DNA from: a virus
Taxonomy: Duplodnaviria > Heunggongvirae > Uroviricota > Caudoviricetes
DNA length: 30,548 nt
IMG/VR virus record: IMGVR_UViG_3300045988_118519
Strand: one strand, 5' to 3'
Part shown: positions 1 through 30,548 of the stretch, one piece after another
How the letters are laid out: each line of letters starts with the position of its first letter
Numbering within the stretch: position 1 is the stretch's first letter
The notes under the pieces: generated by a model
What the model was told of the DNA's origin: nothing
Database searches by the model: none
Seen by the model: the letters and a program-made list of their open reading frames with translations, nothing else
Made by a program: the position numbers and the translations under genes

Positions 1-379
1 AGCGATTACCTAAATCAGCATCACAAGTGCTTACATCAATGGAAACTTCCATGCCTTCGATTAATTCTGGCAAGTTGTAAGTTTGGCTTACAGGTTGGCT
101 ACCCTGAAGCATGGCGGCGCGGTGACACCAGATAATCCAGCCAAGCGCCATATCCCATGCCATGTATTCTCTATCGCCATTTTTTGCCCTACGGCGATCT
201 ACAGATTCCCCGAAACGCTTCTCCATAAATAATTCATAGGCTGCTCGTTCATCCGATACTGCTGCCAGCGATGCCAGTGCGATTTCATAAGCCAGGCGCT
301 CAATATTGTCTCGCACGTCCAGGCTGCCGATTCGCTCTCTGATTTCTTTAATCAGTTCTTTGTCGGTAAAAGTAGTCAT
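1..379 (-). CDS. Hypothetical protein, C-terminus truncated by window edge (N-term MTTFTDKELIKEIRERIGSLD...)
   Basis: ATG at 379 (minus), open to window edge; not recognised. Confidence 0.5.
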   Translation of the reverse strand, partial: MTTFTDKELIKEIRERIGSLDVRDNIERLAYEIALASLAAVSDERAAYELFMEKRFGESVDRRRAKNGDREYMAWDMALGWIIWCHRAAMLQGSQPVSQTYNLPELIEGMEVSIDVSTCDADLGNR

Positions 380-382
380 GTG

Positions 383-670
383 TTAGTCCTCATCCACTTC
401 AACGCCATCTTTCAGCGTGATGCCGTGCCAATCATCAGCCCAACTGGTTAGCCCTGGCGCATCAATGCTAGGCATATAGACGCTTGCAGTGTGGTAGCCC
501 TTATCGTTATCAATGCTGGCAACGTGCTCGCCGTTGTATGCGCTCAGCGTGTCCAGGACGCTATAAAACTTTCCTCCGGCTGCCCTGAAATCCTTTACAG
601 CCTTCACAAGGCGATTCCACGCTTTTTCCTGTTCTGGCGTCAGGTCGATTAATTCCTGCAAAGTTGCCAT
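383..670 (-). CDS. Hypothetical protein, 95 aa
   Basis: ATG at 670 with GGAGAG-type RBS; acidic C-terminus; tightly packed in operon. Confidence 0.55.
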   Translation of the reverse strand: MATLQELIDLTPEQEKAWNRLVKAVKDFRAAGGKFYSVLDTLSAYNGEHVASIDNDKGYHTASVYMPSIDAPGLTSWADDWHGITLKDGVEVDED

Positions 671-671
671 A

Positions 672-1457
672 TCACTCTCCTTTGATGCGAATGCCAGCAA
701 GCCAGTTTCTTATGCCGATATATTCAGCGTTCCTGAAACCGCTTTTTACATATATAAATGGCAAGCGAAGATTGTGACCATTGGCTGCCAGGTAGTCTTT
801 ACAACCCTGTTCGGTAAAACAGCAGGTAACGAATTCATCAATATCTTTCACAGCAACGCGCCGCCATTTTTCTGGTGGCTCCCGAAAGTTTTCATGAAGT
901 AGTTCGAGACGACGACTTTGGAGTTTATTGGCTTCATTGCCATCTTCATCAACCCAGACAATCCGGTCATAGTCATAATCAGCATCAACAACGATTTCGC
1001 GCTTTTGATACACACAAAACATAGGGTCTGACGTTATATGATTGTCCTGTGTTCGAATATTTTCACCGATGATGCCAAACGAATCTGGTGCAGATTTTGT
1101 CTGCAACTCTGCTATGCGCTTACTTCCATCCGCGATTACTCCCTCGTAATACACACGCTGCTCGTTGAGTTTTGATTTTGTCTCCTCAAGCTCAACTCTC
1201 AGCTTCCCTACCGTTAGCGCAATATCCTCGTTCTCCTGGTCGCGGAGTTTGATGTATTGCTGTTTTTCGTCCAGCTCATCCAACAGCCCGGCGATAATGT
1301 CCACTTCCCGATGACGGATTTCTCGCTTAAACGCCGCTAAAGCTGCATCACAATCCTGTTCAGCGTTTGGACTGTCTGGCTTTTCCTGATACCACGCCAG
1401 AGTCGATTGATAGTTTTGTGCTGCCTTACGCAACGCCTGATAGTCAATCTCGCTCAC
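672..1457 (-). CDS. Coiled-coil protein, possibly Ea22-like, 261 aa
   Basis: GTG at 1457 preceded by AAGGAGG at 5 nt; the longer 377-aa track ORF has an implausible basic N-terminal extension; central heptad-like region LDELDEKQQYIKLRDQENEDIALTVGKLRVELEETKSKLNEQ. Confidence 0.55.
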   Translation of the reverse strand: MSEIDYQALRKAAQNYQSTLAWYQEKPDSPNAEQDCDAALAAFKREIRHREVDIIAGLLDELDEKQQYIKLRDQENEDIALTVGKLRVELEETKSKLNEQRVYYEGVIADGSKRIAELQTKSAPDSFGIIGENIRTQDNHITSDPMFCVYQKREIVVDADYDYDRIVWVDEDGNEANKLQSRRLELLHENFREPPEKWRRVAVKDIDEFVTCCFTEQGCKDYLAANGHNLRLPFIYVKSGFRNAEYIGIRNWLAGIRIKGE

Positions 1458-1692
1458 TGGTGCCTCCTTTACGGATCTGCGCTGCGATGCACGAAAAAAA
1501 AGACTCTCGCGTATGACAGTTAAGAGCTGGTGCGAACGCCGCGTTAAGAACGGCGGCATCACAGCCGTCATCAATATAGAGCGCAATTTTTTTCTCCAGG
1601 CGCGCTTTGGCTTCCTGCAACTGCATACCCCGGCACGCACGCGGGATATACTCAGCAATTTGAGCGATAGATTTTTCGTTCTGTTTAAACAT
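1444..1692 (-). CDS. Hypothetical protein, 82 aa
   Basis: ATG at 1692 with GAGGTG RBS; overlaps neighbours by a few nt. Confidence 0.4.
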   Translation of the reverse strand: MFKQNEKSIAQIAEYIPRACRGMQLQEAKARLEKKIALYIDDGCDAAVLNAAFAPALNCHTRESFFSCIAAQIRKGGTSERD

Positions 1693-1888
1693 GCTTCACC
1701 TCGATAGGCTTGATGGTATCGATCAGCAGTCGGCGGCGAGTATTTTCTGCAAAGTGGCGGCGTCCGGTTTCTTTGTGGTAAAACTCGTTTTTTCCGACGA
1801 CCCACATCCGCTTTGTCTGGTGCAGTTTTTTTACCTGCGGACCGTCTCGGGTGATAACAATTCCTGTATGAGTTTTTATCACGCTCAT
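1685..1888 (-). CDS. Hypothetical protein, 67 aa
   Basis: ATG at 1888 with GGAGA RBS; operon position after yfdS-like gene. Confidence 0.4.
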   Translation of the reverse strand: MSVIKTHTGIVITRDGPQVKKLHQTKRMWVVGKNEFYHKETGRRHFAENTRRRLLIDTIKPIEVKHV

Positions 1889-2247
1889 TTTTTATTCTCC
1901 GGTGCTTTCGGCATTACTGCCCAGTGAGTGATATTGACGTTTTCAAGGTCCCCGACCTGAAATGTCCACTGCCATTCTCCGGTTTCTTTTTGTCCCCAGG
2001 TGTACCAGAGAGAACGCCAGCCAATCAGCCAGCCTTCTCCATTAGCATCAAATAACAGAACACTTTCATTTGCTGGTGGCAGTTCAGCTGACACTGGTAT
2101 TATTTTGTTTTCCAGTGCCGCACATTTAGCTTCAAGCGCATCGAATTTACGTACCAGGTACTCAGCATTTGTTTCATTCACTTTCAGATCTCGTGGTACA
2201 CATTTCCCGCGAAGAAACCCTTCCATTTCGAAAACATTCATGCGCAT
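1885..2247 (-). CDS. yfdS: DUF551 protein, YfdS-like, 120 aa
   Basis: C-terminal ITHWAVMPKAPE resembles the DUF551 THWMPLP motif; length equals E. coli CPS-53 YfdS (120 aa) as I recall it. Confidence 0.6.
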   Translation of the reverse strand: MRMNVFEMEGFLRGKCVPRDLKVNETNAEYLVRKFDALEAKCAALENKIIPVSAELPPANESVLLFDANGEGWLIGWRSLWYTWGQKETGEWQWTFQVGDLENVNITHWAVMPKAPENKK

Positions 2248-2774
2248 GTGCGTAACTCCGATAACTCGTTAAAGCGCTCCATAAACATCCCGTAGGCATG
2301 GCTCGGAGCCAGTGGAATAACTTTGAACATTTCTGTTGCCGGGATACCTTCCAGTACTGGCCAGAAAGAGCCATCATCAAGCCCGAGATCGCGGCGTTCG
2401 GTTGCCAGCATGATGAGATCGGCATATTTCACAGGCGTGCTCATAACCGGGGGTAACCCGTATTTCTCACGGATTACGGCGTCTATTTTTTCTTCCATCC
2501 GTTTATAGTCAGGAAGAAGGCGTTTCAGTGGAGCGGGAATATCCTGGCAATACGCTTCTGTTGCATCATGCATTAACGCTTCAAAAGCAAATTCCTGCGG
2601 CACCAGCTGGCTGCAAAGCACCGCATGCTGGGCGACACTGTAGAAGTGTGAAAGATGTCCTGCAAAGCGACAGATATTTGAAAGGGAAACCGCGATATCG
2701 TTAATCACGATGTCGTCTTTATTTATCTTGTCATAATAAAAATGCTTCCCGGAAAAAGTTTTAATAAATGACAT
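2238..2774 (-). CDS. yfdR: HD-domain phosphohydrolase, YfdR-like, 178 aa
   Basis: ATG at 2774 with GGAGAA RBS; H...HD...D motifs (FAGH, ALMHDATEAY, DIP); length equals YfdR (178 aa). Confidence 0.65.
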   Translation of the reverse strand: MSFIKTFSGKHFYYDKINKDDIVINDIAVSLSNICRFAGHLSHFYSVAQHAVLCSQLVPQEFAFEALMHDATEAYCQDIPAPLKRLLPDYKRMEEKIDAVIREKYGLPPVMSTPVKYADLIMLATERRDLGLDDGSFWPVLEGIPATEMFKVIPLAPSHAYGMFMERFNELSELRTCA

Positions 2775-2868
2775 TTCGTTCTCCACTTTATATGCGCTGC
2801 ACCGCGCTGAATTCGGGTAAAAGGAATCCCGCACCATCCGGCGATTATTGAGTTAATTACGTTTCCAT

Positions 2869-2890
2869 AAATGCCCCCGCAGGGGCATTT
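2869..2890. other. Perfect 9-bp inverted repeat AAATGCCCC-cgca-GGGGCATTT between yfdQ-like and yfdR-like genes
   Basis: Read directly; no flanking U-tract on either strand. Confidence 0.5.
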
Positions 2891-2902
2891 GCAGTAATGA
2901 AA

Positions 2903-3727
2903 TCAGGCGGTGAAAGTACCAATAAAGGTTTCTACTTTGCTGTCTTTGAATTTCTCAACAAGCAGATCACGAAATTCGTTAGCCATTTCTTCCTGCACTG
3001 CTTCCAGCTGAATAATGCGCAGAACCAGTACAGGACGATCGCCAGTGATAATGCTGAGGCGTAATTTAAATGGACGTTCTTTCAGACCTTCAAACGGAAC
3101 GCATTTAAATTCAAATGCCACTGGCATAATGTCTTTGGTCTTCGCTTCGACAGACTCCATCAGGGAGCGTTTGCCGCTGAAGTCATTATCTTCAAAATCA
3201 GCGGTCTGGTTTGCTTCAATCGTGATTTTACGGACAGCCGCAGCCGCTTTTGTTGCCTGAATAGCGTCACCATTAGCATCAAAGCCCACAAGGTAGTCGG
3301 CCCAGTCTTCAATCCATTCTGCCAGTGACTTCTGGGAATGACGCTCGCCGTTAACAGACAACAGAGCAGAGAACGGTGCTGTCTTTTTCAGTTTGAGAGT
3401 GGCAGTGTTATCTGCGTGACCTGGCTCATCAATAGTACCCAGGTTAAGCACACTGACGGCACGCATATTATCGGCATCGATAAAGCAGCGGGTGCCTTCA
3501 TCTGCAAGATCTTTAGAATAACGGGTAAAGTCATCGATGCTGGCAGTGGAAAGCGCACCACGGAAACGGAAGCGATTTAAATTAAATTTTTCCAGATCAT
3601 GAATGCGGAAATTCTCAGGCAATGCCACAGCATCGGCACCAATCTTACTGATAATTTCATTAACACCCTGAGCAGAAATAAGAGCATGGATTTGATTAAT
3701 TGCGGTTGCGTCTAAGTTCTGAGACAT
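2903..3727 (-). CDS. yfdQ: DUF2303 protein, YfdQ-like, 274 aa
   Basis: Length equals CPS-53 YfdQ (274 aa); synteny with yfdP/R/S-like genes. Confidence 0.65.
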
Positions 3728-3792
3728 AATAAGTCCTCACTATATAAAGATATTCAGTGATGAGATAAATAATCAGTTAATTAAGAACGATA

Positions 3793-4155
3793 TTAATGAC
3801 CTGCTGCGCGGAGTTTTCCGTCAGGTTCACCGGCAAGAGTCAGTAATTGTCCCTGGTCTTCCTGCAGAATAGTCAGGCGACCACCGCGATTGACATACAT
3901 CGGCGTTTCGGTGGTGTCTTCTTCAGAAATTTTCCCGCGGTTAGTCGGGCGAACATATGAGAGTTTGTGTTTGATTTTCACACGGTTCTCATCAAACGGT
4001 TCGATTTCCAGGTTGAGCGAGACCTTACCTTTGGTTTTCGTGTTCATCACACCGGAAGCGACTTCACTGAGAACAGCGCCGATTTTGGTTTCAAATACGC
4101 CGCCGTCCAGCTCCCCGATAAATGCCTGCACATCAGTACTGCGTTCGCTAGCCAT
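3793..4155 (-). CDS. yfdP: Hypothetical protein, YfdP-like, 120 aa
   Basis: ATG at 4155 with GAGGAG RBS; the 182-aa track ORF extension runs through hairpins and is rejected; length equals YfdP (120 aa). Confidence 0.55.
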   Translation of the reverse strand: MASERSTDVQAFIGELDGGVFETKIGAVLSEVASGVMNTKTKGKVSLNLEIEPFDENRVKIKHKLSYVRPTNRGKISEEDTTETPMYVNRGGRLTILQEDQGQLLTLAGEPDGKLRAAGH

Positions 4156-4295
4156 TTTGCTGCTCCTCATCATATCGACCCTGCAAGGTCGGTTGGTTTC
4201 TCCACAAAACAGAGAAGAACACCTGCGGTGACTGCCGCCCGGATGGATTGGGTTATGAGCCCGTCGTCCGGTGATGCTCTTCTCTGTTTTGTAAA

Positions 4296-4337
4296 AAGAG
4301 CGGTACCAGCCGGAAGCAAGTGTACAAACTGGTACCG
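4296..4337 (-). terminator. Hairpin (GGTACCAG...CTGGTACC) followed on the minus strand by GCUCUUUUUAC; terminator-like element in the pL leader
   Basis: Inverted repeat and U-tract read on the minus strand; alternatively a boxA-like CGCTCTTTTTA. Confidence 0.4.
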
Positions 4338-4769
4338 CCAAAGCAGTGGCTGTTGTGGTGACCGGTGCTGATCTCCGGCTTGCGGTTATTTCAGACTCTC
4401 ACGGGCGTTTAATTGCCCCGCCGAACAGCTCTTTTCCGCAATAGCTGCAATGTCTTTCGCGCATCAGCCTGCGCATTCACCACAACGCTGAGAGCACTTA
4501 GCCAGTTACGGCACCACACTTTGTCGCGGTTCCATAAATGCCCTCATCGTTGCACCCTGGTCTCTTCCCAGGCGTCAAACCGAATCGCCACGCTGGTTAG
4601 GCGTCTTATCAGCATCCTCATTGACTTGCACATTCCGGCTACCTGGTTTGTCTGCTCGAGCAAGGAGTGGATTGTCCCCTTTAACGTCCCCAGACCGCTA
4701 ACGACGCATGTGCCATACGCCGTGTTACAACCAAATTTTGTTAGGACCTTGTTTGTTGGTCTGGAAAGA

Positions 4770-4821
4770 AAGATAAAATGAAATTGCGTAATGTGCAAGT
4801 GTTTTGTTGCGAGATATGCAA
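4770..4821 (-). promoter_or_regulatory. Candidate pL with two operator sites (OL)
   Basis: Two 15-bp sites TTGCGTAATGTGCAA (4784-4798) and TTGCGAGATATGCAA (4807-4821); minus-strand -35 TTGCAC (4793-4798), 17-bp spacer, -10 TATCTT (4770-4775). Confidence 0.5.
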
Positions 4822-4834
4822 TAGCGTGAGTAAT

Positions 4835-4857
4835 GAAAAGCCACCTTCTGGTGGCTA
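4835..4857 (-). terminator. Rho-independent terminator downstream of cI-like gene
   Basis: GCCACC-ttct-GGTGGC hairpin followed on minus strand by CUUUUC; lies 20 nt past the cI stop. Confidence 0.65.
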
Positions 4858-4877
4858 ATTGATGTTGAGGTAGGGGG

Positions 4878-5570
4878 TTAATTGTGTCGCTTAAGGGTTT
4901 GTGACTGACTGATTAAGACCTTTCCAAAGACCATAAACCGGTGTTCGTTTTCGCTGGTAATTCCCCATTCGCGGTAAATCTGATTATCAGAAATTACCAG
5001 CAGTTTATCAGGTATCATTTGCAGTCGTTTGACGTAAATTTTATCATCAAAACCAAATACATATATACCATCCCCATCAAACTGATTGATACTGATATCA
5101 ACGAAGATGAGATCTCCTGGCTCAATGGTTGGACACATACTGTCCCCACGAACGTTGATAACTTTAATGTGATTTGCTGGTCGTCCACCAAACATCGATA
5201 CAGCATTATCAGTTCTGTATTCAATGGCATGAATCACATCAATGACATCACCGCCCTGGATAAGGCCATTTCCCGCACTGGCACTGACATCCAGCATTTC
5301 AATACGGAATACATCCTTCACCTGCGCAACATCCTCACTAATACTGTTTTTACATACAGTATTACTTTTGAGGTCTGAGGTAAAGAGATCAGCAATATCA
5401 ACACCTAAGCTCCTGGCAATATTACTCAGGGCTTGTTCAGTGAATTGTTTCTGCTTACCTGTTTCGAGGCGCGAGATATTCGCCGCATCCACTCCTATTG
5501 CTTCAGCGAGATCGGCGATTTTCATGTTCTTCGCCTGGCGAAGTTGTCTGACTCGATTTCCTATGTTCAT
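4878..5570 (-). CDS. cI-like repressor (XRE HTH plus S24 LexA-like peptidase domain), 230 aa
   Basis: N-term RVRQLRQAKNMKIADLAEAIGVDAANISRLE HTH; Ala-Gly site in SASAGNG; GDSM Ser and VKRL Lys dyad; no SD upstream of ATG (possibly leaderless). Confidence 0.9.
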   Translation of the reverse strand: MNIGNRVRQLRQAKNMKIADLAEAIGVDAANISRLETGKQKQFTEQALSNIARSLGVDIADLFTSDLKSNTVCKNSISEDVAQVKDVFRIEMLDVSASAGNGLIQGGDVIDVIHAIEYRTDNAVSMFGGRPANHIKVINVRGDSMCPTIEPGDLIFVDISINQFDGDGIYVFGFDDKIYVKRLQMIPDKLLVISDNQIYREWGITSENEHRFMVFGKVLISQSQTLKRHN

Positions 5571-5590
5571 GCGTTTATTACATTTCTTTA

Positions 5591-5662
5591 TTGCGCGTTA
5601 AGCAAATCAACTTGCGCAAAATATTTGCGTGAAATAATATGCTCATCACGCAATATGTGGAG
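5591..5662. promoter_or_regulatory. OR region with candidate pR and divergent cI promoter
   Basis: TTGCGCGTTAAGCAA (5591-5605) matches the OL site pattern; palindrome CGCAAAATATTTGCG (5615-5629); -35 TTGCGC (5612-5617), 17-bp spacer, -10 TAATAT (5635-5640); GGAGG RBS before cro. Confidence 0.5.
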
Positions 5663-5667
5663 GTTAT

Positions 5668-5928
5668 ATGCAATCACCATTACGGAATGTGCGTAAGGCG
5701 CACGGATTTACTTTGCAGCATGTTGCTGCGGGCGTTCAGGTCAATCCAGCGACGCTGAGTCGTATTGAAAGACTGGAACAAATTCCATCTATCGATCTTG
5801 CAGAACGTCTGGCCAATTTTTTTAAGGGTGAAATCAGCGAAATGCAGATTCTTTATCCGGCACGTTTTCAATCTAGCCAAAACCAGAATGGGTTTAAACC
5901 ACAGGAACAGGAGGTAAGCCGTGGGTAA
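5668..5928 (+). CDS. Cro-like XRE-family HTH regulator, 86 aa
   Basis: VRKAHGFTLQHVAAGVQVNPATLSRIE HTH; divergent from the repressor gene. Confidence 0.8.
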   Translation: MQSPLRNVRKAHGFTLQHVAAGVQVNPATLSRIERLEQIPSIDLAERLANFFKGEISEMQILYPARFQSSQNQNGFKPQEQEVSRG

Positions 5929-6472
5929 GCATCATTGGAAAGTGGAAAAACAACCTGAGTGGTACGTGAAAGCTGTCAGAAAAACTATCGCGGCATTGCC
6001 TGGGGGTTACGCTGAAGCTGCTGACTGGCTGGATGTAACAGAGAACGCTTTATTCAACCGCCTTCGTGCAGATGGCGATCAGATTTTCCCGCTGGGATGG
6101 GCAATGGTTTTACAGCGCGCGGCTGGCACTCACTACATTGCGGATGCTGTCGCACAGTCTGCTGGTGGGGTGTTCGTATCGCTTCCTGAAATTGAGGAAG
6201 TAGAGAACGCCGATATAAACCAGCGCCTGCTGGAAGTCATCGAACAGATCGGGAATTACTCAAAGCAGATTCGTTCGGCAATCGAAGATGGGGTCGTGGA
6301 GCCACACGAGCAGACAGCAATTAATGATGAGTTGTATCTGTCAATTTCGAAGCTCCAGGAGCATGCAGCACTGGTCTACAAAATCTTCTGCGCTCCAGAA
6401 AAGAGTGACGCCCGCGAGTGTGCAGCTCCGGGCGTCGTGGCGTTTTGTGTCTGTGGAGAAACTAACGCATGA
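5921..6472 (+). CDS. CII-like phage regulatory protein (CP76-type), 183 aa
   Basis: GTG start with AGGAGG RBS at 6 nt; position after cro; family assignment from recall. Confidence 0.55.
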   Translation: MGKHHWKVEKQPEWYVKAVRKTIAALPGGYAEAADWLDVTENALFNRLRADGDQIFPLGWAMVLQRAAGTHYIADAVAQSAGGVFVSLPEIEEVENADINQRLLEVIEQIGNYSKQIRSAIEDGVVEPHEQTAINDELYLSISKLQEHAALVYKIFCAPEKSDARECAAPGVVAFCVCGETNA

Positions 6473-6882
6473 ACAGTTTAACGGCAAATAACCGTTTGTC
6501 GCAACAGCTGGTGGTCAGTGTCGCTGAACACCTGTTGTTACGGCATGAATGCAGATTACCAAATCACTTGGCTGTAAGTAACCACAGAGAACTTTACCTG
6601 ACTGTGGGGGGCGAGTTGTGCAGGAACTTAACCGCTGGTTTCGTGACGGAAGAGGGCTTTATGTCCATGTTATTCGTTGGGAGCCAGAAACACAGCGCGT
6701 TATCTATCTTCGCAAAGACTACCCGCATGAGTGCTTTAGTCCTTTGTGGAAATTCAGGCGTGATTTTGTTGAGTGTGAAGGACCACCAGCACATTGATTC
6801 TGCCATTCCGGGACGTTACACTGTTCAGGCACCTTATAAAGCGGGTGCCGGGCGTGGAAACTCGGAATTCACCAAAGCGCAC

Positions 6883-6905
6883 AACCGCGCTCTTGCGGTT
6901 TTTTT
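6883..6905 (+). terminator. Rho-independent terminator-like hairpin AACCGC-gctctt-GCGGTT plus TTTTTTT
   Basis: Read directly; lies inside the long frame that continues into Rha. Confidence 0.5.
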
Positions 6906-7074
6906 GTGTAATGAGCAGCATTACGCCCAAATTATGGTGGGGCGTGCAGGGCCAACTTCGGTTGGGCCGGGTTCTTTGGTGACCGGTATTTCCACCCCTG
7001 TACGTCTCACCACCAATAAGGTCGTGGAAAGCCTTGGTGGTGAGTTATTAAAAATCACCAAAGAGGCTGCCATC

Positions 7075-7620
7075 ATGGCTACGATCCCAACCCTCACTCA
7101 ACCTGAAATTGCCATCGTTGATGGTCAGGCTGTTACTTCATCCCTGGCTGTTGCCAACTTCTTCTCCAAACGTCATGACGATGTACTGAAAAAGATCCGC
7201 ACGCTTGAATGCTCTGCATCATTCACTTCCCGCAATTTTTCGGCGAGTGATTACACCGATTGCACAGGCCGCAAACTACCTTGCTATCAAATAACCCGCG
7301 ACGGCTTTGCGTTTCTTGCTATGGGTTTCACGGGTAAACGTGCTGCCCAGTTCAAAGAGGCATACATCAATGCCTTTAACCAGATGGAGAAACAGCTTTC
7401 AAATCCCTCTGTACTGAGCGACGTTGCACATAACGCCAGCGTTCTCTATTCCTACATTTCATCAATTCATCAGGTCTGGCTGCAGCAGCTTTATCCTATG
7501 TTGGCAAAAGCCGAATCTCCGCTGGCTGTTAGCTTGTATGACTATATTAATGATGCTTCGGCACTGGCCTGCCTCATAAATTTGTCGCTGAACCCTTCAG
7601 AGGTAAGGGGGCGCAAATGA
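7075..7620 (+). CDS. Rha-family phage regulatory protein, 181 aa as called (the frame is open from 6469)
   Basis: IVDGQAVTSSLAVANFFSKRHDDVLKKIRTL matches the Rha N-terminal domain; ATG at 7075 with AGAGG RBS. Confidence 0.7.
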   Translation: MATIPTLTQPEIAIVDGQAVTSSLAVANFFSKRHDDVLKKIRTLECSASFTSRNFSASDYTDCTGRKLPCYQITRDGFAFLAMGFTGKRAAQFKEAYINAFNQMEKQLSNPSVLSDVAHNASVLYSYISSIHQVWLQQLYPMLAKAESPLAVSLYDYINDASALACLINLSLNPSEVRGRK

Positions 7621-7841
7621 TCCGGAATATTTTCAAACGGTTTACCAATCAGACTTTCCGTTGTCCTCGTCCGGGTCAGTGGTACACCACACCTGCAGGG
7701 CATGTTCTACGTGTTAGCCTGGTTGACCGTGAATGTCAGAAGGTGATTTGTGAACCGCTGGGCCGTAGTTACCGCGTCAGTATGCCGCTTATAGCCTTTC
7801 GCTCCGGAAAAAACATGAAGCATCTCGGAGGTGCTGCATGA
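7617..7841 (+). CDS. Hypothetical protein, 74 aa
   Basis: ATGA start/stop overlap with both neighbours (translational coupling); GGGGG RBS. Confidence 0.5.
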   Translation: MIRNIFKRFTNQTFRCPRPGQWYTTPAGHVLRVSLVDRECQKVICEPLGRSYRVSMPLIAFRSGKNMKHLGGAA

Positions 7842-8656
7842 GTATGGAGCTGATGGTTAAAGCGATGAAAATTCGAGTGGGTAATCCATTGCGAAAACTG
7901 GTTCTGATCAAGCTGGCTGATAATGCCAGCGATCAGGGGGAGTGCTGGCCCAGCTACCAGCATATTGCTGACCAGTGCGAGATTAGCAAACGTTCTGTGA
8001 TGAATCATATTGCGGCCCTTTGTGAGTCCGGGCTGGTAAAAAAAGTCACCCGGAAAGGTGAAAAAGGTAACTCAAGTAATATCTATCTCCTTCATCTGGA
8101 TGGTGCAGGAGATTCACTAGGGGGTAGTGCAAATAATTCACTATCTGGTGCAGCAAATTCACCAGGTAGTGCAGGAGTTGCACCAGGGGGTAGTGCAGGA
8201 GATTCACCCAGAACCAGTCACTCTTTTGAACCAGTCAAAGAACCAGTCAATGAACCAATAGCTGTTGGTGCATCAGTTGATGAGTCCGTGCGAGTTCGTT
8301 CAAACCGACCGGAATACTCTCCGGAGTTTGAGCAGGCATGGCTGGTATATCCCAAACGTGCTGGTGGCAATTCAAAATCTGCAGCCTTCAAAGCCTGGAA
8401 AGCCCGTTTGAATGAGGGGGTAAACCCCGAAACCATGCTGGAAGGTGTGAAACGCTACGCGGGCTGGGTATCTGCGATGGGTAACAGCGGCACACAATTT
8501 GTGAAACAGGCTGTTACGTTCTTTGGTCCGGATCGTCATTTCGAAGAATCCTGGGAAGTTCCTGCGGTATCTGCAGCCAGACGCGAGGACCCGTACTTCA
8601 AAGCCAGTTACGACAACGTGGACTACAGCCAGATCCCGGCAGGATTCAGGGGGTGA
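7838..8656 (+). CDS. Phage replication initiator (O-like; N-terminal winged HTH), 272 aa
   Basis: N-term KLADNASDQGECWPSYQHIADQCEISKRSVMNHIAALCESGLV wHTH; internal iteron-like repeats; position after cII/Rha. Confidence 0.6.
   Translation: MSMELMVKAMKIRVGNPLRKLVLIKLADNASDQGECWPSYQHIADQCEISKRSVMNHIAALCESGLVKKVTRKGEKGNSSNIYLLHLDGAGDSLGGSANNSLSGAANSPGSAGVAPGGSAGDSPRTSHSFEPVKEPVNEPIAVGASVDESVRVRSNRPEYSPEFEQAWLVYPKRAGGNSKSAAFKAWKARLNEGVNPETMLEGVKRYAGWVSAMGNSGTQFVKQAVTFFGPDRHFEESWEVPAVSAARREDPYFKASYDNVDYSQIPAGFRG
8102..8260 (+). repeat. Iteron-like direct repeats (candidate replication origin) inside the initiator gene
   Basis: Five copies of about 20 bp with core GTGCAGGAGATTCAC starting near 8102, 8123, 8147, 8166, 8189; then three copies of GAACCAGTCA (8211-8250). 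Confidence 0.6.
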
Positions 8657-8658
8657 TC

Positions 8659-9147
8659 ATGAGTCTTTTGAATGAAGTTCAGAAATTCATTGAAGCCCAT
8701 CCGGGGTGTACTTCCGGAGACATTGCGGATGCTTTTGCAGGTTACTCACGGCAGCGCGTTCTGCAGTCAGCAAGCAAGTTACGTCAGAGTGGGCGTGTGG
8801 CTCACCGTTGTGAAGGAGATACACGCAGACATTTCCCGCGCCTGACTGAGAGAGCGCAGGAACCGGAACCACAACCAGTTCGAGAAACCAGACCTGTGCG
8901 CAATTTCTATGTCGGCACTAACGATCCACGGGTGATTTTGTGCCTGACCCGCCAGGCTGAAGAACTGGAGTCCAGGGGCTTATACCGTCGTGCTGCAACC
9001 GTGTGGATGGCGGCATTCCGTGAAAGCCACTCCCAGCCAGAACGAAACAATTTTCTGGCGCGTCGTGAGCGGTGCTTACGGAAAAGCAGCAAGCGCGCTG
9101 CATCGGGTGAAGAGTGGTATCTGTCAGGGAATTACGTGGGGGCTTAA
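8659..9147 (+). CDS. wHTH protein with ANR/PerC-like C-terminal region, 162 aa
   Basis: C-terminal LTRQAEELESRGLYRRAATVWMAAF resembles the ANR-family motif; family call is tentative. Confidence 0.45.
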   Translation: MSLLNEVQKFIEAHPGCTSGDIADAFAGYSRQRVLQSASKLRQSGRVAHRCEGDTRRHFPRLTERAQEPEPQPVRETRPVRNFYVGTNDPRVILCLTRQAEELESRGLYRRAATVWMAAFRESHSQPERNNFLARRERCLRKSSKRAASGEEWYLSGNYVGA

Positions 9148-9800
9148 TGAGTAATAAATATTGCCAGGCGCTGGTGGAGCTGCGGAACAAACCAGCCCAT
9201 GAACTGAAGGAAGTGGGCGATCAGTGGCGCACGCCGGACAACATTTTCTGGGGAATTAACACCCTGTTTGGCCCGTTTGTTCTGGATCTGTTTACTGACG
9301 GTGATAACGCCAAATGTGCCGCGTATTACACGGCGGAAGATAACGCGCTGGCGCATGACTGGTCAGAACGTCTTGCGGAGCTTAAAGGTGCTGCCTTTGG
9401 TAATCCCCCGTACAGCCGCGCCAGTCAGCATGAGGGGCAATACATCACCGGCATGCGTTACATCATGAAGCATGCCAGTGCCATGCGTGATAAAGGCGGG
9501 CGCTATGTTTTCCTGATCAAAGCTGCCACCAGCGAAGTGTGGTGGCCGGAAGATGCAGACCATATTGCTTTTATTCGCGGGCGTATTGGTTTTGAACTGC
9601 CAGCCTGGTTTATCCCGAAGGACGAGAAGCAGGTGCCGACAGGCGCTTTCTTCGCTGGTGCTATTGCTGTTTTCGACAAGACCTGGAAGGGACCGGCAAT
9701 CAGCTACATCGGGCGTGATGAACTTGAGGCATGTGGTGAGGCGTTTCTGGCGCAGGTTCGCCAGCAGGCGGAAAAACTGGTCAGGGAGATGGCGGCATGA
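9147..9800 (+). CDS. Phage Dam-like N6-adenine DNA methyltransferase, 217 aa
   Basis: Catalytic GNPPY motif; ATG overlaps upstream stop (TAATGA). Confidence 0.8.
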   Translation: MSNKYCQALVELRNKPAHELKEVGDQWRTPDNIFWGINTLFGPFVLDLFTDGDNAKCAAYYTAEDNALAHDWSERLAELKGAAFGNPPYSRASQHEGQYITGMRYIMKHASAMRDKGGRYVFLIKAATSEVWWPEDADHIAFIRGRIGFELPAWFIPKDEKQVPTGAFFAGAIAVFDKTWKGPAISYIGRDELEACGEAFLAQVRQQAEKLVREMAA

Positions 9801-10123
9801 CGACGTTAACTCAATGCCAGCAGCAGGTGCTGGATATGCTGATTTCTTACCAGAAAGAACGTGGCTTCCCGCCAACCAATCAGGAGGTGGCAACCATGCT
9901 GGGATACCGTTCAGTGAATGCAGCGGTGGAACATCTTCGCGCACTGGAGAAAAAAGGCGTCATCACGATAAAGCGTGGCGTGGCCCGGGGTATCACTCTT
10001 CATACCGCGGTGAAGGACGACGACAGCGAGGCGGTCGGGATTATCCGCTCACTGCTTGCCGGTGAGGAAAACGCCAGGCTGCGTGCAACCCACTGGTTAC
10101 ATGAGAGAGGCCTGAAAGTATGA
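9797..10123 (+). CDS. LexA N-terminal DNA-binding domain protein without peptidase domain, 108 aa
   Basis: GFPPTNQEVATMLGYRSVNAAVEHLRALEKKGVI is the classic LexA wHTH; no S24 domain follows. Confidence 0.6.
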   Translation: MTTLTQCQQQVLDMLISYQKERGFPPTNQEVATMLGYRSVNAAVEHLRALEKKGVITIKRGVARGITLHTAVKDDDSEAVGIIRSLLAGEENARLRATHWLHERGLKV

Positions 10124-10509
10124 AGCTGATCCTGCCTTTCCCGCCCAGCGTGAACACGTACTGGCGACACCCCAACAAAGGGGCATTTGCTGGTAAGAGC
10201 CTGATAAGCGCGGCGGGGCGAAAATTTCAGAGCGCGGCGTGCGCAGCAATAGTTGAGCAGTTACGTCGTCTGCCAAAACCAACGTCGGCACCTGCTGCAG
10301 TGGAGATCGTGTTGTTTCCTCCGGATAACCGGATCCGCGATCTGGACAACTATAACAAGGCGCTGTTTGACGCCCTGACCCATGCGGGTGTGTGGGAAGA
10401 CGACAGTCAGGTGAAAAGAATGCTGGTGGAGTGGGGACCGGTTATCCCGGAAGGGAAGGTCGAGATCACTATCAGTAAGTACGAGAAACCGGCGGGTGCA
10501 GCCGCCTGA
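10120..10509 (+). CDS. rusA: RusA Holliday-junction resolvase, 129 aa
   Basis: N-term MKLILPFPPSVNTYW and acidic residues typical of RusA. Confidence 0.85.
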   Translation: MKLILPFPPSVNTYWRHPNKGAFAGKSLISAAGRKFQSAACAAIVEQLRRLPKPTSAPAAVEIVLFPPDNRIRDLDNYNKALFDALTHAGVWEDDSQVKRMLVEWGPVIPEGKVEITISKYEKPAGAAA

Positions 10510-10528
10510 TTAAGAGGAGAAACGAAGT

Positions 10529-11338
10529 ATGAATAATCTGATGGTCATTGATGGTATTGAAGTTCGTCGTGATGCTTATGGGCGTTACAGCCTGAACGAT
10601 CTGCACAGGGCTGCCGGGGGAGAACAAAAAAACCGCCCGAAATACTGGCTCTCCAATAAGCAAACCTGTGAATTGATTGAACAACTTTTCACCGAGGGTG
10701 GAATTCCGCCTCTGGAACAAAATCAACCAGTTAGCGTCATTAATGGCGGAAATAACCAGGGGACGTATGTCTGCAAAGAACTGGTGTATGCCTATGCAAT
10801 GTGGATCAGCCCGTCATTCCATCTGAAGGTGATCCGTACTTTCGACATGGTAACCAGCGCACCGGAAAAATTATCCGGACAGGCTGCTGACAAGATGCAG
10901 GCTGGCGTGATCCTGCTGGACTTTATGCGCCGGGAATTAAATCTGTCTAACTCATCAGTGCTTGGAGCCTGTCAGAAGCTTCAGGAGGCTGTTGGCTTAC
11001 CGAATCTGGCACCGCGCTATGCCATTGATGCTCCTGCTGACGCGCCTGATGGCTCAAGTCGCCCCACGCTGTCGCTGAGTGCACTGCTGAAACAGTATGG
11101 TATCCGCCTGACGGCTAATCAGGCATATCACCAGATGGTGAAGCTGGGGATCGTTGAACAACGCGAACGATACAGCCGTACCGCGATTAACAACATCAAA
11201 AAATTCTGGTCGCTGACGGCGAAAGGCTGCATGTTCGGCAAGAACATCACCAGTCCTGCAAATCCGCGCGAGACGCAGCCGCATTTCTTCGAATCCCGGT
11301 TCCCTGAGCTGTTAAAGCTGCTCGATACCGTTCATTGA
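10529..11338 (+). CDS. KilA-N domain protein, 269 aa
   Basis: N-terminal KilA-N-like region (YSLNDLH, WLSNKQTCELIE, YVCKELVYAYAMWISPSFHLKVI); AAGAGGAG RBS. Confidence 0.7.
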   Translation: MNNLMVIDGIEVRRDAYGRYSLNDLHRAAGGEQKNRPKYWLSNKQTCELIEQLFTEGGIPPLEQNQPVSVINGGNNQGTYVCKELVYAYAMWISPSFHLKVIRTFDMVTSAPEKLSGQAADKMQAGVILLDFMRRELNLSNSSVLGACQKLQEAVGLPNLAPRYAIDAPADAPDGSSRPTLSLSALLKQYGIRLTANQAYHQMVKLGIVEQRERYSRTAINNIKKFWSLTAKGCMFGKNITSPANPRETQPHFFESRFPELLKLLDTVH

Positions 11339-11339
11339 G

Positions 11340-12335
11340 GTGACCGTGAGAGCACTACTGACCCCTGAAATTGCCCCGCGTATGGGGATCGTATTGTTCA
11401 GGCCAGGTTCAGAGCTGATGCCCCTGTTTATGCAGGGGCGTGTCCTGCTGGAGCCTGAGCCGGAACGTTATTCATCTTTCGCCAGTGGTGCCGTTCCGGC
11501 GGCATCACAACCGCTGGCGGATGATCCTGCCGTTCGGGCCGTGTTCCGCAATGAGGCAGTGATCCGTCGTGCTGGTGGAGTGGAATGTCTTGAACGCTGG
11601 TTACTTCGTGAAAAAGGTTGCCAGTGGCCTCATTCCGACTGGCACAGCGAGAACATGACCACAATGCGACACACGCCGGGCGCAATCCGTCTGTGCTGGC
11701 ACTGCGATAACCAGCTGCGCGATCAGTTCACGGAACGGCTGGAATCAATGGCAACGGATAACTGTACCCGCTGGGTGTTGTCTGTTGTGCGTCGGGATCT
11801 CGGTTTTGATGACAGTCACGTTGTGACAATGCCGGAACTGTGCTGGTGGCTGATTCGTAATGACCTGGCGGATGCCTTACCGGAAAGTGCAGCCCGTAAG
11901 GCACTGAGATTACCGAAGCCTGTTGTGCCGTCTGTCACCCGGGAAAGTGACCTTGTGCCTTCGGTTCCTGCCACCAGCATCATCCAGGATAAAGCGAAAA
12001 AGGTGCTGGCGCTGAAAGTGGATCCAGAGTCGCCGGAGTCTTTTATGTTACGCCCAAAACGTCGCCGCTGGGTTAATGAAAAGTACACGCGCTGGGTTAA
12101 GACACAGCCGTGTGCATGTTGTGGAAAGCCTGCTGATGATCCCCACCACCTGATAGGCCATGGTCAGGGTGGAATGGGTACAAAAGCGCATGACCTCTTT
12201 GTGTTGCCTTTGTGCAGAAAGCATCACGACGAGCTGCATGCGGATACCGTGGCATTTGAAGAGAAGTATGGCTCCCAACTGGAGCTGATATTTCGTTTTA
12301 TCGATCGTGCGCTGGCAATTGGCGTGCTGGCCTGA
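11340..12335 (+). CDS. DUF968 protein (YdfU-like), 331 aa
   Basis: C-terminal Cys/His motif [41 protein letters not shown]; start codon uncertain. Confidence 0.55.
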
Positions 12336-12352
12336 TTTTGTGGAGAAAGTTG

Positions 12353-12718
12353 ATGCGTGATATTCAAATGGTTCTTGAACGTTGGGGGGCATGGGTGGCA
12401 AATAATCACGAGGATGTCACCTGGTCGTCTATTGCTGCAGGATTTAAAGGACTAATCCCTTCAAAAGTAAAATCCCGCCCGCAATGTTGTGACGATGACG
12501 CGATGATCATTTGTGGGTGCATGGCTCGCCTGAAAAAGAACAACAGCGATTTGCACGATTTATTAGTGGATTATTATGTAGGTGGTATGACGTTTATGGC
12601 GCTTGCCCGTAAACATGGGCGTTCTGATTGCTGGGTTGGGCGTTTATTGCAAAAGGCTGAAGGTGTAGTTGATGGCATGTTAATGATGTTAGAAATTGAG
12701 CTAGAGATGGATCGTTAG
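12353..12718 (+). CDS. Late-gene antiterminator Q-like protein (phage 82-type family), 121 aa
   Basis: ATG at 12353 with GGAGAAAG RBS; position just before the late region; Cys-rich centre; family from recall. Confidence 0.6.
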
Positions 12719-12760
12719 AAGACCTCTTATTGAGGGGGTAATTGAATCAGTTTAATGTGT

Positions 12761-12795
12761 GGGGAGTCGATTTATTCTCCCCATTTTATTTAATT
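12761..12795 (+). terminator. Hairpin GGGGAG-N10-CTCCCC followed by T-rich tract
   Basis: Read directly; T-tract is interrupted. Confidence 0.35.
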
Positions 12796-12802
12796 AGTTT
12801 AC

Positions 12803-13249
12803 TTAAGGTTTTAATTCATCAAGACGTTGTTGGATAGTGTTTTTGCTTGCGTTGTCTGTTATAGCCATTTGTTGTACTTGCCCCATTGCCATTTGAGTTT
12901 CCATCCACATATCGGCCCACACTTTTGTATCGTTATTAACTTGAGCGATAGTAAATCTGACTTTTGATACCGGGGTTGTTGAATAGGCATTTCCGATTAA
13001 CATTTGTCCAAAAACAGCAGAGCCGCCTTCCAGTTCTTTACCACATATAACACTGCTGTTATCCGCGTTGTAAATTATCAACCCTCTACTATTGCAGTAA
13101 TTCACAAGGGCATCTTTGACTTTATCTTTTGTCGTATTTTGATAAACCCCCTCAGGTTTTCCTGATTGAGTTTTCTTTATCAATGGTACGGAAGAAGTAC
13201 AACCTGAAATGATAGTTGCGCTAAGTAATAGTACAGTCATTTTATTCAT
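12803..13249 (-). CDS. Lipoprotein of unknown function, 148 aa (cargo gene)
   Basis: Signal peptide with lipobox MNKMTVLLLSATIISGC; opposite strand to all flanking phage genes; AT-rich. Confidence 0.7.
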   Translation of the reverse strand: MNKMTVLLLSATIISGCTSSVPLIKKTQSGKPEGVYQNTTKDKVKDALVNYCNSRGLIIYNADNSSVICGKELEGGSAVFGQMLIGNAYSTTPVSKVRFTIAQVNNDTKVWADMWMETQMAMGQVQQMAITDNASKNTIQQRLDELKP

Positions 13250-13314
13250 GTTTCTTATCCATTGCTAAGGGTATACCCACACAATTATTTTTATTGGAGA
13301 TGAATAATCAACCG

Positions 13315-13342
13315 TTTACAATCGTAAAAAATCAAATATGCT
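13315..13342 (+). promoter_or_regulatory. Candidate late promoter pR'
   Basis: -35 TTTACA (13315-13320), 16-bp spacer, -10 TATGCT (13337-13342). Confidence 0.4.
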
Positions 13343-13371
13343 GTTAAGAGTGGTTACTTCGCCACACAACT

Positions 13372-13398
13372 TAAACCCGCCGCTGAGCGGTTTTTTTT
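13372..13398 (+). terminator. Candidate tR' terminator (Q target), giving a short 6S-like RNA of about 50 nt
   Basis: Hairpin AAACCCGC-CGCUGAGCGG followed by UUUUUUUU (13391-13398). Confidence 0.5.
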
Positions 13399-13496
13399 GT
13401 ACCTGTAAACTTGGTGCAGTACAGTAAACACGCTGGTGGTCGTGAATACTGACTTTTTATCTTGCTGGCTTTTTAGACAAGAGTTATTGGTATGTC

Positions 13497-13724
13497 ATGT
13501 TAACCAGAAGGGAAAAAGACATGCTAAAACAGCAAGATATGACAGAAACCGCCGCCGCAGTCCTTCATTTCTTACCTGCTGACAAGTGGGTAACGCCACG
13601 CATGATGACGAGAACTACCGGAGTAAGCGAAGCCCGGTGCCAGTTAATACTGACTCAGTTAGTTCTGGCGGGTCTGGCGAAGGATAACGGCGGGTACGGG
13701 AATAAATTCAGACGCTGCCAGTAA
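13497..13724 (+). CDS. Small wHTH-like protein of unknown function, 75 aa (start may be 13521)
   Basis: ORF just downstream of the tR' candidate; wHTH-like stretch WVTPRMMTRTTGVSEARCQLILTQLVLAGLA. Confidence 0.45.
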   Translation: MLTRREKDMLKQQDMTETAAAVLHFLPADKWVTPRMMTRTTGVSEARCQLILTQLVLAGLAKDNGGYGNKFRRCQ

Positions 13725-13874
13725 TGGCGGTTTCCTGCTGTGAAAATGGGCGGCTGGTGGGTGTTGGTAGCACCTGCCAGCCATTCGCTCATGCTTACTG
13801 GTCACAAGCGAACCACGGCCCACTGCTTTAGCGCAAAAGCAGAGTGAGCCTACCAGAGTTACGCTTACTGATCC

Positions 13875-14927
13875 ATGAAAAATACTGTAAAAATAAACAG
13901 TGTTGATTTAATCAACGCTGATTGCCTGCATTTTATTCAGTCCCTGCCTGATGATTCCATTGACCTGATTGTTACCGATCCGCCGTACTTCAAGGTGAAA
14001 CCCAACGGCTGGGACAATCAGTGGAAAGGGGACGAAGATTACCTTAAGTGGCTGGACCACTGTCTGGCCCAGTTCTGGCGGGTGTTAAAACCTGCCGGAA
14101 GCCTTTACCTGTTCTGTGGGCATCGCCTGGCATCTGATATTGAGATCATGATGCGTGAACGTTTCAACGTGCTTAACCATATCATCTGGGCGAAGCCGTC
14201 CGGACGTTGGAATGGGTGTAATAAAGAAAGTCTGCGTGCATATTTTCCTGCCACAGAGCGCGTTCTGTTTGCTGAACATTACCAGGGGCCATATCGCGGC
14301 AAAAGTGACGGCTATGCGGCAAAAGAAAGGGAACTCAAACAGCACATAATGGCACCGCTGATTTCGTATTTCAGGGATGCTCGTGCCGAACTGGGTATAA
14401 CGGCAAAACAAATTGCCGAAGCCACAGGTAAGAAAAATATGGTTTCCCACTGGTTTGGTGCCAGTCAGTGGCAGTTGCCGAATGAGGCTGACTACCGGAA
14501 GTTACAGGCACTGTTTTCCCGTATAGCGGCAGAGAAGTTTCAGGAACAACAACTGGAACAACCACACCACCAGCTGGTGGCATCTTATGATTCACTGAAT
14601 CGCAAATATTCTGAATTGCTGGATGAGTTTAAATCTCTCCGGCGCTATTTCTCCGTATCAGTCTCCGTGCCTTATACCGATGTCTGGATGCATAAACCCG
14701 TTCAGTTCTACCCGGGGAAACATCCGTGTGAGAAACCGGCGGATATGCTCAGGCAAATAATCAATGCCAGTAGTCGACCAGGTGATCTGGTTGCTGATTT
14801 TTTTATGGGATCCGGTTCCACAATAAAAGCAGCAATGGCGCTGGGGCGTCGGGCCTTAGGTGTTGAGCTTGAGTCAGAGCGGTTTAACCAGACAGTGAAA
14901 GAGATAAACGAGCTGGTGGGGAAATAA
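13875..14927 (+). CDS. Beta-class DNA methyltransferase (N6-adenine or N4-cytosine), 350 aa
   Basis: Motif IV TDPPYF near N-terminus and motif [10 protein letters not shown] near C-terminus (beta-class order) with a long central insert. Confidence 0.85.
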
Positions 14928-14933
14928 TCTGGT

Positions 14934-14956
14934 GGCCACGTCAGGTGGCCTTTTTA
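14934..14956 (+). terminator. Rho-independent terminator after the methyltransferase gene
   Basis: GGCCAC-gtcag-GTGGCC hairpin followed by TTTTTATTT. Confidence 0.6.
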
Positions 14957-14994
14957 TTTCCATTACACAGCACCCGCATCTGCGAGGTGGGGTT

Positions 14995-15210
14995 ATGAAA
15001 TCCATGGATAAGTTAACAACGGGTGTCGCCTATGGCACCTCAGCAGGTAGTGCCGGGTACTGGTTTTTACAGTTGCTCGATAAAGTCACGCCCTCACAGT
15101 GGGCGGCAATAGGTGTGCTGGGTAGTCTGGTATTTGGCTTGCTGACGTATCTGACAAACCTTTATTTCAAGATTAAAGAAGACAAGCGTAAGGCTGCACG
15201 GGGAGAGTAA
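14995..15210 (+). CDS. S21-type pinholin with dual-start motif, 71 aa
   Basis: [31 protein letters not shown]...[22 protein letters not shown] closely matches phage 21 S21 as I recall it, including MKSM dual start. Confidence 0.85.
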
Positions 15211-15214
15211 TTCA

Positions 15215-15529
15215 ATGACTCAAAACTATGAAGTGATTGTGAAAGGGATCCGCAATTTTGAGAATAAAGTTACGGTAACTTTAGCGTTACGGGACAAAAA
15301 ACGCTTTGACGGTGAAATTTTTGACCTGGACATCTCGCTGGACCGTGTTGAAGGTGCCGCGCTGGAGTTTTATGAGGCAGCAGCCAGAAGGAGCATCAGA
15401 CAGGTCTTCCTGGATGTTGCTGCCGGGTTATGTGAAGGGGACGAGCTGTTGCCAGAAACGCGCCCCTGTTCAAAGGCGCGGTATACCATAAAAATTAACA
15501 GTTCTGATAACTCGATTACGGGTTGTTAG
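15215..15529 (+). CDS. Hypothetical cytoplasmic protein inserted between holin and endolysin, 104 aa
   Basis: ATG with GGGGAGAG RBS; no TM segment; not recognised. Confidence 0.6.
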   Translation: MTQNYEVIVKGIRNFENKVTVTLALRDKKRFDGEIFDLDISLDRVEGAALEFYEAAARRSIRQVFLDVAAGLCEGDELLPETRPCSKARYTIKINSSDNSITGC

Positions 15530-15584
15530 CTTTTTGCAGTTGGCTTTCCAGTATCTTTCATTGGTAGCATCCTGATAAATATCC

Positions 15585-16118
15585 ATGAGCGCAAAAATCA
15601 AATACGGCCTGTCAGCTGCTGTTCTGGCGCTGATTGCTGCAGGCGCGTCTGCTCCTCAAATACTTGACCAGTTTCTGGATGAAAAAGAGGGTAACCACAC
15701 TACGGCATACCGCGATGGTTCCGGTATATGGACCATCTGTCGTGGTGCCACAATGGTGGATGGTAAGCCCGTCATACCGGGAATGAAGCTGTCGAAGGAA
15801 AAATGCGACCAGGTTAACGCTATTGAACGTGATAAGGCGCTGGCATGGGTGGAGCGCAATATTAAAGTACCTCTGACCGAACCACAGAAAGCGGGTATAG
15901 CGTCATTTTGTCCCTATAACATTGGCCCCGGTAAGTGTTTCCCGTCGACGTTTTATAAGCGGCTGAATGCCGGTGATCGTAAGGGCGCATGCGAGGCGAT
16001 TCGCTGGTGGATAAAAGATGGTGGGCGCGATTGCCGCATACGTTCAAATAACTGCTATGGACAGGTTATTCGTCGTGACCAGGAAAGCGCATTAGCCTGT
16101 TGGGGGATAGATCAGTGA
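15585..16118 (+). CDS. SAR endolysin (GH24 lysozyme with signal-anchor-release N-terminus), 177 aa
   Basis: Ala/Gly-rich weakly hydrophobic N-term [15 protein letters not shown]; catalytic E-D-T in [22 protein letters not shown]. Confidence 0.85.
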
Positions 16119-16582
16119 GCAGAGTCGCCGCGATTATTTATGCTCTGGTTATCTGCATCATCGTCTGCCTGTCATGGGCTGTTAATCATTACCGTGATAA
16201 CGCCATTACCTACAAAGCCCAGCGCGACAAAAATGCCAGAGAACTGGAGAAGGCGAACGCCACCATTACTGACATGCAGCAGCGCCAGCGTGCTGCTGAT
16301 GCACTCGATGCTAAATACACGAAGGAGTTAGCTGATGCGAAAGCTGAAAATGATGCTCTTCGGCGCAAGCTTGATAATGGTGGTCGGGTGTTCGTCAAAG
16401 GAAAATGCCCTGTGCCAACCTCAGCCGAAGCCTCCAGCGCCTCCGGCATGGGCAATGATGCCACCGTCGAACTCTCTCCAGTTGCTGGACGAAACGTTCT
16501 CGGTATCCGGGACGGAATTATCCGCGACCAAACAGCACTGAGAACGCTTCAGGAATACATCAGGACGCAATGCCTTCGATGA
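16115..16582 (+). CDS. Rz: Rz i-spanin, 155 aa
   Basis: [44 protein letters not shown] is near-identical to lambda Rz N-terminus; GTG start overlapping endolysin end. Confidence 0.85.
16335..16541 (+). CDS. Rz1: Rz1 o-spanin lipoprotein embedded in the +1 frame of Rz, 68 aa
   Basis: [22 protein letters not shown] lipobox plus Pro-rich [11 protein letters not shown] as in lambda Rz1; AAGGAG RBS. Confidence 0.8.
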
Positions 16583-16782
16583 TAGCGATAATTTTACTCA
16601 TCATCCTTCACATCTGGCTCTGTAGACAGGGTGGTGATCACTTCTGGAGTGAATCCAGATTAAATATCTCATTGCTGATGCTTGATATTGAGCATCTTGC
16701 GCGCGGTAAGGGGCTGCGTTGGGATAAGAGCCAGTCATTACAAATACCAGGATTTAGCCTCGCATTCGCGGGGCTTTTGTAA
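16570..16782 (+). CDS. Possible small hydrophobic protein, 70 aa
   Basis: ORF only; hydrophobic N-terminus; followed by terminator at 16800. Confidence 0.25.
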
Positions 16783-16799
16783 TGGCTTATACCCTACAC

Positions 16800-16826
16800 G
16801 GGATAACTTAACTGATATCCCTTTTA
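16800..16826 (+). terminator. Terminator-like hairpin GGGATA-N10-TATCCC followed by TTTTAA
   Basis: Read directly. Confidence 0.45.
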
Positions 16827-17159
16827 ACGGATAAAGGTATTCAAGCCTGACACATCATGCGCTGTATCGTCGCCGTATTCCCGTATTAACAGAGACCGTA
16901 GCCCGACGGGGAACTCCTTCTGCGCGAGTGTGCGGGAATAATCAAAAACGATGCACACCGGGTTTTTACCGCGTTTATGGTTCGCGGGTTTGTCCCTCAT
17001 GCTCGCCAGTCCTGTGCGGGGGTGGAAGAAACAGGACACTCACACAGATTCTTGTGGGCACGATGCTATTCCTTTCTGGATTATCCCGATGCCATTCATG
17101 CAGGGCGCTGTATCAGACGTTCGTCATGGCTGTCAGGCTGACGGGTCCTCCCGGTGGGG

Positions 17160-17350
17160 TGGCCTGCCACGGGGCGGGAGCGTCGCGGAAAAAGGCTAGT
17201 TTTTGCATTTTTATTGGCCACCATCATCTTTGCATCTTATTGATTATTAATGGTTATTTGTTTTTTGCATGTCGAATTGAGTGTTTTTTGTTCGACATCG
17301 AACGCGTTTTCTTAAAGTTGTTCGCACGATGCATGTTTAAAGCTCTCCGG
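17160..17350 (+). other. cos site: cosN at about 17172-17183 and candidate cosB with small-terminase binding repeats
   Basis: CACGGGGCGGGAGCGTCGCGG resembles lambda cosN ACGGGGCGGCGACCTCGCGG as I recall it; 8-bp inverted repeat ATGTCGAA/TTCGACAT at 17268-17299; about 186 nt upstream of terminase small subunit gene. Confidence 0.65.
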
Positions 17351-17357
17351 AGGAAAT

Positions 17358-17849
17358 ATGGATCATGAGTTGAAAAACCTGGTGCTGAATATTAATCAAC
17401 TGGCGGCTTTATCTGGTCTGCACCGCCAGACTGTCGTGGCAAGACTGAAAAACATTCGTCCCGCTGGTGGACATGACAAACTCAAGCTATACCGGTTGAC
17501 CGATATTCTGACTGAATTTATGGGGTTACCACCGCCGGTTGCTGAGGGCGAAATGGATCCACATGAACGCAAAGCCTGGTATCAGTCTGAACGTGAGCGT
17601 CTTAAGTTCGAACAGGAAACGGCACAACTCATTCCGGCCAGTGATGTCAGACGGGAGTTTGCCATCTGGGCAAAAGCGGTCGTGCAGGTGCTGGAGACAT
17701 TACCGGATATTCTGGAACGTGACTGCGGCCTGCAGCCTGCCGCTGTGAGCCGTGTTCAGTCCATTATTGATGATCTGCGCGATCAGATAGCCCTGCGGGT
17801 GACCGAAGCAGGTGCGGATGATGAGGAGGAATTACAGCAGGAGGAGTAA
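17358..17849 (+). CDS. Terminase small subunit (Nu1-like), 163 aa
   Basis: Position after cos; N-terminal HTH-like NINQLAALSGLHRQTVVARLKNI; GGAGGA RBS. Confidence 0.8.
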   Translation: MDHELKNLVLNINQLAALSGLHRQTVVARLKNIRPAGGHDKLKLYRLTDILTEFMGLPPPVAEGEMDPHERKAWYQSERERLKFEQETAQLIPASDVRREFAIWAKAVVQVLETLPDILERDCGLQPAAVSRVQSIIDDLRDQIALRVTEAGADDEEELQQEE

Positions 17850-19951
17850 TGCTGAATCAGGAAACCGCAAAGGCAGCACGAACCGATTCAGGTTATATCC
17901 TTCGCGCACCGAGACGAATGCGGGTTGCTGATGCCGTTGCTCAGTATATGCGGGTGCCCATGGGGGCAGGGAACTCAGTCCCGTGGGATCCGCTGGTGGC
18001 ACCGTATGTTATTGAGCCGATGAACTGCCTGGCCTCGCGTGAATACGACGCAGTGATATTTGTTGGCCCGGCACGAACCGGCAAGACTATCGGCCTGATT
18101 GACGGCTGGGTGATTTACAACGTGATTTGCGACCCTGCGGATATGCTGATCATTCAGATGACGGAGGAAAAAGCCCGCGAACACTCCAAAAAACGACTCG
18201 CCAGAACGTTTCGCGTCAGCCCGGAAGTGGTCAGTCGCCTGAGTCCGAACAAAAATGACAACAACGTTTATGACAGAACATTCCTTGCTGGCAACTACCT
18301 GAAAATCGGCTGGCCGTCAGTCAATATCATGTCCTCATCAGATTATAAATGCGTCGCGCTGACGGATTATGACCGTTTTCCGGAAGATATTGATGGCGAG
18401 GGGGATGCTTTCTCTCTTGCCTCAAAACGTACCACAACATTTATGTCCAGTGGTATGACGCTGGTGGAGAGTTCCCCCGGCAGGGATGTGAAGGATGTGA
18501 AATGGCGACGGACTTCACCGCATGAGGCTCCACCAACCACTGGGATACTGTCGCTCTATAACCGTGGCGATCGCCGTCGCTGGTACTGGCCCTGTCCACA
18601 CTGTGGTGAGTATTTTCAGCCCTGCGGCGATGTGGTTGCTGGTTTCCGTGATATTGCCGATCCCGTGCTGGCAAGTGAGGCGGCTTATATTCAGTGTCCT
18701 TCCTGTTCAGGACGGATTATGCCTGAACAAAAACGTGAGCTGAACGGACGTGGGGTCTGGCTGCGGGATGGTGAATCCATCAATGCGGATGGCAGTCGTT
18801 ATGGTGATCCCCGACGCTCACGTATTGCGTCATTCTGGATGGAGGGTCCGGCAGCTGCTTACCAGACACTCTCGCAACTCGTTTACAAACTGCTTACTGC
18901 AGAACAGGAATACGAGACAACCGGAAGTGAAGAAACACTCAAGACGGTTATCAATACCGACTGGGGATTACCTTATCTTCCCCGCGCCAGCATGGAGCAA
19001 CGAAAAAGTGAACTGCTTGAGCAGCGGGCAGAGCCAGTTCCTTCCCGCAGTGTGCCGGATGGCGTTAATTTCCTTGTGGCGACAGTGGATGTGCAGGCGG
19101 GACGTCATCGCCGTTTTGTGGTTCAGGTAACGGGCTATGGCAGCCGTGGCGAACGCTGGATTATTGATCGTTACAACATCACGCAGTCATTGCGCGGTGA
19201 CAGCGACGGGGAGAGCCAGCGAATTGATCCGGCCAGTTATCCGGAAGACTGGGATGTCCTGCTGACGGATGTTTTTCATAAAAGCTGGCCGCTGGCCTCC
19301 GATCCTTCTCAACAAATGCGACTGATGGCAATGGCGGTGGACTCCGGCGGTGAAGACGGGGTCACTGATAATGCCTATAAATTCTGGCGTCGTTGCCGTC
19401 GTGATGGCCTTGGTAAACGTATTTACCTGTTTAAGGGCGACAGCATCCGGCGCGCAAAACTGATCACCCGTACATTCCCTGATAACACCGGACGAACGGG
19501 CCGACGGGCGCAGGCCGCAGGTGATGTACCGCTCTGGCTTCTTCAGACGGATGCCCTGAAAGACCGGGTGAATAACGCGTTATGGCGTGACTCGCCAGGT
19601 CCCGGCTATGTGCATTTCCCTGACTGGCTGGGGAGCTGGTTTTACGACGAACTGACGTATGAAGAGCGGAGCAGTGACGGGAAATGGAGTAAGCCGGGTC
19701 GCGGTGCCAACGAAGCTTTTGACCTGATGGTGTATGCCGAGGCTCTGGTCATTCTGCATGGATACGAAAAGATCCGCTGGCCGGATGCACCGGAGTGGGC
19801 GAGCCGGGAAACCTGGCTGGAGTGTGTCCCGGACAGTACCGAACCGTCACCCTCACCGGAACCGGTATCCACGCCTGTTAAAAAACAAAAACGGAAGAAA
19901 ACAGTAACTGACGATGTTAACCCCTGGCTGACTTCCGGAGGATGGTTATGA
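17849..19951 (+). CDS. Terminase large subunit (lambda gpA-like), 700 aa
   Basis: Walker A-like VGPARTGKT; WPCPHCGEYFQ parallels lambda A VACPHCGEEQY; size and synteny. Confidence 0.9.
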   Translation: MLNQETAKAARTDSGYILRAPRRMRVADAVAQYMRVPMGAGNSVPWDPLVAPYVIEPMNCLASREYDAVIFVGPARTGKTIGLIDGWVIYNVICDPADMLIIQMTEEKAREHSKKRLARTFRVSPEVVSRLSPNKNDNNVYDRTFLAGNYLKIGWPSVNIMSSSDYKCVALTDYDRFPEDIDGEGDAFSLASKRTTTFMSSGMTLVESSPGRDVKDVKWRRTSPHEAPPTTGILSLYNRGDRRRWYWPCPHCGEYFQPCGDVVAGFRDIADPVLASEAAYIQCPSCSGRIMPEQKRELNGRGVWLRDGESINADGSRYGDPRRSRIASFWMEGPAAAYQTLSQLVYKLLTAEQEYETTGSEETLKTVINTDWGLPYLPRASMEQRKSELLEQRAEPVPSRSVPDGVNFLVATVDVQAGRHRRFVVQVTGYGSRGERWIIDRYNITQSLRGDSDGESQRIDPASYPEDWDVLLTDVFHKSWPLASDPSQQMRLMAMAVDSGGEDGVTDNAYKFWRRCRRDGLGKRIYLFKGDSIRRAKLITRTFPDNTGRTGRRAQAAGDVPLWLLQTDALKDRVNNALWRDSPGPGYVHFPDWLGSWFYDELTYEERSSDGKWSKPGRGANEAFDLMVYAEALVILHGYEKIRWPDAPEWASRETWLECVPDSTEPSPSPEPVSTPVKKQKRKKTVTDDVNPWLTSGGWL

Positions 19952-20160
19952 ACCAGAATGATATCGAAGCCATGATTCAGCGTTATACGGAAGCTGAAAT
20001 GGCGGTGCTGGACGGAAAATCCGTCACCTTTAATGGTCAGCAGATGACCATGGAAAACTTATCTGAGATCCGGCAGGGACGGCAGGAGTGGGAGCGCCGC
20101 CTTGCGGCTCTGATTACACGACGACGGGGGCATCCCGGGTACCGGCTGGCGAGGTTCTGA
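19948..20160 (+). CDS. W: Head-tail joining protein W-like, 70 aa
   Basis: Size, position and C-terminal RRRGHPGY similar to lambda W RRRGPAGF; ATGA overlap with terminase. Confidence 0.7.
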   Translation: MNQNDIEAMIQRYTEAEMAVLDGKSVTFNGQQMTMENLSEIRQGRQEWERRLAALITRRRGHPGYRLARF

Positions 20161-21668
20161 TGGCAATTCTTGATGATGTGATTGGCGTTTTTTCACCAGG
20201 ATGGAAAGCGGCAAGGCTGCGTTCCCGTGCGGTGATCCAGGCTTATGAGGCCGTAAAAACGACGCGGACACACAAAGCCCGGCGGGAGAACCGAACTGCC
20301 GACCAGTTAAGCCAGTACGGGGCCGTGTCGTTACGTGAGCAGGCCCGTTACCTTGATAACAACCACGATCTGGTTATTGGTGTATTTGACAAGCTGGAAG
20401 AACGGGTGGTGGGGAAAAACGGGATTATTGTCGAGCCACATCCGGTATTACGCAATGGGGCCATTGCCCGTGATCTGGCAGCGGAGATACGCACCCGATG
20501 GAGTGAATGGTCTGTCAGTCCGGAAGTCACCGGGCAGTTTACCCGTCCGATGCTGGAACGTCTGATGCTGCGTACCTGGCTGCGCGATGGTGAGGTGTTT
20601 GCCCAGATGGTTTCCGGGCGCATAAACAGCCTGACGCCTTCTGCCGGTGTTCATTTCTGGCTGGAGGCGCTCGAGCCGGACTTTATTCCCATGACCAGTG
20701 ATGAGAGCAACAGGCTGAATCAGGGCGTGTTTGTTGATGACTGGGGGCGTCCCGAAAAATATCTGGTGTATAAAAGCCGTCCCGTATCCGGGCGGCAGAT
20801 GGAAACCAAAGAAGTGGATGCAGAGCGAATGCTGCATCTTAAATTTGTTCGCCGTCTGCACCAGATGCGCGGGACGTCTTTGTTGTCCGGTGTGCTGATC
20901 CGCCTCAGTGCCCTGAAAGAGTATGAAGATTCTGAGCTGACTGCAGCAAGGATCGCCGCTGCTCTGGGGATGTACATCCGGAAAGGCGACGGGCAGAGCT
21001 ATGAACCGGATGGTAATGGCAGCAAGGAGAATGAACGCGAGCTTACCATTCAGCCAGGCATTATTTACGACGATCTGAAACCCGGCGAAGAAATCGGAAT
21101 GGTGAAGTCGGATCGTCCCAATCCTAACCTTGAAACTTTTCGTAATGGTCAGTTGCGTGCCGTGGCGGCGGGCAGTCGTCTGAGTTTTTCCAGTACGGCA
21201 CGCAACTATAACGGCACTTACAGCGCCCAGCGTCAGGAACTGGTTGAGTCTACTGATGGCTACCTGATCCTGCAGGACTGGTTTATTGGTGCCGTCACCC
21301 GCCCGATGTATCGTGCCTGGCTGAAACAGGCTGTGGCATCCGGTGTTATCAGGCTACCCCGCGATCTTGACCGTTCTTCACTGTATACCGCGGTGTATTC
21401 CGGACCGGTGATGCCGTGGATTGACCCTGTTAAGGAGGCTGAGGCCTGGAAAATCCAGATTCGTGGTGGAGCGGCGACAGAATCAGACTGGGTACGTGCT
21501 GGTGGTCGTAATCCGGATGATGTCAAACGTCGGCGCAAGGCCGAAATTGATGAAAACCGCAAGCTGGATCTGGTATTTGATACCGATCCGGCCAGTGATA
21601 AAGGAGGCAGCAGTGCCGCAACGAAACGACAGGAGCCGCAGCACACCGACGACCAGTCCGAAGAATAA
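20160..21668 (+). CDS. Portal protein (lambda gpB-like), 502 aa
   Basis: Size and synteny; ATG overlaps W stop. Confidence 0.85.
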   Translation: MAILDDVIGVFSPGWKAARLRSRAVIQAYEAVKTTRTHKARRENRTADQLSQYGAVSLREQARYLDNNHDLVIGVFDKLEERVVGKNGIIVEPHPVLRNGAIARDLAAEIRTRWSEWSVSPEVTGQFTRPMLERLMLRTWLRDGEVFAQMVSGRINSLTPSAGVHFWLEALEPDFIPMTSDESNRLNQGVFVDDWGRPEKYLVYKSRPVSGRQMETKEVDAERMLHLKFVRRLHQMRGTSLLSGVLIRLSALKEYEDSELTAARIAAALGMYIRKGDGQSYEPDGNGSKENERELTIQPGIIYDDLKPGEEIGMVKSDRPNPNLETFRNGQLRAVAAGSRLSFSSTARNYNGTYSAQRQELVESTDGYLILQDWFIGAVTRPMYRAWLKQAVASGVIRLPRDLDRSSLYTAVYSGPVMPWIDPVKEAEAWKIQIRGGAATESDWVRAGGRNPDDVKRRRKAEIDENRKLDLVFDTDPASDKGGSSAATKRQEPQHTDDQSEE

Positions 21669-23640
21669 TTCCTGGTTCAGGATGCAGGCTGGTCACCAGA
21701 GTGACGCGGATATTTATATTTATGACGAGATTGGTTTCTGGGGTGTTACAGCGAAGCAGTTTATCAGTGATCTGAATGCACTGGGCGATATCACCCACAT
21801 TAATCTCCATATTAATTCACCGGGTGGCGATGTCTTTGAAGGCATCGCCATTTTTAATGCGCTGAAAACACATGGGGCGTCCATTACCGTTTATGTCGAC
21901 GGTGTGGCGGCGTCAATGGCGTCGGTCATTGCGATGGTGGGAAACCCGGTCATTATGCCGGAAAACACCTTCATGATGATTCATAAACCATTTGGCTTTA
22001 CGGGCGGTGATGCGGAGGACATGCGCACCTATGCCGACCTGCTCGATAAGGTTGAGGCGGTTCTGTTACCCGCTTATGCACAGAAAACCGGGAAAACCAC
22101 CGATGAAATTGCTGCCATGCTGGCGGATGAGACCTGGATGTCCGGTGCCGAATGTCTGGCACATGGATTTGCTGATCAGGTAACGCCAGCCGTTAAGGCA
22201 ATGGCATGTATTCAGTCAAAACGTACAGAGGAATTTAAAAAGATGCCGGAATCCATTCGAAACATGATTACTCCGCCACGCAACAGTGCTCCACGCGTAC
22301 AGGATAATGAACCTGTAGCCTCCCGGACGCCAGTGCAGGCAGCAGCACCTGTGGTGGATGAAAACAGTATCCGTGCGCAGGTACTGGCAGAGCAAAAAGC
22401 GCGTGTAAACGGTATTAATGATTTGTTTGCCATGTTTGGCGGGCGTTATCAGACGCTGCAGGCTCAGTGTCTTGCCGATCCTGAATGTTCGCTGGAGCAA
22501 GCCCGCGAAAAGCTGTTGAACGAGATGGGGCGCGAGTCCACGCCATCCAATAAAAATACCCCGGCTCATATTTATGCCGGTAACGGTAATTTTGTGGGGG
22601 ACGGGATCCGCCAGGCGCTGATGGCGCGTGCCGGATTTGAAAAAACCGAACGTGATAATGTCTACAACGGGATGACCCTGCGTGAATATGCTCGTATGTC
22701 ACTGACTGAACGGGGGATTGGGGTTTCCAGTTATAACCCGATGCAGATGGTCGGTGCGGCGTTCACACACAGTACGTCTGACTTCGGTAATATTCTGCTG
22801 GATGTTGCGAACAAAGCCATTCTGCAGGGCTGGGAAGATGCCCCTGAAACCTATGAACAGTGGACGCGGAAAGGTCAGTTGTCTGATTTTAAAATTGCCC
22901 ATCGTGTGGGTATGGGGGGCTTCAGTGCTCTGCGTCAGGTGCGTGAAGGGGCGGAATATAAATACGTCACCACCGGAGATAAACAGGCCACTATTGCACT
23001 GGCGACCTATGGCGAGCTGTTCAGTATCACCCGTCAGGCCATTATCAATGATGATCTGAATATGCTGACCGATGTCCCGATGAAACTGGGCCGTGCGGCG
23101 AAATCCACTATTGCCGATCTGGTTTATGCCATTCTGACGTCTAACCCGAAAATCTCCACAGATAATGTAAGTCTGTTCGATAAAGCGAAACATGCAAACG
23201 TACTGGAGAGCGCTGCAATGGACGTGGCATCGCTGGATAAAGCCCGCCAGTTGATGCGTGTTCAGAAAGAGGGGGAGCGTCATCTGAATATTCGTCCTGC
23301 GTTCGTACTGGTACCGACGGCGATGGAGTCTGTTGCTAACCAGGTCATTCGCTCCTCAAGTGTCAAGGGGGCTGACATTAACGCCGGTATTATTAACCCG
23401 GTGAAAGATTTTGCGACCGTTATTGCAGAGCCTCGTCTTGATGATAACAGCCAGACCACTTTCTACCTGGCTGCGTCCAAAGGCTCCGATACGATTGAAG
23501 TGGCTTATCTCAACGGTGTGGATACGCCATATATTGATCAGATGGAGGGCTTCAGTGTGGATGGCGTGACAACGAAAGTGCGTATTGACGCCGGTGTCGC
23601 GCCAGTTGATCACCGCGGTCTGGTGAAATGTACGGCGTAA
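21613..23640 (+). CDS. Prohead protease (ClpP/S49-like) fused to major capsid protein (Mu gpT-like fold), 675 aa
   Basis: GTG with AAGGAGG RBS at 21601; N-terminal ClpP-like INSPGGDV and AASMAS; long C-terminal capsid-like region; single uninterrupted frame. Confidence 0.8.
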   Translation: MPQRNDRSRSTPTTSPKNNSWFRMQAGHQSDADIYIYDEIGFWGVTAKQFISDLNALGDITHINLHINSPGGDVFEGIAIFNALKTHGASITVYVDGVAASMASVIAMVGNPVIMPENTFMMIHKPFGFTGGDAEDMRTYADLLDKVEAVLLPAYAQKTGKTTDEIAAMLADETWMSGAECLAHGFADQVTPAVKAMACIQSKRTEEFKKMPESIRNMITPPRNSAPRVQDNEPVASRTPVQAAAPVVDENSIRAQVLAEQKARVNGINDLFAMFGGRYQTLQAQCLADPECSLEQAREKLLNEMGRESTPSNKNTPAHIYAGNGNFVGDGIRQALMARAGFEKTERDNVYNGMTLREYARMSLTERGIGVSSYNPMQMVGAAFTHSTSDFGNILLDVANKAILQGWEDAPETYEQWTRKGQLSDFKIAHRVGMGGFSALRQVREGAEYKYVTTGDKQATIALATYGELFSITRQAIINDDLNMLTDVPMKLGRAAKSTIADLVYAILTSNPKISTDNVSLFDKAKHANVLESAAMDVASLDKARQLMRVQKEGERHLNIRPAFVLVPTAMESVANQVIRSSSVKGADINAGIINPVKDFATVIAEPRLDDNSQTTFYLAASKGSDTIEVAYLNGVDTPYIDQMEGFSVDGVTTKVRIDAGVAPVDHRGLVKCTA

Positions 23641-23663
23641 ACGTCGCAGACAACAACTCTGAT

Positions 23664-23683
23664 GGCCCGTAAGGGCTTTTTTT
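23664..23683 (+). terminator. Rho-independent terminator after the capsid gene
   Basis: GCCC-gtaa-GGGC hairpin followed by TTTTTTT. Confidence 0.6.
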
Positions 23684-23726
23684 GTACCTGAAATCAGCCC
23701 CTGAACGGGGCTGTGCGGAGACAGTT

Positions 23727-24050
23727 ATGGCAAAGAATTTTGTAGAAGAAGGAAAAACGGTGGCGATTGTTGCCAGTGCAGCCATCAGCAGCGGAGATCT
23801 GGTGCAGGTGGGTGATGTTTTTGCGGTGGCGCTGACCGATATTCCACAGGGTGAAACAGGCGACGGCATGACCGAAGGTGTGTTTATGCTGCCTAAGCTG
23901 AAAACGGATGACATGAAAACGGGTAAGAAGGTTTATCTGAAGTCCGGAAAAGTTCAGCTGACTAACAGCGGCTCTGATCCGCTGGTCGGGGTTGTCTGGG
24001 CAGATGCCGGAACCAGTGCAGAAGAAGTGCCGGTAAAACTCAATGTCTGA
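23727..24050 (+). CDS. DUF2190-family head protein (possible decoration/cement protein), 107 aa
   Basis: Position after capsid gene; family from recall of the conserved pattern; GGAG RBS. Confidence 0.55.
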   Translation: MAKNFVEEGKTVAIVASAAISSGDLVQVGDVFAVALTDIPQGETGDGMTEGVFMLPKLKTDDMKTGKKVYLKSGKVQLTNSGSDPLVGVVWADAGTSAEEVPVKLNV

Positions 24051-24318
24051 TCCCTTTTCCCGGTTGGCAGCGCGTATGGATGCTATCACGGTCAGAAAGA
24101 TGGGAAAGACAGCCTCGATTAATGATGTCGATATGACTGTGATCCCGGGAGAAACACTGGCAGAGCTGAATGCTCTGTCCGGACCTGCGGTCTCTCTGGT
24201 GGTGTTTTCTTCGGGATACCGCCCACGGCGCGGGGATCGCGTTGTTTATGACGGACAACAATGGACGGTCACACGGCATGAACGCTTTAACGGTAAGCCA
24301 ATGATCTTTATTGAGTAA
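24043..24318 (+). CDS. Head-tail joining protein FII-like, 91 aa
   Basis: MGKTASI and RRGDRVVYDGQQWTV parallel lambda FII MGTSATI and RRGDTLTIGEENFWV. Confidence 0.65.
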   Translation: MSDPFSRLAARMDAITVRKMGKTASINDVDMTVIPGETLAELNALSGPAVSLVVFSSGYRPRRGDRVVYDGQQWTVTRHERFNGKPMIFIE

Positions 24319-24329
24319 AGAGGTGTGGG

Positions 24330-24908
24330 ATGAAGGGGCTTGAGAATGCCATCCGCAATCTGAACAGCCTTGATACCCGTATGGTGCCACAGGCCAGCGC
24401 ATGGGCGATAAACCGTGTGGCACAGAAAGCGGTCTCGGTTGCCACCCGGCAGGTTGCCGGGAATACCGTTGCGGGAGATAACCAGGTGAAAGGGATCCCC
24501 CTGAAACTGGTACGTCAGCGTGTCCGGGTGTTTAAAGCCAGTCCGTCAGGAAAAATGACGGCCAGGATCCGCGTTAACCGGGGCAATCTGCCCGCCATTA
24601 AGCTGGGGACAGCCCGGGTCAGACTGGCCCGGCGTGGTGGAAAACTGCAGTACCGTGGCAGTGTGCTGAAGGTGGGTAAATATCTTTTCCGGGATGCGTT
24701 TATTCAGCAACTGGCGAATGGTCGCTGGCATGTGATGCGGCGTATTGATGGCAAAAATCGTTACCCCATTGATGTGGTGAAAATCCCGCTGTCCGGACCG
24801 CTGACACAGGCATTTGAAGATGCCCGCGACCGCATCATTGCTGCGGAAATGCCGAAACAGCTGGGGTATGCACTGAAACAACAACTGAGGTTATGGCTGA
24901 CCCGATGA
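24330..24908 (+). CDS. Z: Minor tail protein Z-like, 192 aa
   Basis: Close match to lambda Z by eye (KGLE, WAINRVA, NGRWHVMRR..GKNRYPIDVVKIP, LGYAL); same length. Confidence 0.85.
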   Translation: MKGLENAIRNLNSLDTRMVPQASAWAINRVAQKAVSVATRQVAGNTVAGDNQVKGIPLKLVRQRVRVFKASPSGKMTARIRVNRGNLPAIKLGTARVRLARRGGKLQYRGSVLKVGKYLFRDAFIQQLANGRWHVMRRIDGKNRYPIDVVKIPLSGPLTQAFEDARDRIIAAEMPKQLGYALKQQLRLWLTR

Positions 24909-25306
24909 ACCGACATACACAAATCCGCCAGGTCGTACTGGCACGCCTTCGGGAACAGTGTGGAGACAGCGCCACGTTTTTTGACGGGCTTCCGGCATTT
25001 GTTGATGCGCAGGAACTGCCTGCCGTGGCGGTGTGGCTGAGTGATGCTCAGTACACCGGAAAAATGACGGATGAAGATGACTGGCAGGCTGTTCTGCATA
25101 TTGCTGTCTTCATCCGGGCACAGGCACCGGATTCAGAGCTGGATATGTGGATGGAGAGCACCATTTTCCCGGCCCTGAATGATGTACCGGCACTTTCCGG
25201 ACTCATCGACACCCTGATCCCACTCGGTTTTAACTATCAACGTGATAATGAGATGGCCACCTGGGCGATGGCGGAAATCACGTACCAGATCACGTACACG
25301 AATTAA
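24905..25306 (+). CDS. U: Tail tube terminator U-like, 133 aa
   Basis: ATFFDGLPAFVDAQELPAVAVWL and PDSELDMWMES match lambda U. Confidence 0.85.
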   Translation: MNRHTQIRQVVLARLREQCGDSATFFDGLPAFVDAQELPAVAVWLSDAQYTGKMTDEDDWQAVLHIAVFIRAQAPDSELDMWMESTIFPALNDVPALSGLIDTLIPLGFNYQRDNEMATWAMAEITYQITYTN

Positions 25307-25316
25307 GGAGGTGGCA

Positions 25317-26060
25317 ATGACCACACCAAATCCACTGGCAAAGACGAAAGGTGCGGGGACGACGTTCTGGATGTATACCGGCAACGGCGACGCATTTGCG
25401 AACCCTTTGTCGGACACTGACTGGCTGCGTCTTGCGATGGTGAAGGATCTGCAACCTGGCGAAATGACCGCTGATGCAGAAGATGATACTTATCTCGATG
25501 ATGAAGATGCAGACTGGAAAACGACAACCCAGGGGCAGAAATCAGTCGGTGATACTTCGGCGACGCTGGCCTGGCGTCCGGGTGACAGCGGGCAGAAAAA
25601 ACTGGTTCAGTTGTTCGACTCCGGTGAAGTCTGCGCGTTTCGTATCAAATATCCCAACGGTACTGTTGATGTTTTCCGTGGCTGGCTGAGTTCACTGGGT
25701 AAAACCATTGCCTCAAAAGACGTGATGACCCGCACTGTGAAAATCAGCGGTGTGGGGCGTCCGTATCTGGCAGAGGAAGGCACTGAAACAGTGAGCGTTA
25801 CCGGGCTGACGGTGGCACCGGCATCTGCCAGTGTAAAAGTGGGAGCAACCACCACGCTGACCTTTACAGTAAAACCTGACGGAGCCAGTGACAAAGCGAT
25901 CAGTGTGCATTCGTCAGATCCACAGACTGCCACGGTGACCCTGAACGGGCTTGTAGCCACGGTGAAAGGCGTGAAGCAGGGCAGTGTCAGCATTGTGGGC
26001 ATGACCGCTGACGGGAATTTTGTGGCTGTGGCTGCGGTGACTGTCAGCGCCGCAGGTTAA
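25317..26060 (+). CDS. V: Major tail protein V-like with C-terminal Ig-like domain, 247 aa
   Basis: AAGGAGG RBS; KGAGTT, ANPLSD, YLDDEDADW, YPNGTVDVFRGW match lambda V. Confidence 0.9.
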   Translation: MTTPNPLAKTKGAGTTFWMYTGNGDAFANPLSDTDWLRLAMVKDLQPGEMTADAEDDTYLDDEDADWKTTTQGQKSVGDTSATLAWRPGDSGQKKLVQLFDSGEVCAFRIKYPNGTVDVFRGWLSSLGKTIASKDVMTRTVKISGVGRPYLAEEGTETVSVTGLTVAPASASVKVGATTTLTFTVKPDGASDKAISVHSSDPQTATVTLNGLVATVKGVKQGSVSIVGMTADGNFVAVAAVTVSAAG

Positions 26061-26080
26061 CAGGACGATACTCATCATTT

Positions 26081-26105
26081 GCCCCGGTTATCCGGGGCTT
26101 TTTTG
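26081..26105 (+). terminator. Rho-independent terminator after major tail gene
   Basis: GCCCCGG-ttat-CCGGGGC hairpin followed by TTTTTT. Confidence 0.7.
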
Positions 26106-26117
26106 CAGGTGGAGAAC

Positions 26118-26507
26118 ATGATGTTTCTGAAACAGGGCACGTTTAATTATGAAAAACAGTCCGTGGTGCTCAGTGAGCTGTCCGGGCTGCAGAGAATTGA
26201 ATATCTGGCGTTTGTTCAGCAGCGAACGGCAAAGTTTGATGCCGGTGAGGGAGAACTGCCGGAGGCTGAACGACAGATTGCTTTTCTGCGGATGGGGATG
26301 GATATCAATGCCTGGCTGGTTTCCCGCTCACTGTGGAATGCGGATCAGTCTAAGGATGTAGAGACGCTTTGCGCATCCGTTATTACAACATGGTCGTATG
26401 ATGCCCTGGGTGCGGGGGCGGAGATGGTTCTGTCGCTGAGCGGTATGGGGGCCATTGATAATGCCGGGGATGATGAGCATGAGGCGCTGACGCCGGAAAA
26501 GTCCTGA
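26118..26507 (+). CDS. G: Tail assembly chaperone G-like, 129 aa
   Basis: MFLKQ..VVLSELSGLQRIEYLA parallels lambda G. Confidence 0.8.
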   Translation: MMFLKQGTFNYEKQSVVLSELSGLQRIEYLAFVQQRTAKFDAGEGELPEAERQIAFLRMGMDINAWLVSRSLWNADQSKDVETLCASVITTWSYDALGAGAEMVLSLSGMGAIDNAGDDEHEALTPEKS

Positions 26508-26845
26508 CGCGGGAAATGCAGTTTGTCATGCGGCTTGCCCGGGAGTTCCGGCGGGCAGACTGGCGGCGGATGCTGTCGGAAATGTCGGCCACTGAGCTTG
26601 GTGAGTGGGGCGATTATTTCCGGATGCAGAGCTTCAGTGATGTGTGGATGGATGCGCAGTTTGCCTCGCTGAAGGCATTGATCGTGAGAATGGTGTCCGG
26701 CAGCAGTGATGCTGCGGTGGCTGATTTCAGCCTTTTACCGGAAGAGAACGGGATACCGGAGCGAACGGACGAAGAACTGATGCATCTTGGGGAAGGTATT
26801 TCCGGAGGTGTGCGTTATGGACCAGATAGCCAACCTGGTCATTGA
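26118..26845 (+). CDS. T: Tail assembly protein G-T fusion by programmed -1 frameshift (T frame opens at 26483; shift near 26495-26501)
   Basis: T ORF is in the -1 frame relative to G and overlaps its 3' end; candidate slip site G GAA AAG; conserved G/GT arrangement in lambda-like phages. Confidence 0.6.
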
Positions 26846-29800
26846 TTTGGGGATTGATGCGGCAGAGTTTAAAAATGAAATCCCCCGTATCAAAAACCTT
26901 CTGAATGGTGCAGCCAGCGATGCAGAACGGTCTTCTGCCCGTATGCAGCGTTTTATGGAGCGTCAGACTCAGGCCGCCCGGCAGACAACGCAGGCGGCGT
27001 CTTCGGCTGCAACAGCCGCATCCGTCCATGCGCAGACGGTGGAGAAGAACGCACAGGCTCATGAACGCATGGCCCGCGAGGTGGAGAAAACCCGCCAGCG
27101 TATGGAGGCGCTGAGCCAGAAAATGCGCGAGGAACAGGCGCAGGCCATGGCTCTGGCGGAGGCTCAGGATAAAGCGGCTGCTGCGTTTTATCGTCAGATT
27201 GACAGTGTGAAACAGGCCAGTGCGGGTCTGCAGGAATTACAGCGTATTCAGCAGCAGATCCGACAGGCCAGAAACAGTGGCGGGATTGGTCAGCAGGATT
27301 ATCTGGCGCTGATTTCTGAGGTTACGGCGAAAACCCGTGTTCTTACACAGGCTGAGGAAGAGGCTACCCGACAGAAAGTGGCGTTTATCCGTCAGCTTAA
27401 AGAGCAGGCAACCCGCCAGAATCTTTCTTCTTCTGAGTTGCTTCGTGCTAAGGCTGCCCAGCTGGGGGTAAGCAGTGCTGCAGAAGTGTATATCCGCAAA
27501 ATGGAGCAGGCAGGAAAAGCCACGCATTCGCTGGGGCTGAAAAGTGCAGCGGCCCGTCAGGAGATAGGCGTTCTGATAGGTGAACTGGCCCGCGGAAATT
27601 TAGGTGCGCTGAGGGGATCCGGAATAACGCTGGCTAACCGTGCCGGGTGGATAGACACATTGATGTCACCGAAAGGCATGATGCTTGGCGGGGTTATTGG
27701 CGGTATTGCCGCGGCTGTCTATGGTCTGGGTAAAGCCTGGTATGACGGTCAGAAGGAGGGGGAAGAATTTAACCGCCAGCTGTCGCTGACGGGGCATTAT
27801 GCCGGAGTCACTGCCGGGCAGCTGTGGACGCTCAGTCGTGCTATTTCCGGGAATGGTATCACGCAACATGCTGCAGCCGGTGCGCTGGCTCAGGTGGTGG
27901 GGAGTGGTGCATTTCGTGGAAACGATATCGGTATGGTGGCGAGAGCTGCCGCACAGATGGAGCGATCGGTTGGCCAGTCGGTCAGCGATACCATAAATCA
28001 GTTTAAGCGGCTGAAGGATGATCCTGTAAATGCCGCGAAGTCTCTGGACAATGAGCTGCATTTTCTTACTGCCACTCAGCTTGAGCAGATACGCGTCCTT
28101 GGAGAGCAGGGGCGGTCCAGTGATGCGGCACGGATAGCCATGTCTGCACTGGCAGAGGAAACCGGTCGGCGTACTGCGGATATTGATAATAACCTCAATG
28201 CGCTGGGCAGTACGCTGCAAACTTTGTCTGACTGGTGGAAGCAGTTCTGGGATGCGGCCATGAATATTGGTCGTGAAGATTCGCTGGATGCGCAGATTGC
28301 CACTTTGCAGGAGAAAGTGTCGCGGGCGAAAAGACTCCCCTGGACGGCATCATCTTCTCAGGTTGAATACGATCAGCAGCGTCTTAACGATCTTCAGGAG
28401 AAAAAACGCCAGAAGGATTTGCAGGATGCAAAAGAGCAGGCAGAGCGGAATTATCAGGAGCAACAGAAACGCCGTAATGCTGAAAATGCTGCACTGAACC
28501 GGATGAATGAAACGGAAGCTGCACGACATCAGCGTGAAATTGCGCGTATTAATGCCATGCAGTACGCCGATCAGGCTGTCAGGGATGCGGCGATACAACG
28601 TGAAAATGAACGTTACGAGAAAGCCCTGGCATCCGGTAAGAAAAAAACACGCGAAACCCGTAATGATGAGGCCACCCGGTTATTGCTGCAGTACAGTCAG
28701 CAACAGGCACAGGTGGAAGGACAGATTGCTGCTGCAAGACAGTCAGCAGGCATTGCCACTGACAGGATGACAGAAGCGCATAAACAGCTTCTGGCTCTGC
28801 AGCAGCGCATCAGCGATCTGGACGGGAAAAAACTGACGGCAGATGAAAAGAGTGTGCTGGCCCGTAAAGATGAACTGATTCAGGCACTGACGCTGCTGGA
28901 TGTAAAACAGCAGGAGCTTCAGAAACAGACGGCACTCAACGATCTGAAGAAAAAAACAATTCAGCTGACCAGTCAACTGGCTGAAGAAGAGCGCGCTCAG
29001 CGTCAGCAACATGACCTGGATATCGCCACGGTTGGTATGGGTGATCAGCAGCGGCAGCGATATCAGGTACAACTGAGTCTTCGCCAGAAATACCAGCAAC
29101 AGCTGGAGCAGTTGAGGCGGGATAGTGAGCAGAAAGGGACATATAACACGGATGACTACAGAAAGGCCGAGCAGGCGCTGACGGAGAGTCTGAACCGACA
29201 ACTGAATGAGAATCGCCGTTACTGGCAACAGCTTGAAATTGCTCAGGGTAATTGGAAAAACGGAGTCCTGCGTGCACTCCAGAATGTCACTGAGAATGCG
29301 GATAACACAGCCGGGACAGTGGAACAGTTGTTCACGTCTGCGTTCAGTAGCATGAGTGACTGGCTGGCGACATTCTGTACTACAGGCAAACTCAATTTCA
29401 AATCTTTTACTTCTTCTGTGCTGTCAGATATGTCCAGAATCATGGCTCAGATAGCTTTAATGAAAGCGGTAAAAGGCATTGCTTCCGCGCTGCCTTTTGA
29501 TTTTGTAGCCAATGCTGATGGCGGTGTTTATCAGTCGGCTGATTTGAGTCGCTACAGTGGCACGGTGGTTAACCGTCCGACGTTTTTTGCTTTTGCAAAA
29601 GGCGCGGGTGTGATGGGGGAAGCTGGACCTGAAGCCATTCTGCCACTGCGTCGTGGTGCTGACGGTAAGCTGGGGGTTGTGGCGGATATTGGTGGTTCAG
29701 GTATGGCGATGTTTGCCCCGCAGTACAACATCGAGATCAATAACGATGGCACGAACGGGCAGATAGGTCCTGCTGCCCTGAAGGTGGTTTATGACCTTGG

Positions 29801-29873
29801 GAAAAAAGCGGCAGCGGACTTTATGCAACAGCAGGCCCGTGATGGTGGTCGGTTAAGTGGAGCATATCGGTAA
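26817..29873 (+). CDS. H: Tail tape measure protein H-like, 1018 aa
   Basis: Size, position, long coiled-coil Q/A/E/R-rich regions; GGAGG RBS. Confidence 0.9.
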   Translation: MDQIANLVIDLGIDAAEFKNEIPRIKNLLNGAASDAERSSARMQRFMERQTQAARQTTQAASSAATAASVHAQTVEKNAQAHERMAREVEKTRQRMEALSQKMREEQAQAMALAEAQDKAAAAFYRQIDSVKQASAGLQELQRIQQQIRQARNSGGIGQQDYLALISEVTAKTRVLTQAEEEATRQKVAFIRQLKEQATRQNLSSSELLRAKAAQLGVSSAAEVYIRKMEQAGKATHSLGLKSAAARQEIGVLIGELARGNLGALRGSGITLANRAGWIDTLMSPKGMMLGGVIGGIAAAVYGLGKAWYDGQKEGEEFNRQLSLTGHYAGVTAGQLWTLSRAISGNGITQHAAAGALAQVVGSGAFRGNDIGMVARAAAQMERSVGQSVSDTINQFKRLKDDPVNAAKSLDNELHFLTATQLEQIRVLGEQGRSSDAARIAMSALAEETGRRTADIDNNLNALGSTLQTLSDWWKQFWDAAMNIGREDSLDAQIATLQEKVSRAKRLPWTASSSQVEYDQQRLNDLQEKKRQKDLQDAKEQAERNYQEQQKRRNAENAALNRMNETEAARHQREIARINAMQYADQAVRDAAIQRENERYEKALASGKKKTRETRNDEATRLLLQYSQQQAQVEGQIAAARQSAGIATDRMTEAHKQLLALQQRISDLDGKKLTADEKSVLARKDELIQALTLLDVKQQELQKQTALNDLKKKTIQLTSQLAEEERAQRQQHDLDIATVGMGDQQRQRYQVQLSLRQKYQQQLEQLRRDSEQKGTYNTDDYRKAEQALTESLNRQLNENRRYWQQLEIAQGNWKNGVLRALQNVTENADNTAGTVEQLFTSAFSSMSDWLATFCTTGKLNFKSFTSSVLSDMSRIMAQIALMKAVKGIASALPFDFVANADGGVYQSADLSRYSGTVVNRPTFFAFAKGAGVMGEAGPEAILPLRRGADGKLGVVADIGGSGMAMFAPQYNIEINNDGTNGQIGPAALKVVYDLGKKAAADFMQQQARDGGRLSGAYR

Positions 29874-30202
29874 TGGAGACGTTTCACTGGAAAGTGCGCC
29901 CGGATATGAATGTGGTATCAGAGCCGAAAGTGGTGACAGTGAAGCTGGGCGATGGTTATGAACAGCGTCGTGCGGCGGGACTGAATAACCAGTTGTCGAC
30001 TTACAGCGTGACGATACGTGTTCGTAAATGTGAACACCCATCTTTAAAAGCCTTTCTGGAACGGCACGGTGGCGTCCGCGCATTTCAGTGGACGCCACCT
30101 TATGACTGGAAGCCGATCAGGGTGGTTTGTCGTAAATGGTCGGCAAGCGTGGGGGCGTTGTGGGTAACCATAACGGCAGATTTTGAACAGGTCGTGGCAT
30201 AG
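29873..30202 (+). CDS. M: Minor tail protein M-like, 109 aa
   Basis: Close match to lambda M (FHWKV, GDGYEQR, TYSVT, WTPPYDWK, FEQVV). Confidence 0.9.
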   Translation: METFHWKVRPDMNVVSEPKVVTVKLGDGYEQRRAAGLNNQLSTYSVTIRVRKCEHPSLKAFLERHGGVRAFQWTPPYDWKPIRVVCRKWSASVGALWVTITADFEQVVA

Positions 30203-30211
30203 GAGGCTCTG

Positions 30212-30548
30212 ATGCAGGATATTCCACAGGAAACACATCATGAGACGACACGCCTCACTCAGTCAGCCCAGGTGGTGCTCTGGGAAATCGATCTGACAGA
30301 GGTCGGTGGTGAACGTTATTTTTTCTGTAATGAGCAGAACGAAAAAGGTGAGCCGGTTACCTGGCAGGGGCGGCAGTATCAGGCATACCCTATTCAGGGG
30401 ACGGGATTTGAACTGAACGGCAAGGGCAGTGCTGCCCGTCCGACACTGACGGTTTCTAACCTGCACGGAATGGTCACCGGGATGGCGGAAGACCTGCAGA
30501 GTCTGGTCGGCGGAACGGTGGTCAGGCGTAAGGTTTACGCCCGTTTTC
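30212..30548 (+). CDS. L: Minor tail protein L-like, C-terminus truncated by window edge
   Basis: AGGAGG RBS; MQDIPQET...VVLWEIDLTEVGGERYFFCNEQNEKGEPVTWQGRQYQAYPIQG is near-identical to lambda L. Confidence 0.9.
   Translation, partial: MQDIPQETHHETTRLTQSAQVVLWEIDLTEVGGERYFFCNEQNEKGEPVTWQGRQYQAYPIQGTGFELNGKGSAARPTLTVSNLHGMVTGMAEDLQSLVGGTVVRRKVYARF

Follow-up and report, generated by a model that had tools for sequence, protein, structure and literature searches.

The yfdP-yfdQ-yfdR-yfdS module of a Chi-rich lambdoid prophage of Escherichia coli and its possible role in host takeover

Background

The genes yfdP, yfdQ, yfdR and yfdS (b2359-b2362) are best known from CPS-53 (KplE1), a cryptic prophage of Escherichia coli K-12, where they lie on a single strand (NC_000913 2473604-2475873) and are followed by yfdT. 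The repressor/operator region and the leader of CPS-53 are deleted, which leaves yfdO 357 bp from yfdP. Of 5426 complete E. coli genomes, 3174 carry the block, some of them in degraded prophages like CPS-53. [quoted passage not shown]

The first of these (Noguchi & Katayama 2016, PMC4776307) concerns replication initiation. K-12 YfdR was found to bind domain I of DnaA in a Phe46-dependent manner and to compete there with DiaA and DnaB, the purified protein inhibiting the binding of both only moderately. Multicopy yfdQ and yfdR together with either yfdS or yfdT block initiation at oriC in vivo, and extracts inhibit initiation in vitro; yfdP is not required for the inhibition. The block to initiation is known with multicopy plasmids only, deletion of yfdQRST left initiation unchanged, and the authors themselves allow for an overexpression artefact. 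K-12 YfdR is also annotated as a 5'-deoxynucleotidase and, according to a later source citing Zimmerman et al. 2008, was assayed as such.

The second paper (Zheng, Casjens, Davidson, Amundsen & Smith 2025, PMC12315714) defines a "no Rec module, high Chi" class of lambdoid phages by three characters: no Rec module, a Chi density far above expectation, and a bias in Chi orientation. The trio of yfdP, yfdQ and HD phosphatase genes was already described there, and early-left trios of this class are found in LLS (gp37-39), ST64B (sb35-37), phiNP and SfV (orf29-32).

Identity of the four-gene block

The window, that is the whole stretch of 30,548 nucleotides analysed here, is 99.86% identical to a complete lambdoid prophage integrated at dusA. 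The original prediction, made from the sequence alone, had placed four consecutive minus-strand genes of 120, 274, 178 and 120 amino acids in it and named them after K-12 YfdP-YfdS. All four ORFs are present at those positions: yfdP (3793-4155), yfdQ (2903-3727, encoding a DUF2303 protein), yfdR (2238-2774, encoding an HD-domain protein) and yfdS (1885-2247), which overlaps yfdR by 10 nt. The start of yfdR is an internal ATG of a 199-aa ORF, and a Shine-Dalgarno sequence is found at that ATG only. Global alignment with b2359-b2362 confirms the names, all four proteins being orthologous to those of K-12 with 97.5-99.2% amino acid identity. YfdP shares 119 of 120 residues (99.2%), YfdQ 271 of 274 (98.9%), YfdR 174 of 178 (97.8%) and YfdS 117 of 120 (97.5%), the differences in YfdS being confined to the last residues. 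Gene order, intergenic spacing and the use of one strand are equal to those of CPS-53. The RefSeq annotation of the same DNA reads yfdP, yfdQ, yfdR and then "phage protein". None of the four proteins matches any PADLOC model of defence proteins.

An E. coli lambdoid prophage of the SfV/CPS-53/ST64B/LLS type thus carries here its yfdP-yfdQ-yfdR-yfdS module. The module is composite, being made of an obligate yfdP-yfdQ pair, the predicted HD 5'-deoxynucleotidase YfdR, and YfdS, a small Ea22/DUF551 mosaic. The ORF downstream of yfdS (orf67, 1685-1888, minus strand, 67 aa) is unrelated to yfdT, which occupies this place in CPS-53; at 15% identity it was ruled out as a yfdT gene.

The leftward early operon

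Two 15-bp palindromes, TTGCGTAATGTGCAA and TTGCGAGATATGCAA, form the left operators (4784-4821) and mark pL. The block had been described as the first of the early-left genes, and this proved correct: yfdP is the first ORF past the left operators, behind a leader of about 620 nt that holds no conserved ORF. A palindrome of the operator type also lies in the cI-cro interval (5591-5605), and the pattern TTGC-N7-GCAA occurs 5 times in the window where 1.26 matches would be expected; three of the 5 flank the repressor gene. This gene (4878-5570, minus strand) encodes a cI-type repressor with an HTH and an S24 peptidase domain (Peptidase_S24, E=5.9e-19, and HTH families) and 43% identity to HK022 cI. 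Its intrinsic terminator (4839-4856, minus strand), in which a T-run comes after a G+C-rich stem of 7 bp, sits directly upstream of the left operators. The block is the promoter-proximal part of a repressor-controlled leftward early operon, and the repressor should be the immunity gene that holds it silent in the lysogen.

Further along the same strand, orf67 is followed by orf82 (1444-1692), an Ead/Ea22-like gene (672-1457) and orf95 (383-670). Throughout this remainder of the operon in the window (383-1888), Ead_Ea22 is the only Pfam match and all PHROG matches are of "unknown function"; in agreement with this, RefSeq lists no recombination protein for the corresponding part of the 99.86%-identical prophage.

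A structured RNA in the leader

The pL leader contains a structured RNA element just upstream of yfdP (4204-4292, minus strand), with a 24-bp outer stem around a three-way junction. Of its two inner hairpins, P2 (4239-4271) bears GGGCUCAUAACCC at 4250-4262, and P3 spans 4225-4238. RNAfold gives -70.4 kcal/mol with z=-4.2, and variants of the element show compensatory pairs and zero broken pairs. The element shares 85% nucleotide identity with the leader of ST64B, against only about 57-60% for the flanking proteins. Within the element, CGGGCUCAUAACCC is an exact match to 14 nt of the anticodon arm of E. coli tRNA-fMet. The element is a conserved three-way-junction RNA, undescribed before and reported here as new, in which a hairpin copies the initiator-tRNA anticodon stem-loop. 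Up to E=5 the only Rfam match was to a snoRNA and due to chance, ARAGORN reported 0 tRNA genes over the whole window, and the window holds no second copy of the element. An intrinsic terminator was ruled out, as a U-run is missing after the stem on both strands. The element is a candidate for a new cis-regulatory or decoy RNA with tRNA-fMet-like character.

YfdR and YfdS

The HD signature read from the third gene was confirmed by alignment. Residues H50, H69-D70, E73, D78 and D119 are invariant among this protein, K-12 YfdR, gp32 of Pseudomonas phage pAN and K-12 YfbR, a 5'-deoxynucleotidase, and they align also with Atu1052 (PDB 2gz4, E=5.6e-14), so that the HD fold signature and all metal and catalytic residues are held in common with YfbR and Atu1052. 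The protein also matches PHROG 318 (E=1.7e-109), a family annotated as "deoxyribonucleoside 5' monophosphate phosphatase". Identity to YfbR, however, is only 22%. The Pfam YfbR-like/HD_3 model (PF12917) scores 24.3 bits, just below its cut-off of 25.9, and the sole NCBIfam match, to the YfbR equivalog NF003009, is sub-threshold at 19.9 against a cut-off of 122 bits. Since the identity is low and the protein falls below both curated cut-offs, YfdR belongs to a separate HD subfamily, related to the YfbR family but rejected as a member of it and as a YfbR equivalog. It is predicted to be an HD-domain 5'-deoxynucleotidase by its identity to the K-12 orthologue, from which it differs at 4 of 178 residues. 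YfdR-like HD proteins are found in 333 phage records from many other taxa, jumbo phages included.

YfdS is a mosaic of an Ea22/Ead-type N-terminal segment and a DUF551 C-terminal domain. Over its first 45 or so residues it matches the Ead/Ea22/EaE proteins that HK022, HK106 and Stx phages encode. The DUF551-like C-terminus foreseen for the fourth gene was recovered by PF04448 by a small margin (22.2 bits against a cut-off of 22.0) over residues 50-117, covering profile positions 3-68 of 68. Of 224 phage records with a match to YfdS, only 41 match it over the full length. Domain portability has been discussed in PMC10834534.

The YfdP-YfdQ pair

YfdP matches PHROG 204 (E=1.2e-49). Pfam PF27127 is precomputed on its 99%-identical cluster representative P0121 and on all 120 listed homologues, and the lack of any match in our local Pfam copy apparently reflects a copy without the PF27127 model. 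YfdQ matches DUF2303 (PF10065) over profile positions 2-269 of 269 (E=1.2e-92; 310.4 bits against a cut-off of 26.6) and PHROG 210 (E=1.9e-120). A YfdQ homologue has been solved as an assembly of 36 chains (PDB 9o7m, E=5.8e-45), its sequence being 93-99% identical to proteins of CP2-like Xanthomonas/Xylella phages.

Both proteins are without an informative fold neighbour. The AF2 model of YfdQ (pLDDT 76) has no full-length fold neighbour in the two fold libraries, which do not include 9o7m, and Foldseek against the PDB returned nothing usable for it, the top match having E=0.045 and TM<0.2; a profile search of PDB sequences from the YfdP alignment gave zero matches. Profile-profile comparison found no kinship between the two proteins (hhalign probability 0.1). 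A HMMER scan of 1.84 billion representatives revealed no Rosetta-stone fusion among the best 150 YfdQ matches. Almost all of these consist of one domain and measure about 250-300 aa; a few are shorter and represent partial sequences.

The two genes travel together. yfdP matches 180 phage records and yfdQ 184, with an identical taxon breakdown, and yfdP lies upstream of yfdQ wherever the order was examined: in four of four distant phages, in PA2, in ST64B and in five of five informative metagenome representatives, as well as in 80 of 80 E. coli viral contigs. This deep synteny was taken from GenBank phages and metagenome representatives; the scan of IMG/VR with the YfdQ alignment returned near-identical E. 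coli loci only and was used for local mosaicism. YfdP-YfdQ is thus an obligate gene pair across gammaproteobacterial phages, a result new to this study, and its strict pairing in distant phages marks a large family pair without known biochemistry. The pair often lies beside complete Rec modules. In the Stx2a phage PA2, yfdP-yfdQ directly follows a complete Gam-RecT-Exo-SSB module, and in Xanthomonas phage CP2 it adjoins Erf and YqaJ; the pair therefore does not replace Rec modules.

Absence of a Rec module and abundance of Chi

[quoted passage not shown] No Exo-, Bet-, RecT-, Erf-, Gam- or Abc2-type protein was found by Pfam and PHROG searches among the early-left ORFs of the window, and the same searches picked up both ERF and YqaJ when applied to other phages. 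Since the operon runs past the end of the window, its remaining part was read from the 99.86%-identical prophage; no Rec-type protein is encoded there either, that part holding only a PrtN-like protein besides an Rv2179c-like 3'-5' exonuclease. The absence of exo/bet/gam-like genes noted in the original prediction is in this way borne out in both the window and the complete relative.

The Chi sequence, GCTGGTGG, is the commonest octamer in the window. It occurs at 21 sites, one per 1.45 kb, where 1.16 +/- 1.06 are expected, and 0 of 100 shuffles reach 21. Seventeen of the 21 lie on the plus strand, the direction of the late genes. That the block sits where lambda has its recombination and takeover genes holds true as a matter of position, and does not imply functional replacement of the Red system: 21 Chi sites against some 1.2 expected explain the lack of Rec genes better than replacement by the block. 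Lack of a Rec module together with Chi enrichment assigns the phage to the "no Rec module, high Chi" lambdoid class, and growth enhanced by RecBCD, the functional type of LLS, is predicted from the Chi sites.

Possible functions of the block

We consider it the best explanation, with a probability of roughly 0.55, that this is a yfdPQRS module serving a DnaA-directed takeover of the host in a phage that uses RecBCD through Chi. Upon induction or infection the operon would be derepressed. YfdR would then bind domain I of host DnaA at the Phe46 surface, which is also used by DiaA and the DnaB helicase, and YfdR, YfdQ and YfdS would together hold back new initiations at oriC. Such an arrest would amount to host takeover, leaving DnaB and precursors to the phage replicon, and a weak dNMP phosphatase activity of YfdR may also adjust nucleotide pools. 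The block itself supplies no recombination, and the Chi-loaded phage, having no Rec module, would follow the published strategy of relying on the RecBCD of the host. That YfdR had been linked to DnaA and replication initiation in the original prediction is correct, the link being real and published (PMC4776307), and the window carries the complete minimal genetic set defined in K-12, namely yfdQ, yfdR and yfdS. The takeover role is the most likely one and is drawn from experiments on K-12 proteins of 97.5-99% identity. The pair in PA2 has no adjacent YfdR, and YfdR-like enzymes occur without the pair; the three units of the block therefore need not share one pathway. YfdP, moreover, is conserved as tightly as YfdQ but is dispensable for the DnaA phenotype, so the primary function of the pair probably lies elsewhere. 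A tentative and rather doubtful suggestion is that YfdP-YfdQ is a two-protein machine acting on DNA replication or repair intermediates, with expression gated by the leader RNA in this lineage. It draws on the size of the family (some 1,800 clusters when grouped at 50% identity, the genes always standing in the order P-Q), on the conservation of R55, H103, E139, D140, R165 and R222, on the 36-chain homologue and on the want of an informative fold neighbour.

Three other explanations were weighed against the takeover reading. Manipulation of nucleotide pools could be the primary role, with YfdR acting as a dNMP phosphatase, the pair and YfdS being unrelated neighbours and DnaA binding incidental. 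The intact H...HD...D catalytic residues and the reported assay of the K-12 orthologue (Zimmerman et al. 2008, as cited) fit this, and the presence of YfdR-like HD enzymes in unrelated phage contexts is hard to square with a role specific to E. coli DnaA. A replicating phage, however, has no obvious use for the dephosphorylation of dNMPs, and the DnaA interaction is specific, depending on Phe46, with an in vivo phenotype (PMC4776307). This explanation is unlikely. An unrecognised recombination or RecBCD-handling module, made of YfdP and YfdQ with or without YfdR, is distinctly improbable. The pair does lie in the early-left operon of a phage without a Rec module, distant phages embed it among SSB, DEDD/Rv2179c-like 3'-5' exonuclease, YqaJ exonuclease, Erf and DUF1351 genes, a 36-chain assembly would fit a filament or ring, and deletion of yfdQ is reported to confer weak MMS sensitivity. 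Against this stand its coexistence with complete Rec modules in PA2 and with Erf and YqaJ in CP2, the like conclusion of Zheng et al. for ArgO145 (PMC12315714), and the Chi enrichment, which argues that RecBCD is used and not inhibited.

It seems less probable again that the block is retained because it helps the lysogen, through tolerance of peroxide, acid or alkylation, and not because it serves lytic growth. Deletion of CPS-53, yfdQ or yfdS is reported to raise H2O2 sensitivity, and deletion of yfdQ to raise MMS sensitivity (Wang et al. 2010, Rooney et al. 2009), and the many E. coli genomes with the block include CPS-53, whose repressor region is lost. The phenotypes as reported are weak, however; the operators and intact cI-type repressor found here should keep the block silent in a lysogen, and the pair is equally conserved in Vibrio and Xanthomonas phages in whose examined regions neither an integrase nor a repressor is annotated.

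Comparison with known systems

The layout is that of the LLS class: cI, long leader, yfdP, yfdQ, HD phosphatase gene, Ea22-like genes, Rv2179c-like exonuclease gene and xis/int. The numbers of Chi sites are also close, LLS having 23, of which 20 are oriented, against 21 with 17 on one strand in the window. The block thus places the prophage in a Chi-rich, RecBCD-dependent class. The proteins of ST64B are about 57-67% identical to those of the window, and ST64B differs in that a YfdS-type gene is missing after the HD gene. CPS-53 is far closer in its four proteins, but unlike it the window has cI, operators and leader intact. An intact prophage that carries yfdQ, yfdR and yfdS behind repressor and operator is a natural system in which the DnaA takeover can be tested.

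The put antiterminator RNAs of HK022 resemble the leader element in being structured early-operon RNAs with adjacent stem-loops, and the phage encodes a cI of the HK022 type and lacks an N gene in the interval from pL to the first ORF. The HK022 pL/put region, however, shows no sequence similarity to the element. The put RNAs lie directly after pL and number two, whereas the element is present as one copy, some 500 nt downstream from the operators, and forms a three-way junction closed by its 24-bp stem.

Lambda P and Bacillus subtilis SirA are, like YfdR, small mobile-element or developmental proteins that bind DnaA and prevent initiation at oriC. On domain I, SirA and YfdR share one surface, through Phe49 in B. 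subtilis and Phe46 in E. coli, whereas lambda P binds domain III and is itself a helicase loader (PMC4776307). Neither protein is related to YfdR in sequence or in fold. Unlike both, YfdR is an HD phosphohydrolase by family, and its effect in vivo needs YfdQ together with YfdS or YfdT.

Identity and position of the yfdPQRS block

The block at 1885-4155 consists of four successive minus-strand genes: yfdP (3793-4155, 120 aa), yfdQ (2903-3727, 274 aa), yfdR (2238-2774, 178 aa) and yfdS (1885-2247, 120 aa), whose lengths are exactly those predicted. The proposed kinship to K-12 YfdP-S is confirmed by global alignment with the proteins of the annotated CPS-53 region of MG1655, with identities of 99.2% for YfdP, 98.9% for YfdQ, 97.8% for YfdR and 97.5% for YfdS. 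The 178-aa start of yfdR is an internal ATG within a 199-aa ORF and is the sole ATG there with a Shine-Dalgarno sequence upstream; Shine-Dalgarno sequences also precede the starts of yfdP, yfdQ and yfdS. Pfam identifies DUF2303 in YfdQ (E=1.2e-92) and places DUF551 in the C-terminal half of YfdS, in agreement with the DUF551-like C-terminus claimed for the fourth gene. The YfbR-like/HD match in YfdR is sub-threshold; the HD signature claimed for this protein is found in H50, H69-D70, E73, D78 and D119, which align with YfbR and Atu1052 (PDB 2gz4). Because similarity to YfdP-S is present and the HD residues align, the original prediction stands. The 2.9-kb block is present in 3174 of 5426 complete E. 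coli genomes (megablast), and yfdPQRS is already known as a widespread module that has been both annotated and published. Any remaining novelty would lie in the yfdP-yfdQ pair and the leader RNA rather than in what the block is or where it sits.

Differences between YfdS and its K-12 counterpart are confined to the last residues, ENKK versus EAGA (1885-1897, the 3' end of yfdS), beyond which the sequence changes to an unrelated 67-aa basic ORF (pI 10.8; 1685-1888). A mosaic junction therefore coincides precisely with the 3' end of yfdS. The candidacy of yfdT as the next gene was rejected, 1685-1888 being unrelated to it.

The entire 30,548-nt window matches a prophage of E. coli SCU-484 in a single collinear piece (99.86% identity), integrated beside dusA, between dusA and zur. 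A cI-type HTH/S24 repressor is encoded at 4878-5570, with an intrinsic terminator at 4839-4856. The left operators, two 15-bp palindromes of the type TTGCG-N5-NGCAA (4784-4821), follow directly after this terminator, and a palindrome of the same type (5591-5605) lies between the repressor and a cro-like gene. These candidate operators on either side of the repressor gene, TTGCGTAATGTGCAA, TTGCGAGATATGCAA and TTGCGCGTTAAGCAA, would define OL and OR of the prophage's immunity type. Going leftward from the operators, yfdP is reached after about 620 nt as the first ORF preceded by a ribosome-binding site. Conservation with phage ST64B is limited to the two ends of this interval, which therefore contains no conserved ORF. 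The block thus supplies the first early-left genes, as had been proposed.

Rfam matches to isrK (62.5 bits, 6829-6905, plus strand) and C4 antisense RNA (83.6 bits, 6930-7017, plus strand) fall within ORF 6469-7620, a Rha family protein of 383 aa in the RefSeq annotation. A non-coding regulatory region of the P1 c4/ant type therefore probably occupies the 5' half of this ORF, and the real Rha/antirepressor gene is probably shorter.

The yfdP-yfdQ pair within a composite block

Judged by the distribution of its members, the yfdPQRS block is composite. Among 50,697 phage records searched by tblastn, YfdQ is found in 184 and YfdP in 180, with almost the same taxon breakdown (Escherichia, Stx phages, Vibrio, Xanthomonas, Salmonella, Shigella and Pseudomonas). 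A YfdP homologue is located directly upstream of YfdQ in Xanthomonas CP2, Vibrio 24E30.2, Pseudomonas pAN and Vibrio VvAW1 (hmmsearch E 1e-25 to 1e-38), and likewise in PA2 and ST64B. The same order is seen in 80 of 80 E. coli viral contigs and in all five metagenome representatives with upstream DNA present, one of which has a single intervening gene. YfdR-like HD proteins occur in 333 phage records, spread over many other taxa, and PA2 carries the pair with no such protein adjoining. YfdS is itself a mosaic, with a common Ea22/Ead N-terminus (residues 1-45) and DUF551 in the remainder, and is covered fully in only 41 of 224 matching records; the portability of DUF551 has been noted (PMC10834534).

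In distant phages the pair is accompanied by genes for SSB, DEDD exonuclease, YqaJ exonuclease, Erf and DUF1351. Substitution of the pair for a Rec module was considered and rejected, as in PA2 it directly follows Gam-RecT-Exo-SSB. Its place among DNA-transaction genes, and after a full module in PA2, indicates that it accompanies such genes and does not replace a Rec module.

A DEDD 3'-5' exonuclease (Rv2179c-like or DnaQ-like) recurs within the operon of the pair, often adjoining it, in enterobacterial, Vibrio and Pseudomonas phages and one metagenome contig. Among the loci outside the window, it is encoded at 41107-41679 of L003 (beyond the window's left end), 3980-4537 of L005 (Vibrio phage 24E30.2), 7212-7898 of L006, 3218-3841 of L007, 8765-9334 of L090 and 448-1074 of L213. 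Vibrio phage 24E30.2 also encodes, two genes downstream of yfdP-yfdQ-ssb, a protein with a Tad2-like (Thoeris anti-defence 2-like) domain (L005 6712-7221, E=4.4e-22).

At 50% identity the YfdQ family amounts to about 1,777 clusters; of the best 150 hits, nearly all consist of a single domain and are about 250-300 aa long. Across 63 diverse members, E45, R55, T60, Y69, H103, Q131, E139, D140, R165 and R222 are near-invariant polar residues. Enterobacterales YfdQ proteins possess two invariant motifs, RxRFRG (residues 51-56) and GT..PGHADN (96-106), of which R55, G96, P101 and H103 are still nearly invariant in the whole family. The conserved motifs hint at a putative binding or catalytic site. 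AF2 models of YfdQ (pLDDT 76) and YfdP (69) have no informative neighbour in the PDB, and the two proteins are related neither to each other nor to known defence proteins. A homologue from a CP2-like Xanthomonas phage has been solved as PDB 9o7m, apparently unpublished, in which 36 chains bear the name 'YfdQ Protein'. In sequence it shares 93-99% identity with the YfdQ homologue encoded by CP2-like Xanthomonas/Xylella phages and about 38% with YfdQ of the window. The protein chains of the entry are listed from C onward, and a different molecule may account for A and B.

A structured RNA in the pL leader

Shortly before yfdP, the pL leader contains a conserved structured RNA, not described before (4204-4292, minus strand, core 4242-4265). 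The transcribed strand (4292-4204) is predicted to form a 24-bp stem closing a three-way junction, with a folding energy of -70 kcal/mol in a 181-nt context (z=-4.2). One arm ends in GGGCUCAUAACCC, which with the preceding C exactly reproduces 14 nt of the anticodon stem-loop of the E. coli initiator, tRNA-fMet. Over its final 100 nt the leader shares 85% identity with ST64B, against about 57-60% for the neighbouring proteins.

The element is single-copy within the window, and at least 120 IMG/VR contigs carry its 21-nt core unchanged; among the matches listed, 83 distinct variants can be sorted into three classes. Two of these, A and B, represent pL leaders, and their outer stems differ by three compensatory pairs, with none broken. 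Class C is found in Klebsiella phages, downstream of gene Q and directly behind tRNA genes; its closing stem is 7 bp long, N-CCA follows in most cases, and its third hairpin covaries. In the lower stem of the anticodon-like arm, too, there is covariation between classes. The stems are supported by covariation. Past the element, class A sequences diverge into different first genes, which assigns it to the leader and not to yfdP. Class C looks like a D-arm-less tRNA with encoded CCA. The element belongs to no Rfam family, is not called as a tRNA by ARAGORN and has no similarity to the HK022 put region. It may serve as a processing site, as an RNA for antitermination or translational control, or as a tRNA mimic or decoy.

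Host replication initiation

[quoted passage not shown] Extracts inhibited oriC replication in vitro; deletion gave no initiation phenotype, and the authors allowed for an overexpression artefact (PMC4776307). The nucleotide affinity of YfdR is weak relative to that of YfbR (Zimmerman et al. 2008, as cited in PMC4776307). As the window encodes the complete minimal set, each protein differing from K-12 at 3-4 residues, the most likely function of the block is inhibition of host initiation, which it would exert during lytic development.

Recombination genes and Chi sites

Early-left ORFs of the window have no match to the Exo/YqaJ, Bet/RecT/Erf/Sak, Gam/Abc2 or SSB families. Since the window ends within the operon, the remainder was checked in the near-identical SCU-484 prophage, where it encodes unknown proteins, an Rv2179c-like DEDD 3'-5' exonuclease and a PrtN-like protein. 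The claim that no exo/bet/gam-like genes are visible therefore holds in both, and the result carries weight because the same searches recognised ERF and YqaJ in other phages. The yfdR/yfdQ/yfdP trio has been named as common in early-left operons, and its action as a hidden recombinase was judged unlikely because ArgO145 carries a full Rec module besides the trio (Zheng, Casjens, Davidson, Amundsen and Smith, Genome Res 2025, PMC12315714).

Chi (GCTGGTGG) outnumbers every other octamer in the window, with 21 copies over its whole length against 1.16 expected and at most 4 in each of 100 shuffled windows. Sites include those at 2072, 6161, 8360 and 21498, and 17 of the 21 are on the late-gene strand. 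This Rec-less, Chi-rich make-up is the published 'no Rec module, high Chi' signature of lambdoid phages, as in phage LLS and 71 others, which use Chi and host RecBCD instead (Zheng et al. 2025, PMC12315714).

What the first reader, a model, noticed from the sequence alone, without database searches (positions are those of the whole stretch)
4156..4769. About 600-bp structured noncoding pL leader with no N-like gene
There is no convincing ORF between the candidate pL and the first early-left gene; I translated the minus strand and found only very short peptides. The region contains a 15-bp inverted repeat (AAAACAGAGAAGAAC at 4205-4219 and GCTCTTCTCTGTTTT at 4276-4290) and a hairpin with U-tract at 4296-4337. 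This fits either RNA-based antitermination like the HK022 put elements, a regulatory RNA, or simple attenuation.
Basis: partly seen in the sequence, partly recalled or inferred. Interest (0 to 1): 0.5.

Follow-up and report, generated by a model that had tools for sequence, protein, structure and literature searches.

The report
Three conserved phage RNA modules behind pL
The 600 bases between the prophage's early-left promoter and its first gene encode no protein but carry three conserved folded RNA modules, one shaped like a tRNA. The same modules travel with tRNA genes in hundreds of phages, match no family in Rfam 15, and were not found described in four literature searches.

Summary
Window 4156-4769 lies between a repressor-controlled pL-like promoter (operators 4784-4821) and yfdP (start 4155). 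It has no conserved ORF and no Pfam, PHROG or N-like match. Both reported hairpins exist.

It is not a one-off leader and not put-like. On the pL-transcribed (minus) strand it is an array of separable modules:
- C (4725-4545): five helices and two pseudoknots.
- A' (4553-4485): a degenerate A-type stem.
- B (4484-4354): a tRNA-shaped four-way junction with complementary loops.
- Intrinsic terminator (4338-4293).
- A (4292-4204): a 20-bp stem whose tip copies the initiator-tRNA anticodon arm core.

Each module has compensatory base changes and minus-strand G·U pairs. Each occurs in more than 120 IMG/VR contigs. B's 22-nt core is exact in prophages from Enterobacterales to Acidobacteriota.

In 441 of 444 loci all modules share one strand, and all but one neighbouring tRNA gene lies on that strand. 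Nothing matches in Rfam 15, ARAGORN or HK022.

Best reading: these are tRNA-island RNA genes transcribed from pL and processed into stable RNAs, with A also serving as the yfdPQ leader. Function is unproven. Cis-acting antitermination (boxA/Nus or put-like) remains a live rival.

The parts
4784..4821 (-). OL-like operators (TTGCGTAATGTGCAA 4784-4798; TTGCGAGATATGCAA 4807-4821) overlapping the inferred pL (-35 TTGCAC 4798-4793, -10 TATCTT 4775-4770, start near 4762)
   Evidence: Exact pattern matches, with related sites in the cI-cro gap. cI terminator at 4839-4856. The promoter hexamers are read from the sequence and are inferred.
4545..4725 (-). Module C: structured RNA with hairpin P1 (loop UGGCACA), long variable hairpin P2, pseudoknot PK1 (GCACA/UGUGC), hairpin P4 (loop UCACCA), pseudoknot PK2 (CACC/GGUG) and hairpin P5 (loop GAAGAGA)
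   Evidence: Alignment A5, 24 sequences. 98.1% of cells paired; 11 pairs and 43 cells changed on both sides, against 5.2 and 10.9 in shuffles; slid controls 26-45% paired. Invariant minus-strand G·U pairs. PK2 shows CG to AU in the window and in L270. The core 19-mer is in more than 120 IMG/VR contigs.
4485..4553 (-). A': long stem (CAACGAUGAGGGCAUUU / AAGUGCUCUCAGCGUUG) joining C to B. It is homologous to the outer stem of module A but has a different core. Its 3' strand is the conserved 5' leader of B and carries a degenerate boxA-like UGCUCUC (4496-4490).
   Evidence: Fold at -32.8 kcal/mol, z -3.8. Similarity of C's 3' flank and B's leader to the two strands of A's stem is seen in the sequences. 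UGCUCU sits at a fixed -13 in 85 of 213 B copies.
4354..4484 (-). Module B: tRNA-shaped RNA. It has a 7-bp closing helix UGUGGUG/CACCACA, an AAU linker, hairpin GCGCA-GGCUGA-UGCGC, a variable 74-nt centre, and hairpin GCCGG-AGAUCAGCA-CCGGU stacked directly on the closing helix. Loops GCUGA and UCAGC are complementary.
   Evidence: Alignment A3, 120 distinct sequences. 98.1% paired; 9 pairs changed on both sides against 1.5 in shuffles (0 of 500). All 5 pairs of the 3' hairpin and 3 of 5 of the 5' hairpin covary. G·U 43 against A·C 17 favours the minus strand. Model R1 scores 105 bits on minus and 8.9 on plus. The single-sequence MFE gives the same four-way junction.
4293..4338 (-). Intrinsic terminator tL: stem GCGGUACCAG...CUGGUACCGC (4338-4300), then UCUUUUU
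   Evidence: The order B, terminator, A recurs in Citrobacter, Phytobacter, Superficieibacter and Kosakonia prophages.
4204..4292 (-). Module A: 20-25-bp outer stem, 7-bp inner stem, tip GACGGGCUCAUAACCCAAUCC (GGGCUCAUAACCC at 4262-4250) and a side hairpin GCGG-CAGUCA-CCGC
   Evidence: The outer stem pairs in 9 of 9 rows at 18 of 20 positions, with GC/CG, AU/CG and AU/GC swaps and minus-strand G·U. The inner stem shows GC/AU/UA, AU/GC/CG and GC/CG swaps. The core 20-mer is in more than 120 IMG/VR contigs. The 13-nt tip is identical to the anticodon arm of a phage initiator-like tRNA-Met in L013 and, from memory, of E. coli tRNA-fMet.
4156..4203 (-). yfdP translation start region: conserved GUGGAGAAAC, small hairpin 4174-4193, Shine-Dalgarno GAGGAG (4168-4163), ATG at 4155
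   Evidence: YfdP matches phrog_204. yfdP-yfdQ homologues follow module A in 6 of 9 diverged loci.

Best explanation
The pL 'leader' is an array of non-coding RNA genes, not an untranslated spacer and not a lost N gene. Transcription from the repressor-controlled pL runs leftward through module C, a degenerate A-type stem and the tRNA-shaped module B. It then meets a strong intrinsic terminator. Read-through continues into module A and the yfdP-yfdQ-yfdR genes.

Shown:
- A, B and C are three separate families of structured RNA under selection on this strand.
- They are portable units that occur singly or in many orders.
- They are almost always co-oriented with phage tRNA genes and often abut them at tRNA-like spacing.

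Inferred:
- Like tRNAs, they are cut out of polycistronic transcripts into stable small RNAs. For B, a 7-bp helix stacked on a 5-bp hairpin is the shape RNase P and other tRNA end-processing enzymes recognise.
- They act in trans on a host component conserved across Proteobacteria and beyond.
- B imitates the acceptor/T-arm/elbow of a tRNA. A displays the initiator-tRNA anticodon arm on a long rod. The most likely partners are therefore tRNA-binding enzymes or tRNA-targeting nucleases (decoy or hijack).
- In this prophage the ~470-nt pL-to-terminator transcript (C-A'-B) would be the main immediate-early product.
- A's 25-bp stem additionally serves as the processed 5' leader of yfdPQ.
For: Non-coding:
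- No Pfam or PHROG family, no conserved frame, and indels not in threes.
- PGAP annotates nothing over B in any of the 12 listed records; this B variant occurs in 857 E. coli genomes.

Structure and strand:
- Covariation counts for B, C and A.
- G·U against A·C asymmetry and invariant minus-strand G·U pairs in C.
- Model R1 is strand-specific.

Portability and tRNA association:
- Mosaic matches in mEp460, SfV, Stx phages, P1/P7, phiV10-like, HK620, T1-like and Vi01-like phages.
- 20 of 20 tRNAs within 1 kb of B are on the RNA strand, six of them 7-16 nt downstream.
- In 441 of 444 loci all A/B/C modules share one strand, with only one opposite-strand tRNA. Orders seen include CBA, CT, CA, CB and T+ABATC.
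- In 21 of 180 loci both flanking ORFs are on the other strand, so the modules can stand alone.

Cross-phylum constraint: the exact 22-mer of B occurs in 59 species from Enterobacterales to Geobacteraceae and Acidobacteriota.

tRNA likeness:
- 7-bp closing helix (U-A 91%), with no pairing beyond +2.
- The 3' hairpin abuts the helix with no spacer.
- A's tip equals an initiator-type anticodon arm.
Against: - No expression, processing or end-mapping data were available, so stable trans-acting RNAs are inferred only from context and shape.
- ARAGORN and the Rfam tRNA model reject B.
- B's loops do not resemble D or T loops. It has no anticodon arm and no fixed encoded CCA.
- The loop-loop pairing in B and PK1 in C are invariant, so they are untested by covariation.
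- B's own fold is not better than shuffles by energy (z -1.2).
- In this window the array sits exactly between a promoter and a terminator, which suits a cis-acting role.
- B's conserved leader looks like a boxA.
- Both IMG/VR seed patterns for B were exact strings, so sequence conservation in each half is partly ascertainment.
Confidence: 0.5

Rival explanations
1. Cis-acting processive antitermination without N. One version has the nascent C and/or B RNA binding RNA polymerase, like HK022 put. The other has the boxA-like UGCUCUUU before B recruiting NusB/NusE and the Nus complex, as in rRNA operons and CRISPR arrays. Either would let polymerase pass Rho-dependent sites in the long untranslated array, and perhaps tL, to reach yfdPQR.
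For: - The array lies between pL and an intrinsic terminator, and no N-like gene exists.
- The order B, terminator, A, yfdPQ is kept across genera.
- UGCUCU sits at a fixed -13 before B in 85 of 213 copies, and UGCUCUUU in 57, against about 0.2 expected.
- Long untranslated arrays are known to need BoxA/Nus protection from Rho (PMC7665894).
- The downstream gene is co-oriented in 133 of 180 loci.
- A partner as conserved as RNA polymerase or NusB/E would explain the cross-phylum sequence invariance.
Against: - No structural or sequence likeness to put (PMC9378689).
- In 11 of the 20 B loci with a tRNA within 1 kb, the nearest tRNA lies upstream of B, so B is not always the first unit of the array. 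In 21 of 180 loci the modules lie on the strand opposite both neighbours, and they also occur in lytic phages.
- In the window the boxA-like motif is degenerate (UGCUCUC) and predicted to be base-paired in the A' stem.
- Nus/boxA complexes suppress Rho-dependent, not strong intrinsic, terminators (established knowledge).
Confidence: 0.22
2. Ordinary 5'-UTR control of yfdPQ. The terminator is a simple attenuator that limits early-left expression. Module A's 25-bp duplex is an RNase III site, as in the lambda N leader, that tunes yfdP translation or stability. C and B are passengers.
For: - A directly precedes yfdP-yfdQ homologues that are only 59-67% identical in protein, while A stays about 85% identical in DNA.
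- The stem is long and nearly perfect.
- The conserved GUGGAGAAAC between A and the ribosome-binding site can pair with the terminator's U tract.
Against: - A variants also occur with no yfdP: in front of B, behind tRNAs, and twice in P1-type arrays.
- This does not explain the invariant initiator-anticodon-like tip or the conservation of C and B.
Confidence: 0.15
3. Evolutionary debris: decayed tRNA genes and recombination scars of a former tRNA island, conserved only because the copies are recent.
For: - Mosaic, patchwork similarity with sharp module boundaries.
- A's tip and B's outline look tRNA-derived.
- A' is visibly a degenerate A.
Against: - Compensatory changes in 11, 9 and several pairs of C, B and A respectively.
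- 68-80% diverged copies keep the structures.
- B's core is an exact 22-mer across phyla while its centre is free to vary.
Confidence: 0.06
4. Hidden small protein gene(s), for example the 49-aa ORF 4319-4173(-) (phrog_33599), the 84-aa ORF 4798-4547(-) or the 122-aa ORF 4413-4781(+) that some phage records annotate.
For: - mEp460 and phiSTEC1575 records annotate hypothetical proteins here.
- One PHROG matches.
Against: - The two records disagree on strand.
- No frame is conserved and indels are not in threes.
- No Pfam hit.
- The PHROG ORF lies over a stem whose two arms change in a compensating way.
- RefSeq PGAP calls nothing here.
Confidence: 0.03

Closest known systems
HK022 putL/putR antiterminator RNAs
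   Same: Non-coding RNA downstream of an early promoter of a lambdoid phage that lacks N, placed upstream of terminators.
   Different: put is ~70 nt: two stem-loops in a V with a triplex and no closing helix (PMC9378689). The modules here are a 131-nt four-way junction, a 180-nt multi-pseudoknot RNA and a long rod. No sequence or model match to HK022. The same modules occur inside tRNA arrays far from promoters.
tRNA genes and tRNA-like stable RNAs of phage tRNA clusters (for example T4 species 1 and 2 RNAs, from memory)
   Same: Same genomic niche, strand and spacing as phage tRNA genes. B has a 7-bp terminal helix stacked on a 5-bp hairpin and a second hairpin after a 3-nt linker. A carries a CUCAUAA loop on three G-C pairs.
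   Different: Not recognised by ARAGORN or Rfam tRNA. The loops are unlike D and T loops. The anticodon arm is replaced by a 40-110-nt variable insert, and there is no fixed CCA.
Bacterial Y RNA-like YrlA (tRNA mimic bound by Ro/Rsr)
   Same: A non-coding RNA with a tRNA-like domain, also found in phages (PMC4201824).
   Different: YrlA is encoded next to rsr. Its ends form the Ro-binding stem and its T and D loops keep tRNA consensus bases. Here there is no rsr, the ends form the 'acceptor', the loops are non-tRNA, and there is no Rfam YrlA match.
BoxA/Nus-factor antitermination leaders of rRNA operons and CRISPR arrays
   Same: A UGCUCUUU motif just upstream of a long untranslated, structured array (PMC7665894).
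   Different: Only 27-44% of B copies carry it. It is degenerate and probably base-paired in this window. Binding of NusB/E is untested.
Prophage sRNA islands (IsrK, IsrJ, C4, STnc100/PasD, Pas sRNAs)
   Same: Small RNA genes clustered in lambdoid prophage regulatory and tRNA regions. isrJ abuts module A in L227, STnc100 is weakly matched next to B in P1, and isrK and C4 lie 2 kb away in this window (bioRxiv 10.64898/2026.05.13.724894).
   Different: Those are short Hfq-type or antisense RNAs with their own Rfam models. A, B and C match none of them and have complex junction and pseudoknot folds.

Membership tests
HK022 put RNA | About 70 nt forming two adjacent stem-loops (V shape) without a closing helix | tested here: not met
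   B is a four-way junction closed by a 7-bp helix. C has five helices and two pseudoknots over 180 nt. The put architecture is taken from PMC9378689.
HK022 put RNA | Sequence or profile similarity to putL/putR | tested here: not met
   Model R1 against HK022 21000-32500 gave no match at E<=1. blastn of window 4156-4800 against the same DNA gave only 14-21-nt chance matches, E>=0.29. C and A were tested by blastn only.
HK022 put RNA | Fixed position just downstream of an early promoter | tested here: not met
   This holds in the window (C starts about 37 nt after the inferred start). The same modules, however, lie within tRNA arrays, the P1 ban operon, the HK620 late leader and lytic phages.
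HK022 put RNA | Acts in cis on RNA polymerase through the beta' zinc-binding domain to suppress terminators | not testable with these tools
   Needs reporter fusions and rpoC mutants.
Lambda-type N/nut antitermination | N-like arginine-rich protein gene as first gene of the pL operon | tested here: not met
   No conserved ORF in 4156-4769. No Pfam or PHROG antiterminator among the leader ORFs or the seven left-operon proteins tested.
Lambda-type N/nut antitermination | nut site: boxA followed by a boxB hairpin with a GNRA-like pentaloop | tested here: inconclusive
   BoxA-like strings exist: UGCUCUC at 4496-4490 and CGCUCUUUUUACAA at 4302-4289. The second is the terminator tail, and no boxB-type hairpin was identified.
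tRNA (RF00005) | Cloverleaf detected by tRNA finders, with consensus D and T loops and a 5-bp/7-nt anticodon arm | tested here: not met
   ARAGORN found 0 genes in the window. No Rfam tRNA match at E<=10 in 3700-5000. The loops are GGCUGA and AGAUCAGCA.
tRNA (RF00005) | 7-bp acceptor helix coaxial with a 5-bp T stem (12-bp minihelix) | tested here: met
   UGUGGUG/CACCACA plus GCCGG/CCGGY with no spacer on the 3' strand. Pairing beyond the helix falls to background.
tRNA (RF00005) | Encoded or added 3' CCA after a discriminator base | tested here: not met
   NCCA at a fixed register in only 16-38 of 213 copies; the trailer is merely C/A-rich. Post-transcriptional addition is not testable.
YrlA / bacterial Y RNA | Encoded beside rsr (Ro60), with a match to the Rfam model | tested here: not met
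   No Rfam match. The neighbours are cI and yfdP.
BoxA/Nus antitermination leader | Single-stranded boxA (E. coli consensus UGCUCUUUAACAA, from memory) upstream of an untranslated array | tested here: inconclusive
   UGCUCU at -13 in 85 of 213 B copies and UGCUCUUU in 57 of 213. The window copy is UGCUCUC and is predicted to be paired. NusB/E binding is not testable here.

The most novel reading that the evidence does not exclude
A, B and C are three undescribed, cross-phylum families of phage 'tRNA-island' RNAs that imitate parts of tRNA. B imitates the acceptor/T-arm/elbow. A imitates the initiator-tRNA anticodon arm. They would work as decoys or hijackers of conserved host tRNA-binding machinery, for example tRNA-cleaving defence nucleases or toxins such as initiator-tRNA-specific VapC-type enzymes, or RNase P and other processing enzymes. 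That would give phages an RNA-based counter-defence carried alongside their tRNA genes.
Probability: 0.2. Interest if true: 0.85.

Novelty: new variant of a known kind. Interest (0 to 1): 0.68.

Why it matters
- Phage tRNA clusters are now read as supply lines and as counter-measures against tRNA-cleaving defences. If the same clusters also carry three conserved, elaborately folded non-tRNA RNAs, then part of that cargo has been overlooked. One has a 22-nt core identical from E. coli to Acidobacteriota prophages.
- The modules are common. The window's B variant alone is in 857 of 5426 complete E. coli genomes. They also occur in Stx-converting phages and P1-type plasmids. They are unannotated, or mis-annotated as hypothetical proteins.
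- For lambdoid biology, this shows that an N-less early-left operon begins with an RNA-gene array ending in a strong terminator. How yfdPQR is reached therefore becomes a concrete, testable question: boxA/Nus, RNA-mediated, or leaky read-through.
- The alignments and models made here could seed new RNA family entries.

Tried and rejected
- Rfam 15 on the whole window at gathering thresholds found only C4 and isrK, 2 kb away. At E<=10 on 3700-5000 it gave only two spurious eukaryotic matches.
- ARAGORN found no tRNA or tmRNA.
- Hammerhead and other ribozyme cores and the T-box motif (GGUACCGC in the terminator) were considered by eye. I dropped them because no Rfam model matched and the motifs are not conserved in homologues.
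- YrlA/Y RNA was rejected on context and Rfam.
- Pas sRNAs were checked in the 2026 preprint and its held supplement. No shared sequence strings were found.
- A MITE or terminal-inverted-repeat DNA element was considered for B. I rejected it because of strand-asymmetric G·U pairs, strict co-orientation with tRNAs and strand-specific model scores.
- A longer closing stem or RNase III-type stem for B is not general: pairing drops to background after 9 bp.
- There is no encoded CCA end.
- An antisense target for B's variable centre within the window gave only two 11-mers, as expected by chance.
- RNAalifold's long-range helix for C was replaced. A local hairpin plus pseudoknot is supported by 9 double changes.
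- A catalogue of 10,006 phage candidate RNAs (PMC10690425) may list these motifs, but no supplement was readable.
- Four literature searches found no description of these modules.

Full report
**Setting**

The window is a lambdoid prophage of the mEp460/SfV/cdtI type. The finding region is 97.8% identical to phage mEp460 and 100% identical to E. coli SCU-484.
- cI (S24/HTH repressor) is 4878-5570(-).
- cro is 5668-5928(+).
- A CII-family gene follows cro.
- The first early-left gene is yfdP (4155-3793, minus). It is followed by yfdQ (DUF2303) and an HD phosphatase.

Two exact TTGCG-N5-TGCAA sites lie at 4784-4798 and 4807-4821. Related sites lie in the cI-cro gap. They sit just beyond the cI terminator. 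With readable -35 and -10 hexamers on the minus strand, this places pL near 4770-4800 and a leftward start near 4762. That placement is inferred from the sequence.

**Checking the observation**

Both reported structures are real.
- The inverted repeat is larger than described: 25-nt arms, 4204-4228 and 4268-4292. It folds at -51 kcal/mol, z -7.7.
- The second hairpin (4300-4309 / 4329-4338) is followed, on the minus strand, by UCUUUUU. It is therefore an intrinsic terminator for pL transcripts.

The region has the highest GC content of its neighbourhood. It folds better than shuffles on both strands.

It is non-coding.
- No Pfam family matches any ORF.
- No PHROG matches except one over the hairpin.
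- No frame stays open in homologues, and indels are not in threes: 24 of 155.
- Phage records that annotate ORFs here disagree on strand. RefSeq annotates nothing.
- No N-like protein is found here or among the left-operon proteins tested.

**What is actually there**

Similarity searches showed the region is a mosaic. Pieces recur independently in very different phages. Following those pieces gave three modules, all read on the minus strand.

**Module B (4484-4354)**

A 40-nt core at about 90% identity appears in these places:
- T1-like and Vi01-like Klebsiella phages;
- the HK620 late leader;
- P1, and phiV10-type phages.

The 120 distinct copies align (A3) as follows:
- a 7-bp closing helix UGUGGUG/CACCACA;
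- an AAU linker;
- hairpin GCGCA-GGCUGA-UGCGC;
- a centre that varies from about 40 to 110 nt;
- hairpin GCCGG-AGAUCAGCR-CCGGC, joined directly to the closing helix.

Pair counts on A3:
- 98.1% of cells paired.
- Nine pairs have changes on both sides, against 1.5 in shuffles (0 of 500).
- All five pairs of the 3' hairpin and three of five in the 5' hairpin covary.

The two loops are complementary (GCUGA/UCAGC). Both are nearly invariant, so that contact is unproven.

G·U pairs outnumber A·C 43 to 17, which favours the minus strand. The covariance model scores 105 bits on minus and 9 on plus, and finds a single copy in the window.

The closing helix is 7 bp, with two optional extra pairs, and nothing beyond. 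There is no fixed CCA.

A conserved leader, CAGUGCUCUUUCCGUU, precedes the helix. The same leader precedes tRNA-Arg in phiV10-type phages. It contains a boxA-like UGCUCU at a fixed -13 in 85 of 213 copies.

The exact 22-mer of B occurs in 59 representative genomes. They range from Enterobacterales, Aeromonas and Janthinobacterium to Martelella, Geobacteraceae, Desulfonatronovibrio and an Acidobacteriota MAG.

**Module C (4725-4545)**

Homologues at 68-88% identity lie in these positions:
- upstream of B in many loci;
- upstream of tRNA-Arg in phiV10-type phages;
- between trnI and ban in P1.

On 24 sequences (A5) I replaced RNAalifold's long-range helix with a local hairpin plus pseudoknot that the data support. 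The structure (P1, PK1, P2, P4, PK2, P5) gives these counts:
- 98.1% of cells paired.
- 11 pairs and 43 cells changed on both sides, against 5.2 and 10.9 in shuffles.
- 26-45% paired in slid controls.

Invariant minus-strand G·U pairs fix the strand. PK2 shows a CG to AU double change in the window and in a Buttiauxella prophage. The 19-nt core is in more than 120 IMG/VR contigs.

**Module A (4292-4204) and A' (4553-4485)**

Across 17 copies:
- the outer stem keeps pairing through GC/CG, AU/CG and AU/GC swaps, with minus-strand G·U pairs;
- the inner 7-bp stem covaries;
- the tip GACGGGCUCAUAACCCAAUCC is nearly constant.

Its GGGCUCAUAACCC is the three-G-C stem and CUCAUAA loop of an initiator-type tRNA-Met. 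An identical 13-mer is present in a phage tRNA-Met next to B in L013. Identity to E. coli tRNA-fMet is from memory.

The long-stem variant precedes diverged yfdP-yfdQ genes in six of nine loci. Other variants sit in front of B or among tRNAs. The 20-nt core is in more than 120 IMG/VR contigs.

Between C and B the window keeps only the two strands of an A-type stem around an unrelated core. I call this A' (z -3.8).

**Context across loci**

In 441 of 444 loci holding any module, all modules are on one strand. tRNA genes within 1.5 kb are on that strand in all but one locus (also 20 of 20).

Orders are free. Counts:

| Arrangement (T = tRNA) | Loci |
|---|---|
| B alone | 154 |
| A alone | 67 |
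| C alone | 31 |
| C then tRNA | 26 |
| CA | 25 |
| CB | 23 |
| CBA (the window's order) | 13 |

P1-type arrays read tRNAs-A-B-A-tRNA-C.

Flanking ORFs are co-oriented more often than chance, with both on the RNA strand in 101 of 180 loci. In 21 of 180 both are opposite.

**Interpretation**

The modules behave like tRNA genes: small, portable, co-transcribed and structurally constrained. They do not behave like a regulatory leader tied to one gene. Hence my preferred reading has three parts.
- pL first makes a C-A'-B RNA of about 470 nt that ends at tL.
- The modules are released as stable RNAs that act in trans on something conserved across phyla. tRNA-binding enzymes or tRNA-targeting nucleases are the natural candidates, given B's outline and A's tip.
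- A also serves as the processed leader of yfdPQ.

The structure, strand, portability and tRNA association are shown. Processing, stability and target are inferred.

The main rival is cis-acting antitermination. The array stands between promoter and terminator, there is no N, and B's leader resembles boxA. Untranslated arrays are known to need BoxA/Nus protection from Rho (PMC7665894). I could not test this rival.

put membership is rejected on architecture and on direct comparison with HK022 (PMC9378689).

**Novelty**

- Nothing in Rfam 15 matches A, B or C, either in the window or in five other loci.
- PGAP leaves the region unannotated.
- Four literature searches found no description.
- A 2023 catalogue of 10,006 unnamed phage RNA candidates may contain them (PMC10690425).

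tRNA-like non-coding RNAs are a known kind, so I rate this a new variant of a known kind. The interest lies in three co-travelling families with cross-phylum sequence invariance.

Noticed in passing
window 6829-7017 (+): isrK (62.5 bits) and C4 antisense RNA (83.6 bits) lie in tandem downstream of the CII-family gene. They fall inside a 383-aa mechanical ORF (6469-7620) whose 5' half is therefore probably not coding. This looks like a P1/P7 immI-type or SfV-type second, RNA-based immunity or antirepressor control region (the SfV link is from memory).
   Followed up: partly
L227 3517-3593 (+), Pseudocitrobacter prophage: The Rfam isrJ sRNA (58.9 bits) ends exactly where a module A copy begins, and B follows 101 nt later. 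Known Hfq-type prophage sRNAs are therefore embedded in the same arrays.
   Followed up: no
L005 (phage P1) 3496-3615 (-) and 3654-4223 (+): There is a sub-threshold STnc100 match (33 bits) between module B and tciA in the P1 ban operon. The annotated P1 ORFs upl and plp lie on the opposite strand over module B and overlap tRNA-Thr, so they may be mis-calls.
   Followed up: no
window 4173-4319 (-); mEp460_036/037; phiSTEC1575Stx2k_14-16: Hypothetical proteins annotated in phage records, and PHROG 33599, sit on the conserved RNA modules. They are probably artefacts of RNA-level conservation.
   Followed up: partly
window 4490-4496 (-); position -13 before B in 85 of 213 copies: A boxA-like UGCUCU(UU) sits at a fixed distance upstream of module B. 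The same string forms the 3' strand of A-type stems, and its complement (AAGAGCAU) ends module C. The three modules therefore share linker sequences.
   Followed up: partly
L225-L283 (genome-contig scan): The exact 22-nt core of B is present in genomes of distant phyla (Geobacteraceae, Desulfonatronovibrio, Acidobacteriota MAG, Martelella). Undibacterium L267 has two copies 524 nt apart. I did not check whether all of these lie in prophages.
   Followed up: no
window 4156-4203 and 4289-4302 (-): The conserved GUGGAGAAAC after module A can pair with the terminator's CUCUUUUUAC tail. This extends A's stem to about 25 bp in read-through transcripts, making a possible RNase III substrate or a switch.
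   Followed up: no
E. coli plasmids, e.g. NZ_OY754380.1 67147-67295 and NZ_CP183103.1 21410-21546: The window's B variant occurs at 96-98% identity on ~95-100-kb P1-like plasmids: 237 of its 970 places in E. coli are on plasmids.
   Followed up: no

What the first reader, a model, noticed from the sequence alone, without database searches (positions are those of the whole stretch)
8102..8260. Iteron array inside the replication initiator gene (candidate origin)
About five 20-bp repeats with core GTGCAGGAGATTCAC, then three GAACCAGTCA repeats, are embedded in the coding sequence and encode a Gly/Ser/Ala-rich linker. This mirrors lambda, where ori lies inside O. No P/DnaC-like helicase loader gene follows, so the mode of helicase recruitment is open.
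Basis: partly seen in the sequence, partly recalled or inferred. Interest (0 to 1): 0.45.

Follow-up and report, generated by a model that had tools for sequence, protein, structure and literature searches.

The report
Phage replication origin inside initiator gene
The repeats are real and are almost certainly the replication origin of an E. coli lambdoid prophage, written inside the gene of the protein that binds it, as in phage lambda but with an unrelated initiator family.

Summary
Five dyad-symmetric 15-bp sites (GTGNA-N5-TNCAC) lie at 8103-8207, 21 or 24 bp apart. Three GAACCAGTCA copies follow at 8211-8249. All sit in the linker of a 272-aa initiator gene (7838-8656; HTH_36 winged helix; SfV orf39 / mEp460 / Stx-phage "Eru6" type).

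Comparison with about 200 related loci shows that the DNA is selected, not the peptide:
- The same sites recur in other reading frames and in inverted orientation.
- The half-site sequence changes together with the recognition helix of the N-terminal domain.
- A mosaic junction falls exactly at the end of the iteron array.

The GAACCAGTCA repeats belong to a separate 38-bp block. Its nucleotides are nearly invariant from E. coli to Pseudomonas and Vibrio phages, with no codon periodicity. It is the deepest GC trough within ±400 bp, so it is probably the unwinding element.

The layout copies lambda ori, but the protein shows no detectable similarity to lambda O. No helicase or loader gene is present here. 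Relatives with a homologous C-domain carry a DnaC-like gene next door, so host DnaB/DnaC use is inferred.

No experiment supports any of this. I found no earlier description in the papers I could search. Verdict: a new member of a known kind, of moderate interest.

The parts
7838..8656 (+). Replication initiator gene (272 aa). SfV orf39 / mEp460 gp43 / 'Eru6' HTH_36 protein.
   Evidence: ORF. Pfam HTH_36 E=1.8e-11, 44.1 bits against a cut-off of 25. PHROG 270 'replication initiation protein' E=7e-88. 98-100% nt identity to SfV, mEp460, Stx2c and Stx2a phages.
7838..8101 (+). N-terminal winged-helix DNA-binding domain (aa 1-88). The predicted recognition helix is aa 51-64 (KRSVMNHIAALCES, nt 7988-8029).
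   Evidence: AlphaFold2 pLDDT 77-89, helices 3-11, 17-28, 40-47 and 51-64, wing strands 67-73 and 79-85. Foldseek matches are generic winged helices, including DnaD-N and RepA_N initiators, all with E>0.001. The helix sequence co-varies with the iteron half-site.
8103..8117 (.). Iteron 1, GTGCAGGAGATTCAC
8127..8141 (.). Iteron 2, GTGCAAATAATTCAC
8148..8162 (.). Iteron 3, GTGCAGCAAATTCAC
8169..8183 (.). Iteron 4, GTGCAGGAGTTGCAC (perfect 5-bp dyad arms)
8193..8207 (.). Iteron 5, GTGCAGGAGATTCAC. It abuts the constant block at a fixed distance in all relatives.
8208..8244 (+). Constant low-GC block, (C)CCAGAACCAGTCACTCTTTTGAACCAGTCAAAGAACC. Proposed DNA unwinding / helicase-entry element.
   Evidence: Almost every column is at least 90% identical over 83 loci from many genera. 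Present in 80 of 80 loci that were found by protein patterns alone. No codon periodicity in its conservation. Deepest GC trough within ±400 bp in 192 loci. Read in another frame in L025 and L034. Unique in the window.
8211..8256 (+). GAACC(AGTCA) direct repeats inside and just after the block: GAACCAGTCA at 8211, 8228 and 8240, and GAACC at 8252 (spacing 17, 12, 12).
   Evidence: Copy number is 2-4 in close relatives. A degenerate version, four (A/G)GAACC copies 11-13 bp apart, is found in Pseudomonas phage MD8.
8300..8653 (+). C-terminal helical domain (aa about 155-272). Presumed replisome-recruiting domain.
   Evidence: PHROG 1701 'DnaD-like helicase loader' E=7e-33 and PHROG 9327 'primosomal protein'. 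No Pfam or NCBIfam hit. tblastn hits to proteins annotated YdaU/DUF1376/'phage replisome organizer'. Homologues at 38-72% identity are followed by a DnaC/IstB-like gene.
8653..9147 (+). PerC-family gene (yfdN-like). It occupies the position where relatives carry a helicase loader. It is not part of the origin.
   Evidence: Pfam PerC E=7.8e-9. Interrupted by IS629 in the Eru6 reference phage Stx2a_WGPS2.

Best explanation
Window 8103-8256 is the phage's origin of replication, embedded in the linker-coding part of its own initiator gene.

Proposed mechanism:
1. Dimers of the initiator's N-terminal winged-helix domain bind the five dyad-symmetric iterons. The 21 or 24 bp spacing puts them about two helical turns apart, on roughly one face of the DNA. 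This would build a lambda O-some-like nucleoprotein complex.
2. That complex destabilises the adjacent conserved low-GC block (8208-8256, with its GAACC(AGTCA) repeats about 12 nt apart). The block serves as the unwinding and helicase-entry site.
3. The C-terminal domain then brings in the replicative helicase. This phage has no loader or helicase gene, while homologous initiators sit next to a DnaC-like gene, so host DnaB and DnaC are most likely used.

Status of each step:
- Shown by sequence comparison: the iterons and the block are under DNA-level selection, and the iteron sequence co-varies and co-inherits with the DNA-binding domain.
- Inferred by analogy with lambda and with iteron plasmids: binding, melting at the block, and the route of helicase recruitment.
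For: 1. Repeat statistics: 5 clustered sites, with 0.43 hits expected in the whole window.
2. In 44 loci from Enterobacterales, Pseudomonas, Aeromonas, Shewanella, Marinomonas, Vreelandella, Marinobacter and others, 202 GTGNA-N5-TNCAC sites lie at the same place in the gene. In 150 of 158 cases neighbouring sites are 21-24 bp apart. 31 sites are in a different reading frame (VVQEIHQ instead of GAGDS), and many are inverted (GTGAATCTCCTGCAC, read as ESPAP).
3. Co-variation of helix and half-site:
   - KRSVMNHI goes with GTGCA-N5-TKCAC
   - KRSVMRHI and KRTAMRHI go with GTGAC-N5-GTCAC
   - KSAVRxHI goes with TGCC-N7-GGCA
   - RSTVK(L/V/S)HI goes with GGGGCAG-N3-CTGCCCC
   - RSTVR(K/R)HI goes with TGTAGGCCCAGAAAGCAC
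   - RKTAIGHI goes with GTGTA-N5-TACAC
4. In L082 the identity to the window jumps from about 30% to about 99% exactly at the first base of the block. The N-domain and its iterons are therefore inherited as one cassette.
5. Block conservation: 80 of 80 loci found by protein patterns carry it with at most 9 of 38 mismatches (chance 1.6e-8 per gene). Entropy at codon positions 1/2/3 is 0.32/0.29/0.40 bits, against 0.22/0.15/1.15 in the conserved N-domain peptide. Rare codons (AGA, AGT, TCT) are fixed even in GC-rich Pseudomonas. The substitutions seen are mainly non-synonymous (F/S/L/P).
6. The block is the deepest GC trough within ±400 bp: 0.42 against about 0.60 in GC-rich loci, and 0.38-0.39 against about 0.50 in the others. 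It directly follows a GC peak at the last iteron.
7. Every block found in viral contigs (120 of 120) lies in a gene of this family. 113 have an intact ORF, 6 are cut by the locus edge and 1 is frameshifted.
8. Synteny: homologous initiators are followed by DnaC/IstB-like (PF01695), lambda-P-like (PF06992) or DnaB-type helicase genes, as in O-P or gene 18-gene 12 pairs.
9. The order of parts is the same as in annotated lambda ori: four dyad iterons, then an AT-rich tract, inside O (PMC7466680).
10. The ori-encoded segment is predicted to be disordered, so its peptide sequence is probably under weak constraint.
11. Iteron number varies from about 1 to 10 among near-identical E. coli proteins (242-302 aa), like the 4 versus 6 iterons of lambda and Stx phages.
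Against: - There are no experimental data for this family: no binding assay, no ori-plasmid test, no replication-initiation mapping.
- The block is only moderately AT-rich in E. coli terms (about 40% GC), and a stretch just upstream of the iterons (8040-8099) is as low.
- No DnaA box, IHF site or promoter accompanies the array. This matches lambda but removes independent origin hallmarks.
- The viral-contig loci were found using the block itself as the search pattern, so only the 80 genome loci count as independent evidence for its conservation.
- The host-DnaC inference is weak. Vibrio phages D186 and D79 have the same C-domain type and no annotated loader, although to my knowledge (not checked here) Vibrio hosts use DciA rather than DnaC.
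- The C-domain has no curated family assignment.
Confidence: 0.85

Rival explanations
1. The sites are operators, not an origin. The initiator-like protein binds inside its own gene to autoregulate or to block transcription, or the sites control copy number or incompatibility only, and replication starts elsewhere.
For: Iterons in plasmids often also have regulatory roles. No promoter, DnaA box or IHF site marks the region. One extra matching site lies 600 bp downstream at 8810-8824.
Against: The array is joined at a fixed distance to a conserved low-GC block in all relatives. The gene sits in the O position, and helicase-loader or helicase genes follow it in relatives. No other candidate origin or initiator exists in complete phages of this type. 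The distal site is not conserved in diverged PerC genes.
Confidence: 0.06
2. The repeats are only a slippage-prone, low-complexity Gly/Ser/Ala linker, and RTSHSFEPVxEP is a peptide motif (for example a docking motif for a replisome protein). The DNA-level similarity would be a by-product.
For: The repeats are in frame in the window, since every spacing is a multiple of 3. Copy number varies as in slippage. The segment is disordered. The peptide RTSHSFEP is nearly invariant in close relatives.
Against: 31 of 202 sites are in another frame, many are inverted, and they encode unrelated peptides. Each site has internal dyad symmetry, which coding does not require. The sites co-vary with the recognition helix. 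In the block, third codon positions are as fixed as first and second positions, and the changes are F/S/L/P or H/N swaps. The same DNA is read in another frame in L025, L034 and L157.
Confidence: 0.03
3. The constant 38-bp block is conserved mainly as a recombination 'linker' that lets phages shuffle N-terminal specificity cassettes and C-terminal recruiting domains. It would not be the unwinding element.
For: The block lies exactly at the domain boundary. One and the same block joins at least 6 iteron classes to at least 10 C-domain classes. The mosaic junction in L082 is at its first base.
Against: Second-order selection for recombination is unlikely to hold 38 bp at 90% or more from E. coli to Pseudomonas and Vibrio phages. 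The block is the local GC minimum and sits where lambda has its AT-rich tract. A distant relative (MD8) keeps only the periodic GAACC motif, which suggests a functional repeat rather than mere homology. Acting as a crossover point is better explained as a consequence of its conservation.
Confidence: 0.06

Closest known systems
Phage lambda ori inside gene O (O/P system; also P22 gene 18 and phage L gene 18)
   Same: The origin lies in the linker-coding middle of the initiator gene. It has 4-6 dyad-symmetric sites of about 15-19 bp, roughly two helical turns apart, followed on the 3' side by a low-GC tract. The N-terminal domain and the iterons form one specificity unit, and the C-terminal domain recruits the helicase system. 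Iteron number varies between relatives (PMC7466680; phage L preprint).
   Different: The initiator is HTH_36, not Phage_rep_O. Pfam gives no O hit, and hhalign against lambda O gives 1.3% probability. No P gene or any other loader or helicase gene is present in this phage. The low-GC element is a sequence-invariant 38-bp block with GAACC repeats, not a plain A/T run.
'Eru6' replication region of Stx-converting phages (reference Stx2a_WGPS2, AP012537) / SfV orf39 / mEp460 gp43
   Same: The gene order is the same: cI, cro, cII, Rha/Ash, small ORF, HTH_36 gene, PerC, Dam, LexA-like, RusA, KilA, DUF968, Q. The initiator gene is 98.4% identical at nucleotide level, including all five iterons and the block.
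   Different: The Eru papers classify the gene only as an HTH_36 protein and name no origin or iterons. The SfV and mEp460 records annotate no origin.
Iteron-type theta plasmid origins (RK2, R6K, F, pSC101) and oriC
   Same: Winged-helix Rep proteins bind direct repeats next to an unwinding element made of 12-13-mer repeats, and they use host DnaB/DnaC (from my own knowledge of these systems, not tested here).
   Different: Here the origin lies inside the rep gene. There are no DnaA boxes. The iterons are dyad-symmetric dimer sites.
DnaD / YdaU (DUF1376) 'replisome organizer' proteins
   Same: There is a weak DnaD_N match (24.3 bits). The PHROG families hit by the C-domain are annotated as DnaD-like loader or primosomal protein. 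tblastn hits are annotated YdaU/DUF1376/replisome organizer. Relatives have a DnaC-like neighbour, as with ydaU-ydaV of the Rac prophage (my own knowledge).
   Different: The score is below the Pfam cut-off. The C-domain alone has no Pfam or NCBIfam hit, and the structure model of that domain is of low confidence.

Membership tests
Lambda-type in-gene origin (ori-lambda architecture) | Origin located inside the initiator gene, between the DNA-binding and recruiting domains | tested here: met
   The repeats lie at codons 89-140 of the 272-aa ORF, between the winged helix (aa 1-88) and the helical C-domain.
Lambda-type in-gene origin (ori-lambda architecture) | Four or more dyad-symmetric initiator sites about two helical turns apart | tested here: met
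   Five GTGNA-N5-TNCAC sites, 24/21/21/24 bp apart. Lambda for comparison: four 18-bp sites, 20/24/23 bp apart.
Lambda-type in-gene origin (ori-lambda architecture) | Low-GC unwinding tract directly 3' of the last iteron | tested here: met
   GC is 0.375-0.425 at 8200-8259. It is the deepest trough within ±400 bp averaged over 192 loci. Melting itself was not tested.
Lambda-type in-gene origin (ori-lambda architecture) | Initiator binds the iterons, and the fragment supports initiator-dependent replication | not testable with these tools
   The only evidence is indirect: co-variation of recognition helix and half-site and co-inheritance.
Lambda O protein family (Pfam Phage_rep_O, PF04492) | Sequence homology of the initiator to lambda O | tested here: not met
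   No Phage_rep_O hit at E<=0.01. hhalign of the family profile against lambda O gives probability 1.3%.
Lambda O/P module | Helicase loader (P or DnaC-like) or DnaB-type helicase gene immediately downstream | tested here: not met
   The next gene is a PerC-family gene. No such gene exists in the window's early region or in mEp460, NZ_CP148393 or Stx2a_WGPS2. The feature is met in relatives: DnaC/IstB-like in 57 loci, lambda-P-like in 31, DnaB-like in 7.
HTH_36 (PF13730) DNA-binding domain | Score above Pfam's gathering cut-off | tested here: met
   44.1 bits against 25, E=1.8e-11, aa 17-67.
Eru6-type Stx-phage replication region | Same gene order as the reference Stx2a_WGPS2 and a near-identical HTH_36 gene | tested here: met
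   Same gene order. 98.4% nt identity over 819 bp.
DnaD family (DnaD_N PF21984 / DnaB_2) | Score above the curated cut-off | tested here: not met
   DnaD_N scores 24.3 bits against a cut-off of 27. Foldseek matches DnaD-N (2v79) only at E=0.03. There is no C-terminal DnaB_2 hit.
Iteron plasmid origin (DnaA-dependent) | DnaA box(es) next to the iterons | tested here: not met
   TTWTNCACA has its only match at 22074, far from the array.
YdaU/DUF1376 replisome organizer (C-domain) | Detectable homology of aa about 145-272 | tested here: inconclusive
   No Pfam hit for the isolated C-domain. tblastn finds 45-50% identity to genes annotated as YdaU family or DUF1376 (H85 and H99).

The most novel reading that the evidence does not exclude
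The 38-bp block CCCAGAAYCAGTCACTCTnnTGAAYCAGTCAwnGAACC is more than an easily melted stretch. It would be a sequence-specifically read unwinding or helicase-loading element shared by a whole superfamily of phage origins: at least 6 iteron specificities, at least 10 C-terminal domain types, and hosts from E. coli to Pseudomonas, Aeromonas, Shewanella and Vibrio. If so, iterons supply the specificity and the block is a portable, universal origin core. The helix/half-site pairs would then also give a natural recognition code for this winged-helix family.
Probability: 0.3. Interest if true: 0.6.

Novelty: new member of a known kind. Interest (0 to 1): 0.4.

Why it matters
This replication module is common. 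A match to the gene occurs in 2718 of 5426 complete E. coli genomes, full-length in 897. It occurs in 291 deposited phage genomes, including SfV, mEp460 and Stx2a/Stx2c-converting phages of the Eru6 type. The published Eru descriptions name no origin.

Locating the origin to about 150 bp has three uses:
- It gives a defined target for studying or blocking replication of these Stx phages, on which toxin gene dosage depends.
- It explains the length polymorphism of the protein as iteron copy number.
- It offers a set of natural helix/half-site pairs and a conserved unwinding block that can be tested directly.

It also shows how a disordered protein linker can be given over to a DNA function. Conceptually it repeats the lambda solution, so a specialist would find it neat rather than surprising.

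Tried and rejected
- Rfam scan of 7600-8900: only a spurious miRNA hit at E=0.066, so no known RNA element. The block contains only direct repeats; I saw no complementary arm that could form a hairpin, but I did not fold it.
- DnaA box, IHF consensus and sigma-70 promoter scans: nothing in or near the array.
- Profile search against PDB sequences: only marginal winged-helix hits with E>=0.19.
- AlphaFold2 with the 20-sequence alignment: good N-domain, unusable C-domain (mean pLDDT 58). Foldseek gave only generic winged helices, so the C-domain fold stays unassigned.
- NCBIfam: no family for the initiator.
- Literature: the SfV genome paper could not be read. Full-text searches for the block sequence, for SfV plus iteron, and for related term sets found no description of this origin. 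The pIGRK and pIGMS31 plasmid Rep systems turned out to be unrelated.
- First clustering of C-domains merged everything through the shared block peptide. I repeated it after trimming that peptide.
- 'Host DnaC fills in' as a firm conclusion: downgraded after Vibrio phages with the same C-domain showed no annotated loader. Those genomes contain large unannotated ORFs that I did not examine.
- The sixth pattern match, at 8810-8824 in the PerC gene, was considered as a distal iteron. It is not conserved in diverged PerC genes.
Full report
**What is there**

The window is the early region plus part of the late region of an E. coli lambdoid prophage. The gene order is:
- cI-like repressor (4878-5570, minus strand)
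- cro (5668-5928)
- cII-like gene (5921-6472)
- Rha/Ash regulator (6469-7620)
- a small ORF (7617-7841)
- a 272-aa gene (7838-8656)
- PerC-family gene (8653-9147)
- Dam methylase, a LexA-like DNA-binding protein, RusA, a KilA-N protein, a DUF968/HNH protein and Q
- then lysis and morphogenesis genes

The 272-aa protein has an HTH_36 domain (44.1 bits against a cut-off of 25). It matches PHROG 270 'replication initiation protein' at E=7e-88. The module is 98-100% identical to SfV orf39, mEp460 gp43 and many Stx2c and Stx2a phages. It is 98.4% identical to the reference phage of the 'Eru6' class of Stx-phage replication regions. A match occurs in 2718 of 5426 complete E. coli genomes.

**Observation**

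- Five copies of GTGNA-N5-TNCAC lie at 8103, 8127, 8148, 8169 and 8193, spaced 24/21/21/24 bp. The window has 6 hits against 0.43 expected, and no shuffle out of 100 reaches 6.
- GAACCAGTCA occurs exactly three times (8211, 8228, 8240), and a fourth GAACC lies at 8252.
- Each 15-mer is internally dyad-symmetric (GTGCA / TGCAC or TTCAC). Protein coding does not require such symmetry.

**DNA or peptide?**

In the window every spacing is a multiple of three, so the window alone cannot decide. I therefore collected relatives in two ways. Eighty genome loci were found by peptide patterns outside the linker. A further 120 viral contigs were found with the block as a DNA pattern.

In 44 loci from at least eight genera, 202 GTGNA-N5-TNCAC sites occupy the same place in the gene. 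In 150 of 158 cases neighbouring sites are 21-24 bp apart. Thirty-one of the sites are in a different reading frame, where VVQEIHQ replaces GAGDS. Many are inverted (GTGAATCTCCTGCAC, read as ESPAP). The DNA site is therefore what is conserved, and the encoded peptide follows from it. AlphaFold2 predicts aa 91-156 to be disordered, which fits a linker whose sequence is free.

**Who binds?**

Other members of the family carry different dyad repeats at the same place, and the repeat class tracks the predicted recognition helix (aa 51-64):

| Recognition helix | Iteron half-sites |
|---|---|
| KRSVMNHI | GTGCA-N5-TKCAC |
| KRSVMRHI / KRTAMRHI | GTGAC-N5-GTCAC |
| KSAVRxHI | TGCC-N7-GGCA |
| RSTVK(L/V/S)HI | GGGGCAG-N3-CTGCCCC |
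| RSTVR(K/R)HI | TGTAGGCCCAGAAAGCAC |
| RKTAIGHI | GTGTA-N5-TACAC |

Locus L082 carries a different N-domain and a different iteron class, but its C-domain is 98% identical to the window's. Its nucleotide identity to the window jumps from about 30% to about 99% exactly at the first base after the iteron array. So the N-domain and its iterons are inherited as one specificity cassette. This is strong indirect evidence that the N-terminal winged helix binds the repeats in its own gene.

**The second element**

The GAACCAGTCA repeats are not further iterons. They belong to a 38-bp block, CCCAGAAYCAGTCACTCTnnTGAAYCAGTCAwnGAACC (window 8207-8244).

- Almost every column is at least 90% identical in 83 loci, whatever the iteron class, C-terminal domain or host GC content.
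- Among the 80 loci found by protein patterns alone, all carry it with at most 9 of 38 mismatches. The chance expectation is 1.6e-8 per gene.
- Its conservation has no codon periodicity. Entropy at codon positions 1/2/3 is 0.32/0.29/0.40 bits, against 0.22/0.15/1.15 in the conserved GECWPSYQ region of the same genes.
- Rare codons (AGA, AGT, TCT) are fixed even in Pseudomonas. The changes that do occur are non-conservative amino-acid swaps (F/S/L/P, H/N).
- In L025, L034 and L157 the same DNA is read in another frame.
- The block is the deepest GC trough within ±400 bp. It reaches 0.42 against about 0.60 in GC-rich loci, and 0.38-0.39 against about 0.50 in the others. It directly follows a GC peak at the last iteron, which always abuts it at a fixed distance.
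- Every one of the 120 viral-contig occurrences lies in a gene of this family.

More distant relatives add detail. Pseudomonas phage MD8 keeps only four (A/G)GAACC motifs 11-13 bp apart. Vibrio phage D79, which has another N-domain, has iterons followed by an unrelated AT-rich stretch. The block has no Rfam match. It contains only direct repeats; I saw no complementary arm for a hairpin, though I did not fold it.

I read the block as the unwinding and helicase-entry element, analogous to lambda's AT-rich tract or to the 13-mers of oriC and RK2. That comparison rests on my own knowledge of those systems. Whether the sequence is read specifically remains open; that possibility is the novel case.

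**Comparison with lambda**

The annotated lambda origin has four 18-bp dyad iterons, 20/24/23 bp apart, followed by an AT-rich tract, all inside gene O (PMC7466680). The order and orientation of the parts are the same here.

The proteins are not detectably related. Pfam gives no Phage_rep_O hit, and hhalign gives a probability of 1.3%. So this origin works like ori-lambda but is not a member of the lambda O family.

Iteron copy number varies among near-identical E. coli proteins from about 1 to 10 (242-302 aa). The 12-bp unit varies from 2 to 4 copies. Five iterons plus three units is the common form. This parallels the 4 versus 6 iterons of lambda and Stx phages.

**Helicase recruitment**

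The window's early region, mEp460, a circular 44.6-kb copy of the phage deposited as a plasmid, and Stx2a_WGPS2 all lack any helicase, primase or loader gene.

Across the family the gene after the initiator is:
- DnaC/IstB-like in 57 loci (PF01695)
- lambda-P-like in 31 loci (PF06992)
- DnaB-like in 7 loci
- PerC in 30 loci

Within the window's own C-domain class the split is sharp. Members at least 77% identical to the window are followed by PerC. Members 38-72% identical are all followed by a DnaC-like gene. The PerC gene is cut by IS629 in the Eru6 reference phage, so it is an unlikely essential replication factor.

I infer that the C-domain works with a DnaC-type loader, and that this lineage relies on host DnaB and DnaC. 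My confidence in this is only about 0.4. Vibrio phages with the same C-domain type also show no annotated loader, and the C-domain has no curated family assignment.

**Novelty and caveats**

I found no description of this origin. The Eru papers do not mention an origin. The SfV and mEp460 records annotate none. Full-text searches for the sequences or for the concept returned nothing relevant.

The principle itself is textbook knowledge for lambda, P22 and phage L: an origin made of iterons plus a low-GC tract inside the initiator gene.

Everything here is comparative inference. Binding, melting and replication have not been tested.

**Verdict**

This is a new member of a known kind, of moderate interest. 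The invariant block is the one feature that could prove more than routine.

Noticed in passing
window 8119-8125 and 8185-8191; relatives: The spacer before an iteron is AGGGGGT in some loci and its exact reverse complement ACCCCCT in others (read as Gly-Gly or Pro-Pro). It always lies on the same side of the core, even when the core is inverted. The G5/C5 tract therefore also looks selected at the DNA level, and it produces the GC peak just before the block.
   Followed up: partly
window 8810-8824 (inside the PerC-family gene): A sixth match to the iteron pattern (GTGAAGGAGATACAC) lies 600 bp downstream of the array. It is conserved in near-identical phages but absent from diverged PerC genes, so it is probably chance. 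A distal regulatory site is not excluded.
   Followed up: partly
L207 (AP012537 Stx2a_WGPS2) 5726-7527: In the Eru6 reference Stx2a phage, the PerC-family gene just after the initiator is interrupted by IS629. This argues that the gene is dispensable for replication, if that phage is viable.
   Followed up: no
L206 (NZ_CP148393.1, 44,611 bp, circular): A complete lambdoid phage genome with a 100% identical initiator protein is deposited as an E. coli 'plasmid'. It has no plasmid replication or partition genes. It is probably an excised, replicating phage genome assembled as a circle.
   Followed up: partly
L034, L025 and L157 (related loci): Three initiator genes are frameshifted within or just before the iteron/G-run region (for example GGGGT in place of GGGGGT). 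The homopolymer runs between iterons appear to be hotspots for inactivating slips or for sequencing errors.
   Followed up: no
L209 (Vibrio phage D79) compared with L208 (Vibrio phage D186): Two Vibrio phages share a nearly identical C-domain and downstream genes but have unrelated N-domains. Both use GTGAC-N5-GTCAC-type iterons, yet only D186 has the constant block. This is a natural module swap that could serve to test what the block does.
   Followed up: partly
window 9114-9800 and 13875-14927: The prophage carries two DNA methyltransferase genes: a Dam-family gene just downstream of the replication module, and a second methylase gene before the lysis genes. I saw no GATC cluster near the origin when reading the sequence.
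   Followed up: no
E. coli K-12 and many other strains (hits covering only query 744-819): Most E. coli genomes keep only the last 76 bp or so of this initiator gene next to yfdN (the CPS-53/KpLE1 remnant). The origin and N-domain have therefore been deleted from that cryptic prophage.
   Followed up: no

Follow-up and report, generated by a model that had tools for sequence, protein, structure and literature searches.

Prophage induction, Shiga-toxin release, and a large part of stress-induced mutagenesis in E. coli are switched on by SOS induction. Noncleavable LexA (Ind-) mutants and the LexA 1-84 fragment provide a LexA DNA-binding activity that RecA* cannot remove; the free LexA N-terminal domain binds weakly without the dimerization domain and is cleared by ClpXP. 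DinI and the GIL01 protein gp7 target either RecA or the LexA protein directly, and they are not known to carry a LexA-type DNA-binding domain. The betatectivirus GIL01 also encodes gp6, a truncated LexA homologue produced from a LexA-controlled early operon, which binds GaCACAnnTGTGaC, a sequence distinct from the LexA site, and activates the late promoter P3 (PMC6182141).

Here, we analyzed a 30,548-nucleotide stretch of Caudoviricetes DNA (IMG/VR record IMGVR_UViG_3300045988_118519; the whole stretch is referred to as the window), which encodes a 108-residue mini-LexA for which LexN is used as a working name. Like GIL01 gp6, LexN is a phage-encoded protein built on a LexA DNA-binding domain without a protease. 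The early transcription unit of gp6 is under SOS control; for LexN, such control would be exerted through SOS-box operons in other lineages and, in the window, indirectly through a cleavable CI. Unlike LexN, which has an added tail, gp6 is tailless and only 66 residues long, and its operator and its role as an activator have been demonstrated. A BLASTP comparison of LexN with gp6 gave no alignment at an E value of ≤100, and the two proteins therefore look like independent captures, from enterobacterial and Bacillus-type LexA, respectively. As for the Ind- mutants and LexA 1-84, the predicted activity of LexN would be RecA* proof; however, the former are laboratory mutants and the latter is a short-lived cleavage product, whereas LexN is natural and has its own C-terminal module. 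LexN may also be compared with DinI and GIL01 gp7, which are small phage-carried modulators of LexA-dependent control after DNA damage (PMC6182141, PMC9700832). A very common phage protein with a LexA DNA-reading head that is RecA proof would give the SOS response a built-in means of being switched off or rewired.

The gene order around LexN begins with cI (helix-turn-helix plus S24), cro, cII (CP76), Ash/Rha, and a replication initiator (HTH_36/DnaD-like), and it continues with PerC, Dam, LexN, RusA, KilA-N, DUF968/HNH, and Q, followed by the lysis genes. The original prediction had described the surroundings of LexN as a nin-like region, which is a fair description, since the gene is situated between the replication gene and the antiterminator gene Q. 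The ATGA coupling of LexN to Dam and RusA, which it had also put forward, was confirmed at both ends by sequence reading. The features concerned are as follows.

9114 to 9800, plus strand: Dam-family N6-adenine methyltransferase gene, upstream of LexN (Pfam PF05869, E = 1.1e-45)
9783 to 9789, plus strand: Shine-Dalgarno sequence AGGGAGA, 8 nt before LexN and within the 3' end of the Dam gene (direct sequence reading)
9797 to 10123, plus strand: LexN gene, stop included; ORF with ATG start, 108 aa (PF01726, PHROG 362, pN/pS)
10120 to 10509, plus strand: RusA Holliday-junction resolvase gene, downstream of LexN (Pfam PF05866, E = 6e-15)

As seen, the Dam stop codon (TGA, 9798 to 9800) overlaps the LexN start codon (ATG, 9797 to 9799) in a 4-base ATGA (context gcATGAcg), and the LexN stop codon (TGA, 10121 to 10123) overlaps the RusA start codon (ATG, 10120 to 10122) in a second one (context gtATGAag). 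No promoter-like site was found directly upstream of LexN in the window.

LexN is widespread. The gene (327 bp, ≥90% identity) was found in 2,233 of 5,426 complete E. coli genomes (41%), at 2,855 places that are almost all chromosomal, and its product carries the RefSeq name "LexA family transcriptional regulator" (WP_000210170). Moreover, 50 phage records contain it at 94.8 to 98.8% DNA identity, and the carriers include SfV (orf42, "unknown"), SfII, SfIV, mEp460 ("LexA DNA binding domain protein"), and cdtI, as well as the clinically relevant Stx2a, Stx2c, and Stx2k phages. Across 69 distinct alleles, pN/pS was 0.105 and stop codons were found in none; by this measure, LexN is under purifying selection and is not a chance ORF. 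In L120, L140, and L166, phages that are otherwise identical, LexN is precisely absent and Dam directly abuts RusA, indicating that LexN is dispensable for the phage. PADLOC gave no meaningful defense-system match. The bare observation is already known, since thousands of genomes carry an annotated LexN and its domain is called routinely; in the literature reachable here, we found annotation-level mentions alone, such as pham 237 (PMC8136144), and no functional study. New here are a hairpin conserved at the C terminus, the consistent loss of Glu44, operons headed by SOS boxes, some of them with DinI, and a conserved SOS box inside cI. Since LexN is small, nonessential, and present in manipulable phages (mEp460, SfV, and SfII), the question is directly testable.

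Within the protein, three features were delimited.

9797 to 10003, plus strand: LexA-type winged helix-turn-helix, residues 1 to 69 (AlphaFold2, Foldseek)
9914 to 9952, plus strand: recognition helix, residues 40 to 52 (VNAAVEHLRALEK; alignment to LexA)
10019 to 10105, plus strand: conserved helical hairpin, residues 75 to 103, with helices 75 to 87 and 93 to 103 (AlphaFold2, conservation)

The LexA N-terminal winged helix-turn-helix claimed from the sequence was confirmed by Pfam, BLASTP, and Foldseek. The Pfam family LexA_DNA_bind (PF01726) matched LexN residues 1 to 65 over the complete profile (1 to 65 of 65) with 69 bits and an E value of 2.9e-19, the gathering cutoff being 23.7 bits. By BLASTP, LexN was 43% identical to residues 1 to 86 of E. 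coli LexA (E = 8e-22), and the LexA chains in PDB give an identical alignment. The top PDB sequence matches of LexN were LexA without exception. LexN also aligned from residue 1 to 108 with positions 1 to 106 of 106 of PHROG 362 ("transcriptional repressor"; E = 1.1e-59), the group that holds SfV orf42 and the mEp460 protein. AlphaFold2, run with a 20-sequence alignment, predicted a structure with a mean pLDDT of 83, and of about 88 to 89 over most of residues 1 to 69, in which the winged helix is built from helices 6 to 22, 28 to 35, and 40 to 52 and strands 56 to 58 and 66 to 68. Foldseek placed this model on LexA structures 1lea and 3jso, the latter being DNA-bound LexA, with a root mean square deviation of 1.0 to 1.3 Å over 67 to 68 residues and 50 to 51% identity.

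Like E. coli LexA (PDB 1lea, 1jhh, and 3jso), LexN thus combines the winged-helix fold, at 43 to 51% identity, with S39, N41, A42, E45, and the RGI of the wing. Unlike LexA, it has no S24 domain, no Ser119 and Lys156, and no conserved Ala-Gly; Glu44 is Val, and a 35-residue helical hairpin replaces the dimerizing and cleaving domain. Its score against the LexA equivalog model TIGR00498 (70.8 bits, with model positions 1 to 91 of 203 aligned) falls under the cutoff of 110.95. No Peptidase_S24 match was found in LexN with Pfam, and the chain ends at residue 108. The predicted absence of the autoprotease is therefore borne out, and so is the resistance to RecA-stimulated cleavage that was expected from it, since self-cleavage is impossible without S24. 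Another difference is that LexA is made constitutively, whereas LexN is phage encoded and predicted to be made after SOS induction.

The residues of LexA helix 3 that contact DNA are Ser39, Asn41, Ala42, Glu44, and Glu45 (PMC3091678). Four of the five are retained in the LexN of the window, namely, S39, which sits immediately before the recognition helix, N41, A42, and E45; the fifth, E44, is replaced by Val. In the alignment of the LexN subfamily, S39 and the wing motif R64-G65-I66 are invariant and N41 is nearly so, position 44 is never Glu, and E45 is substituted in 4 of 11 aligned lineages (by D, G, L, or I). Leu at position 45 also characterizes one further helix variant met in the survey of upstream boxes described below. 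The family variants at positions 42 to 46 are AAVEH, TIAGH, AATDM, AVLLH, TVFIH, and AVALH, and no other variant comes as close to LexA in helix 3 as the E. coli allele. As aligned, the recognition helix varies across the family more than would be expected if all members read the invariant host SOS box.

The original prediction had proposed an alignment to LexA residues 1 to 85. The similarity to that part of LexA was found, as described above, but the conserved C-terminal hairpin had been missed. In the AlphaFold2 model, the hairpin helices have pLDDT values of 86 to 87, and they are joined to the winged helix by a flexible, low-confidence linker (residues 69 to 74), in which residues 71 to 74 fall below 50. 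The length and the pattern of the hairpin, EAxxxIRALLAxxxxARxRAxxWLxxxG, are retained in relatives at 41 to 52% identity from Cronobacter, Kosakonia, Enterobacter, Cedecea, Klebsiella, and Salmonella, and A97 and L101 are almost invariant in the tail of these relatives. When compared alone with Pfam and with the PDB sequences, the LexN tail gave no match. From its conservation and its predicted fold, we read the tail as a probable new small module, and LexN is more than a LexA fragment. The hairpin is presumed to serve as a dimerization or partner-binding module and would most plausibly replace the LexA C-terminal domain as the dimerization module. The layout of a winged helix followed by C-terminal helices is shared with the BlaI/MecI and MntR/DtxR repressors, and MecI and MntR are weak whole-chain Foldseek matches of LexN (ranks 14 to 45; root mean square deviation, 6 to 11 Å); there is, however, no sequence relationship, and the analogy is one of architecture alone. 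By BLASTP, A88-G89 of LexN aligns with the A84-G85 cleavage site of LexA. A functional LexA cleavage site in the tail was nevertheless rejected, since the dipeptide is not shared by relatives, which carry LLANEE or LLVGEE there, and the segment is predicted to be helical.

LexN genes were found in two genomic settings. The type I setting, shared by the window, mEp390, Cronobacter, Enterobacter, and other prophages, has LexN within the rightward early operon, where it is preceded by the replication gene and, in some cases, by PerC, Dam, or C5-methylase genes; LexN is translationally coupled and is followed by RusA. In the window, LexN is a gene of the PR operon, and the phage CI has an S24 domain. 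Given this S24-type CI, the coupled position in the early operon, and the lack of a promoter-like site, LexN would be made after CI cleavage or infection, and type I expression in general should follow RecA-dependent cleavage of CI, or infection. The type II setting, in Cedecea/Enterobacter, Salmonella, and Klebsiella phages, consists of a terminator followed by a promoter with a canonical SOS box, and the operon reads (DinI), orfX (PHROG 1813), LexN, orfY (PHROG 1212), (RusA), DUF968, and Q, where parentheses mark genes that may be missing. In Klebsiella phages, the operon opens with DinI. In both settings, the production of LexN should coincide with the destruction of host LexA.

SOS boxes were scored with a position weight matrix built from E. 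coli boxes, and an upstream box was counted as strong if it scored ≥16 bits and lay no more than 1.6 kb ahead of LexN. Such a box was present in 26 of 32 type II IMG/VR loci of one set and in 70 of 73 of another (96 of 105 in total), compared with a chance level of about 0.002 boxes per locus; shuffled sequence contains about 0.04 such sites per 30 kb. The boxes lie mostly 500 to 700 nt from LexN, and each of the two sets contains at least 14 different box sequences. This context, in which SOS-box operons of other lineages sometimes place LexN beside DinI, backs the link to the SOS circuitry that had been suggested from the window. The upstream boxes remain canonical whatever the recognition helix of the accompanying LexN, which indicates that they are adapted to host LexA and vary independently of LexN.

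Within the window, CTGT and ACAG half-sites were counted as inverted, everted, and direct repeats at spacings of 0 to 20. Perfect CTGT-N8-ACAG sites occur four times, against 0.38 to 0.41 expected, and two of the four score like strong E. coli boxes. Among the inverted CTGT-N-ACAG pairs, a spacing of 8 alone was enriched, and other operator geometries of this inverted type were rejected because no alternative spacing was. The direct repeat ACAG-N14-ACAG is equally enriched in the window (4 observed versus 0.38 expected). Two candidate targets were selected.

5339 to 5364, no strand assigned: candidate target 1, a 26-bp element, TAATACTGT-N8-ACAGTATTA, whose 9-nt arms form a perfect palindrome, inside cI
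13883 to 13902, no strand assigned: candidate target 2, SOS box TACTGTAAAAATAAACAGTG, 22.1 bits, overlapping the start of a late methylase ORF

Candidate target 1 holds a perfect SOS box at 5342 to 5361 (24.7 bits) and lies within the S24-type cI gene (4878 to 5570, minus strand), in the codons for the linker; candidate target 2 overlaps an ORF for a late-region N6/N4 DNA methylase (13875 to 14927). The box inside cI is retained in SfII, and it is also retained in a cI of 71% identity even though the flanking linker codons have diverged. Judged by these comparisons, the cI-internal box is an island of conservation. Where phage records contain the cI allele with the internal box, 13 of 13 also contain LexN, as do 56 of 62 IMG/VR loci with this allele, and a LexN of 49% identity accompanies the box-retaining cI of 71% identity; the co-occurrence with the cI allele may be plain linkage over 4.4 kb. 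Both phiNP and Kp4866-6 retain the methylase box, although phiNP has no LexN. Furthermore, no strong phage-borne SOS box was found in 8 of the 21 LexN loci that had a full 10 kb on each side. An obligatory link between LexN and an SOS box was therefore rejected, given these boxless loci, the methylase box without LexN, and the box-bearing cI that occasionally occurs without LexN. Between positions 4700 and 14100, the palindromes that appeared were CI operators, SOS boxes, and small chance palindromes, with no other candidate operator among them; in the early region, SOS boxes were the sole conserved palindromes. Host LexA alone can explain every SOS box found.

Taken together with the features of the protein, these settings point to LexN as a RecA-insensitive LexA surrogate at SOS-like boxes, with binding that is putative; we give this reading a probability of roughly 45%. 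In such a mechanism, the SOS response would trigger the prophage, and only then would LexN be produced. The protein would dimerize through its C-terminal hairpin and bind sites of the CTGT-N8-ACAG type, so that, once RecA* had destroyed LexA and CI, LexN would reoccupy the SOS boxes. Its targets would be host SOS genes together with phage boxes, such as those within cI and at the late methylase. LexN might in this way weaken or terminate SOS-dependent expression in the lytic phase, and on the cI-internal box it could perhaps block renewed cI transcription. The LexA winged helix, the lack of S24, the four of five retained contacts, the conserved tail, and the SOS-box context speak for the surrogate. 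Against it stand the change of Glu44 to Val, at a position that is never Glu in the subfamily, and the replacement of E45 in 4 of 11 lineages; the upstream boxes are tuned to host LexA, the methylase box occurs in the LexN-less phiNP, and LexN is dispensable. Moreover, the sole characterized truncated LexA homologue, gp6, reads a different palindrome and activates transcription.

A stronger form of the surrogate reading, which we regard as unlikely, is that LexN is a natural "uncleavable LexA" with which the induced prophage would shut the host SOS regulon while also sitting on the cI box, again through putative binding. If this were true, LexN would silence colicins, toxins induced by SOS, and, in rival prophages, the antirepressors under LexA control, and occupancy of the cI box would block resynthesis of the phage repressor, making induction irreversible. 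Since LexN is carried by Stx2a, Stx2c, and Stx2k phages and by 41% of the E. coli genomes, it could then shape Shiga-toxin output and the hierarchy among coresident prophages.

The main competing explanation, somewhat unlikely in our estimate, is that LexN is a phage-specific transcription factor comparable to gp6, which derives from LexA but reads its own operator and not the host SOS box. By activating or repressing a phage promoter, such a protein would time events within SOS-triggered development. The operon logic of gp6 matches that of the LexN operons headed by an SOS box, and recognition-helix positions 42 to 46 vary while the remainder of the domain and the host SOS box are constant. 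The combination of boxes that do not covary with LexN and a variable helix favors an own operator for at least part of the family. However, neither the palindromes of the early region nor the half-site spacings yielded a candidate operator, the E. coli allele is the most LexA-like in helix 3, with four of five contacts kept, and late control is already supplied by Q in these phages. If LexN did read an operator of its own, it would be a second, independent case of a phage-privatized LexA and the first in lambdoid phages.

It is improbable that LexN is, instead of a transcription factor, a DNA-targeting or regulatory partner of the nin-region enzymes RusA or the DUF968 HNH-like protein. RusA, DUF968, and Q lie downstream of LexN in most lineages examined, and the order LexN-RusA-DUF968-Q persists despite differing immunity and replication modules; this conserved order may, however, just reflect common ancestry of the nin module, and RusA is absent from the Klebsiella LexN operons examined. 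One protein, P0158, fuses the LexN winged helix to the C-terminal domain of DUF968. As a functional link, this fusion was discounted, since P0158 occurs once, on a single contig within a decayed prophage, and is probably the product of a deletion.

A role as a pseudosubstrate or decoy, in which the Ala-Gly of the tail would dock in the S24 active site of LexA, CI, or UmuD and modulate cleavage, appears very improbable. The BLASTP and TIGR00498 alignments do run on through the LexA linker, pairing VGRVAAGEP with VGIIRSLLAGEE of LexN, but the relatives with LLANEE and LLVGEE lack the dipeptide, and the segment is predicted to be helical and not extended. Finally, the notion that LexN is a decaying, functionless remnant of a captured lexA gene, to which its dispensability and its precise absence from some otherwise identical phages might point, is effectively refuted by the selection analysis (pN/pS of 0.105 over 69 alleles free of stop codons), by the conservation of the whole protein, with its tail, at identities as low as 41% among genera of Enterobacteriaceae, and by the presence of LexN in 2,233 of 5,426 E. 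coli genomes.

Two SOS boxes (CTGT-N8-ACAG sites, the type that host LexA recognises) lie within or at the start of coding sequences in the window, as follows.
5339-5364, 26-bp palindromic element containing a perfect SOS box, inside cI (4878-5570, minus strand)
13883-13902, strong SOS box TACTGTAAAAATAAACAGTG, overlapping the start of a methylase ORF (13875-14927)

The cI-internal element has perfectly palindromic arms of 9 nt each, TAATACTGT-N8-ACAGTATTA, and the codons that host it encode the linker of the S24-type cI repressor. The element is also present in phage SfII, and it is retained in a cI of 71% identity (locus L179, 1836-1855) despite the divergence of the codons around it. Since no promoter-like site was found near the element, the box may serve either as a roadblock formed by LexA or as a site within cI for LexN, the 108-aa mini-LexA that carries a LexA winged helix without an S24 domain.

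The second box overlaps the opening codons of its ORF, which encodes an N6/N4 DNA methylase of the late region, and lies approximately 500 bp past the presumed PR'/tR' (about 13315-13400). Citrobacter phage phiNP has kept this box, and Klebsiella phage Kp4866-6 has a variant of it. Another palindrome, at 13895-13923, abuts the box in the window.

SOS boxes were also observed in other phages. In some close relatives, a box (TACTGTATTTATGAACAGTG; L055, 7871-7890; also L020, L052, L056 and L076) lies between RusA and the KilA-N gene, which suggests that this antirepressor-like gene is under LexA control in the phages that bear it. In the window, KilA-N (10529-11338) also follows RusA, and the gap between them contains no SOS box. 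Moreover, Rac-like phages of Klebsiella, Cedecea and Salmonella carry an SOS-box operon in their nin region, with the gene order (DinI)-orfX-LexN-orfY-...-Q, located as follows.
L177, 5186-6500
L176, 1-1169
L167, 6531-7608
L169, 6476-7357

In this operon, orfX (75 to 96 aa) belongs to PHROG 1813 and orfY (67 aa, a size checked in two loci) to PHROG 1212; neither has a homologue within the window. If the box is a LexA operator, Q, and hence the late genes, would be under direct LexA control in the Rac-like phages.

In the window, LexN belongs to a coupled string of genes that also includes the following, two genes upstream.
8653-9147, PerC-family activator gene (PF06069)

In EHEC, the LEE virulence island is controlled by PerC homologues known as Pch. 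PerC, Dam, LexN and RusA appear to be individually swappable cassettes because natural variants exist at their junctions: Dam adjoins RusA, with LexN precisely missing, in L120, L140 and L166, and PerC adjoins LexN, with Dam missing, in L117.

P0158 (L170, 7001-7723) combines the LexN winged helix with the HNH-like C-terminal portion of DUF968; this fusion is known from one contig, in which RusA is absent. The prophage carrying it also has a split recA-like gene, and the fusion is probably a deletion product in a decaying prophage. In the library of 1.84 billion proteins, we also found tandem pairs of LexA_DNA_bind domains lacking an S24 domain (P0132, P0133, P0149, P0152 and P0155, among others), which may represent single-chain "dimeric" LexA heads; in P0155, the pair is fused to a PTPS domain.

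Many RefSeq phage records give the Dam-family methylase (9114-9800) the label "phosphoadenosine phosphosulfate reductase", which derives from PHROG annotation. This looks like a propagated misannotation, since Pfam clearly identifies the protein as Dam. Finally, one ORF runs against its neighbours.
12803-13249, minus strand, 148-aa ORF located after Q and before the presumed late promoter

This ORF had no match in a Pfam search. It has terminator-like hairpins on both flanks and is positioned as a moron would be.

What the first reader, a model, noticed from the sequence alone, without database searches (positions are those of the whole stretch)
12720..13300. AT-rich, opposite-strand lipoprotein cargo gene between Q and the late promoter
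A 148-aa lipoprotein (lipobox ISGC) sits on the minus strand between the Q-like gene and the candidate pR'. Every flanking phage gene runs rightward and the region is visibly AT-rich, as expected for a horizontally acquired gene expressed from the prophage. I do not recognise the mature domain. Phage lipoproteins in such positions are typically exclusion, serum-resistance or other lysogenic-conversion factors (for example Bor, Cor, Llp).
Basis: partly seen in the sequence, partly recalled or inferred. Interest (0 to 1): 0.6.

Follow-up and report, generated by a model that had tools for sequence, protein, structure and literature searches.

The report
Phage moron encoding outer-membrane lipoprotein
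A small foreign-looking gene wedged backwards between a prophage's late-gene activator (Q) and its late promoter encodes an uncharacterised outer-membrane lipoprotein that travels among temperate phages, usually beside their tail-tip genes, and most likely alters the cell envelope to block other phages; that role is untested.

Summary
Window 12803-13249 (-) is an intact 148-aa gene with a type II signal peptide and lipobox (LLLSATIISG|C17, +2 Thr, so outer-membrane sorting is expected). GC is 0.38 and GC3 0.32, against 0.51 for the window. It lies in a ~600-bp cassette between a Q21-family antiterminator and a pR'-tR' block that directly abuts Q in phage H-19B. In related phages the same slot holds, also backwards, the porin gene nmpC/ompD. 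The protein is RefSeq WP_001038608 / PHROG 3152 (function unknown), with no Pfam, NCBIfam or PADLOC match. The confident AlphaFold model is a generic helix-grip/KA1/BamC-like domain, unlike Llp, Rtp45, Bor or Cor. Homologs at 31-72% identity across Gammaproteobacteria (plus one Sphingosinicella copy) are phage-borne morons: lower GC than their flanks and usually their own terminator. Of 25 divergent viral-contig copies, 23 sit inside the tail-tip module (TMP-M-L-K-I-J) at five or more insertion points. The E. coli allele is intact in 48/48 copies (dN/dS ~0.3) and occurs in ~185/5426 complete genomes. More distant relatives are chromosomal lipoproteins, some fused to PDZ, TPR or SHOCT. Best reading: a lysogen-expressed envelope factor, most likely superinfection exclusion (~0.4). 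It is a real but fairly ordinary moron of unknown function.

The parts
12338..12718 (+). Q antiterminator gene (Q21 family), left border of the cargo slot
   Evidence: PF06530 2.1e-51 over 118/118 profile positions and phrog_79. PF06530 is the Q21 family (PMC9388147). This allele plus its spacer is found at >=99% identity in 169 E. coli records, close to the ~185 genomes that carry the lipoprotein gene.
12719..13313 (.). Cargo cassette (moron) inserted between Q and pR'
   Evidence: Similarity to mEp332 and H-19B stops at the end of Q and resumes at ~13314. GC is 0.37-0.40. The same slot holds nmpC/ompD on the opposite strand in mEp332 and PhiR49_1_star.
12761..12792 (+). Hairpin GGGGAG-N10-CTCCCC with a T-rich tail on the + strand, lying between the convergent Q and lipoprotein genes
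   Evidence: Terminator-like site; folds at -15.8 kcal/mol within the 3' flank. The T-run is on the Q strand. On the lipoprotein strand the tail is ACACATTAAAC, so it is a poor intrinsic terminator for the lipoprotein transcript.
12803..13249 (-). Lipoprotein CDS, 148 aa plus stop; mature protein is residues 17-148 (12806-13201)
   Evidence: phrog_3152 1.3e-104 over 148/148 positions. AlphaFold2 pLDDT 85.8, pTM 0.76, fold beta-alpha-beta-beta-alpha-beta-beta-beta-alpha.
13199..13249 (-). Signal peptide (residues 1-16) and lipobox Cys17 (codon 13199-13201)
   Evidence: MNKMTVLLLSATIISG|C. Cys17 is invariant in A1 and A2. A lipobox is present in 115/144 family representatives and the +2 residue is never Asp.
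13284..13311 (-). Candidate sigma-70 promoter of the lipoprotein gene (TTGATT-16-AATAAT)
   Evidence: 9/12 consensus match; the -10 ends 34 nt upstream of the ATG. This is consensus only and is not verified. Its -35 lies 3 bp from the -35 of pR', back to back.
13314..13398 (+). Late promoter pR' (-35 13315-13320, -10 13337-13342), initial transcribed region, and tR'-like hairpin plus T8 run (13377-13398); right border of the slot
   Evidence: Promoter and terminator scan. Nearly identical in mEp332 upstream of the holin. About 80% identical to the H-19B sequence that starts 14 nt before the Q stop codon.

Best explanation
The feature is a classical phage moron: a self-contained, low-GC cassette carrying one gene for a lipoprotein. 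[quoted passage not shown] There it presents a ~130-residue helix-grip domain on a ~15-residue tether to the periplasm. In this E. coli lineage the cassette sits between Q and pR', pointing away from pR'. Late transcription therefore never reads it, and it must use its own promoter, presumably in the lysogen. I propose that the protein acts at the envelope to stop incoming siphophages (superinfection exclusion). It could do this by binding the periplasmic face of an outer-membrane component used for adsorption or penetration, or by intercepting the ejected tail-tip/tape-measure complex. In phages where it lies within the late tail operon, it could also keep progeny from being wasted on lysing cells. 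Shown here: gene, lipobox, moron anatomy, phage-borne distribution, tail-tip linkage, purifying selection. Inferred: OM localisation, expression in lysogens, and the exclusion function with its target.
For: (1) Lipoprotein signal with an invariant Cys and non-Asp +2 across the family. (2) Moron anatomy: gene GC is below flank GC in 11 of 13 loci compared and above it in one (L028). The gap is about 8-16 points in ten of them, e.g. .378/.511.405/.560.422/.582. A canonical intrinsic terminator lies directly after the gene in 8 homolog loci, even inside tail operons. This fits the published definition of a moron (PMC3594210). (3) Every relative at 31-72% identity whose context I could read is in a prophage or viral contig. 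(4) 23 of 25 divergent IMG/VR copies lie inside the TMP-M-L-K-I-J tail-tip module, co-oriented, at five or more insertion points: before TMP, TMP|M, M|L, K|I and TMP..J. The same holds in Salmonella, Citrobacter, Morganella, Proteus, Photorhabdus and Haemophilus genomes. Known entry-blocking genes show the same linkage to tail or receptor-binding genes. HK97 gp15 lies next to the TMP gene (PMC3594210). Llp, Cor and Rtp45 are OM lipoproteins that block receptors, Llp and Rtp45 from the periplasmic side; that their genes lie beside receptor-binding genes is from my own knowledge. (5) The E. coli slot otherwise carries a backwards-facing OM porin gene. NmpC in the LF82 prophage Perceval is expressed 10-fold above prophage background in lysogens (PMC9928086); I assume, but did not check, that it occupies the equivalent slot. 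(6) Selection: 48/48 copies intact, dN/dS ~0.3; ~185/5426 genomes carry it.
Against: There is no experimental datum for this protein or any homolog. It shows no sequence or fold similarity to Llp, Rtp45, Cor, Bor or any PADLOC model. It is about twice the size of the ~6-kDa Llp/Rtp45-type proteins. Carrier phages do not share one receptor-binding domain: PhiR40_1 and PhiR55_1 have the identical lipoprotein but J C-termini only 81% identical, and the Salmonella carrier has an HK97/T1-type J end. A receptor-specific mask cognate to J is therefore not supported. In E. coli the gene is ~20 kb from the tail genes. More distant relatives are ordinary chromosomal lipoproteins, so the fold has a cellular role that phages may simply reuse. 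The promoter is only a consensus match. The IMG/VR contigs are not phylogenetically independent.
Confidence: 0.4

Rival explanations
1. Host-fitness or virulence conversion factor unrelated to phages: an OM lipoprotein that raises serum or complement resistance, adhesion or stress tolerance of the lysogen, as lambda Bor does.
For: It has prophage moron architecture and presumed lysogenic expression. Carriers include human and animal E. coli isolates. Bor is an OM lipoprotein moron (PMC3594210).
Against: There is no Lambda_Bor or other Pfam match. The family occurs in phages of hosts with very different lifestyles: Halomonas, Sphingosinicella, Photorhabdus, Xenorhabdus, Haemophilus and Proteus. 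This reading does not explain why 23/25 divergent copies sit within tail-tip modules.
Confidence: 0.2
2. Modulator of a host envelope machine or a protective immunity protein: the helix-grip domain binds a conserved periplasmic or OM partner (for example BAM, Lpt or Tol-Pal) or a lipid. This would alter OM biogenesis or permeability, or protect against colicins or contact-dependent effectors, with any phage effect secondary.
Against: Fold matches are weak and generic (identity <=12%, Foldseek E>1e-3). Tail-module linkage is not predicted by this reading. No partner is identified.
Confidence: 0.2
3. Lytic-cycle accessory protein needed by the phage itself, for example for lysis, release or tail function, rather than a lysogenic-conversion gene.
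For: In most lineages the gene is co-oriented inside the late tail operon and would be transcribed by Q-modified polymerase. In the window it lies close to the lysis cassette.
Against: It is absent from most related phages: only 2 of 50,697 phage records carry it, and close relatives with the same backbone lack it. It has its own terminator and a deviant GC. In E. coli it is antisense and upstream of pR', so late transcription cannot express it. Export and lipidation are incompatible with cytoplasmic tail assembly.
Confidence: 0.1
4. The UniRef name 'Type IV secretion system putative lipoprotein VirB7' on one homolog is correct.
For: The UniRef100 name of the Xenorhabdus homolog P0012. A TrwH (VirB7) chain appears at E=0.18 in the profile-versus-PDB search.
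Against: That match covers only residues 1-25, which is the signal peptide and lipobox. No T4SS genes lie nearby in any locus; all contexts are phage. VirB7/TrwH is a ~47-residue peptide, not a 130-residue helix-grip domain. The name looks like an automatic lipobox-rule annotation (my own knowledge).
Confidence: 0.01

Closest known systems
nmpC/ompD porin cargo between Q (quuD-type) and the late promoter in DLP12-like lambdoid phages (mEp332, PhiR49_1)
   Same: Same genomic slot, same opposite-strand orientation, same Q21-family Q and homologous pR'-tR' block. Both are AT-rich foreign genes for outer-membrane proteins. NmpC in the LF82 prophage Perceval is expressed in lysogens (PMC9928086).
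   Different: The cargo is a ~360-380-aa beta-barrel porin, not a 148-aa lipoprotein. There is no sequence relationship.
HK97 gp15, the founding 'moron' and a superinfection-exclusion protein
   Same: A moron with its own expression signals inserted in the tail operon next to the tape-measure gene. It is envelope-located, and its specificity is determined by the incoming phage's tail region. It has non-phage cellular relatives (YebO), as this family has chromosomal relatives (PMC3594210). One homolog (L097) lies just upstream of the TMP gene.
   Different: gp15 is a small inner-membrane protein, not an OM lipoprotein, and is unrelated in sequence. In the window the gene is at Q, not in the tail operon.
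T5 Llp, Rtp Rtp45 and Cor (phi80/N15/HK022): phage OM lipoproteins that block receptors
   Same: All are phage-encoded lipoproteins. Llp and Rtp45 are anchored in the OM facing the periplasm, and Cor inactivates FhuA. This is the closest mechanistic model. That their genes sit beside receptor-binding or tail genes is from my own knowledge.
   Different: Rtp45 is ~6 kDa and Llp is described as small, whereas this mature protein is ~14 kDa with a helix-grip fold. No sequence, profile or fold match was found. Carrier phages have heterogeneous J receptor-binding ends.
Lambda Bor (serum-resistance OM lipoprotein)
   Same: An OM lipoprotein moron (PMC3594210). Its opposite-strand position near the lysis genes of lambdoid prophages is from my own knowledge.
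   Different: No Lambda_Bor Pfam match. The position and the fold family differ.
BamC helix-grip domains, Flpp3 (DUF3568), DUF4468 and KA1 domains
   Different: Identity is <=12%, no Foldseek hit is below E=1e-3, and no Pfam model of these families matches. The resemblance is of fold class only.

Membership tests
Bacterial lipoprotein (SPase II substrate), outer-membrane sorted | N-terminal signal peptide ending in a lipobox [LVI][ASTVI][GAS]C | tested here: met
   MNKMTVLLLSATIISG|C17. Cys17 is invariant in 20- and 58-sequence alignments, and a lipobox is present in 115/144 representatives.
Bacterial lipoprotein (SPase II substrate), outer-membrane sorted | No Asp at +2 (no Lol-avoidance signal), hence OM targeting in Enterobacterales | tested here: met
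   +2 is Thr here. Across the family it is A/V/S/T/M/G/Q/L/I and never D. The rule itself is established knowledge and localisation was not measured.
Bacterial lipoprotein (SPase II substrate), outer-membrane sorted | Actual lipidation, globomycin sensitivity and OM fractionation | not testable with these tools
   Requires experiment.
Phage moron (Juhala/Hendrix definition) | Extra gene present in some but absent from closely related phage genomes at the same position | tested here: met
   H-19B has Q directly followed by pR', and mEp332/PhiR49_1 have a porin there instead. Only 2 phage records carry the gene.
Phage moron (Juhala/Hendrix definition) | Base composition different from its surroundings | tested here: met
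   GC 0.378 and GC3 0.322 against a window GC of 0.510. Gene GC is below flank GC in 11 of 13 loci compared and above it in one, L028.
Phage moron (Juhala/Hendrix definition) | Own terminator | tested here: inconclusive
   There is a canonical terminator after the gene in 8 homolog loci. In the window the only hairpin (12761-12782) has its T-run on the opposite (Q) strand.
Phage moron (Juhala/Hendrix definition) | Own promoter active in the repressed prophage | tested here: inconclusive
   9/12 sigma-70 match at 13311..13284. The scan found 7 promoter-like sites against 3.2 +/- 1.7 expected in the region. There are no expression data.
Llp / Rtp45 / Cor-type superinfection-exclusion lipoproteins | Sequence or structural homology to Llp, Rtp45 or Cor | tested here: not met
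Llp / Rtp45 / Cor-type superinfection-exclusion lipoproteins | Blocks adsorption or entry of phages that use a defined OM receptor | not testable with these tools
   Needs plating, adsorption and injection assays.
Lambda Bor family | Match to Pfam Lambda_Bor | tested here: not met
   There is no Pfam hit at E<=0.1 other than two sub-threshold chance matches, SapB_1 and SUR7.
VirB7/TrwH T4SS lipoprotein (UniRef name of one homolog) | Homology beyond the lipobox, and T4SS gene neighbourhood | tested here: not met
   The TrwH match at E=0.18 covers residues 1-25 only. All contexts are phage, with no T4SS genes.
PHROG 3152 (function unknown) | Full-length profile match | tested here: met
   E=1.3e-104, residues 1-148 on profile positions 1-148 of 148.
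Known anti-phage defence systems (PADLOC-DB 2.0) | Match to any PADLOC model | tested here: not met
   0 families at E<=0.01.

The most novel reading that the evidence does not exclude
This would be the founding example of a large, unnamed family (823 representative clusters; no Pfam model) of helix-grip periplasmic lipoproteins. Temperate siphophages across Proteobacteria would have captured them from cellular envelope lipoproteins and would carry them next to their tail-tip genes as a new, receptor-independent type of superinfection exclusion. In this reading an outer-membrane-anchored protein intercepts the tape-measure/tail-tip complex, or a conserved OM machine it needs, from the periplasmic side. 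That mechanism would be distinct from the small receptor-jamming lipoproteins Llp, Cor and Rtp45 and from the inner-membrane protein gp15.
Probability: 0.2. Interest if true: 0.7.

Novelty: new member of a known kind. Interest (0 to 1): 0.4.

Why it matters
Prophage morons for envelope proteins shape which phages can infect a strain, and sometimes how the strain behaves in a host. About 3% of complete E. coli genomes carry this gene, and relatives occur in prophages of Salmonella, Citrobacter, Morganella, Proteus, Photorhabdus, Haemophilus and Halomonas. Yet the family has no name, no Pfam model and no assigned function. Its repeated insertion next to tail-tip genes gives a concrete, cheap hypothesis to test: expressing it should make cells resistant to particular siphophages. 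If that holds, it would add a structurally new class to the few known Gram-negative exclusion lipoproteins. It would also matter for predicting phage host range and for phage therapy. If it does not hold, the gene remains a well-delimited example of cargo exchange at the Q-pR' hotspot.

Tried and rejected
(1) Pfam, NCBIfam and PADLOC on the protein, and Pfam on 58 diverse relatives, matched nothing except the lipoprotein signal model LPAM_1.
(2) PDB by sequence and by profile returned only signal-peptide-level hits.
(4) Rfam on 12000-15200 found no RNA family.
(5) Receptor-linkage test: J C-termini of carrier phages are not of one type, so 'cognate mask for the J receptor' was dropped as the specific mechanism.
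(6) The VirB7 name was rejected.
(7) An apparent conserved 'ATGGA'/mini-uORF upstream of the start, seen in a few homologs, was not general.
(8) Upstream promoter conservation: the sequences are not alignable across the family and only consensus-level matches exist.
(9) Scans for distant members failed. Alignments A2 and A6 were too divergent for pattern scans, and single distant proteins gave no IMG/VR hits. Whether members below ~30% identity are phage-borne is therefore known for only a few. Two (P0101, P0225) are in ordinary chromosomal neighbourhoods and one (P0117) is in an accessory-gene neighbourhood.
(10) Literature searches for the accession, the PHROG number and prophage lipoproteins found no work on this family. 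The preprint that uses PhiR40.1 and PhiR55.1 does not mention the gene.

Full report
**Observation**

The window contains, exactly as described, a 148-codon ORF on the minus strand at 12803..13249, starting MNKMTVLLLSATIISGCTSS. RefSeq (WP_001038608.1, E. coli SCU-484) and GenBank (phage PhiR40_1) annotate the same ORF as 'hypothetical protein'. The N-terminus is a textbook type II signal peptide: a Lys-containing n-region, an 11-residue hydrophobic core, and the lipobox I-S-G-C.

Cys17 is invariant in alignments of 20 close and 58 diverse homologs. Among 144 family representatives, 115 have a lipobox, and the +2 residue is never Asp. By the established Lol-sorting rule this predicts outer-membrane anchoring.

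The region is AT-rich. GC is 0.37-0.40 across 12600-13600, against 0.49-0.585 on either side. Gene GC is 0.378 and GC3 0.322, against GC3 0.44-0.56 for six neighbouring genes.

**The slot**

The gene immediately to the left (12338..12718, +) is a Q antiterminator of the Q21 family (PF06530, 2e-51). To the right lie a sigma-70-like promoter (TTTACA 13315-13320, 16 nt, TATGCT 13337-13342) and a short hairpin with a T8 run (13377-13398).

This 85-bp block is nearly identical in phage mEp332, just upstream of its holin. It is ~80% identical to the H-19B sequence that begins 14 nt before the Q stop codon and continues toward stx1.

So the ancestral layout is Q directly followed by pR'-tR', and here ~600 bp (12719-13313) have been inserted between them.

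In mEp332 and PhiR49_1_star the same slot, also on the opposite strand, carries the porin gene nmpC/ompD. The RefSeq name quuD on the related Q alleles points to the DLP12 layout. In the LF82 prophage Perceval, NmpC is expressed 10-fold above local prophage background in lysogens (PMC9928086).

A 9/12 promoter match for the lipoprotein gene (TTGATT-16-AATAAT, 13311..13284, minus) lies back to back with pR'. It is only a consensus match.

The hairpin between the convergent Q and lipoprotein genes (12761-12782) has its T-run on the Q strand.

**What the protein is**

It matches PHROG 3152 (function unknown) end to end (1e-104). It matches nothing in Pfam, NCBIfam or PADLOC, and it has no relative in the PDB by sequence or profile beyond signal-peptide matches.

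An AlphaFold2 model built on 20 homologs is confident (pLDDT 85.8, pTM 0.76). After a ~15-residue tether it shows a compact beta-alpha-beta-beta-alpha-beta-beta-beta-alpha domain.

Besides Cys17, C69 is invariant and C52 nearly so, and both are nearly invariant across the 58 diverse sequences. They may form a periplasmic disulfide (inference). The motifs SGKPEG, GNAYSTTP and KVWADMWxETQMAMGQ are strongly conserved.

**Distribution**

In E. coli the whole cassette is present in ~185 of 5426 complete genomes, and in only two deposited phages, PhiR40_1 and PhiR55_1.

- All 48 full-length IMG/VR copies of the E. coli type are intact.
- There are 15 alleles, with 10 synonymous-only and 9 mostly conservative replacement polymorphic codons. 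That gives a rough dN/dS of ~0.3.
- Of the 51 E. coli-type loci, 50 show Q convergent with the gene: 49 at 87-92 bp and one at 1898 bp. The remaining contig ends before Q.
- The late-region genes on the other side vary.
- This Q allele is found at >=99% identity in 169 records, so Q allele and cargo travel together.

A word-indexed search of 5.8 billion proteins finds only 31 clusters, all in Enterobacterales. An exhaustive profile search finds far more: 823 representative clusters at E<=1e-3 and 408 at E<=1e-10.

**Context of relatives: the main new result**

Every homolog at 31-72% identity whose neighbourhood could be read is in a phage context, but rarely near Q.

- **K|X|I-J:** Salmonella and Morganella.
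- **TMP|X|M:** Citrobacter and related contigs.
- **TMP..X..M-L-K:** Haemophilus.
- **Downstream of TMP:** Proteus and Photorhabdus.
- **Early region:** Phytobacter.
- **P1-like element:** Enterobacter.
- **Next to terminase or TMP genes:** Halomonas and Sphingosinicella.

A systematic classification of 25 divergent IMG/VR copies puts 23 inside the TMP-M-L-K-I-J module, co-oriented with it, at five or more insertion points: before TMP, TMP|M, M|L, K|I and TMP..J.

In 11 of the 13 loci compared the gene's GC is below that of its flanks, in ten of them by about 8-16 points. The exception is L028, where it is higher. In 8 loci a canonical intrinsic terminator follows the gene directly, even in the middle of a tail operon. 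This is the textbook anatomy of a moron (PMC3594210).

Much more distant relatives are different. A PDZ-fused one lies beside pst/phoU, and a Hyphomonadaceae one lies near rnpA/yidC, both ordinary chromosomal settings. A third lies among accessory genes. Other relatives carry TPR/BamD-like or SHOCT extensions. The phage clade therefore looks like a captured cellular envelope-lipoprotein domain, as HK97 gp15 was captured from YebO.

**Mechanism**

What is shown: the gene encodes an exported, lipobox-bearing protein; it is mobile phage cargo under purifying selection; and its relatives are preferentially linked to tail-tip genes.

What I infer is an OM-anchored, periplasm-facing protein made in the lysogen that interferes with entry of other siphophages. 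The precedents are close.

- The first moron ever described, HK97 gene 15, lies next to the TMP gene and blocks DNA entry in a tail-dependent manner.
- Llp and Rtp45 are phage OM lipoproteins that jam FhuA and LptDE from the periplasmic side, and Cor inactivates FhuA.
- The neighbouring cargo type in this very slot is an OM porin.

Against a simple receptor mask, carrier phages have different J receptor-binding ends, and the protein resembles none of the known exclusion proteins. I therefore put the exclusion reading at ~0.4 and leave the target open: an OM component, or the incoming tail-tip/TMP complex.

The rivals are as follows.

- A Bor-like host-fitness factor (0.2). This is weakened by the ecological breadth of the hosts and by the tail linkage.
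- A modulator of an envelope machine, or an immunity protein (0.2). This is suggested by the BamC-like fold class and the PDZ/TPR fusions.
- A lytic-cycle accessory protein (0.1). This is contradicted by the gene's sporadic presence and by its antisense position upstream of pR' in E. coli.
- The automatic 'VirB7' name, which is rejected.

**Verdict**

It is a new, unnamed family within a well-known kind of element, the phage moron for an envelope protein, so a specialist would not be surprised by its existence.

The tail-tip linkage across genera and the fold unrelated to known exclusion lipoproteins make it a reasonable candidate for a simple plating experiment. Interest is 0.4.

Noticed in passing
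window 13284-13342: The candidate lipoprotein promoter (minus strand, -35 at 13311-13306) and pR' (plus strand, -35 at 13315-13320) are back to back, with only 3 bp between their -35 hexamers. Occupancy of one could influence the other, or Q loading.
   Followed up: partly
window 13497-13724 and 13875-14927: Between pR'-tR' and the holin lie a 75-aa ORF (phrog_331, unknown; weak MarR-like HTH hit) and a 350-aa N6/N4 DNA methyltransferase (PF01555; PADLOC MTase_II 3e-152). The methyltransferase looks like an orphan enzyme that would be expressed with the late genes. Some E. coli-type copies of the locus lack one or both (L039, L046, L054-L058, L061-L062).
   Followed up: partly
L048 8675-9937 (IMG/VR contig 2778261122_000001): In one otherwise identical locus an extra 420-aa ORF with no Pfam or PADLOC match is inserted between Q and the lipoprotein gene, on Q's strand. 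It is a second cargo gene in the same slot.
   Followed up: partly
L029 (mEp332) 3089-4186; L111 (PhiR49_1_star) 956-2098: Related Q21-type phages carry an NmpC/OmpD porin gene on the opposite strand in the same Q-pR' slot. In mEp332 it is followed by a hairpin with A- and T-runs on both sides, which looks like a bidirectional terminator.
   Followed up: partly
L001 (PhiR40_1) 14361-14474, equivalent to window ~13338-13451: The GenBank record annotates a 37-aa 'hypothetical protein' that overlaps the pR'/tR' block. It is probably a spurious call on the short pR' leader transcript region.
   Followed up: no
window 14932-15210: The mechanical holin ORF starts at a GTG and is 92 aa long, whereas the records annotate a 71-aa holin starting at MKSMDKL. 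The M-K-S-M start resembles a lambda-S-like dual-start holin/antiholin motif.
   Followed up: no
L108-L110; proteins P0101, P0106, P0117, P0188, P0225: Distant relatives of the domain are lipoproteins encoded outside phages, and some are fused to PDZ, TPR/BamD-like (YfiO) or SHOCT modules. None of the 58 diverse stand-alone family members scanned matches a Pfam model, so this looks like an undescribed envelope domain family.
   Followed up: partly
protein P0031 (82 aa, from a 248-bp contig): A partial protein annotated as antiterminator Q (PF06530) also matches the lipoprotein at 98% identity over 28% of the query. Q and the lipoprotein gene are convergent and 84 bp apart, so this is probably an assembly or gene-calling artefact on a very short contig.
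   Followed up: no
L027 (PhiR40_1) 5484-9182 compared with PhiR55_1: PhiR40_1 and PhiR55_1 share the identical lipoprotein, but their J C-terminal 256 aa are only 81% identical. Both are listed in a 2025 preprint among the phages against which the SNIPE defence gives only modest protection, which that text presents as evidence of ManYZ-independent defence (10.1101/2025.11.03.685801).
   Followed up: partly

What the first reader, a model, noticed from the sequence alone, without database searches (positions are those of the whole stretch)
13497..14956. Terminator-bounded late-region module: small wHTH protein plus beta-class DNA methyltransferase
A 350-aa methyltransferase (DPPY then FxGxG order, long central insert) lies between the tR' candidate and the holin, preceded by a 75-aa wHTH-like ORF and followed by its own terminator. 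No restriction endonuclease partner is visible, so it looks like an orphan methyltransferase. It may be anti-restriction or epigenetic cargo, or the visible half of a defence module whose partner lies elsewhere.
Basis: partly seen in the sequence, partly recalled or inferred. Interest (0 to 1): 0.55.

Follow-up and report, generated by a model that had tools for sequence, protein, structure and literature searches.

The report
Prophage M.EcoGII-type methylase with RNA leader
This is a very common prophage cassette that encodes a close relative of M.EcoGII, an enzyme that methylates adenines in any sequence context; it is ordinary as an enzyme, but a conserved folded RNA in front of the gene, apparently undescribed, probably helps keep this toxic enzyme switched off until the phage is about to burst the cell.

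Summary
A small ORF and a 350-aa beta-class methyltransferase gene (13875-14927) lie between two intrinsic terminators (13379-13399 and 14934-14958). They sit downstream of Q and upstream of an S21-type holin.

The methyltransferase is not an unknown orphan with a motif to discover. [quoted passage not shown] Identical proteins occur in phages cdtI and Ayreon. The cassette is present in 1473 of 5426 complete E. coli genomes. No nuclease partner was found.

The small ORF is real, but it starts at 13521 and encodes 67 aa. It models as a minimal winged helix. It is optional: about a quarter of related loci lack it.

The new element is the 135-nt spacer (13740-13874), a conserved structured RNA leader. 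Its sequence is better conserved than the coding sequence. It shows compensatory base changes and two mutually exclusive conserved pairings. The region just upstream of the methyltransferase AUG is paired and has no Shine-Dalgarno sequence. It matches no Rfam family. Vibrio and Shewanella relatives carry a Com-like zinc-ribbon gene in front of the methyltransferase, as in the phage Mu com-mom operon.

Verdict: a known enzyme family in a late, Q-gated anti-restriction cassette, with a candidate new translational riboregulator.

The parts
12338..12718 (+). Late-gene antiterminator Q (context, not part of the mobile cassette)
   Evidence: Pfam Phage_antitermQ PF06530, E 2e-51. It is 50% identical to the Q of phage 1720a-02, which lies directly upstream of the same cassette.
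13315..13342 (+). Candidate late promoter PR' (TTTACA-16-TATGCT)
   Evidence: Consensus scan. The -10 element and the initial transcribed block GTTAAGAGTGGTTACTTCGCCACAC are conserved only among phages with this Q type (alignment A7). Function is inferred, not shown.
13377..13399 (+). Upstream intrinsic terminator (tR'-like); left boundary of the mobile cassette
   Evidence: Hairpin GCCGC-TGA-GCGGT followed by T8. Conserved in all relatives. Homology with phages that carry other Q genes begins at window ~13374. Annotated as a terminator in Ayreon and SfV.
13400..13520 (+). Conserved 5' region of the small ORF, containing a Chi site (13432-13439) and the small ORF's Shine-Dalgarno (AAGGG, 13508-13512)
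   Evidence: Long invariant blocks in six phages with different Q genes. Chi search. No significant fold was detected (z = -0.5).
13521..13724 (+). Small winged-helix protein gene (67 aa; the ORF as listed starts at 13497)
   Evidence: PHROG 331, E 3e-26. 150 database homologues with a conserved N-terminus (MLKQQDMTETA) and RCQLILTQL helix. AF2 pLDDT 87, H-H-H-beta-beta topology. Foldseek finds only generic winged-helix matches. It lies directly upstream of the methyltransferase gene in phages of seven genera.
13714..13731 (+). Hairpin P0 with the small ORF's stop codon in its loop. It is followed by a weak U tract here and by a strong one (a full intrinsic terminator) in many relatives.
   Evidence: Fold at -11.9 kcal/mol. 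A hairpin of varying sequence sits at the same place in most Enterobacteriaceae loci, for example GCCTTCAGTCCTGAAGGC-TTTTTTATTT and CCTCGCTTCGGCGGGG-TTTTTCTTTT. It is absent in Providencia and Proteus.
13740..13874 (+). Conserved structured RNA leader of the methyltransferase gene.

Helices:
- P1: 13746-51 x 13787-92
- P2: 13752-63 x 13771-82
- Alt: 13784-89 x 13807-12
- P3a: 13800-04 x 13869-73
- P3b: 13806-10 x 13862-66
- H_a: 13747-51 x 13818-22
- P4: 13817-23 x 13844-50
- P5: 13824-29 x 13836-41
- P6: 13843-49 x 13863-69
   Evidence: - nhmmer and a covariance model find it directly upstream of the methyltransferase gene in 64 or more loci of Enterobacterales, and weakly in Vibrio and Gilliamella.
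- Its nucleotide identity equals or exceeds that of the coding sequence in 12 of 13 comparisons.
- 90.5% of cells are paired against 27-42% in the slid controls, and 12 pairs show double changes.
- Alt helix pair 13786-13810: CG 24, UA 13, AU 10, UG 4.
- The alternative fold is equally supported.
- No Rfam match.
- 1-nt indels rule out coding.
13875..14927 (+). M.EcoGII-family beta-class N6-adenine DNA (and RNA) methyltransferase gene, 350 aa
   Evidence: Pfam PF01555, E 2e-42. It is 81% identical over its full length to M.EcoGII, 89% to Anc291 and 71% to SUPREM, all experimentally non-site-specific. It is 100% identical to the methyltransferases of phages cdtI and Ayreon.
14934..14958 (+). 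Downstream intrinsic terminator; right boundary of the cassette (~14989)
   Evidence: GGCCAC-GTCAG-GTGGCC followed by TTTTTATTT. z = -5.1. Annotated as a terminator in Ayreon and SfV. Homology with SfV, which has a different holin, ends at ~14989.
14996..15210 (+). S21-type pinholin (context)
   Evidence: Pfam Phage_holin_2_1, E 4e-35, covering residues 26-88 of the listed ORF.

Best explanation
The cassette (window ~13374-14989) is a mobile late-operon insert of lambdoid phages. It encodes an M.EcoGII-family methyltransferase that puts N6-methyl groups on adenines regardless of sequence context.

In the lysogen (inferred from the lambda paradigm). Transcripts from the late promoter stop at the tR'-like terminator at 13379-13399. 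Any leak-through is limited further by the hairpin or terminator after the small ORF, and by a folded 5' leader that pairs the 10-14 nt in front of an AUG that has no Shine-Dalgarno sequence.

After induction (inferred). Q makes RNA polymerase terminator-resistant, so the small ORF, leader, methyltransferase gene and lysis genes are transcribed together late. The enzyme then methylates replicating phage DNA just before packaging. Progeny genomes would therefore enter the next host protected against restriction enzymes that are blocked by adenine methylation.

The leader (inferred from covariation). It has two mutually exclusive conserved pairings, so it probably works as a translational switch or throttle.

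The 67-aa winged-helix protein (guessed). It is an optional accessory. The most likely role is a factor acting on this leader or on methyltransferase expression, analogous to Com in the Mu com-mom operon.

Status of the steps. Shown here or in the literature: family identity, non-specificity of close relatives, silence and toxicity of M.EcoGII, the cassette anatomy, and conservation and covariation of the leader. Not shown: Q-gated timing, anti-restriction benefit, translational control by the leader, and any role for the winged-helix protein.
For: Identity
- 281/349 identical to M.EcoGII, and 89%, 87% and 71% identical to reconstructed ancestors that were all active and non-site-specific.
- Catalytic motifs and motif order are intact.
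- A 93%-identical M.EcoGII-type gene sits in the same Q - small ORF - leader - methyltransferase context in Stx2a phages.

Silence and toxicity
- Murray et al. 2018 (PMC5778455) and the EcoSal review (PMC12707154).

Context
- The cassette lies downstream of Q and a terminator and upstream of holin or stx in every locus inspected.
- Terminators flank it.
- No nuclease partner was found.
- It occurs in 1473 of 5426 complete E. coli genomes.

Leader
-.
- No Shine-Dalgarno sequence precedes the AUG, and a conserved CUGAUC(C/U)AUG is paired in either fold.

Precedent for small-protein control of toxic late adenine modifiers
- com plus the non-specific methyltransferases hin1523 and hia5 (PMC3299994).
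- Com-like ORFs directly upstream of EcoGII-like genes in Vibrio and Shewanella; two of them pass the Pfam cut-off for PF10122.
Against: - This allele has not been assayed. A 19% divergence from M.EcoGII could in principle alter specificity.
- I found no paper showing that virions of any phage carrying this gene are hypermethylated, or that the gene raises plating efficiency on restricting hosts.
- The promoter call is a weak consensus match (9 of 12).
- The leader structure is not resolved. Two folds fit about equally, several helices are invariant and therefore uninformative, and part of the covariation signal comes from one deep split (Enterobacteriaceae against Morganellaceae).
- The winged-helix gene is missing from 17 of 64 loci that keep the leader and methyltransferase gene, and from phage LLS. 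It therefore cannot be required.
- Heavy m6A would also expose the phage to m6A-dependent type IV nucleases.
Confidence: 0.8

Rival explanations
1. A sequence-specific orphan methyltransferase that marks a defined motif, for epigenetic regulation of phage or host genes or protection against one particular restriction system.
For: Most PF01555 enzymes are sequence-specific. The nearest solved structures are specific enzymes: M.RsrI, MboIIA, CcrM and a GTWWAC-type enzyme. This allele differs from M.EcoGII at 19% of positions, including in the recognition domain.
Against: Enzymes on both sides of it in the family tree (M.EcoGII at 81%, Anc291 at 89%, SUPREM at 71%) are non-site-specific. The recognition domain aligns without gaps. 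The nearest curated specific family, PRK11524 (YhdJ), scores 110 bits against a cut-off of 292.
Confidence: 0.08
2. One half of a restriction-modification or other defence system whose nuclease lies elsewhere in the prophage or host.
For: PADLOC type II methyltransferase models match strongly (E 3e-152). An HNH-like DUF968 gene lies upstream of Q. phiP27 has a GIY-YIG gene between Q and the cassette.
Against: No nuclease or defence hit was found among the window proteins tested. The cassette boundaries are the two terminators, and it recombines into phages with unrelated neighbours. A non-specific methyltransferase cannot provide self/non-self discrimination. DUF968 is a standard lambdoid gene; I did not check whether it also occurs in phages that lack the cassette.
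Confidence: 0.03
3. The conserved spacer is conserved for DNA-level reasons (Chi site, promoter or operator for the winged-helix protein, recombination joint) rather than as an RNA structure.
For: The 5' arm of P2 is a Chi octamer in Enterobacteriaceae, and this phage is strongly Chi-enriched (21 sites against 1.2 expected). The P2 arms form a 12-bp inverted repeat that could be an operator. Several helices are invariant.
Against: G-U pairs are frequent on the + strand only, for example GU 46 / GC 16 and GU 37 / AU 24. Compensatory changes keep P2 in Morganellaceae, where Chi is lost. The Alt helix shows three Watson-Crick types plus a wobble at one pair between two non-palindromic segments 20 nt apart. 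The element is kept in loci that lack the winged-helix gene.
Confidence: 0.12
4. The small winged-helix protein is a DNA-binding transcription regulator (C-protein-like or TrmB/MarR-like) of the cassette or of other phage genes, unrelated to the RNA leader.
For: NCBI names some homologues TrmB-family regulators. The weak Pfam hits are to MarR_2 and TrmB. The fold matches TrmBL2, IclR and NsrR DNA-binding domains. The protein is basic.
Against: At 67 aa it has no dimerisation or ligand domain. No Pfam threshold is met. Whole-domain fold matches are just as good to nucleic-acid-structure binders (Z-alpha, SelB mRNA-binding domain). It sits in a Q-driven operon where promoter control would have little to act on.
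Confidence: 0.3

Closest known systems
M.EcoGII / M.EcoGI (E. coli O104:H4 prophages; Murray et al. 2018, PMC5778455)
   Same: Beta-class order with the same length. 81% identity over the full length. Prophage-borne. A 93%-identical M.EcoGII-type gene has the same Q - small ORF - leader - methyltransferase layout. Silence in the lysogen is expected.
   Different: This allele has not been assayed. It belongs to the cdtI/mEp460/SfV sub-type, and its downstream neighbour is a holin rather than tRNAs and stx2. The regulatory anatomy (terminators, winged-helix gene, RNA leader) is not mentioned in the M.EcoGII papers I read.
Phage Mu com-mom operon
   Same: A toxic, late, lysogen-silent adenine-modifying anti-restriction enzyme. 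A very small protein is encoded just upstream. An RNA structure covers the translation start. Vibrio and Shewanella relatives of this methyltransferase carry a genuine Com-like zinc ribbon at that position.
   Different: Mom is not a methyltransferase. Here the small protein is a winged helix, not a zinc ribbon. Transcription is gated by Q antitermination, not by Dam/OxyR and protein C. Control by the small protein is only a hypothesis here. Details of the Mu mechanism come from PMC3299994 and from general knowledge.
Hin1523 / Hia5 / Nma1821 non-specific adenine methyltransferases of Mu-like prophages (Drozdz et al. 2012, PMC3299994)
   Same: Phage-borne, near non-specific m6A methyltransferases that replace mom behind a com gene. 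They are undetectable in lysogens.
   Different: They are alpha-class (reverse motif order, as stated in PMC5778455), have unrelated sequences, and occur in Mu-like rather than lambdoid context.
C-protein-controlled restriction-modification systems
   Same: A small helix-turn-helix gene lies upstream of a methyltransferase gene.
   Different: No endonuclease is present. The small protein is a winged helix, not an Xre-type C protein. There is no C-box arrangement. It is dispensable in many relatives.
Lambdoid 'morons' in the Q-to-S region (for example stx and bor-type inserts)
   Same: A discrete insert with terminator boundaries between tR' and the lysis genes, exchanged among phages with different Q and S genes.
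   Different: It has no recognisable promoter of its own, so it depends on Q read-through rather than being expressed from the prophage.

Membership tests
Beta-class N6/N4 amino-methyltransferase (Pfam PF01555) | Catalytic DPPY motif N-terminal to the AdoMet-binding FxGxG motif, with the recognition domain between them | tested here: met
   DPPY at residues 35-38 and FMGSG at 310-314. Pfam match to residues 29-341, 145.9 bits against a cut-off of 26.7.
M.EcoGII family (non-specific adenine methyltransferases) | Close full-length sequence relationship to M.EcoGII, including the recognition domain (residues 160-237) | tested here: met
   281/349 identical with 2 gaps. 89% identical to Anc291. 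The reference sequences were read by machine from a supplementary PDF, so the percentages are approximate.
M.EcoGII family (non-specific adenine methyltransferases) | Methylation of adenine in any sequence context (DNA, and RNA) | not testable with these tools
   Shown for M.EcoGII, Anc291 and SUPREM. Inferred for this allele.
M.EcoGII family (non-specific adenine methyltransferases) | Prophage location; silent in the lysogen | tested here: inconclusive
   The location in a lambdoid late operon behind Q and a terminator is shown. Expression cannot be measured here.
Type II restriction-modification system | A cognate restriction endonuclease gene next to the methyltransferase gene | tested here: not met
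   Neighbours are a winged-helix ORF, a holin, a lipoprotein-like ORF and Q. PADLOC and Pfam give no nuclease among the proteins tested.
C-protein (controller) regulated methyltransferase | An Xre-type HTH controller protein upstream | tested here: not met
   No HTH_3/Xre hit. The model is a winged helix.
Winged-helix DNA/RNA-binding domain (MarR/TrmB-like superfamily) | H1-H2-H3 followed by a beta-hairpin wing | tested here: met
   AF2 model: H4-17, H26-33, H37-49, E53-55, E63-65, pLDDT 87. TM 0.6-0.85 to winged-helix domains. Sequence-family thresholds are not met (MarR_2 E 0.045, TrmB E 0.12).
Z-alpha (Z-DNA/Z-RNA binding) domain | Conserved Asn/Tyr in the recognition helix and Trp in the wing (from general knowledge) | tested here: not met
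   The best whole-domain fold match is TM 0.82-0.85. The recognition helix reads EARCQLILTQLVLAGL and has no Asn or Tyr. This is fold resemblance only.
com-mom type translational control | A Com zinc-ribbon protein encoded immediately upstream of the modification gene | tested here: not met
   In the window the upstream protein is a winged helix. It is met in relatives: PF10122 at 33.3 and 24.6 bits against a cut-off of 22.9 in Shewanella L081 and Vibrio L072.
com-mom type translational control | An RNA structure that sequesters the translation start of the modification gene | tested here: inconclusive
   Conserved pairings reach to 2-6 nt upstream of the AUG in both candidate folds, and there is no Shine-Dalgarno sequence.
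Any Rfam 15 RNA family | A covariance-model match at or near the gathering score | tested here: not met
   No match at E <= 1 in 12300-15600. Only noise (<= 13 bits) at E <= 10 in 13690-13900.
Intrinsic (rho-independent) terminator | A GC-rich hairpin followed by a U tract | tested here: met
   13379-13399 and 14934-14958. The P0 hairpin at 13714-13731 has only a weak U tract in the window but a full one in relatives.

The most novel reading that the evidence does not exclude
The 135-nt leader is a new class of bistable riboregulator dedicated to non-specific adenine methyltransferases. An effector selects between a fold that buries the translation start and one that frees it. Candidate effectors are the co-encoded winged-helix protein (or the Com-like protein in Vibrio), the methyltransferase itself, or S-adenosylmethionine. 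Under this model the toxic enzyme is translated only in a narrow late window. The winged-helix protein would then be an RNA-binding functional analogue of Mu Com, built on a different fold.
Probability: 0.35. Interest if true: 0.65.

Novelty: new member of a known kind. Interest (0 to 1): 0.42.

Why it matters
M.EcoGII is a widely used reagent for chromatin and RNA footprinting, yet in the papers read here its natural regulation and its benefit to the phage are only assumed. This window shows the native arrangement. The gene sits behind Q and a terminator, inside a portable cassette carried by about a quarter of complete E. coli genomes and, in Stx phages, immediately upstream of the Shiga toxin genes.

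The conserved structured leader gives a concrete and testable answer to how a lethal, indiscriminate enzyme is kept off and then released. The recurrent pairing with a tiny nucleic-acid-binding protein points the same way: a winged helix here, and a Com-like zinc ribbon in Vibrio. If the leader is a genuine switch, it adds a new RNA motif and a second, independently evolved com-mom-like circuit. If it is not, the finding remains a routine member of a known methyltransferase family.

Tried and rejected
- **M.EcoGIX.** I first recalled M.EcoGIX as the phage enzyme. The literature shows it is a plasmid-borne single-strand-specific methyltransferase, so I dropped that lead.
- **tRNA and Rfam searches.** No tRNA was found. 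Rfam gave nothing across the region or on the spacer alone.
- **RNAalifold on the plain MAFFT alignment.** It gave a poor consensus of 14 pairs because of 1-nt register shifts. I replaced it with helices derived from base-pair probabilities, a covariance model and explicit pair counts.
- **Leader peptide.** The invariant AUG at 13746 opens a 7-aa ORF (MGGWWVL) in most relatives and a 33-aa ORF here. The length and sequence are not conserved, the Trp codons are simply the Chi octamer, and there is no Shine-Dalgarno sequence. Rejected.
- **Pseudoknot between the P2 loop (UUGGU) and ACCAA.** It is not present in most sequences. Rejected.
- **Mutual-information scan for tertiary pairs.** It was dominated by the clade split. 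It was useful only in pointing to the Alt helix, which I then tested separately.
- **Viral-contig scan.** It returned only 99-100% identical copies and added no diversity.
- **Z-alpha reading of the small protein.** This is fold resemblance only; the signature residues are absent.
- **Second leader-like hit in Trabulsiella L014.** It is a degenerate partial copy of the 5' half, not evidence for a second regulated gene.
- **Literature on in-phage function.** Searches for direct evidence that EcoGII-type genes hypermethylate virion DNA, or for a described RNA at this position, found nothing.
Full report
**What is in the window.** The window is a lambdoid prophage with the usual gene order: Ea22-like, CI-type repressor, CII, Rha/Ash, replication genes, RusA, KilA-N, DUF968, Q, then lysis and terminase genes. 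The stretch around the finding reads as follows.
- Q lies at 12338-12718.
- A reverse-strand lipoprotein-like ORF lies at 12803-13249.
- A promoter-like site lies at 13315-13342.
- A hairpin plus T8 terminator lies at 13379-13399.
- The small ORF follows, listed at 13497-13724.
- A 150-nt spacer separates it from the 350-aa ORF at 13875-14927.
- A strong terminator lies at 14934-14958.
- An S21-type holin follows, with its real start at 14996.

**The methyltransferase.**
- It matches Pfam N6_N4_Mtase over nearly its full length (E 2e-42).
- DPPY lies at residues 35-38 and FxGxG at 310-314, which is the beta-class order.
- The nearest solved structures are other beta-class enzymes and match only in the catalytic core.
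- The decisive comparison is with M.EcoGII. Its sequence is printed in Supplementary Table S1 of PMC11551740. The window protein is 281/349 (81%) identical with two gaps.
- It is 89%, 87% and 71% identical to the reconstructed ancestors Anc291, Anc289 and Anc284/SUPREM.
- All the ancestors methylated DNA and RNA. M.EcoGII, Anc291 and SUPREM showed no discernible motif.
- These reference sequences were read by machine from a PDF, so the percentages are approximate.
- Murray et al. showed that M.EcoGII methylates adenine in any context, is prophage-borne, is not expressed in the native lysogen, and is deleterious when expressed. Reviews repeat this and group it with Mu Mom.
- A protein 100% identical to the window protein is encoded by phages cdtI and Ayreon, with near-identical ones in mEp460 and SfV (orf48).
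- The cassette matches 1473 of 5426 complete E. coli genomes, with up to 8 places per genome.

**The cassette and its boundaries.**
- Megablast against phage genomes shows that in phages with a different Q (Ayreon, mEp460, cdtI, SfV) the homology begins at window ~13374. That is exactly at the upstream terminator.
- Homology ends at ~14989-15000, just before the holin.
- Ayreon and SfV annotate terminators at both ends.
- In Stx2c, Stx2a and Stx2e phages the same unit lies between Q and the tRNA-stx genes.
- The unit is therefore a portable, terminator-bounded insert in the Q-dependent late operon.
- No nuclease or defence partner was detected among the window proteins scanned with Pfam and PADLOC.

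**The small ORF.**
- Homologues begin at the conserved MLKQQDMTETA, which is the ninth codon of the listed ORF. A conserved AAGGG lies 8 nt upstream. The product is therefore 67 aa, from 13521.
- It belongs to PHROG 331, of unknown function, and has 150 homologues in the large protein database.
- The homologues fall into two sequence types that recombine.
- AlphaFold2 gives a confident minimal winged helix (pLDDT 87).
- Foldseek finds only generic winged-helix matches at E ~4e-3. The best whole-domain superpositions are to Z-alpha domains, but the signature residues are absent.
- All six phage loci inspected, from Escherichia, Hafnia, Morganella and Citrobacter phages, have it immediately upstream of the methyltransferase gene; tblastn also finds it in Shigella, Providencia and Klebsiella phages.
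- It is nevertheless absent from 17 of 64 genomic loci that keep the methyltransferase gene and leader, and from phage LLS.
- It is found without an intact methyltransferase gene in only two phage records, both apparently rearranged.
- It is thus an accessory to the methyltransferase, not a requirement.

**The spacer is a structured RNA.**
- The distance from the small-ORF stop to the methyltransferase start is 138-153 nt in every phage examined. The sequence there has long invariant blocks.
- A species-level genome scan with the methyltransferase alignment returned 80 loci from Enterobacterales, Vibrionales, Shewanella, Psychromonas and Gilliamella.
- nhmmer, and then a covariance model, found the element directly upstream of the methyltransferase gene in all but two of the complete Enterobacterales loci, and more weakly in four Vibrio loci and one Gilliamella locus.
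- Its nucleotide identity to the window equals or exceeds that of the coding sequence in 12 of 13 comparisons, for example 90% against 73%. It is far above that of the small ORF.
- One-nucleotide indels are scattered through it, so it is not coding.
- On a plain MAFFT alignment of 63 distinct sequences, a five-helix model has 90.5% of cells paired, against 27-42% when partners are slid by 1-3 columns. Twelve pairs and 67 cells show changes on both sides, against a shuffle mean of 25.7 (0 of 500 shuffles reached the observed value).
- On the model-fitted alignment the figures are 92.5%, 21 pairs and 107 cells. That alignment leans towards the model.
- G-U pairs are common on the + strand, so the RNA is read in the sense direction.
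- Hairpin P2 keeps its pairing through wholesale sequence change in Providencia, Proteus and Serratia.

**Two competing pairings in the leader.**
- The strongest single signal is a helix I had not modelled at first: UUCGCU (13784-89) with AGCGAA (13807-12).
- One pair in it occurs as C-G 24, U-A 13, A-U 10 and U-G 4. Another occurs as U-A 46 and C-G 15. Overall 87% of cells are paired, against 48% or less in the slid controls.
- A second complete fold built around it is about as well supported as the first: 89.1% paired, 14 pairs with double changes. It also contains a unique compensatory double change in Mixta L028 within two otherwise invariant columns.
- The minimum-free-energy fold of the window sequence switches between the two folds depending on the flanks given.
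- In both folds the 10-14 nt before the AUG are paired, and the conserved CUGAUC(C/U)AUG has no Shine-Dalgarno sequence.
- No Rfam family matches.
- I read this as a bistable translational leader. The effector is unknown.

**A hairpin over the small ORF's stop codon.** A hairpin (P0, 13714-13731) holds the small ORF's stop codon in its loop. In many relatives it is a full intrinsic terminator. In others it is the only thing between tR' and the leader. In Providencia and Proteus it is missing.

**Link to com-mom.**
- In Vibrio and Shewanella relatives (50-58% identical methyltransferases), a 36-55-aa CxxC...CxxC ORF lies directly upstream of, or overlaps, the methyltransferase start.
- Its best Pfam family is Zn_ribbon_Com, the Mu Com family. 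Two of the six ORFs pass the curated cut-off (33.3 and 24.6 bits against 22.9).
- In four of these loci the leader RNA lies upstream of the Com-like ORF. In L073, whose sequence I read, its 3' arm covers that ORF's AUG.
- Drozdz et al. documented com genes in front of unrelated, alpha-class, non-specific adenine methyltransferases at the mom position of Mu-like prophages, and proposed Com-type control.
- The recurrent pairing of an indiscriminate adenine modifier with a tiny upstream nucleic-acid-binding protein and an RNA structure at the start site is the basis for my hypothesis about the winged-helix protein. That hypothesis is untested.

**Mechanism proposed.**
- Shown: family identity, cassette anatomy, leader conservation and covariation, and, from the literature, the non-specificity, toxicity and lysogenic silence of M.EcoGII.
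- Inferred from the lambda paradigm: the late promoter is constitutive, its transcripts stop at 13399 in the lysogen, and Q-modified polymerase reads through all three hairpins after induction. The enzyme would then appear together with the lysis and packaging proteins and methylate concatemeric DNA before packaging.
- Inferred from the RNA analysis: translation is throttled or switched by the leader.
- Speculative: who flips the switch.

**Verdict.** The finding is real but largely already explained. It is an M.EcoGII-family cassette, extremely common, and already present in sequenced phages. The proposed lysogen-against-cured methylome test would mislead. The added value is the apparently undescribed regulatory anatomy, above all the structured leader.

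Noticed in passing
whole window; in the cassette 13432-13439, 13753-13760, 14567-14574 (-), 14573-14580, 14912-14919: The window holds 21 Chi octamers (GCTGGTGG), 17 of them on the + strand, against 1.2 expected by chance. Five fall in the 1.6-kb cassette, and one forms the 5' arm of leader hairpin P2. This fits the 'no Rec module, high Chi' class of lambdoid phages described by Zheng et al. 2025. Their phage LLS also carries the leader and methyltransferase gene.
   Followed up: partly
window 12803-13249 (- strand): A 148-aa lipoprotein-like ORF (signal peptide with Cys, PHROG 3152, no Pfam hit) is inserted in reverse orientation between Q and the candidate late promoter. Other phages carry different inserts at the same spot: a GIY-YIG gene in phiP27 and two reverse ORFs in Stx2a_WGPS2.
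   Followed up: no
window 13343-13399: The short transcript predicted from the late promoter to the terminator (~50 nt, two hairpins) is conserved among phages with this Q type. By position it would correspond to lambda 6S RNA and to the StxS small RNA of Stx phages. That comparison is from memory and was not checked.
   Followed up: no
window 11340-12335: A DUF968 protein with an HNH-like C-terminus lies directly upstream of Q. A ~300-340-aa ORF also lies directly upstream of Q in six of the related phage loci inspected; it is named DUF968 or HNH endonuclease in phiSTEC1575-Stx2k and Stx2a_WGPS2 and was not checked in the other four. Any functional link to the methyltransferase was not examined.
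   Followed up: no
L014 (Trabulsiella odontotermitis) 2005-2119: A second, degenerate copy of the 5' half of the leader (P0-P1-P2, 30 bits) lies about 900 nt upstream of the full leader, in front of an unrelated 160-aa ORF. It is probably a recombination remnant.
   Followed up: partly
L170 (phage phiSTEC1575-Stx2k) 1801-2872: The winged-helix gene and the 5' half of the leader (46 bits) are kept, but the methyltransferase gene is replaced by an unrelated 237-aa helix-turn-helix protein upstream of the tRNAs and stx2k.
   Followed up: partly
window 13869-13873, and alignment A4: A GATC (Dam site) is almost invariant 2 nt before the methyltransferase AUG, and a second GATC or GGTC forms its pairing partner at 13800-13804. 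Whether Dam methylation of the DNA has any role, as it does at the Mu mom promoter, is unknown.
   Followed up: no
L002 (SfV) compared with the window: SfV shares 98% of the methyltransferase sequence and a near-identical leader with the window, but only 51% of the small protein. A recombination joint therefore lies between the small ORF and the leader. Database proteins P0052-P0057 are mosaics of the two small-protein types.
   Followed up: partly

Follow-up and report, generated by a model that had tools for sequence, protein, structure and literature searches.

We found that the open reading frame (ORF) at positions 15215-15529 of the window, by which we mean the whole 30,548-nucleotide stretch of virus DNA (Caudoviricetes) analysed here, is a real gene under purifying selection and not a chance ORF. 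Taking two points together, we are highly confident that it belongs to the YdfR/DUF1327 family and that lysis, judged by a comparison with related phages, would not need it. The gene is already known, as are its family and its position in the lysis cassette, from the annotation of E. coli K-12 and of thousands of genomes. Newly observed is that its relatives nearly all have a small opposite-strand gene 3' of the DUF1327 gene. With regard to function, we tentatively propose a late cytoplasmic modulator of RNA turnover that may act via RNase E and/or RNA, a reading which we regard as plausible while still short of probable. The features of the region are listed below with their strand.

14995-15210, plus strand: phage-21-type holin gene (S21-like), 71 aa; PF04971 'Bacteriophage P21 holin S' (Phage_holin_2_1), E 2e-35; PHROG holin families
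15200-15207, plus strand: Shine-Dalgarno sequence GGGGAGAG of the DUF1327 ORF, within the last holin codons, 7-9 nt 5' of the ATG
15215-15529, plus strand: YdfR/DUF1327 family gene, from ATG 15215 to TAG 15529, 104 aa, coordinates including the stop codon
15215-15439, plus strand: conserved core domain, residues 1-75, from the AlphaFold2 model and the alignment; the only part common to the 72-76-aa relatives
15440-15526, plus strand: variable C-terminal tail, residues 76-104 (GDELLPETRPCSKARYTIKINSSDNSITGC), from the tail variants; pLDDT 50-59
15526-15570, minus strand: remnant of an opposite-strand 79-aa gene (phrog_21218), last 13 codons and stop (LPMKDTGKPTAKS before the stop), from the DNA alignment with Perceval
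15585-16118, plus strand: endolysin gene, 177 aa, RrrQ type; PF00959 (Phage_lysozyme), E 1e-24; product 93% identical to the Stx2 II R protein
16115-16582, plus strand: Rz i-spanin gene; PF03245, E 1e-29; phrog_13; end of the cassette
16335-16541, plus strand: Rz1 o-spanin ORF embedded in Rz, from the ORF list

We regard the ORF as a real gene because of its Pfam family score and its substitution pattern. Residues 1-96 match PF07041 (DUF1327/YdfR) with an E-value of 2.7e-38 and 130.5 bits against a cut-off of 25, and codons 1-75 give a dN/dS of 0.25-0.31 when compared with diverged homologues (pair dS 0.4-1.5). Several PHROG families are matched as well, phrog_2735 among them (E 7e-54), all of them of unknown function, and RefSeq genes with 100% DNA identity to the ORF are annotated as 'DUF1327 domain-containing protein' or as YdfR family. 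No NCBIfam model matched the ORF. A preliminary description, made from the letters of the sequence, had called the ORF unknown and devoid of a recognisable domain, which the DUF1327 match corrects. Its other statements about the ORF were confirmed: the ORF lies between a holin and an endolysin gene, as seen from the ORF list and the Pfam matches on both sides; it is led by a strong ribosome-binding site (RBS), namely the Shine-Dalgarno sequence listed above; and the 104-aa protein has no membrane segment, its Kyte-Doolittle 19-residue maximum being 0.75, compared with 1.7-1.8 for the holin and the N-terminus of the endolysin. The protein is acidic, with a pI of 5.2.

The flanking genes had been described as those of a pinholin and a SAR endolysin. 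By Pfam, the first is a phage-21-type holin, beginning with MKSM, a dual-start motif, and the protein is 100% identical to the holins of phages cdtI, ev243 and PhiR63_2. For the endolysin, the SAR (signal-anchor-release) assignment stands less firmly: its N-terminus is rich in Ala and Gly and hydrophobic, with a 19-residue maximum of 1.78 at residue 9, and from this hydrophobicity we infer that it may be SAR-like. The ORF starts 4 nt past the holin stop codon, and a 55-nt spacer (15530-15584) separates it from the endolysin gene. A Q antiterminator gene (12338-12718) lies upstream and terminase genes follow 3' of the cassette from 17358; the cassette is part of a lambdoid prophage's late operon. 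In front of the holin gene, after Q, there is a DNA N6/N4 methyltransferase gene (13875-14927), near-identical in phage cdtI. It is followed, just 5' of the holin gene, by a strong terminator-like hairpin, GGCCACGTCAGGTGGCC with a T-run (14934-14950), through which a Q-modified polymerase presumably reads.

The way in which the ORF is joined to the holin gene is conserved. The preliminary description had proposed a survey of the holin/endolysin junction in related prophages, and this survey gave the same left junction, G(G/A)AGAGTA(A/G)-N4-ATG, in 8/8 DUF1327 loci: the Shine-Dalgarno sequence at the 3' end of the holin gene, a gap of 3-4 nt, and the ATG. The ORF is missing at this junction in Stx2 II and cdtI, and in Stx2 II the identical Shine-Dalgarno motif stands directly before the ATG of the R gene, with GGGGAGAGTAAGCTGATG at the junction. 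The endolysin gene of the window is preceded by the conserved sequence ATAAATATCC, without an obvious Shine-Dalgarno sequence. It follows from the same left junction, together with an endolysin gene lacking such a site, that the inserted ORF has captured the RBS which, in ORF-less phages, is used by the endolysin gene. The translation of the endolysin may then depend on coupling or on a non-canonical initiation region. The holin/endolysin junction is hence not only an insertion point; a passenger gene placed there can capture the RBS of the endolysin. The sequence ATAAATATC(C/T)ATG is found 5' of the 177-aa endolysin gene wherever DUF1327 is present, namely at 15560-15587 of the window, in loci L001, L002, L010, L011, L023 and L024, and in K-12. 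In Qin and HannyBb, ATAAATATC(C/T) is part of the DUF1327 coding sequence, and ATGA is the overlap between the two genes.

In consensus scans, no promoter-like site turned up in the stretch from the holin gene to the ORF, and at the end of the ORF there was only a weak hairpin (15504-15529). We considered whether the ORF could be a classic moron, that is an autonomous unit of promoter, gene and terminator, and rejected this for want of an own promoter in these scans, the hairpin being weak and the Shine-Dalgarno sequence lying in the 3' end of the holin gene. Lambdoid morons such as bor, downstream of Rz, are likewise optional inserts between conserved late genes with sharp junctions. However, classic morons come with a promoter and a terminator of their own, and the prophage expresses them, whereas the ORF appears to be a passenger of the late operon that uses the RBS at the holin end.

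The same gene order is known from other prophages. In the Qin prophage of K-12 the annotated order is essQ (holin), ydfR, rrrQ (177-aa lysozyme) and rzpQ/rzoQ, and the order in the window is equal to it. The order holin, DUF1327, endolysin is also present in Perceval, BP-4795, HannyBb and Stx1_499; the window and seven other loci have the conserved junction. By tblastn position, H-19B and many Stx1 and Stx2c phages share this order. The DUF1327 protein of Perceval is 98% identical to that of the window. K-12 YdfR (b1555, P76160) is 64% identical overall and has the equal 4-nt junction between holin and ORF. The two proteins differ in the C-terminal tail, which ends in CSKARYTIKINSSDNSITGC in the window and in YSFKIENPANKHERPHHKYL in K-12. 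Moreover, the ydfR stop overlaps the rrrQ start in Qin, whereas the window has the 55-nt spacer, a relic of a deleted opposite-strand gene.

Using megablast, we found DNA matches to the ORF in 4246 of 5426 complete E. coli genomes, in up to 8 places per genome. DUF1327 is among the commonest E. coli prophage genes without an assigned function. Among the phage records, 438 have this holin type and 101, about a quarter, have a DUF1327 homologue. An exhaustive search by profile through 1.84 billion cluster representatives yielded just 75 proteins, all of one small family, and none of these 75 has a known function. A scan of one genome per species found the gene only in Escherichia and in one contig of a Veillonella metagenome-assembled genome (MAG).

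Several close relatives have the lysis genes without the ORF. In Stx2 II the holin is of the same type (82% identical) and the 177-aa endolysin is 93% identical, yet the two genes are 4 nt apart with no ORF between them. Phage cdtI, which has the methylase gene in common with the window, carries the identical holin gene directly abutting a gene for a 165-aa endolysin; its DNA is near-identical to about 15 nt before the holin stop and then diverges into the 165-aa endolysin gene. The same arrangement, an identical holin directly abutting a 165-aa endolysin, is present in ev243 and PhiR63_2. Since the ORF is missing from relatives whose holin is identical or whose endolysin is 93% identical, lysis very probably does not require it. 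An obligate linkage of the ORF to a given holin or endolysin was looked for and was not found. Outside the Escherichia lysis cassettes, relatives of 72-76 aa sit amid homologues of the lambda tail genes M, L, K, I and J, downstream of a tape-measure gene, or next to holin genes of unrelated type. These distant DUF1327 genes are always co-oriented with late genes. Their location outside lysis cassettes argues against a function specific to phage-21-type holins and endolysins, and for a late accessory function.

A core of about 72 aa is common to all family members. The first structure model, built from a shallow alignment, was poor (pLDDT 62.8), and a model from a deeper alignment was used instead. 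The AlphaFold2 model from the deeper alignment predicts three antiparallel strands at residues 5-14, 18-27 and 33-43 followed by a single long helix at 50-73, with a mean pLDDT per block of 78-93 over residues 1-70. The core is thus predicted to be a beta-beta-beta-alpha domain without a convincing structural relative. A search of the PDB with the protein sequence gave no match, and no informative structural match to the core was found. The remote-homology search and structure prediction that the preliminary description had called for succeeded in revealing the family and the core fold, and did not reveal an informative relative. A dsRBD was tested as a candidate, and neither an alpha-beta-beta-beta-alpha fold nor a match to the dsrm profile was found; the RNase E regulators RraA, RraB and RapZ and phiKZ Dip were tested likewise, and no shared fold or sequence was found.

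Several alternative tails occur in the family; that of the window protein is modelled at low confidence. E. coli members carry unrelated C-terminal tails that bring them to 103-116 aa, or coiled-coil-like extensions that bring them to 161-287 aa, and Pfam found nothing in the extensions of the long variants beyond coiled-coil-like noise. Distant members consist of the core alone (72-76 aa, 24-35% identity), and truncated and frameshifted variants of 84 and 119 aa exist. In one 176-aa protein from the search of representatives (P0179), the DUF1327 core occurs twice in tandem, showing it to be a module in its own right. In the Stx1a phage Stx1_499 (L024), a 263-aa DUF1327 protein is annotated at 2501-3292 on the plus strand, and a 233-aa ORF at 3041-3742 on the minus strand overlaps its 3' end by about 250 nt; probably one of the two gene calls is wrong, or the long form is a fusion.

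Experimental data are available for the K-12 homologue only. In a bacterial two-hybrid (BACTH) analysis, residues 1-72 of K-12 YdfR gave an interaction with RNase G and a stronger one with RNase E constructs that hold the N-terminal catalytic half (PMC13232886). A full-length YdfR fusion with a short linker interacted with one RNase E construct only, and Strep-YdfR co-purified RNase E 1-598 from lysates together with much DNase-resistant nucleic acid (PMC13232886). Overproduction of YdfR was not toxic and changed few transcripts (PMC13232886). Since these data were obtained with overproduced, tagged protein and without a nuclease control for YdfR (PMC13232886, 2026), the contact with RNase E may be bridged by RNA. 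Furthermore, ydfR was reported as a candidate gene for streptomycin survival, with a 3-fold higher MIC (PMC12924614).

Over the RNase E-interacting region of K-12 YdfR, 58 of the 72 residues are identical in the window protein, and for this reason a role in RNA turnover is the best supported mechanism. The association with RNase E and RNA was shown for the K-12 homologue; that the copy in the window has the same activity, and that this matters to the phage, is what we infer. The ORF is an optional late gene, of a kind carried by lambdoid prophages, and its insertion point is precisely the 4-nt junction between holin and endolysin. Because the insert uses the RBS at this junction, its product would come from the Q-dependent late transcript and appear roughly when the holin does. 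This product would be a small, acidic, cytoplasmic protein and would not be part of the lysis machinery. With its beta-beta-beta-alpha core (residues 1-72) it might bind RNase E, at the N-terminal catalytic half, and/or RNA, and could thereby adjust RNA turnover late in infection, e.g. how stable host RNAs or the long late transcript are. A pI of 5.2 is, however, unusual for an RNA binder, no link by sequence or fold to dsRBDs, RraA/RraB, RapZ or Dip was found, and the conserved opposite-strand neighbour is left unaccounted for by a role in RNA turnover.

Phage-encoded modulators of RNase E or of the RNA degradosome include gp0.7 of T7 and Srd of T4. If the K-12 result transfers, the window protein would, like Dip of phiKZ (PMC4980113), be a small phage protein that contacts RNase E. 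Should the tie to RNase E be confirmed, it would be the first RNase E-directed protein of lambdoid phages.

The opposite-strand gene was examined at the distant loci L007, L008, L015-L021 and L026-L036. In 7/7 metagenome and 11/11 IMG/VR loci, an ORF of 70-182 aa is located on the opposite strand 3' of DUF1327, within about 40 nt or with a short overlap. Three Escherichia types have such a partner as well, with lengths of 79 aa (Perceval, positions 46883-47122 of the phage, minus strand), 92 aa (L010) and 88 aa (L011). Coordinates of the partner in six loci are as follows.

L001, 3312-3551, minus strand: opposite-strand partner
L010, 4311-4589, minus strand: opposite-strand partner
L011, 4500-4766, minus strand: opposite-strand partner
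L026, 3249-3548, minus strand: opposite-strand partner
L031, 3247-3531, minus strand: opposite-strand partner
L035, 3224-3511, minus strand: opposite-strand partner

By sequence, at least four types of partner can be told apart, and Pfam contains none of them. Hhalign did not support homology among the types (E 0.03-0.2), which are connected by weak colinear BLAST links only. One partner type has a dN/dS of about 0.1 with saturated synonymous sites and is a real gene. In RefSeq, the Perceval-type and L011-type partners are hypothetical proteins, and relatives of the Perceval type were found in 8 clusters only, all from E. coli. A simple scan found no promoter for the partner gene. The partner resembles a classic moron more than the ORF does.

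The window has lost its partner. The intact partner ORF of Perceval matches phrog_21218 with an E-value of 1.9e-57, and in the alignment with Perceval about 315 bp are missing from the window. What is left reads LPMKDTGKPTAKS before the stop, compared with LPMKDIGKPTETKG before the stop in Perceval, and the overlap of the partner stop with the end of the DUF1327 ORF is precisely that seen in Perceval. The alignment indicates that a deletion of about 315 bp removed the partner gene and left the 55-nt spacer at 15530-15584. Short imperfect repeats, TCCAGAT and TCCTGAT, flank the deleted segment in Perceval. The partner gene is also missing from K-12 Qin and BP-4795.

The pair occupies different slots in the genomes: the holin/endolysin junction, a place between tail genes, a place after the tape-measure gene, or one beside other holin genes. 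Together with the presence of the partner in all metagenome and IMG/VR loci and in Perceval, L010 and L011, with the low dN/dS of one partner type and with the last 13 partner codons retained in the window, this would agree with a mobile cassette of two genes, DUF1327 transcribed with the late operon and the opposite-strand gene 3' of it, whose products act on each other. The late protein might, for example, neutralise or replace a factor that the prophage makes from the opposite strand, and the window copy would be an orphan with its partner deleted. We consider this rather unlikely as the main explanation. The links between the partner types are weak enough to allow repeated independent capture at an insertion hot spot. 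Many intact DUF1327 genes are partnerless, among them those of the window, K-12 Qin and BP-4795, and are still under purifying selection, and the partner showed neither a promoter in the simple scan nor a match to a known defence system. A combination of the pairing with the RNase E data is, to us, quite unlikely: DUF1327 and the opposite-strand gene could form an undescribed mobile two-gene module of temperate phages, in which the target of the late beta-beta-beta-alpha protein would be RNase E or RNA, its partner would oppose or supplement it in the lysogen, and the window would hold the orphaned half. The pairing itself, found across very diverged phages, provides a concrete experimental handle.

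A late accessory role with a target other than RNA turnover would agree with the tight packing of the gene and its co-orientation with the late genes, and with the distant copies among tail-tip genes. The protein might serve in anti-defence or host takeover, be packaged in the virion, or help in assembly. It is small and acidic, like many phage inhibitor proteins, and the variable tails and the 161-287-aa forms suggest a constant domain with exchangeable modules. However, the PADLOC defence models gave no match up to E 0.1 for the ORF, the long variants or the partner proteins, no informative structural match points to such a target, and the sole interaction reported from experiments is that with RNase E. 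We therefore hold such a role to be distinctly unlikely.

The preliminary description had suggested either a regulator of lysis timing or cargo riding the late transcript; of these, cargo fits much better and lysis timing is the poorer fit. As a cytoplasmic regulator, the protein could delay or sharpen lysis by binding to the pinholin's cytoplasmic tail or by acting on the SAR endolysin prior to export. In Escherichia phages the ORF always begins 3-4 nt past the holin stop and precedes the 177-aa endolysin gene (8/8 loci), and in Qin and HannyBb its stop overlaps the endolysin start. There are precedents for soluble lysis regulators. P1 LydB, too, is small and soluble, and its gene comes directly after that of a holin; lydB is annotated as 'LydA antagonist' and overlaps the 3' end of lydA. 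T4 RIII is likewise a small soluble lysis regulator encoded beside a holin gene, and it also touches RNA metabolism (PMC9409239). Homology to LydB was tested by hhalign with the family alignment and rejected (probability 0.1%, E 0.57). What sets the ORF apart from these regulators is that phages sharing the holin and endolysin lack it and that its distant homologues are found away from lysis cassettes, among tail clusters or next to unrelated holin genes. Absence of the ORF from close relatives with normal lysis had been named in the preliminary description as a refutation, and it is absent from Stx2 II, cdtI, ev243 and PhiR63_2. The supplementary tables of the screen by Paradis-Bleau et al. 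(PMC3879167) list the Keio ydfR deletion as envelope-leaky, which could be taken in favour of lysis timing. By our reasoning, the leak may instead be a polar effect, the promoter of the kanamycin-resistance cassette driving the downstream SAR lysozyme gene rrrQ. Overall, a role in lysis timing appears improbable.

It is very improbable that the ORF has no function of its own and is a selfish or decaying insert kept by linkage only, since its optional, mosaic occurrence and the truncated or frameshifted forms of 84 and 119 aa are set against a dN/dS of about 0.25-0.3 over pairs with dS up to about 1.5, a core conserved to 24-35% identity in separate phage lineages, and an intact gene in most E. 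coli genomes.

Two further observations were made. The contig from the one-genome-per-species scan that is labelled as a Veillonella parvula MAG (JAGZPX010000007.1, L013) has a ydfR region of the Qin type, with 65% identity over residues 1-99. Its match to the query is exactly that of the two Escherichia loci L012 and L014, and the contig is most likely a binning contaminant in the MAG. An Rfam scan of the window found no RNA element in or near the ORF. Elsewhere in the window it gave two matches above the gathering score, isrK, an Hfq-binding sRNA (6829-6905, plus strand), and C4 antisense RNA, the immunity RNA of the P1/P7 type (6930-7017, plus strand). Both are located in the 5' part of the ORF at 6469-7620, before its Ash and Rha domains.
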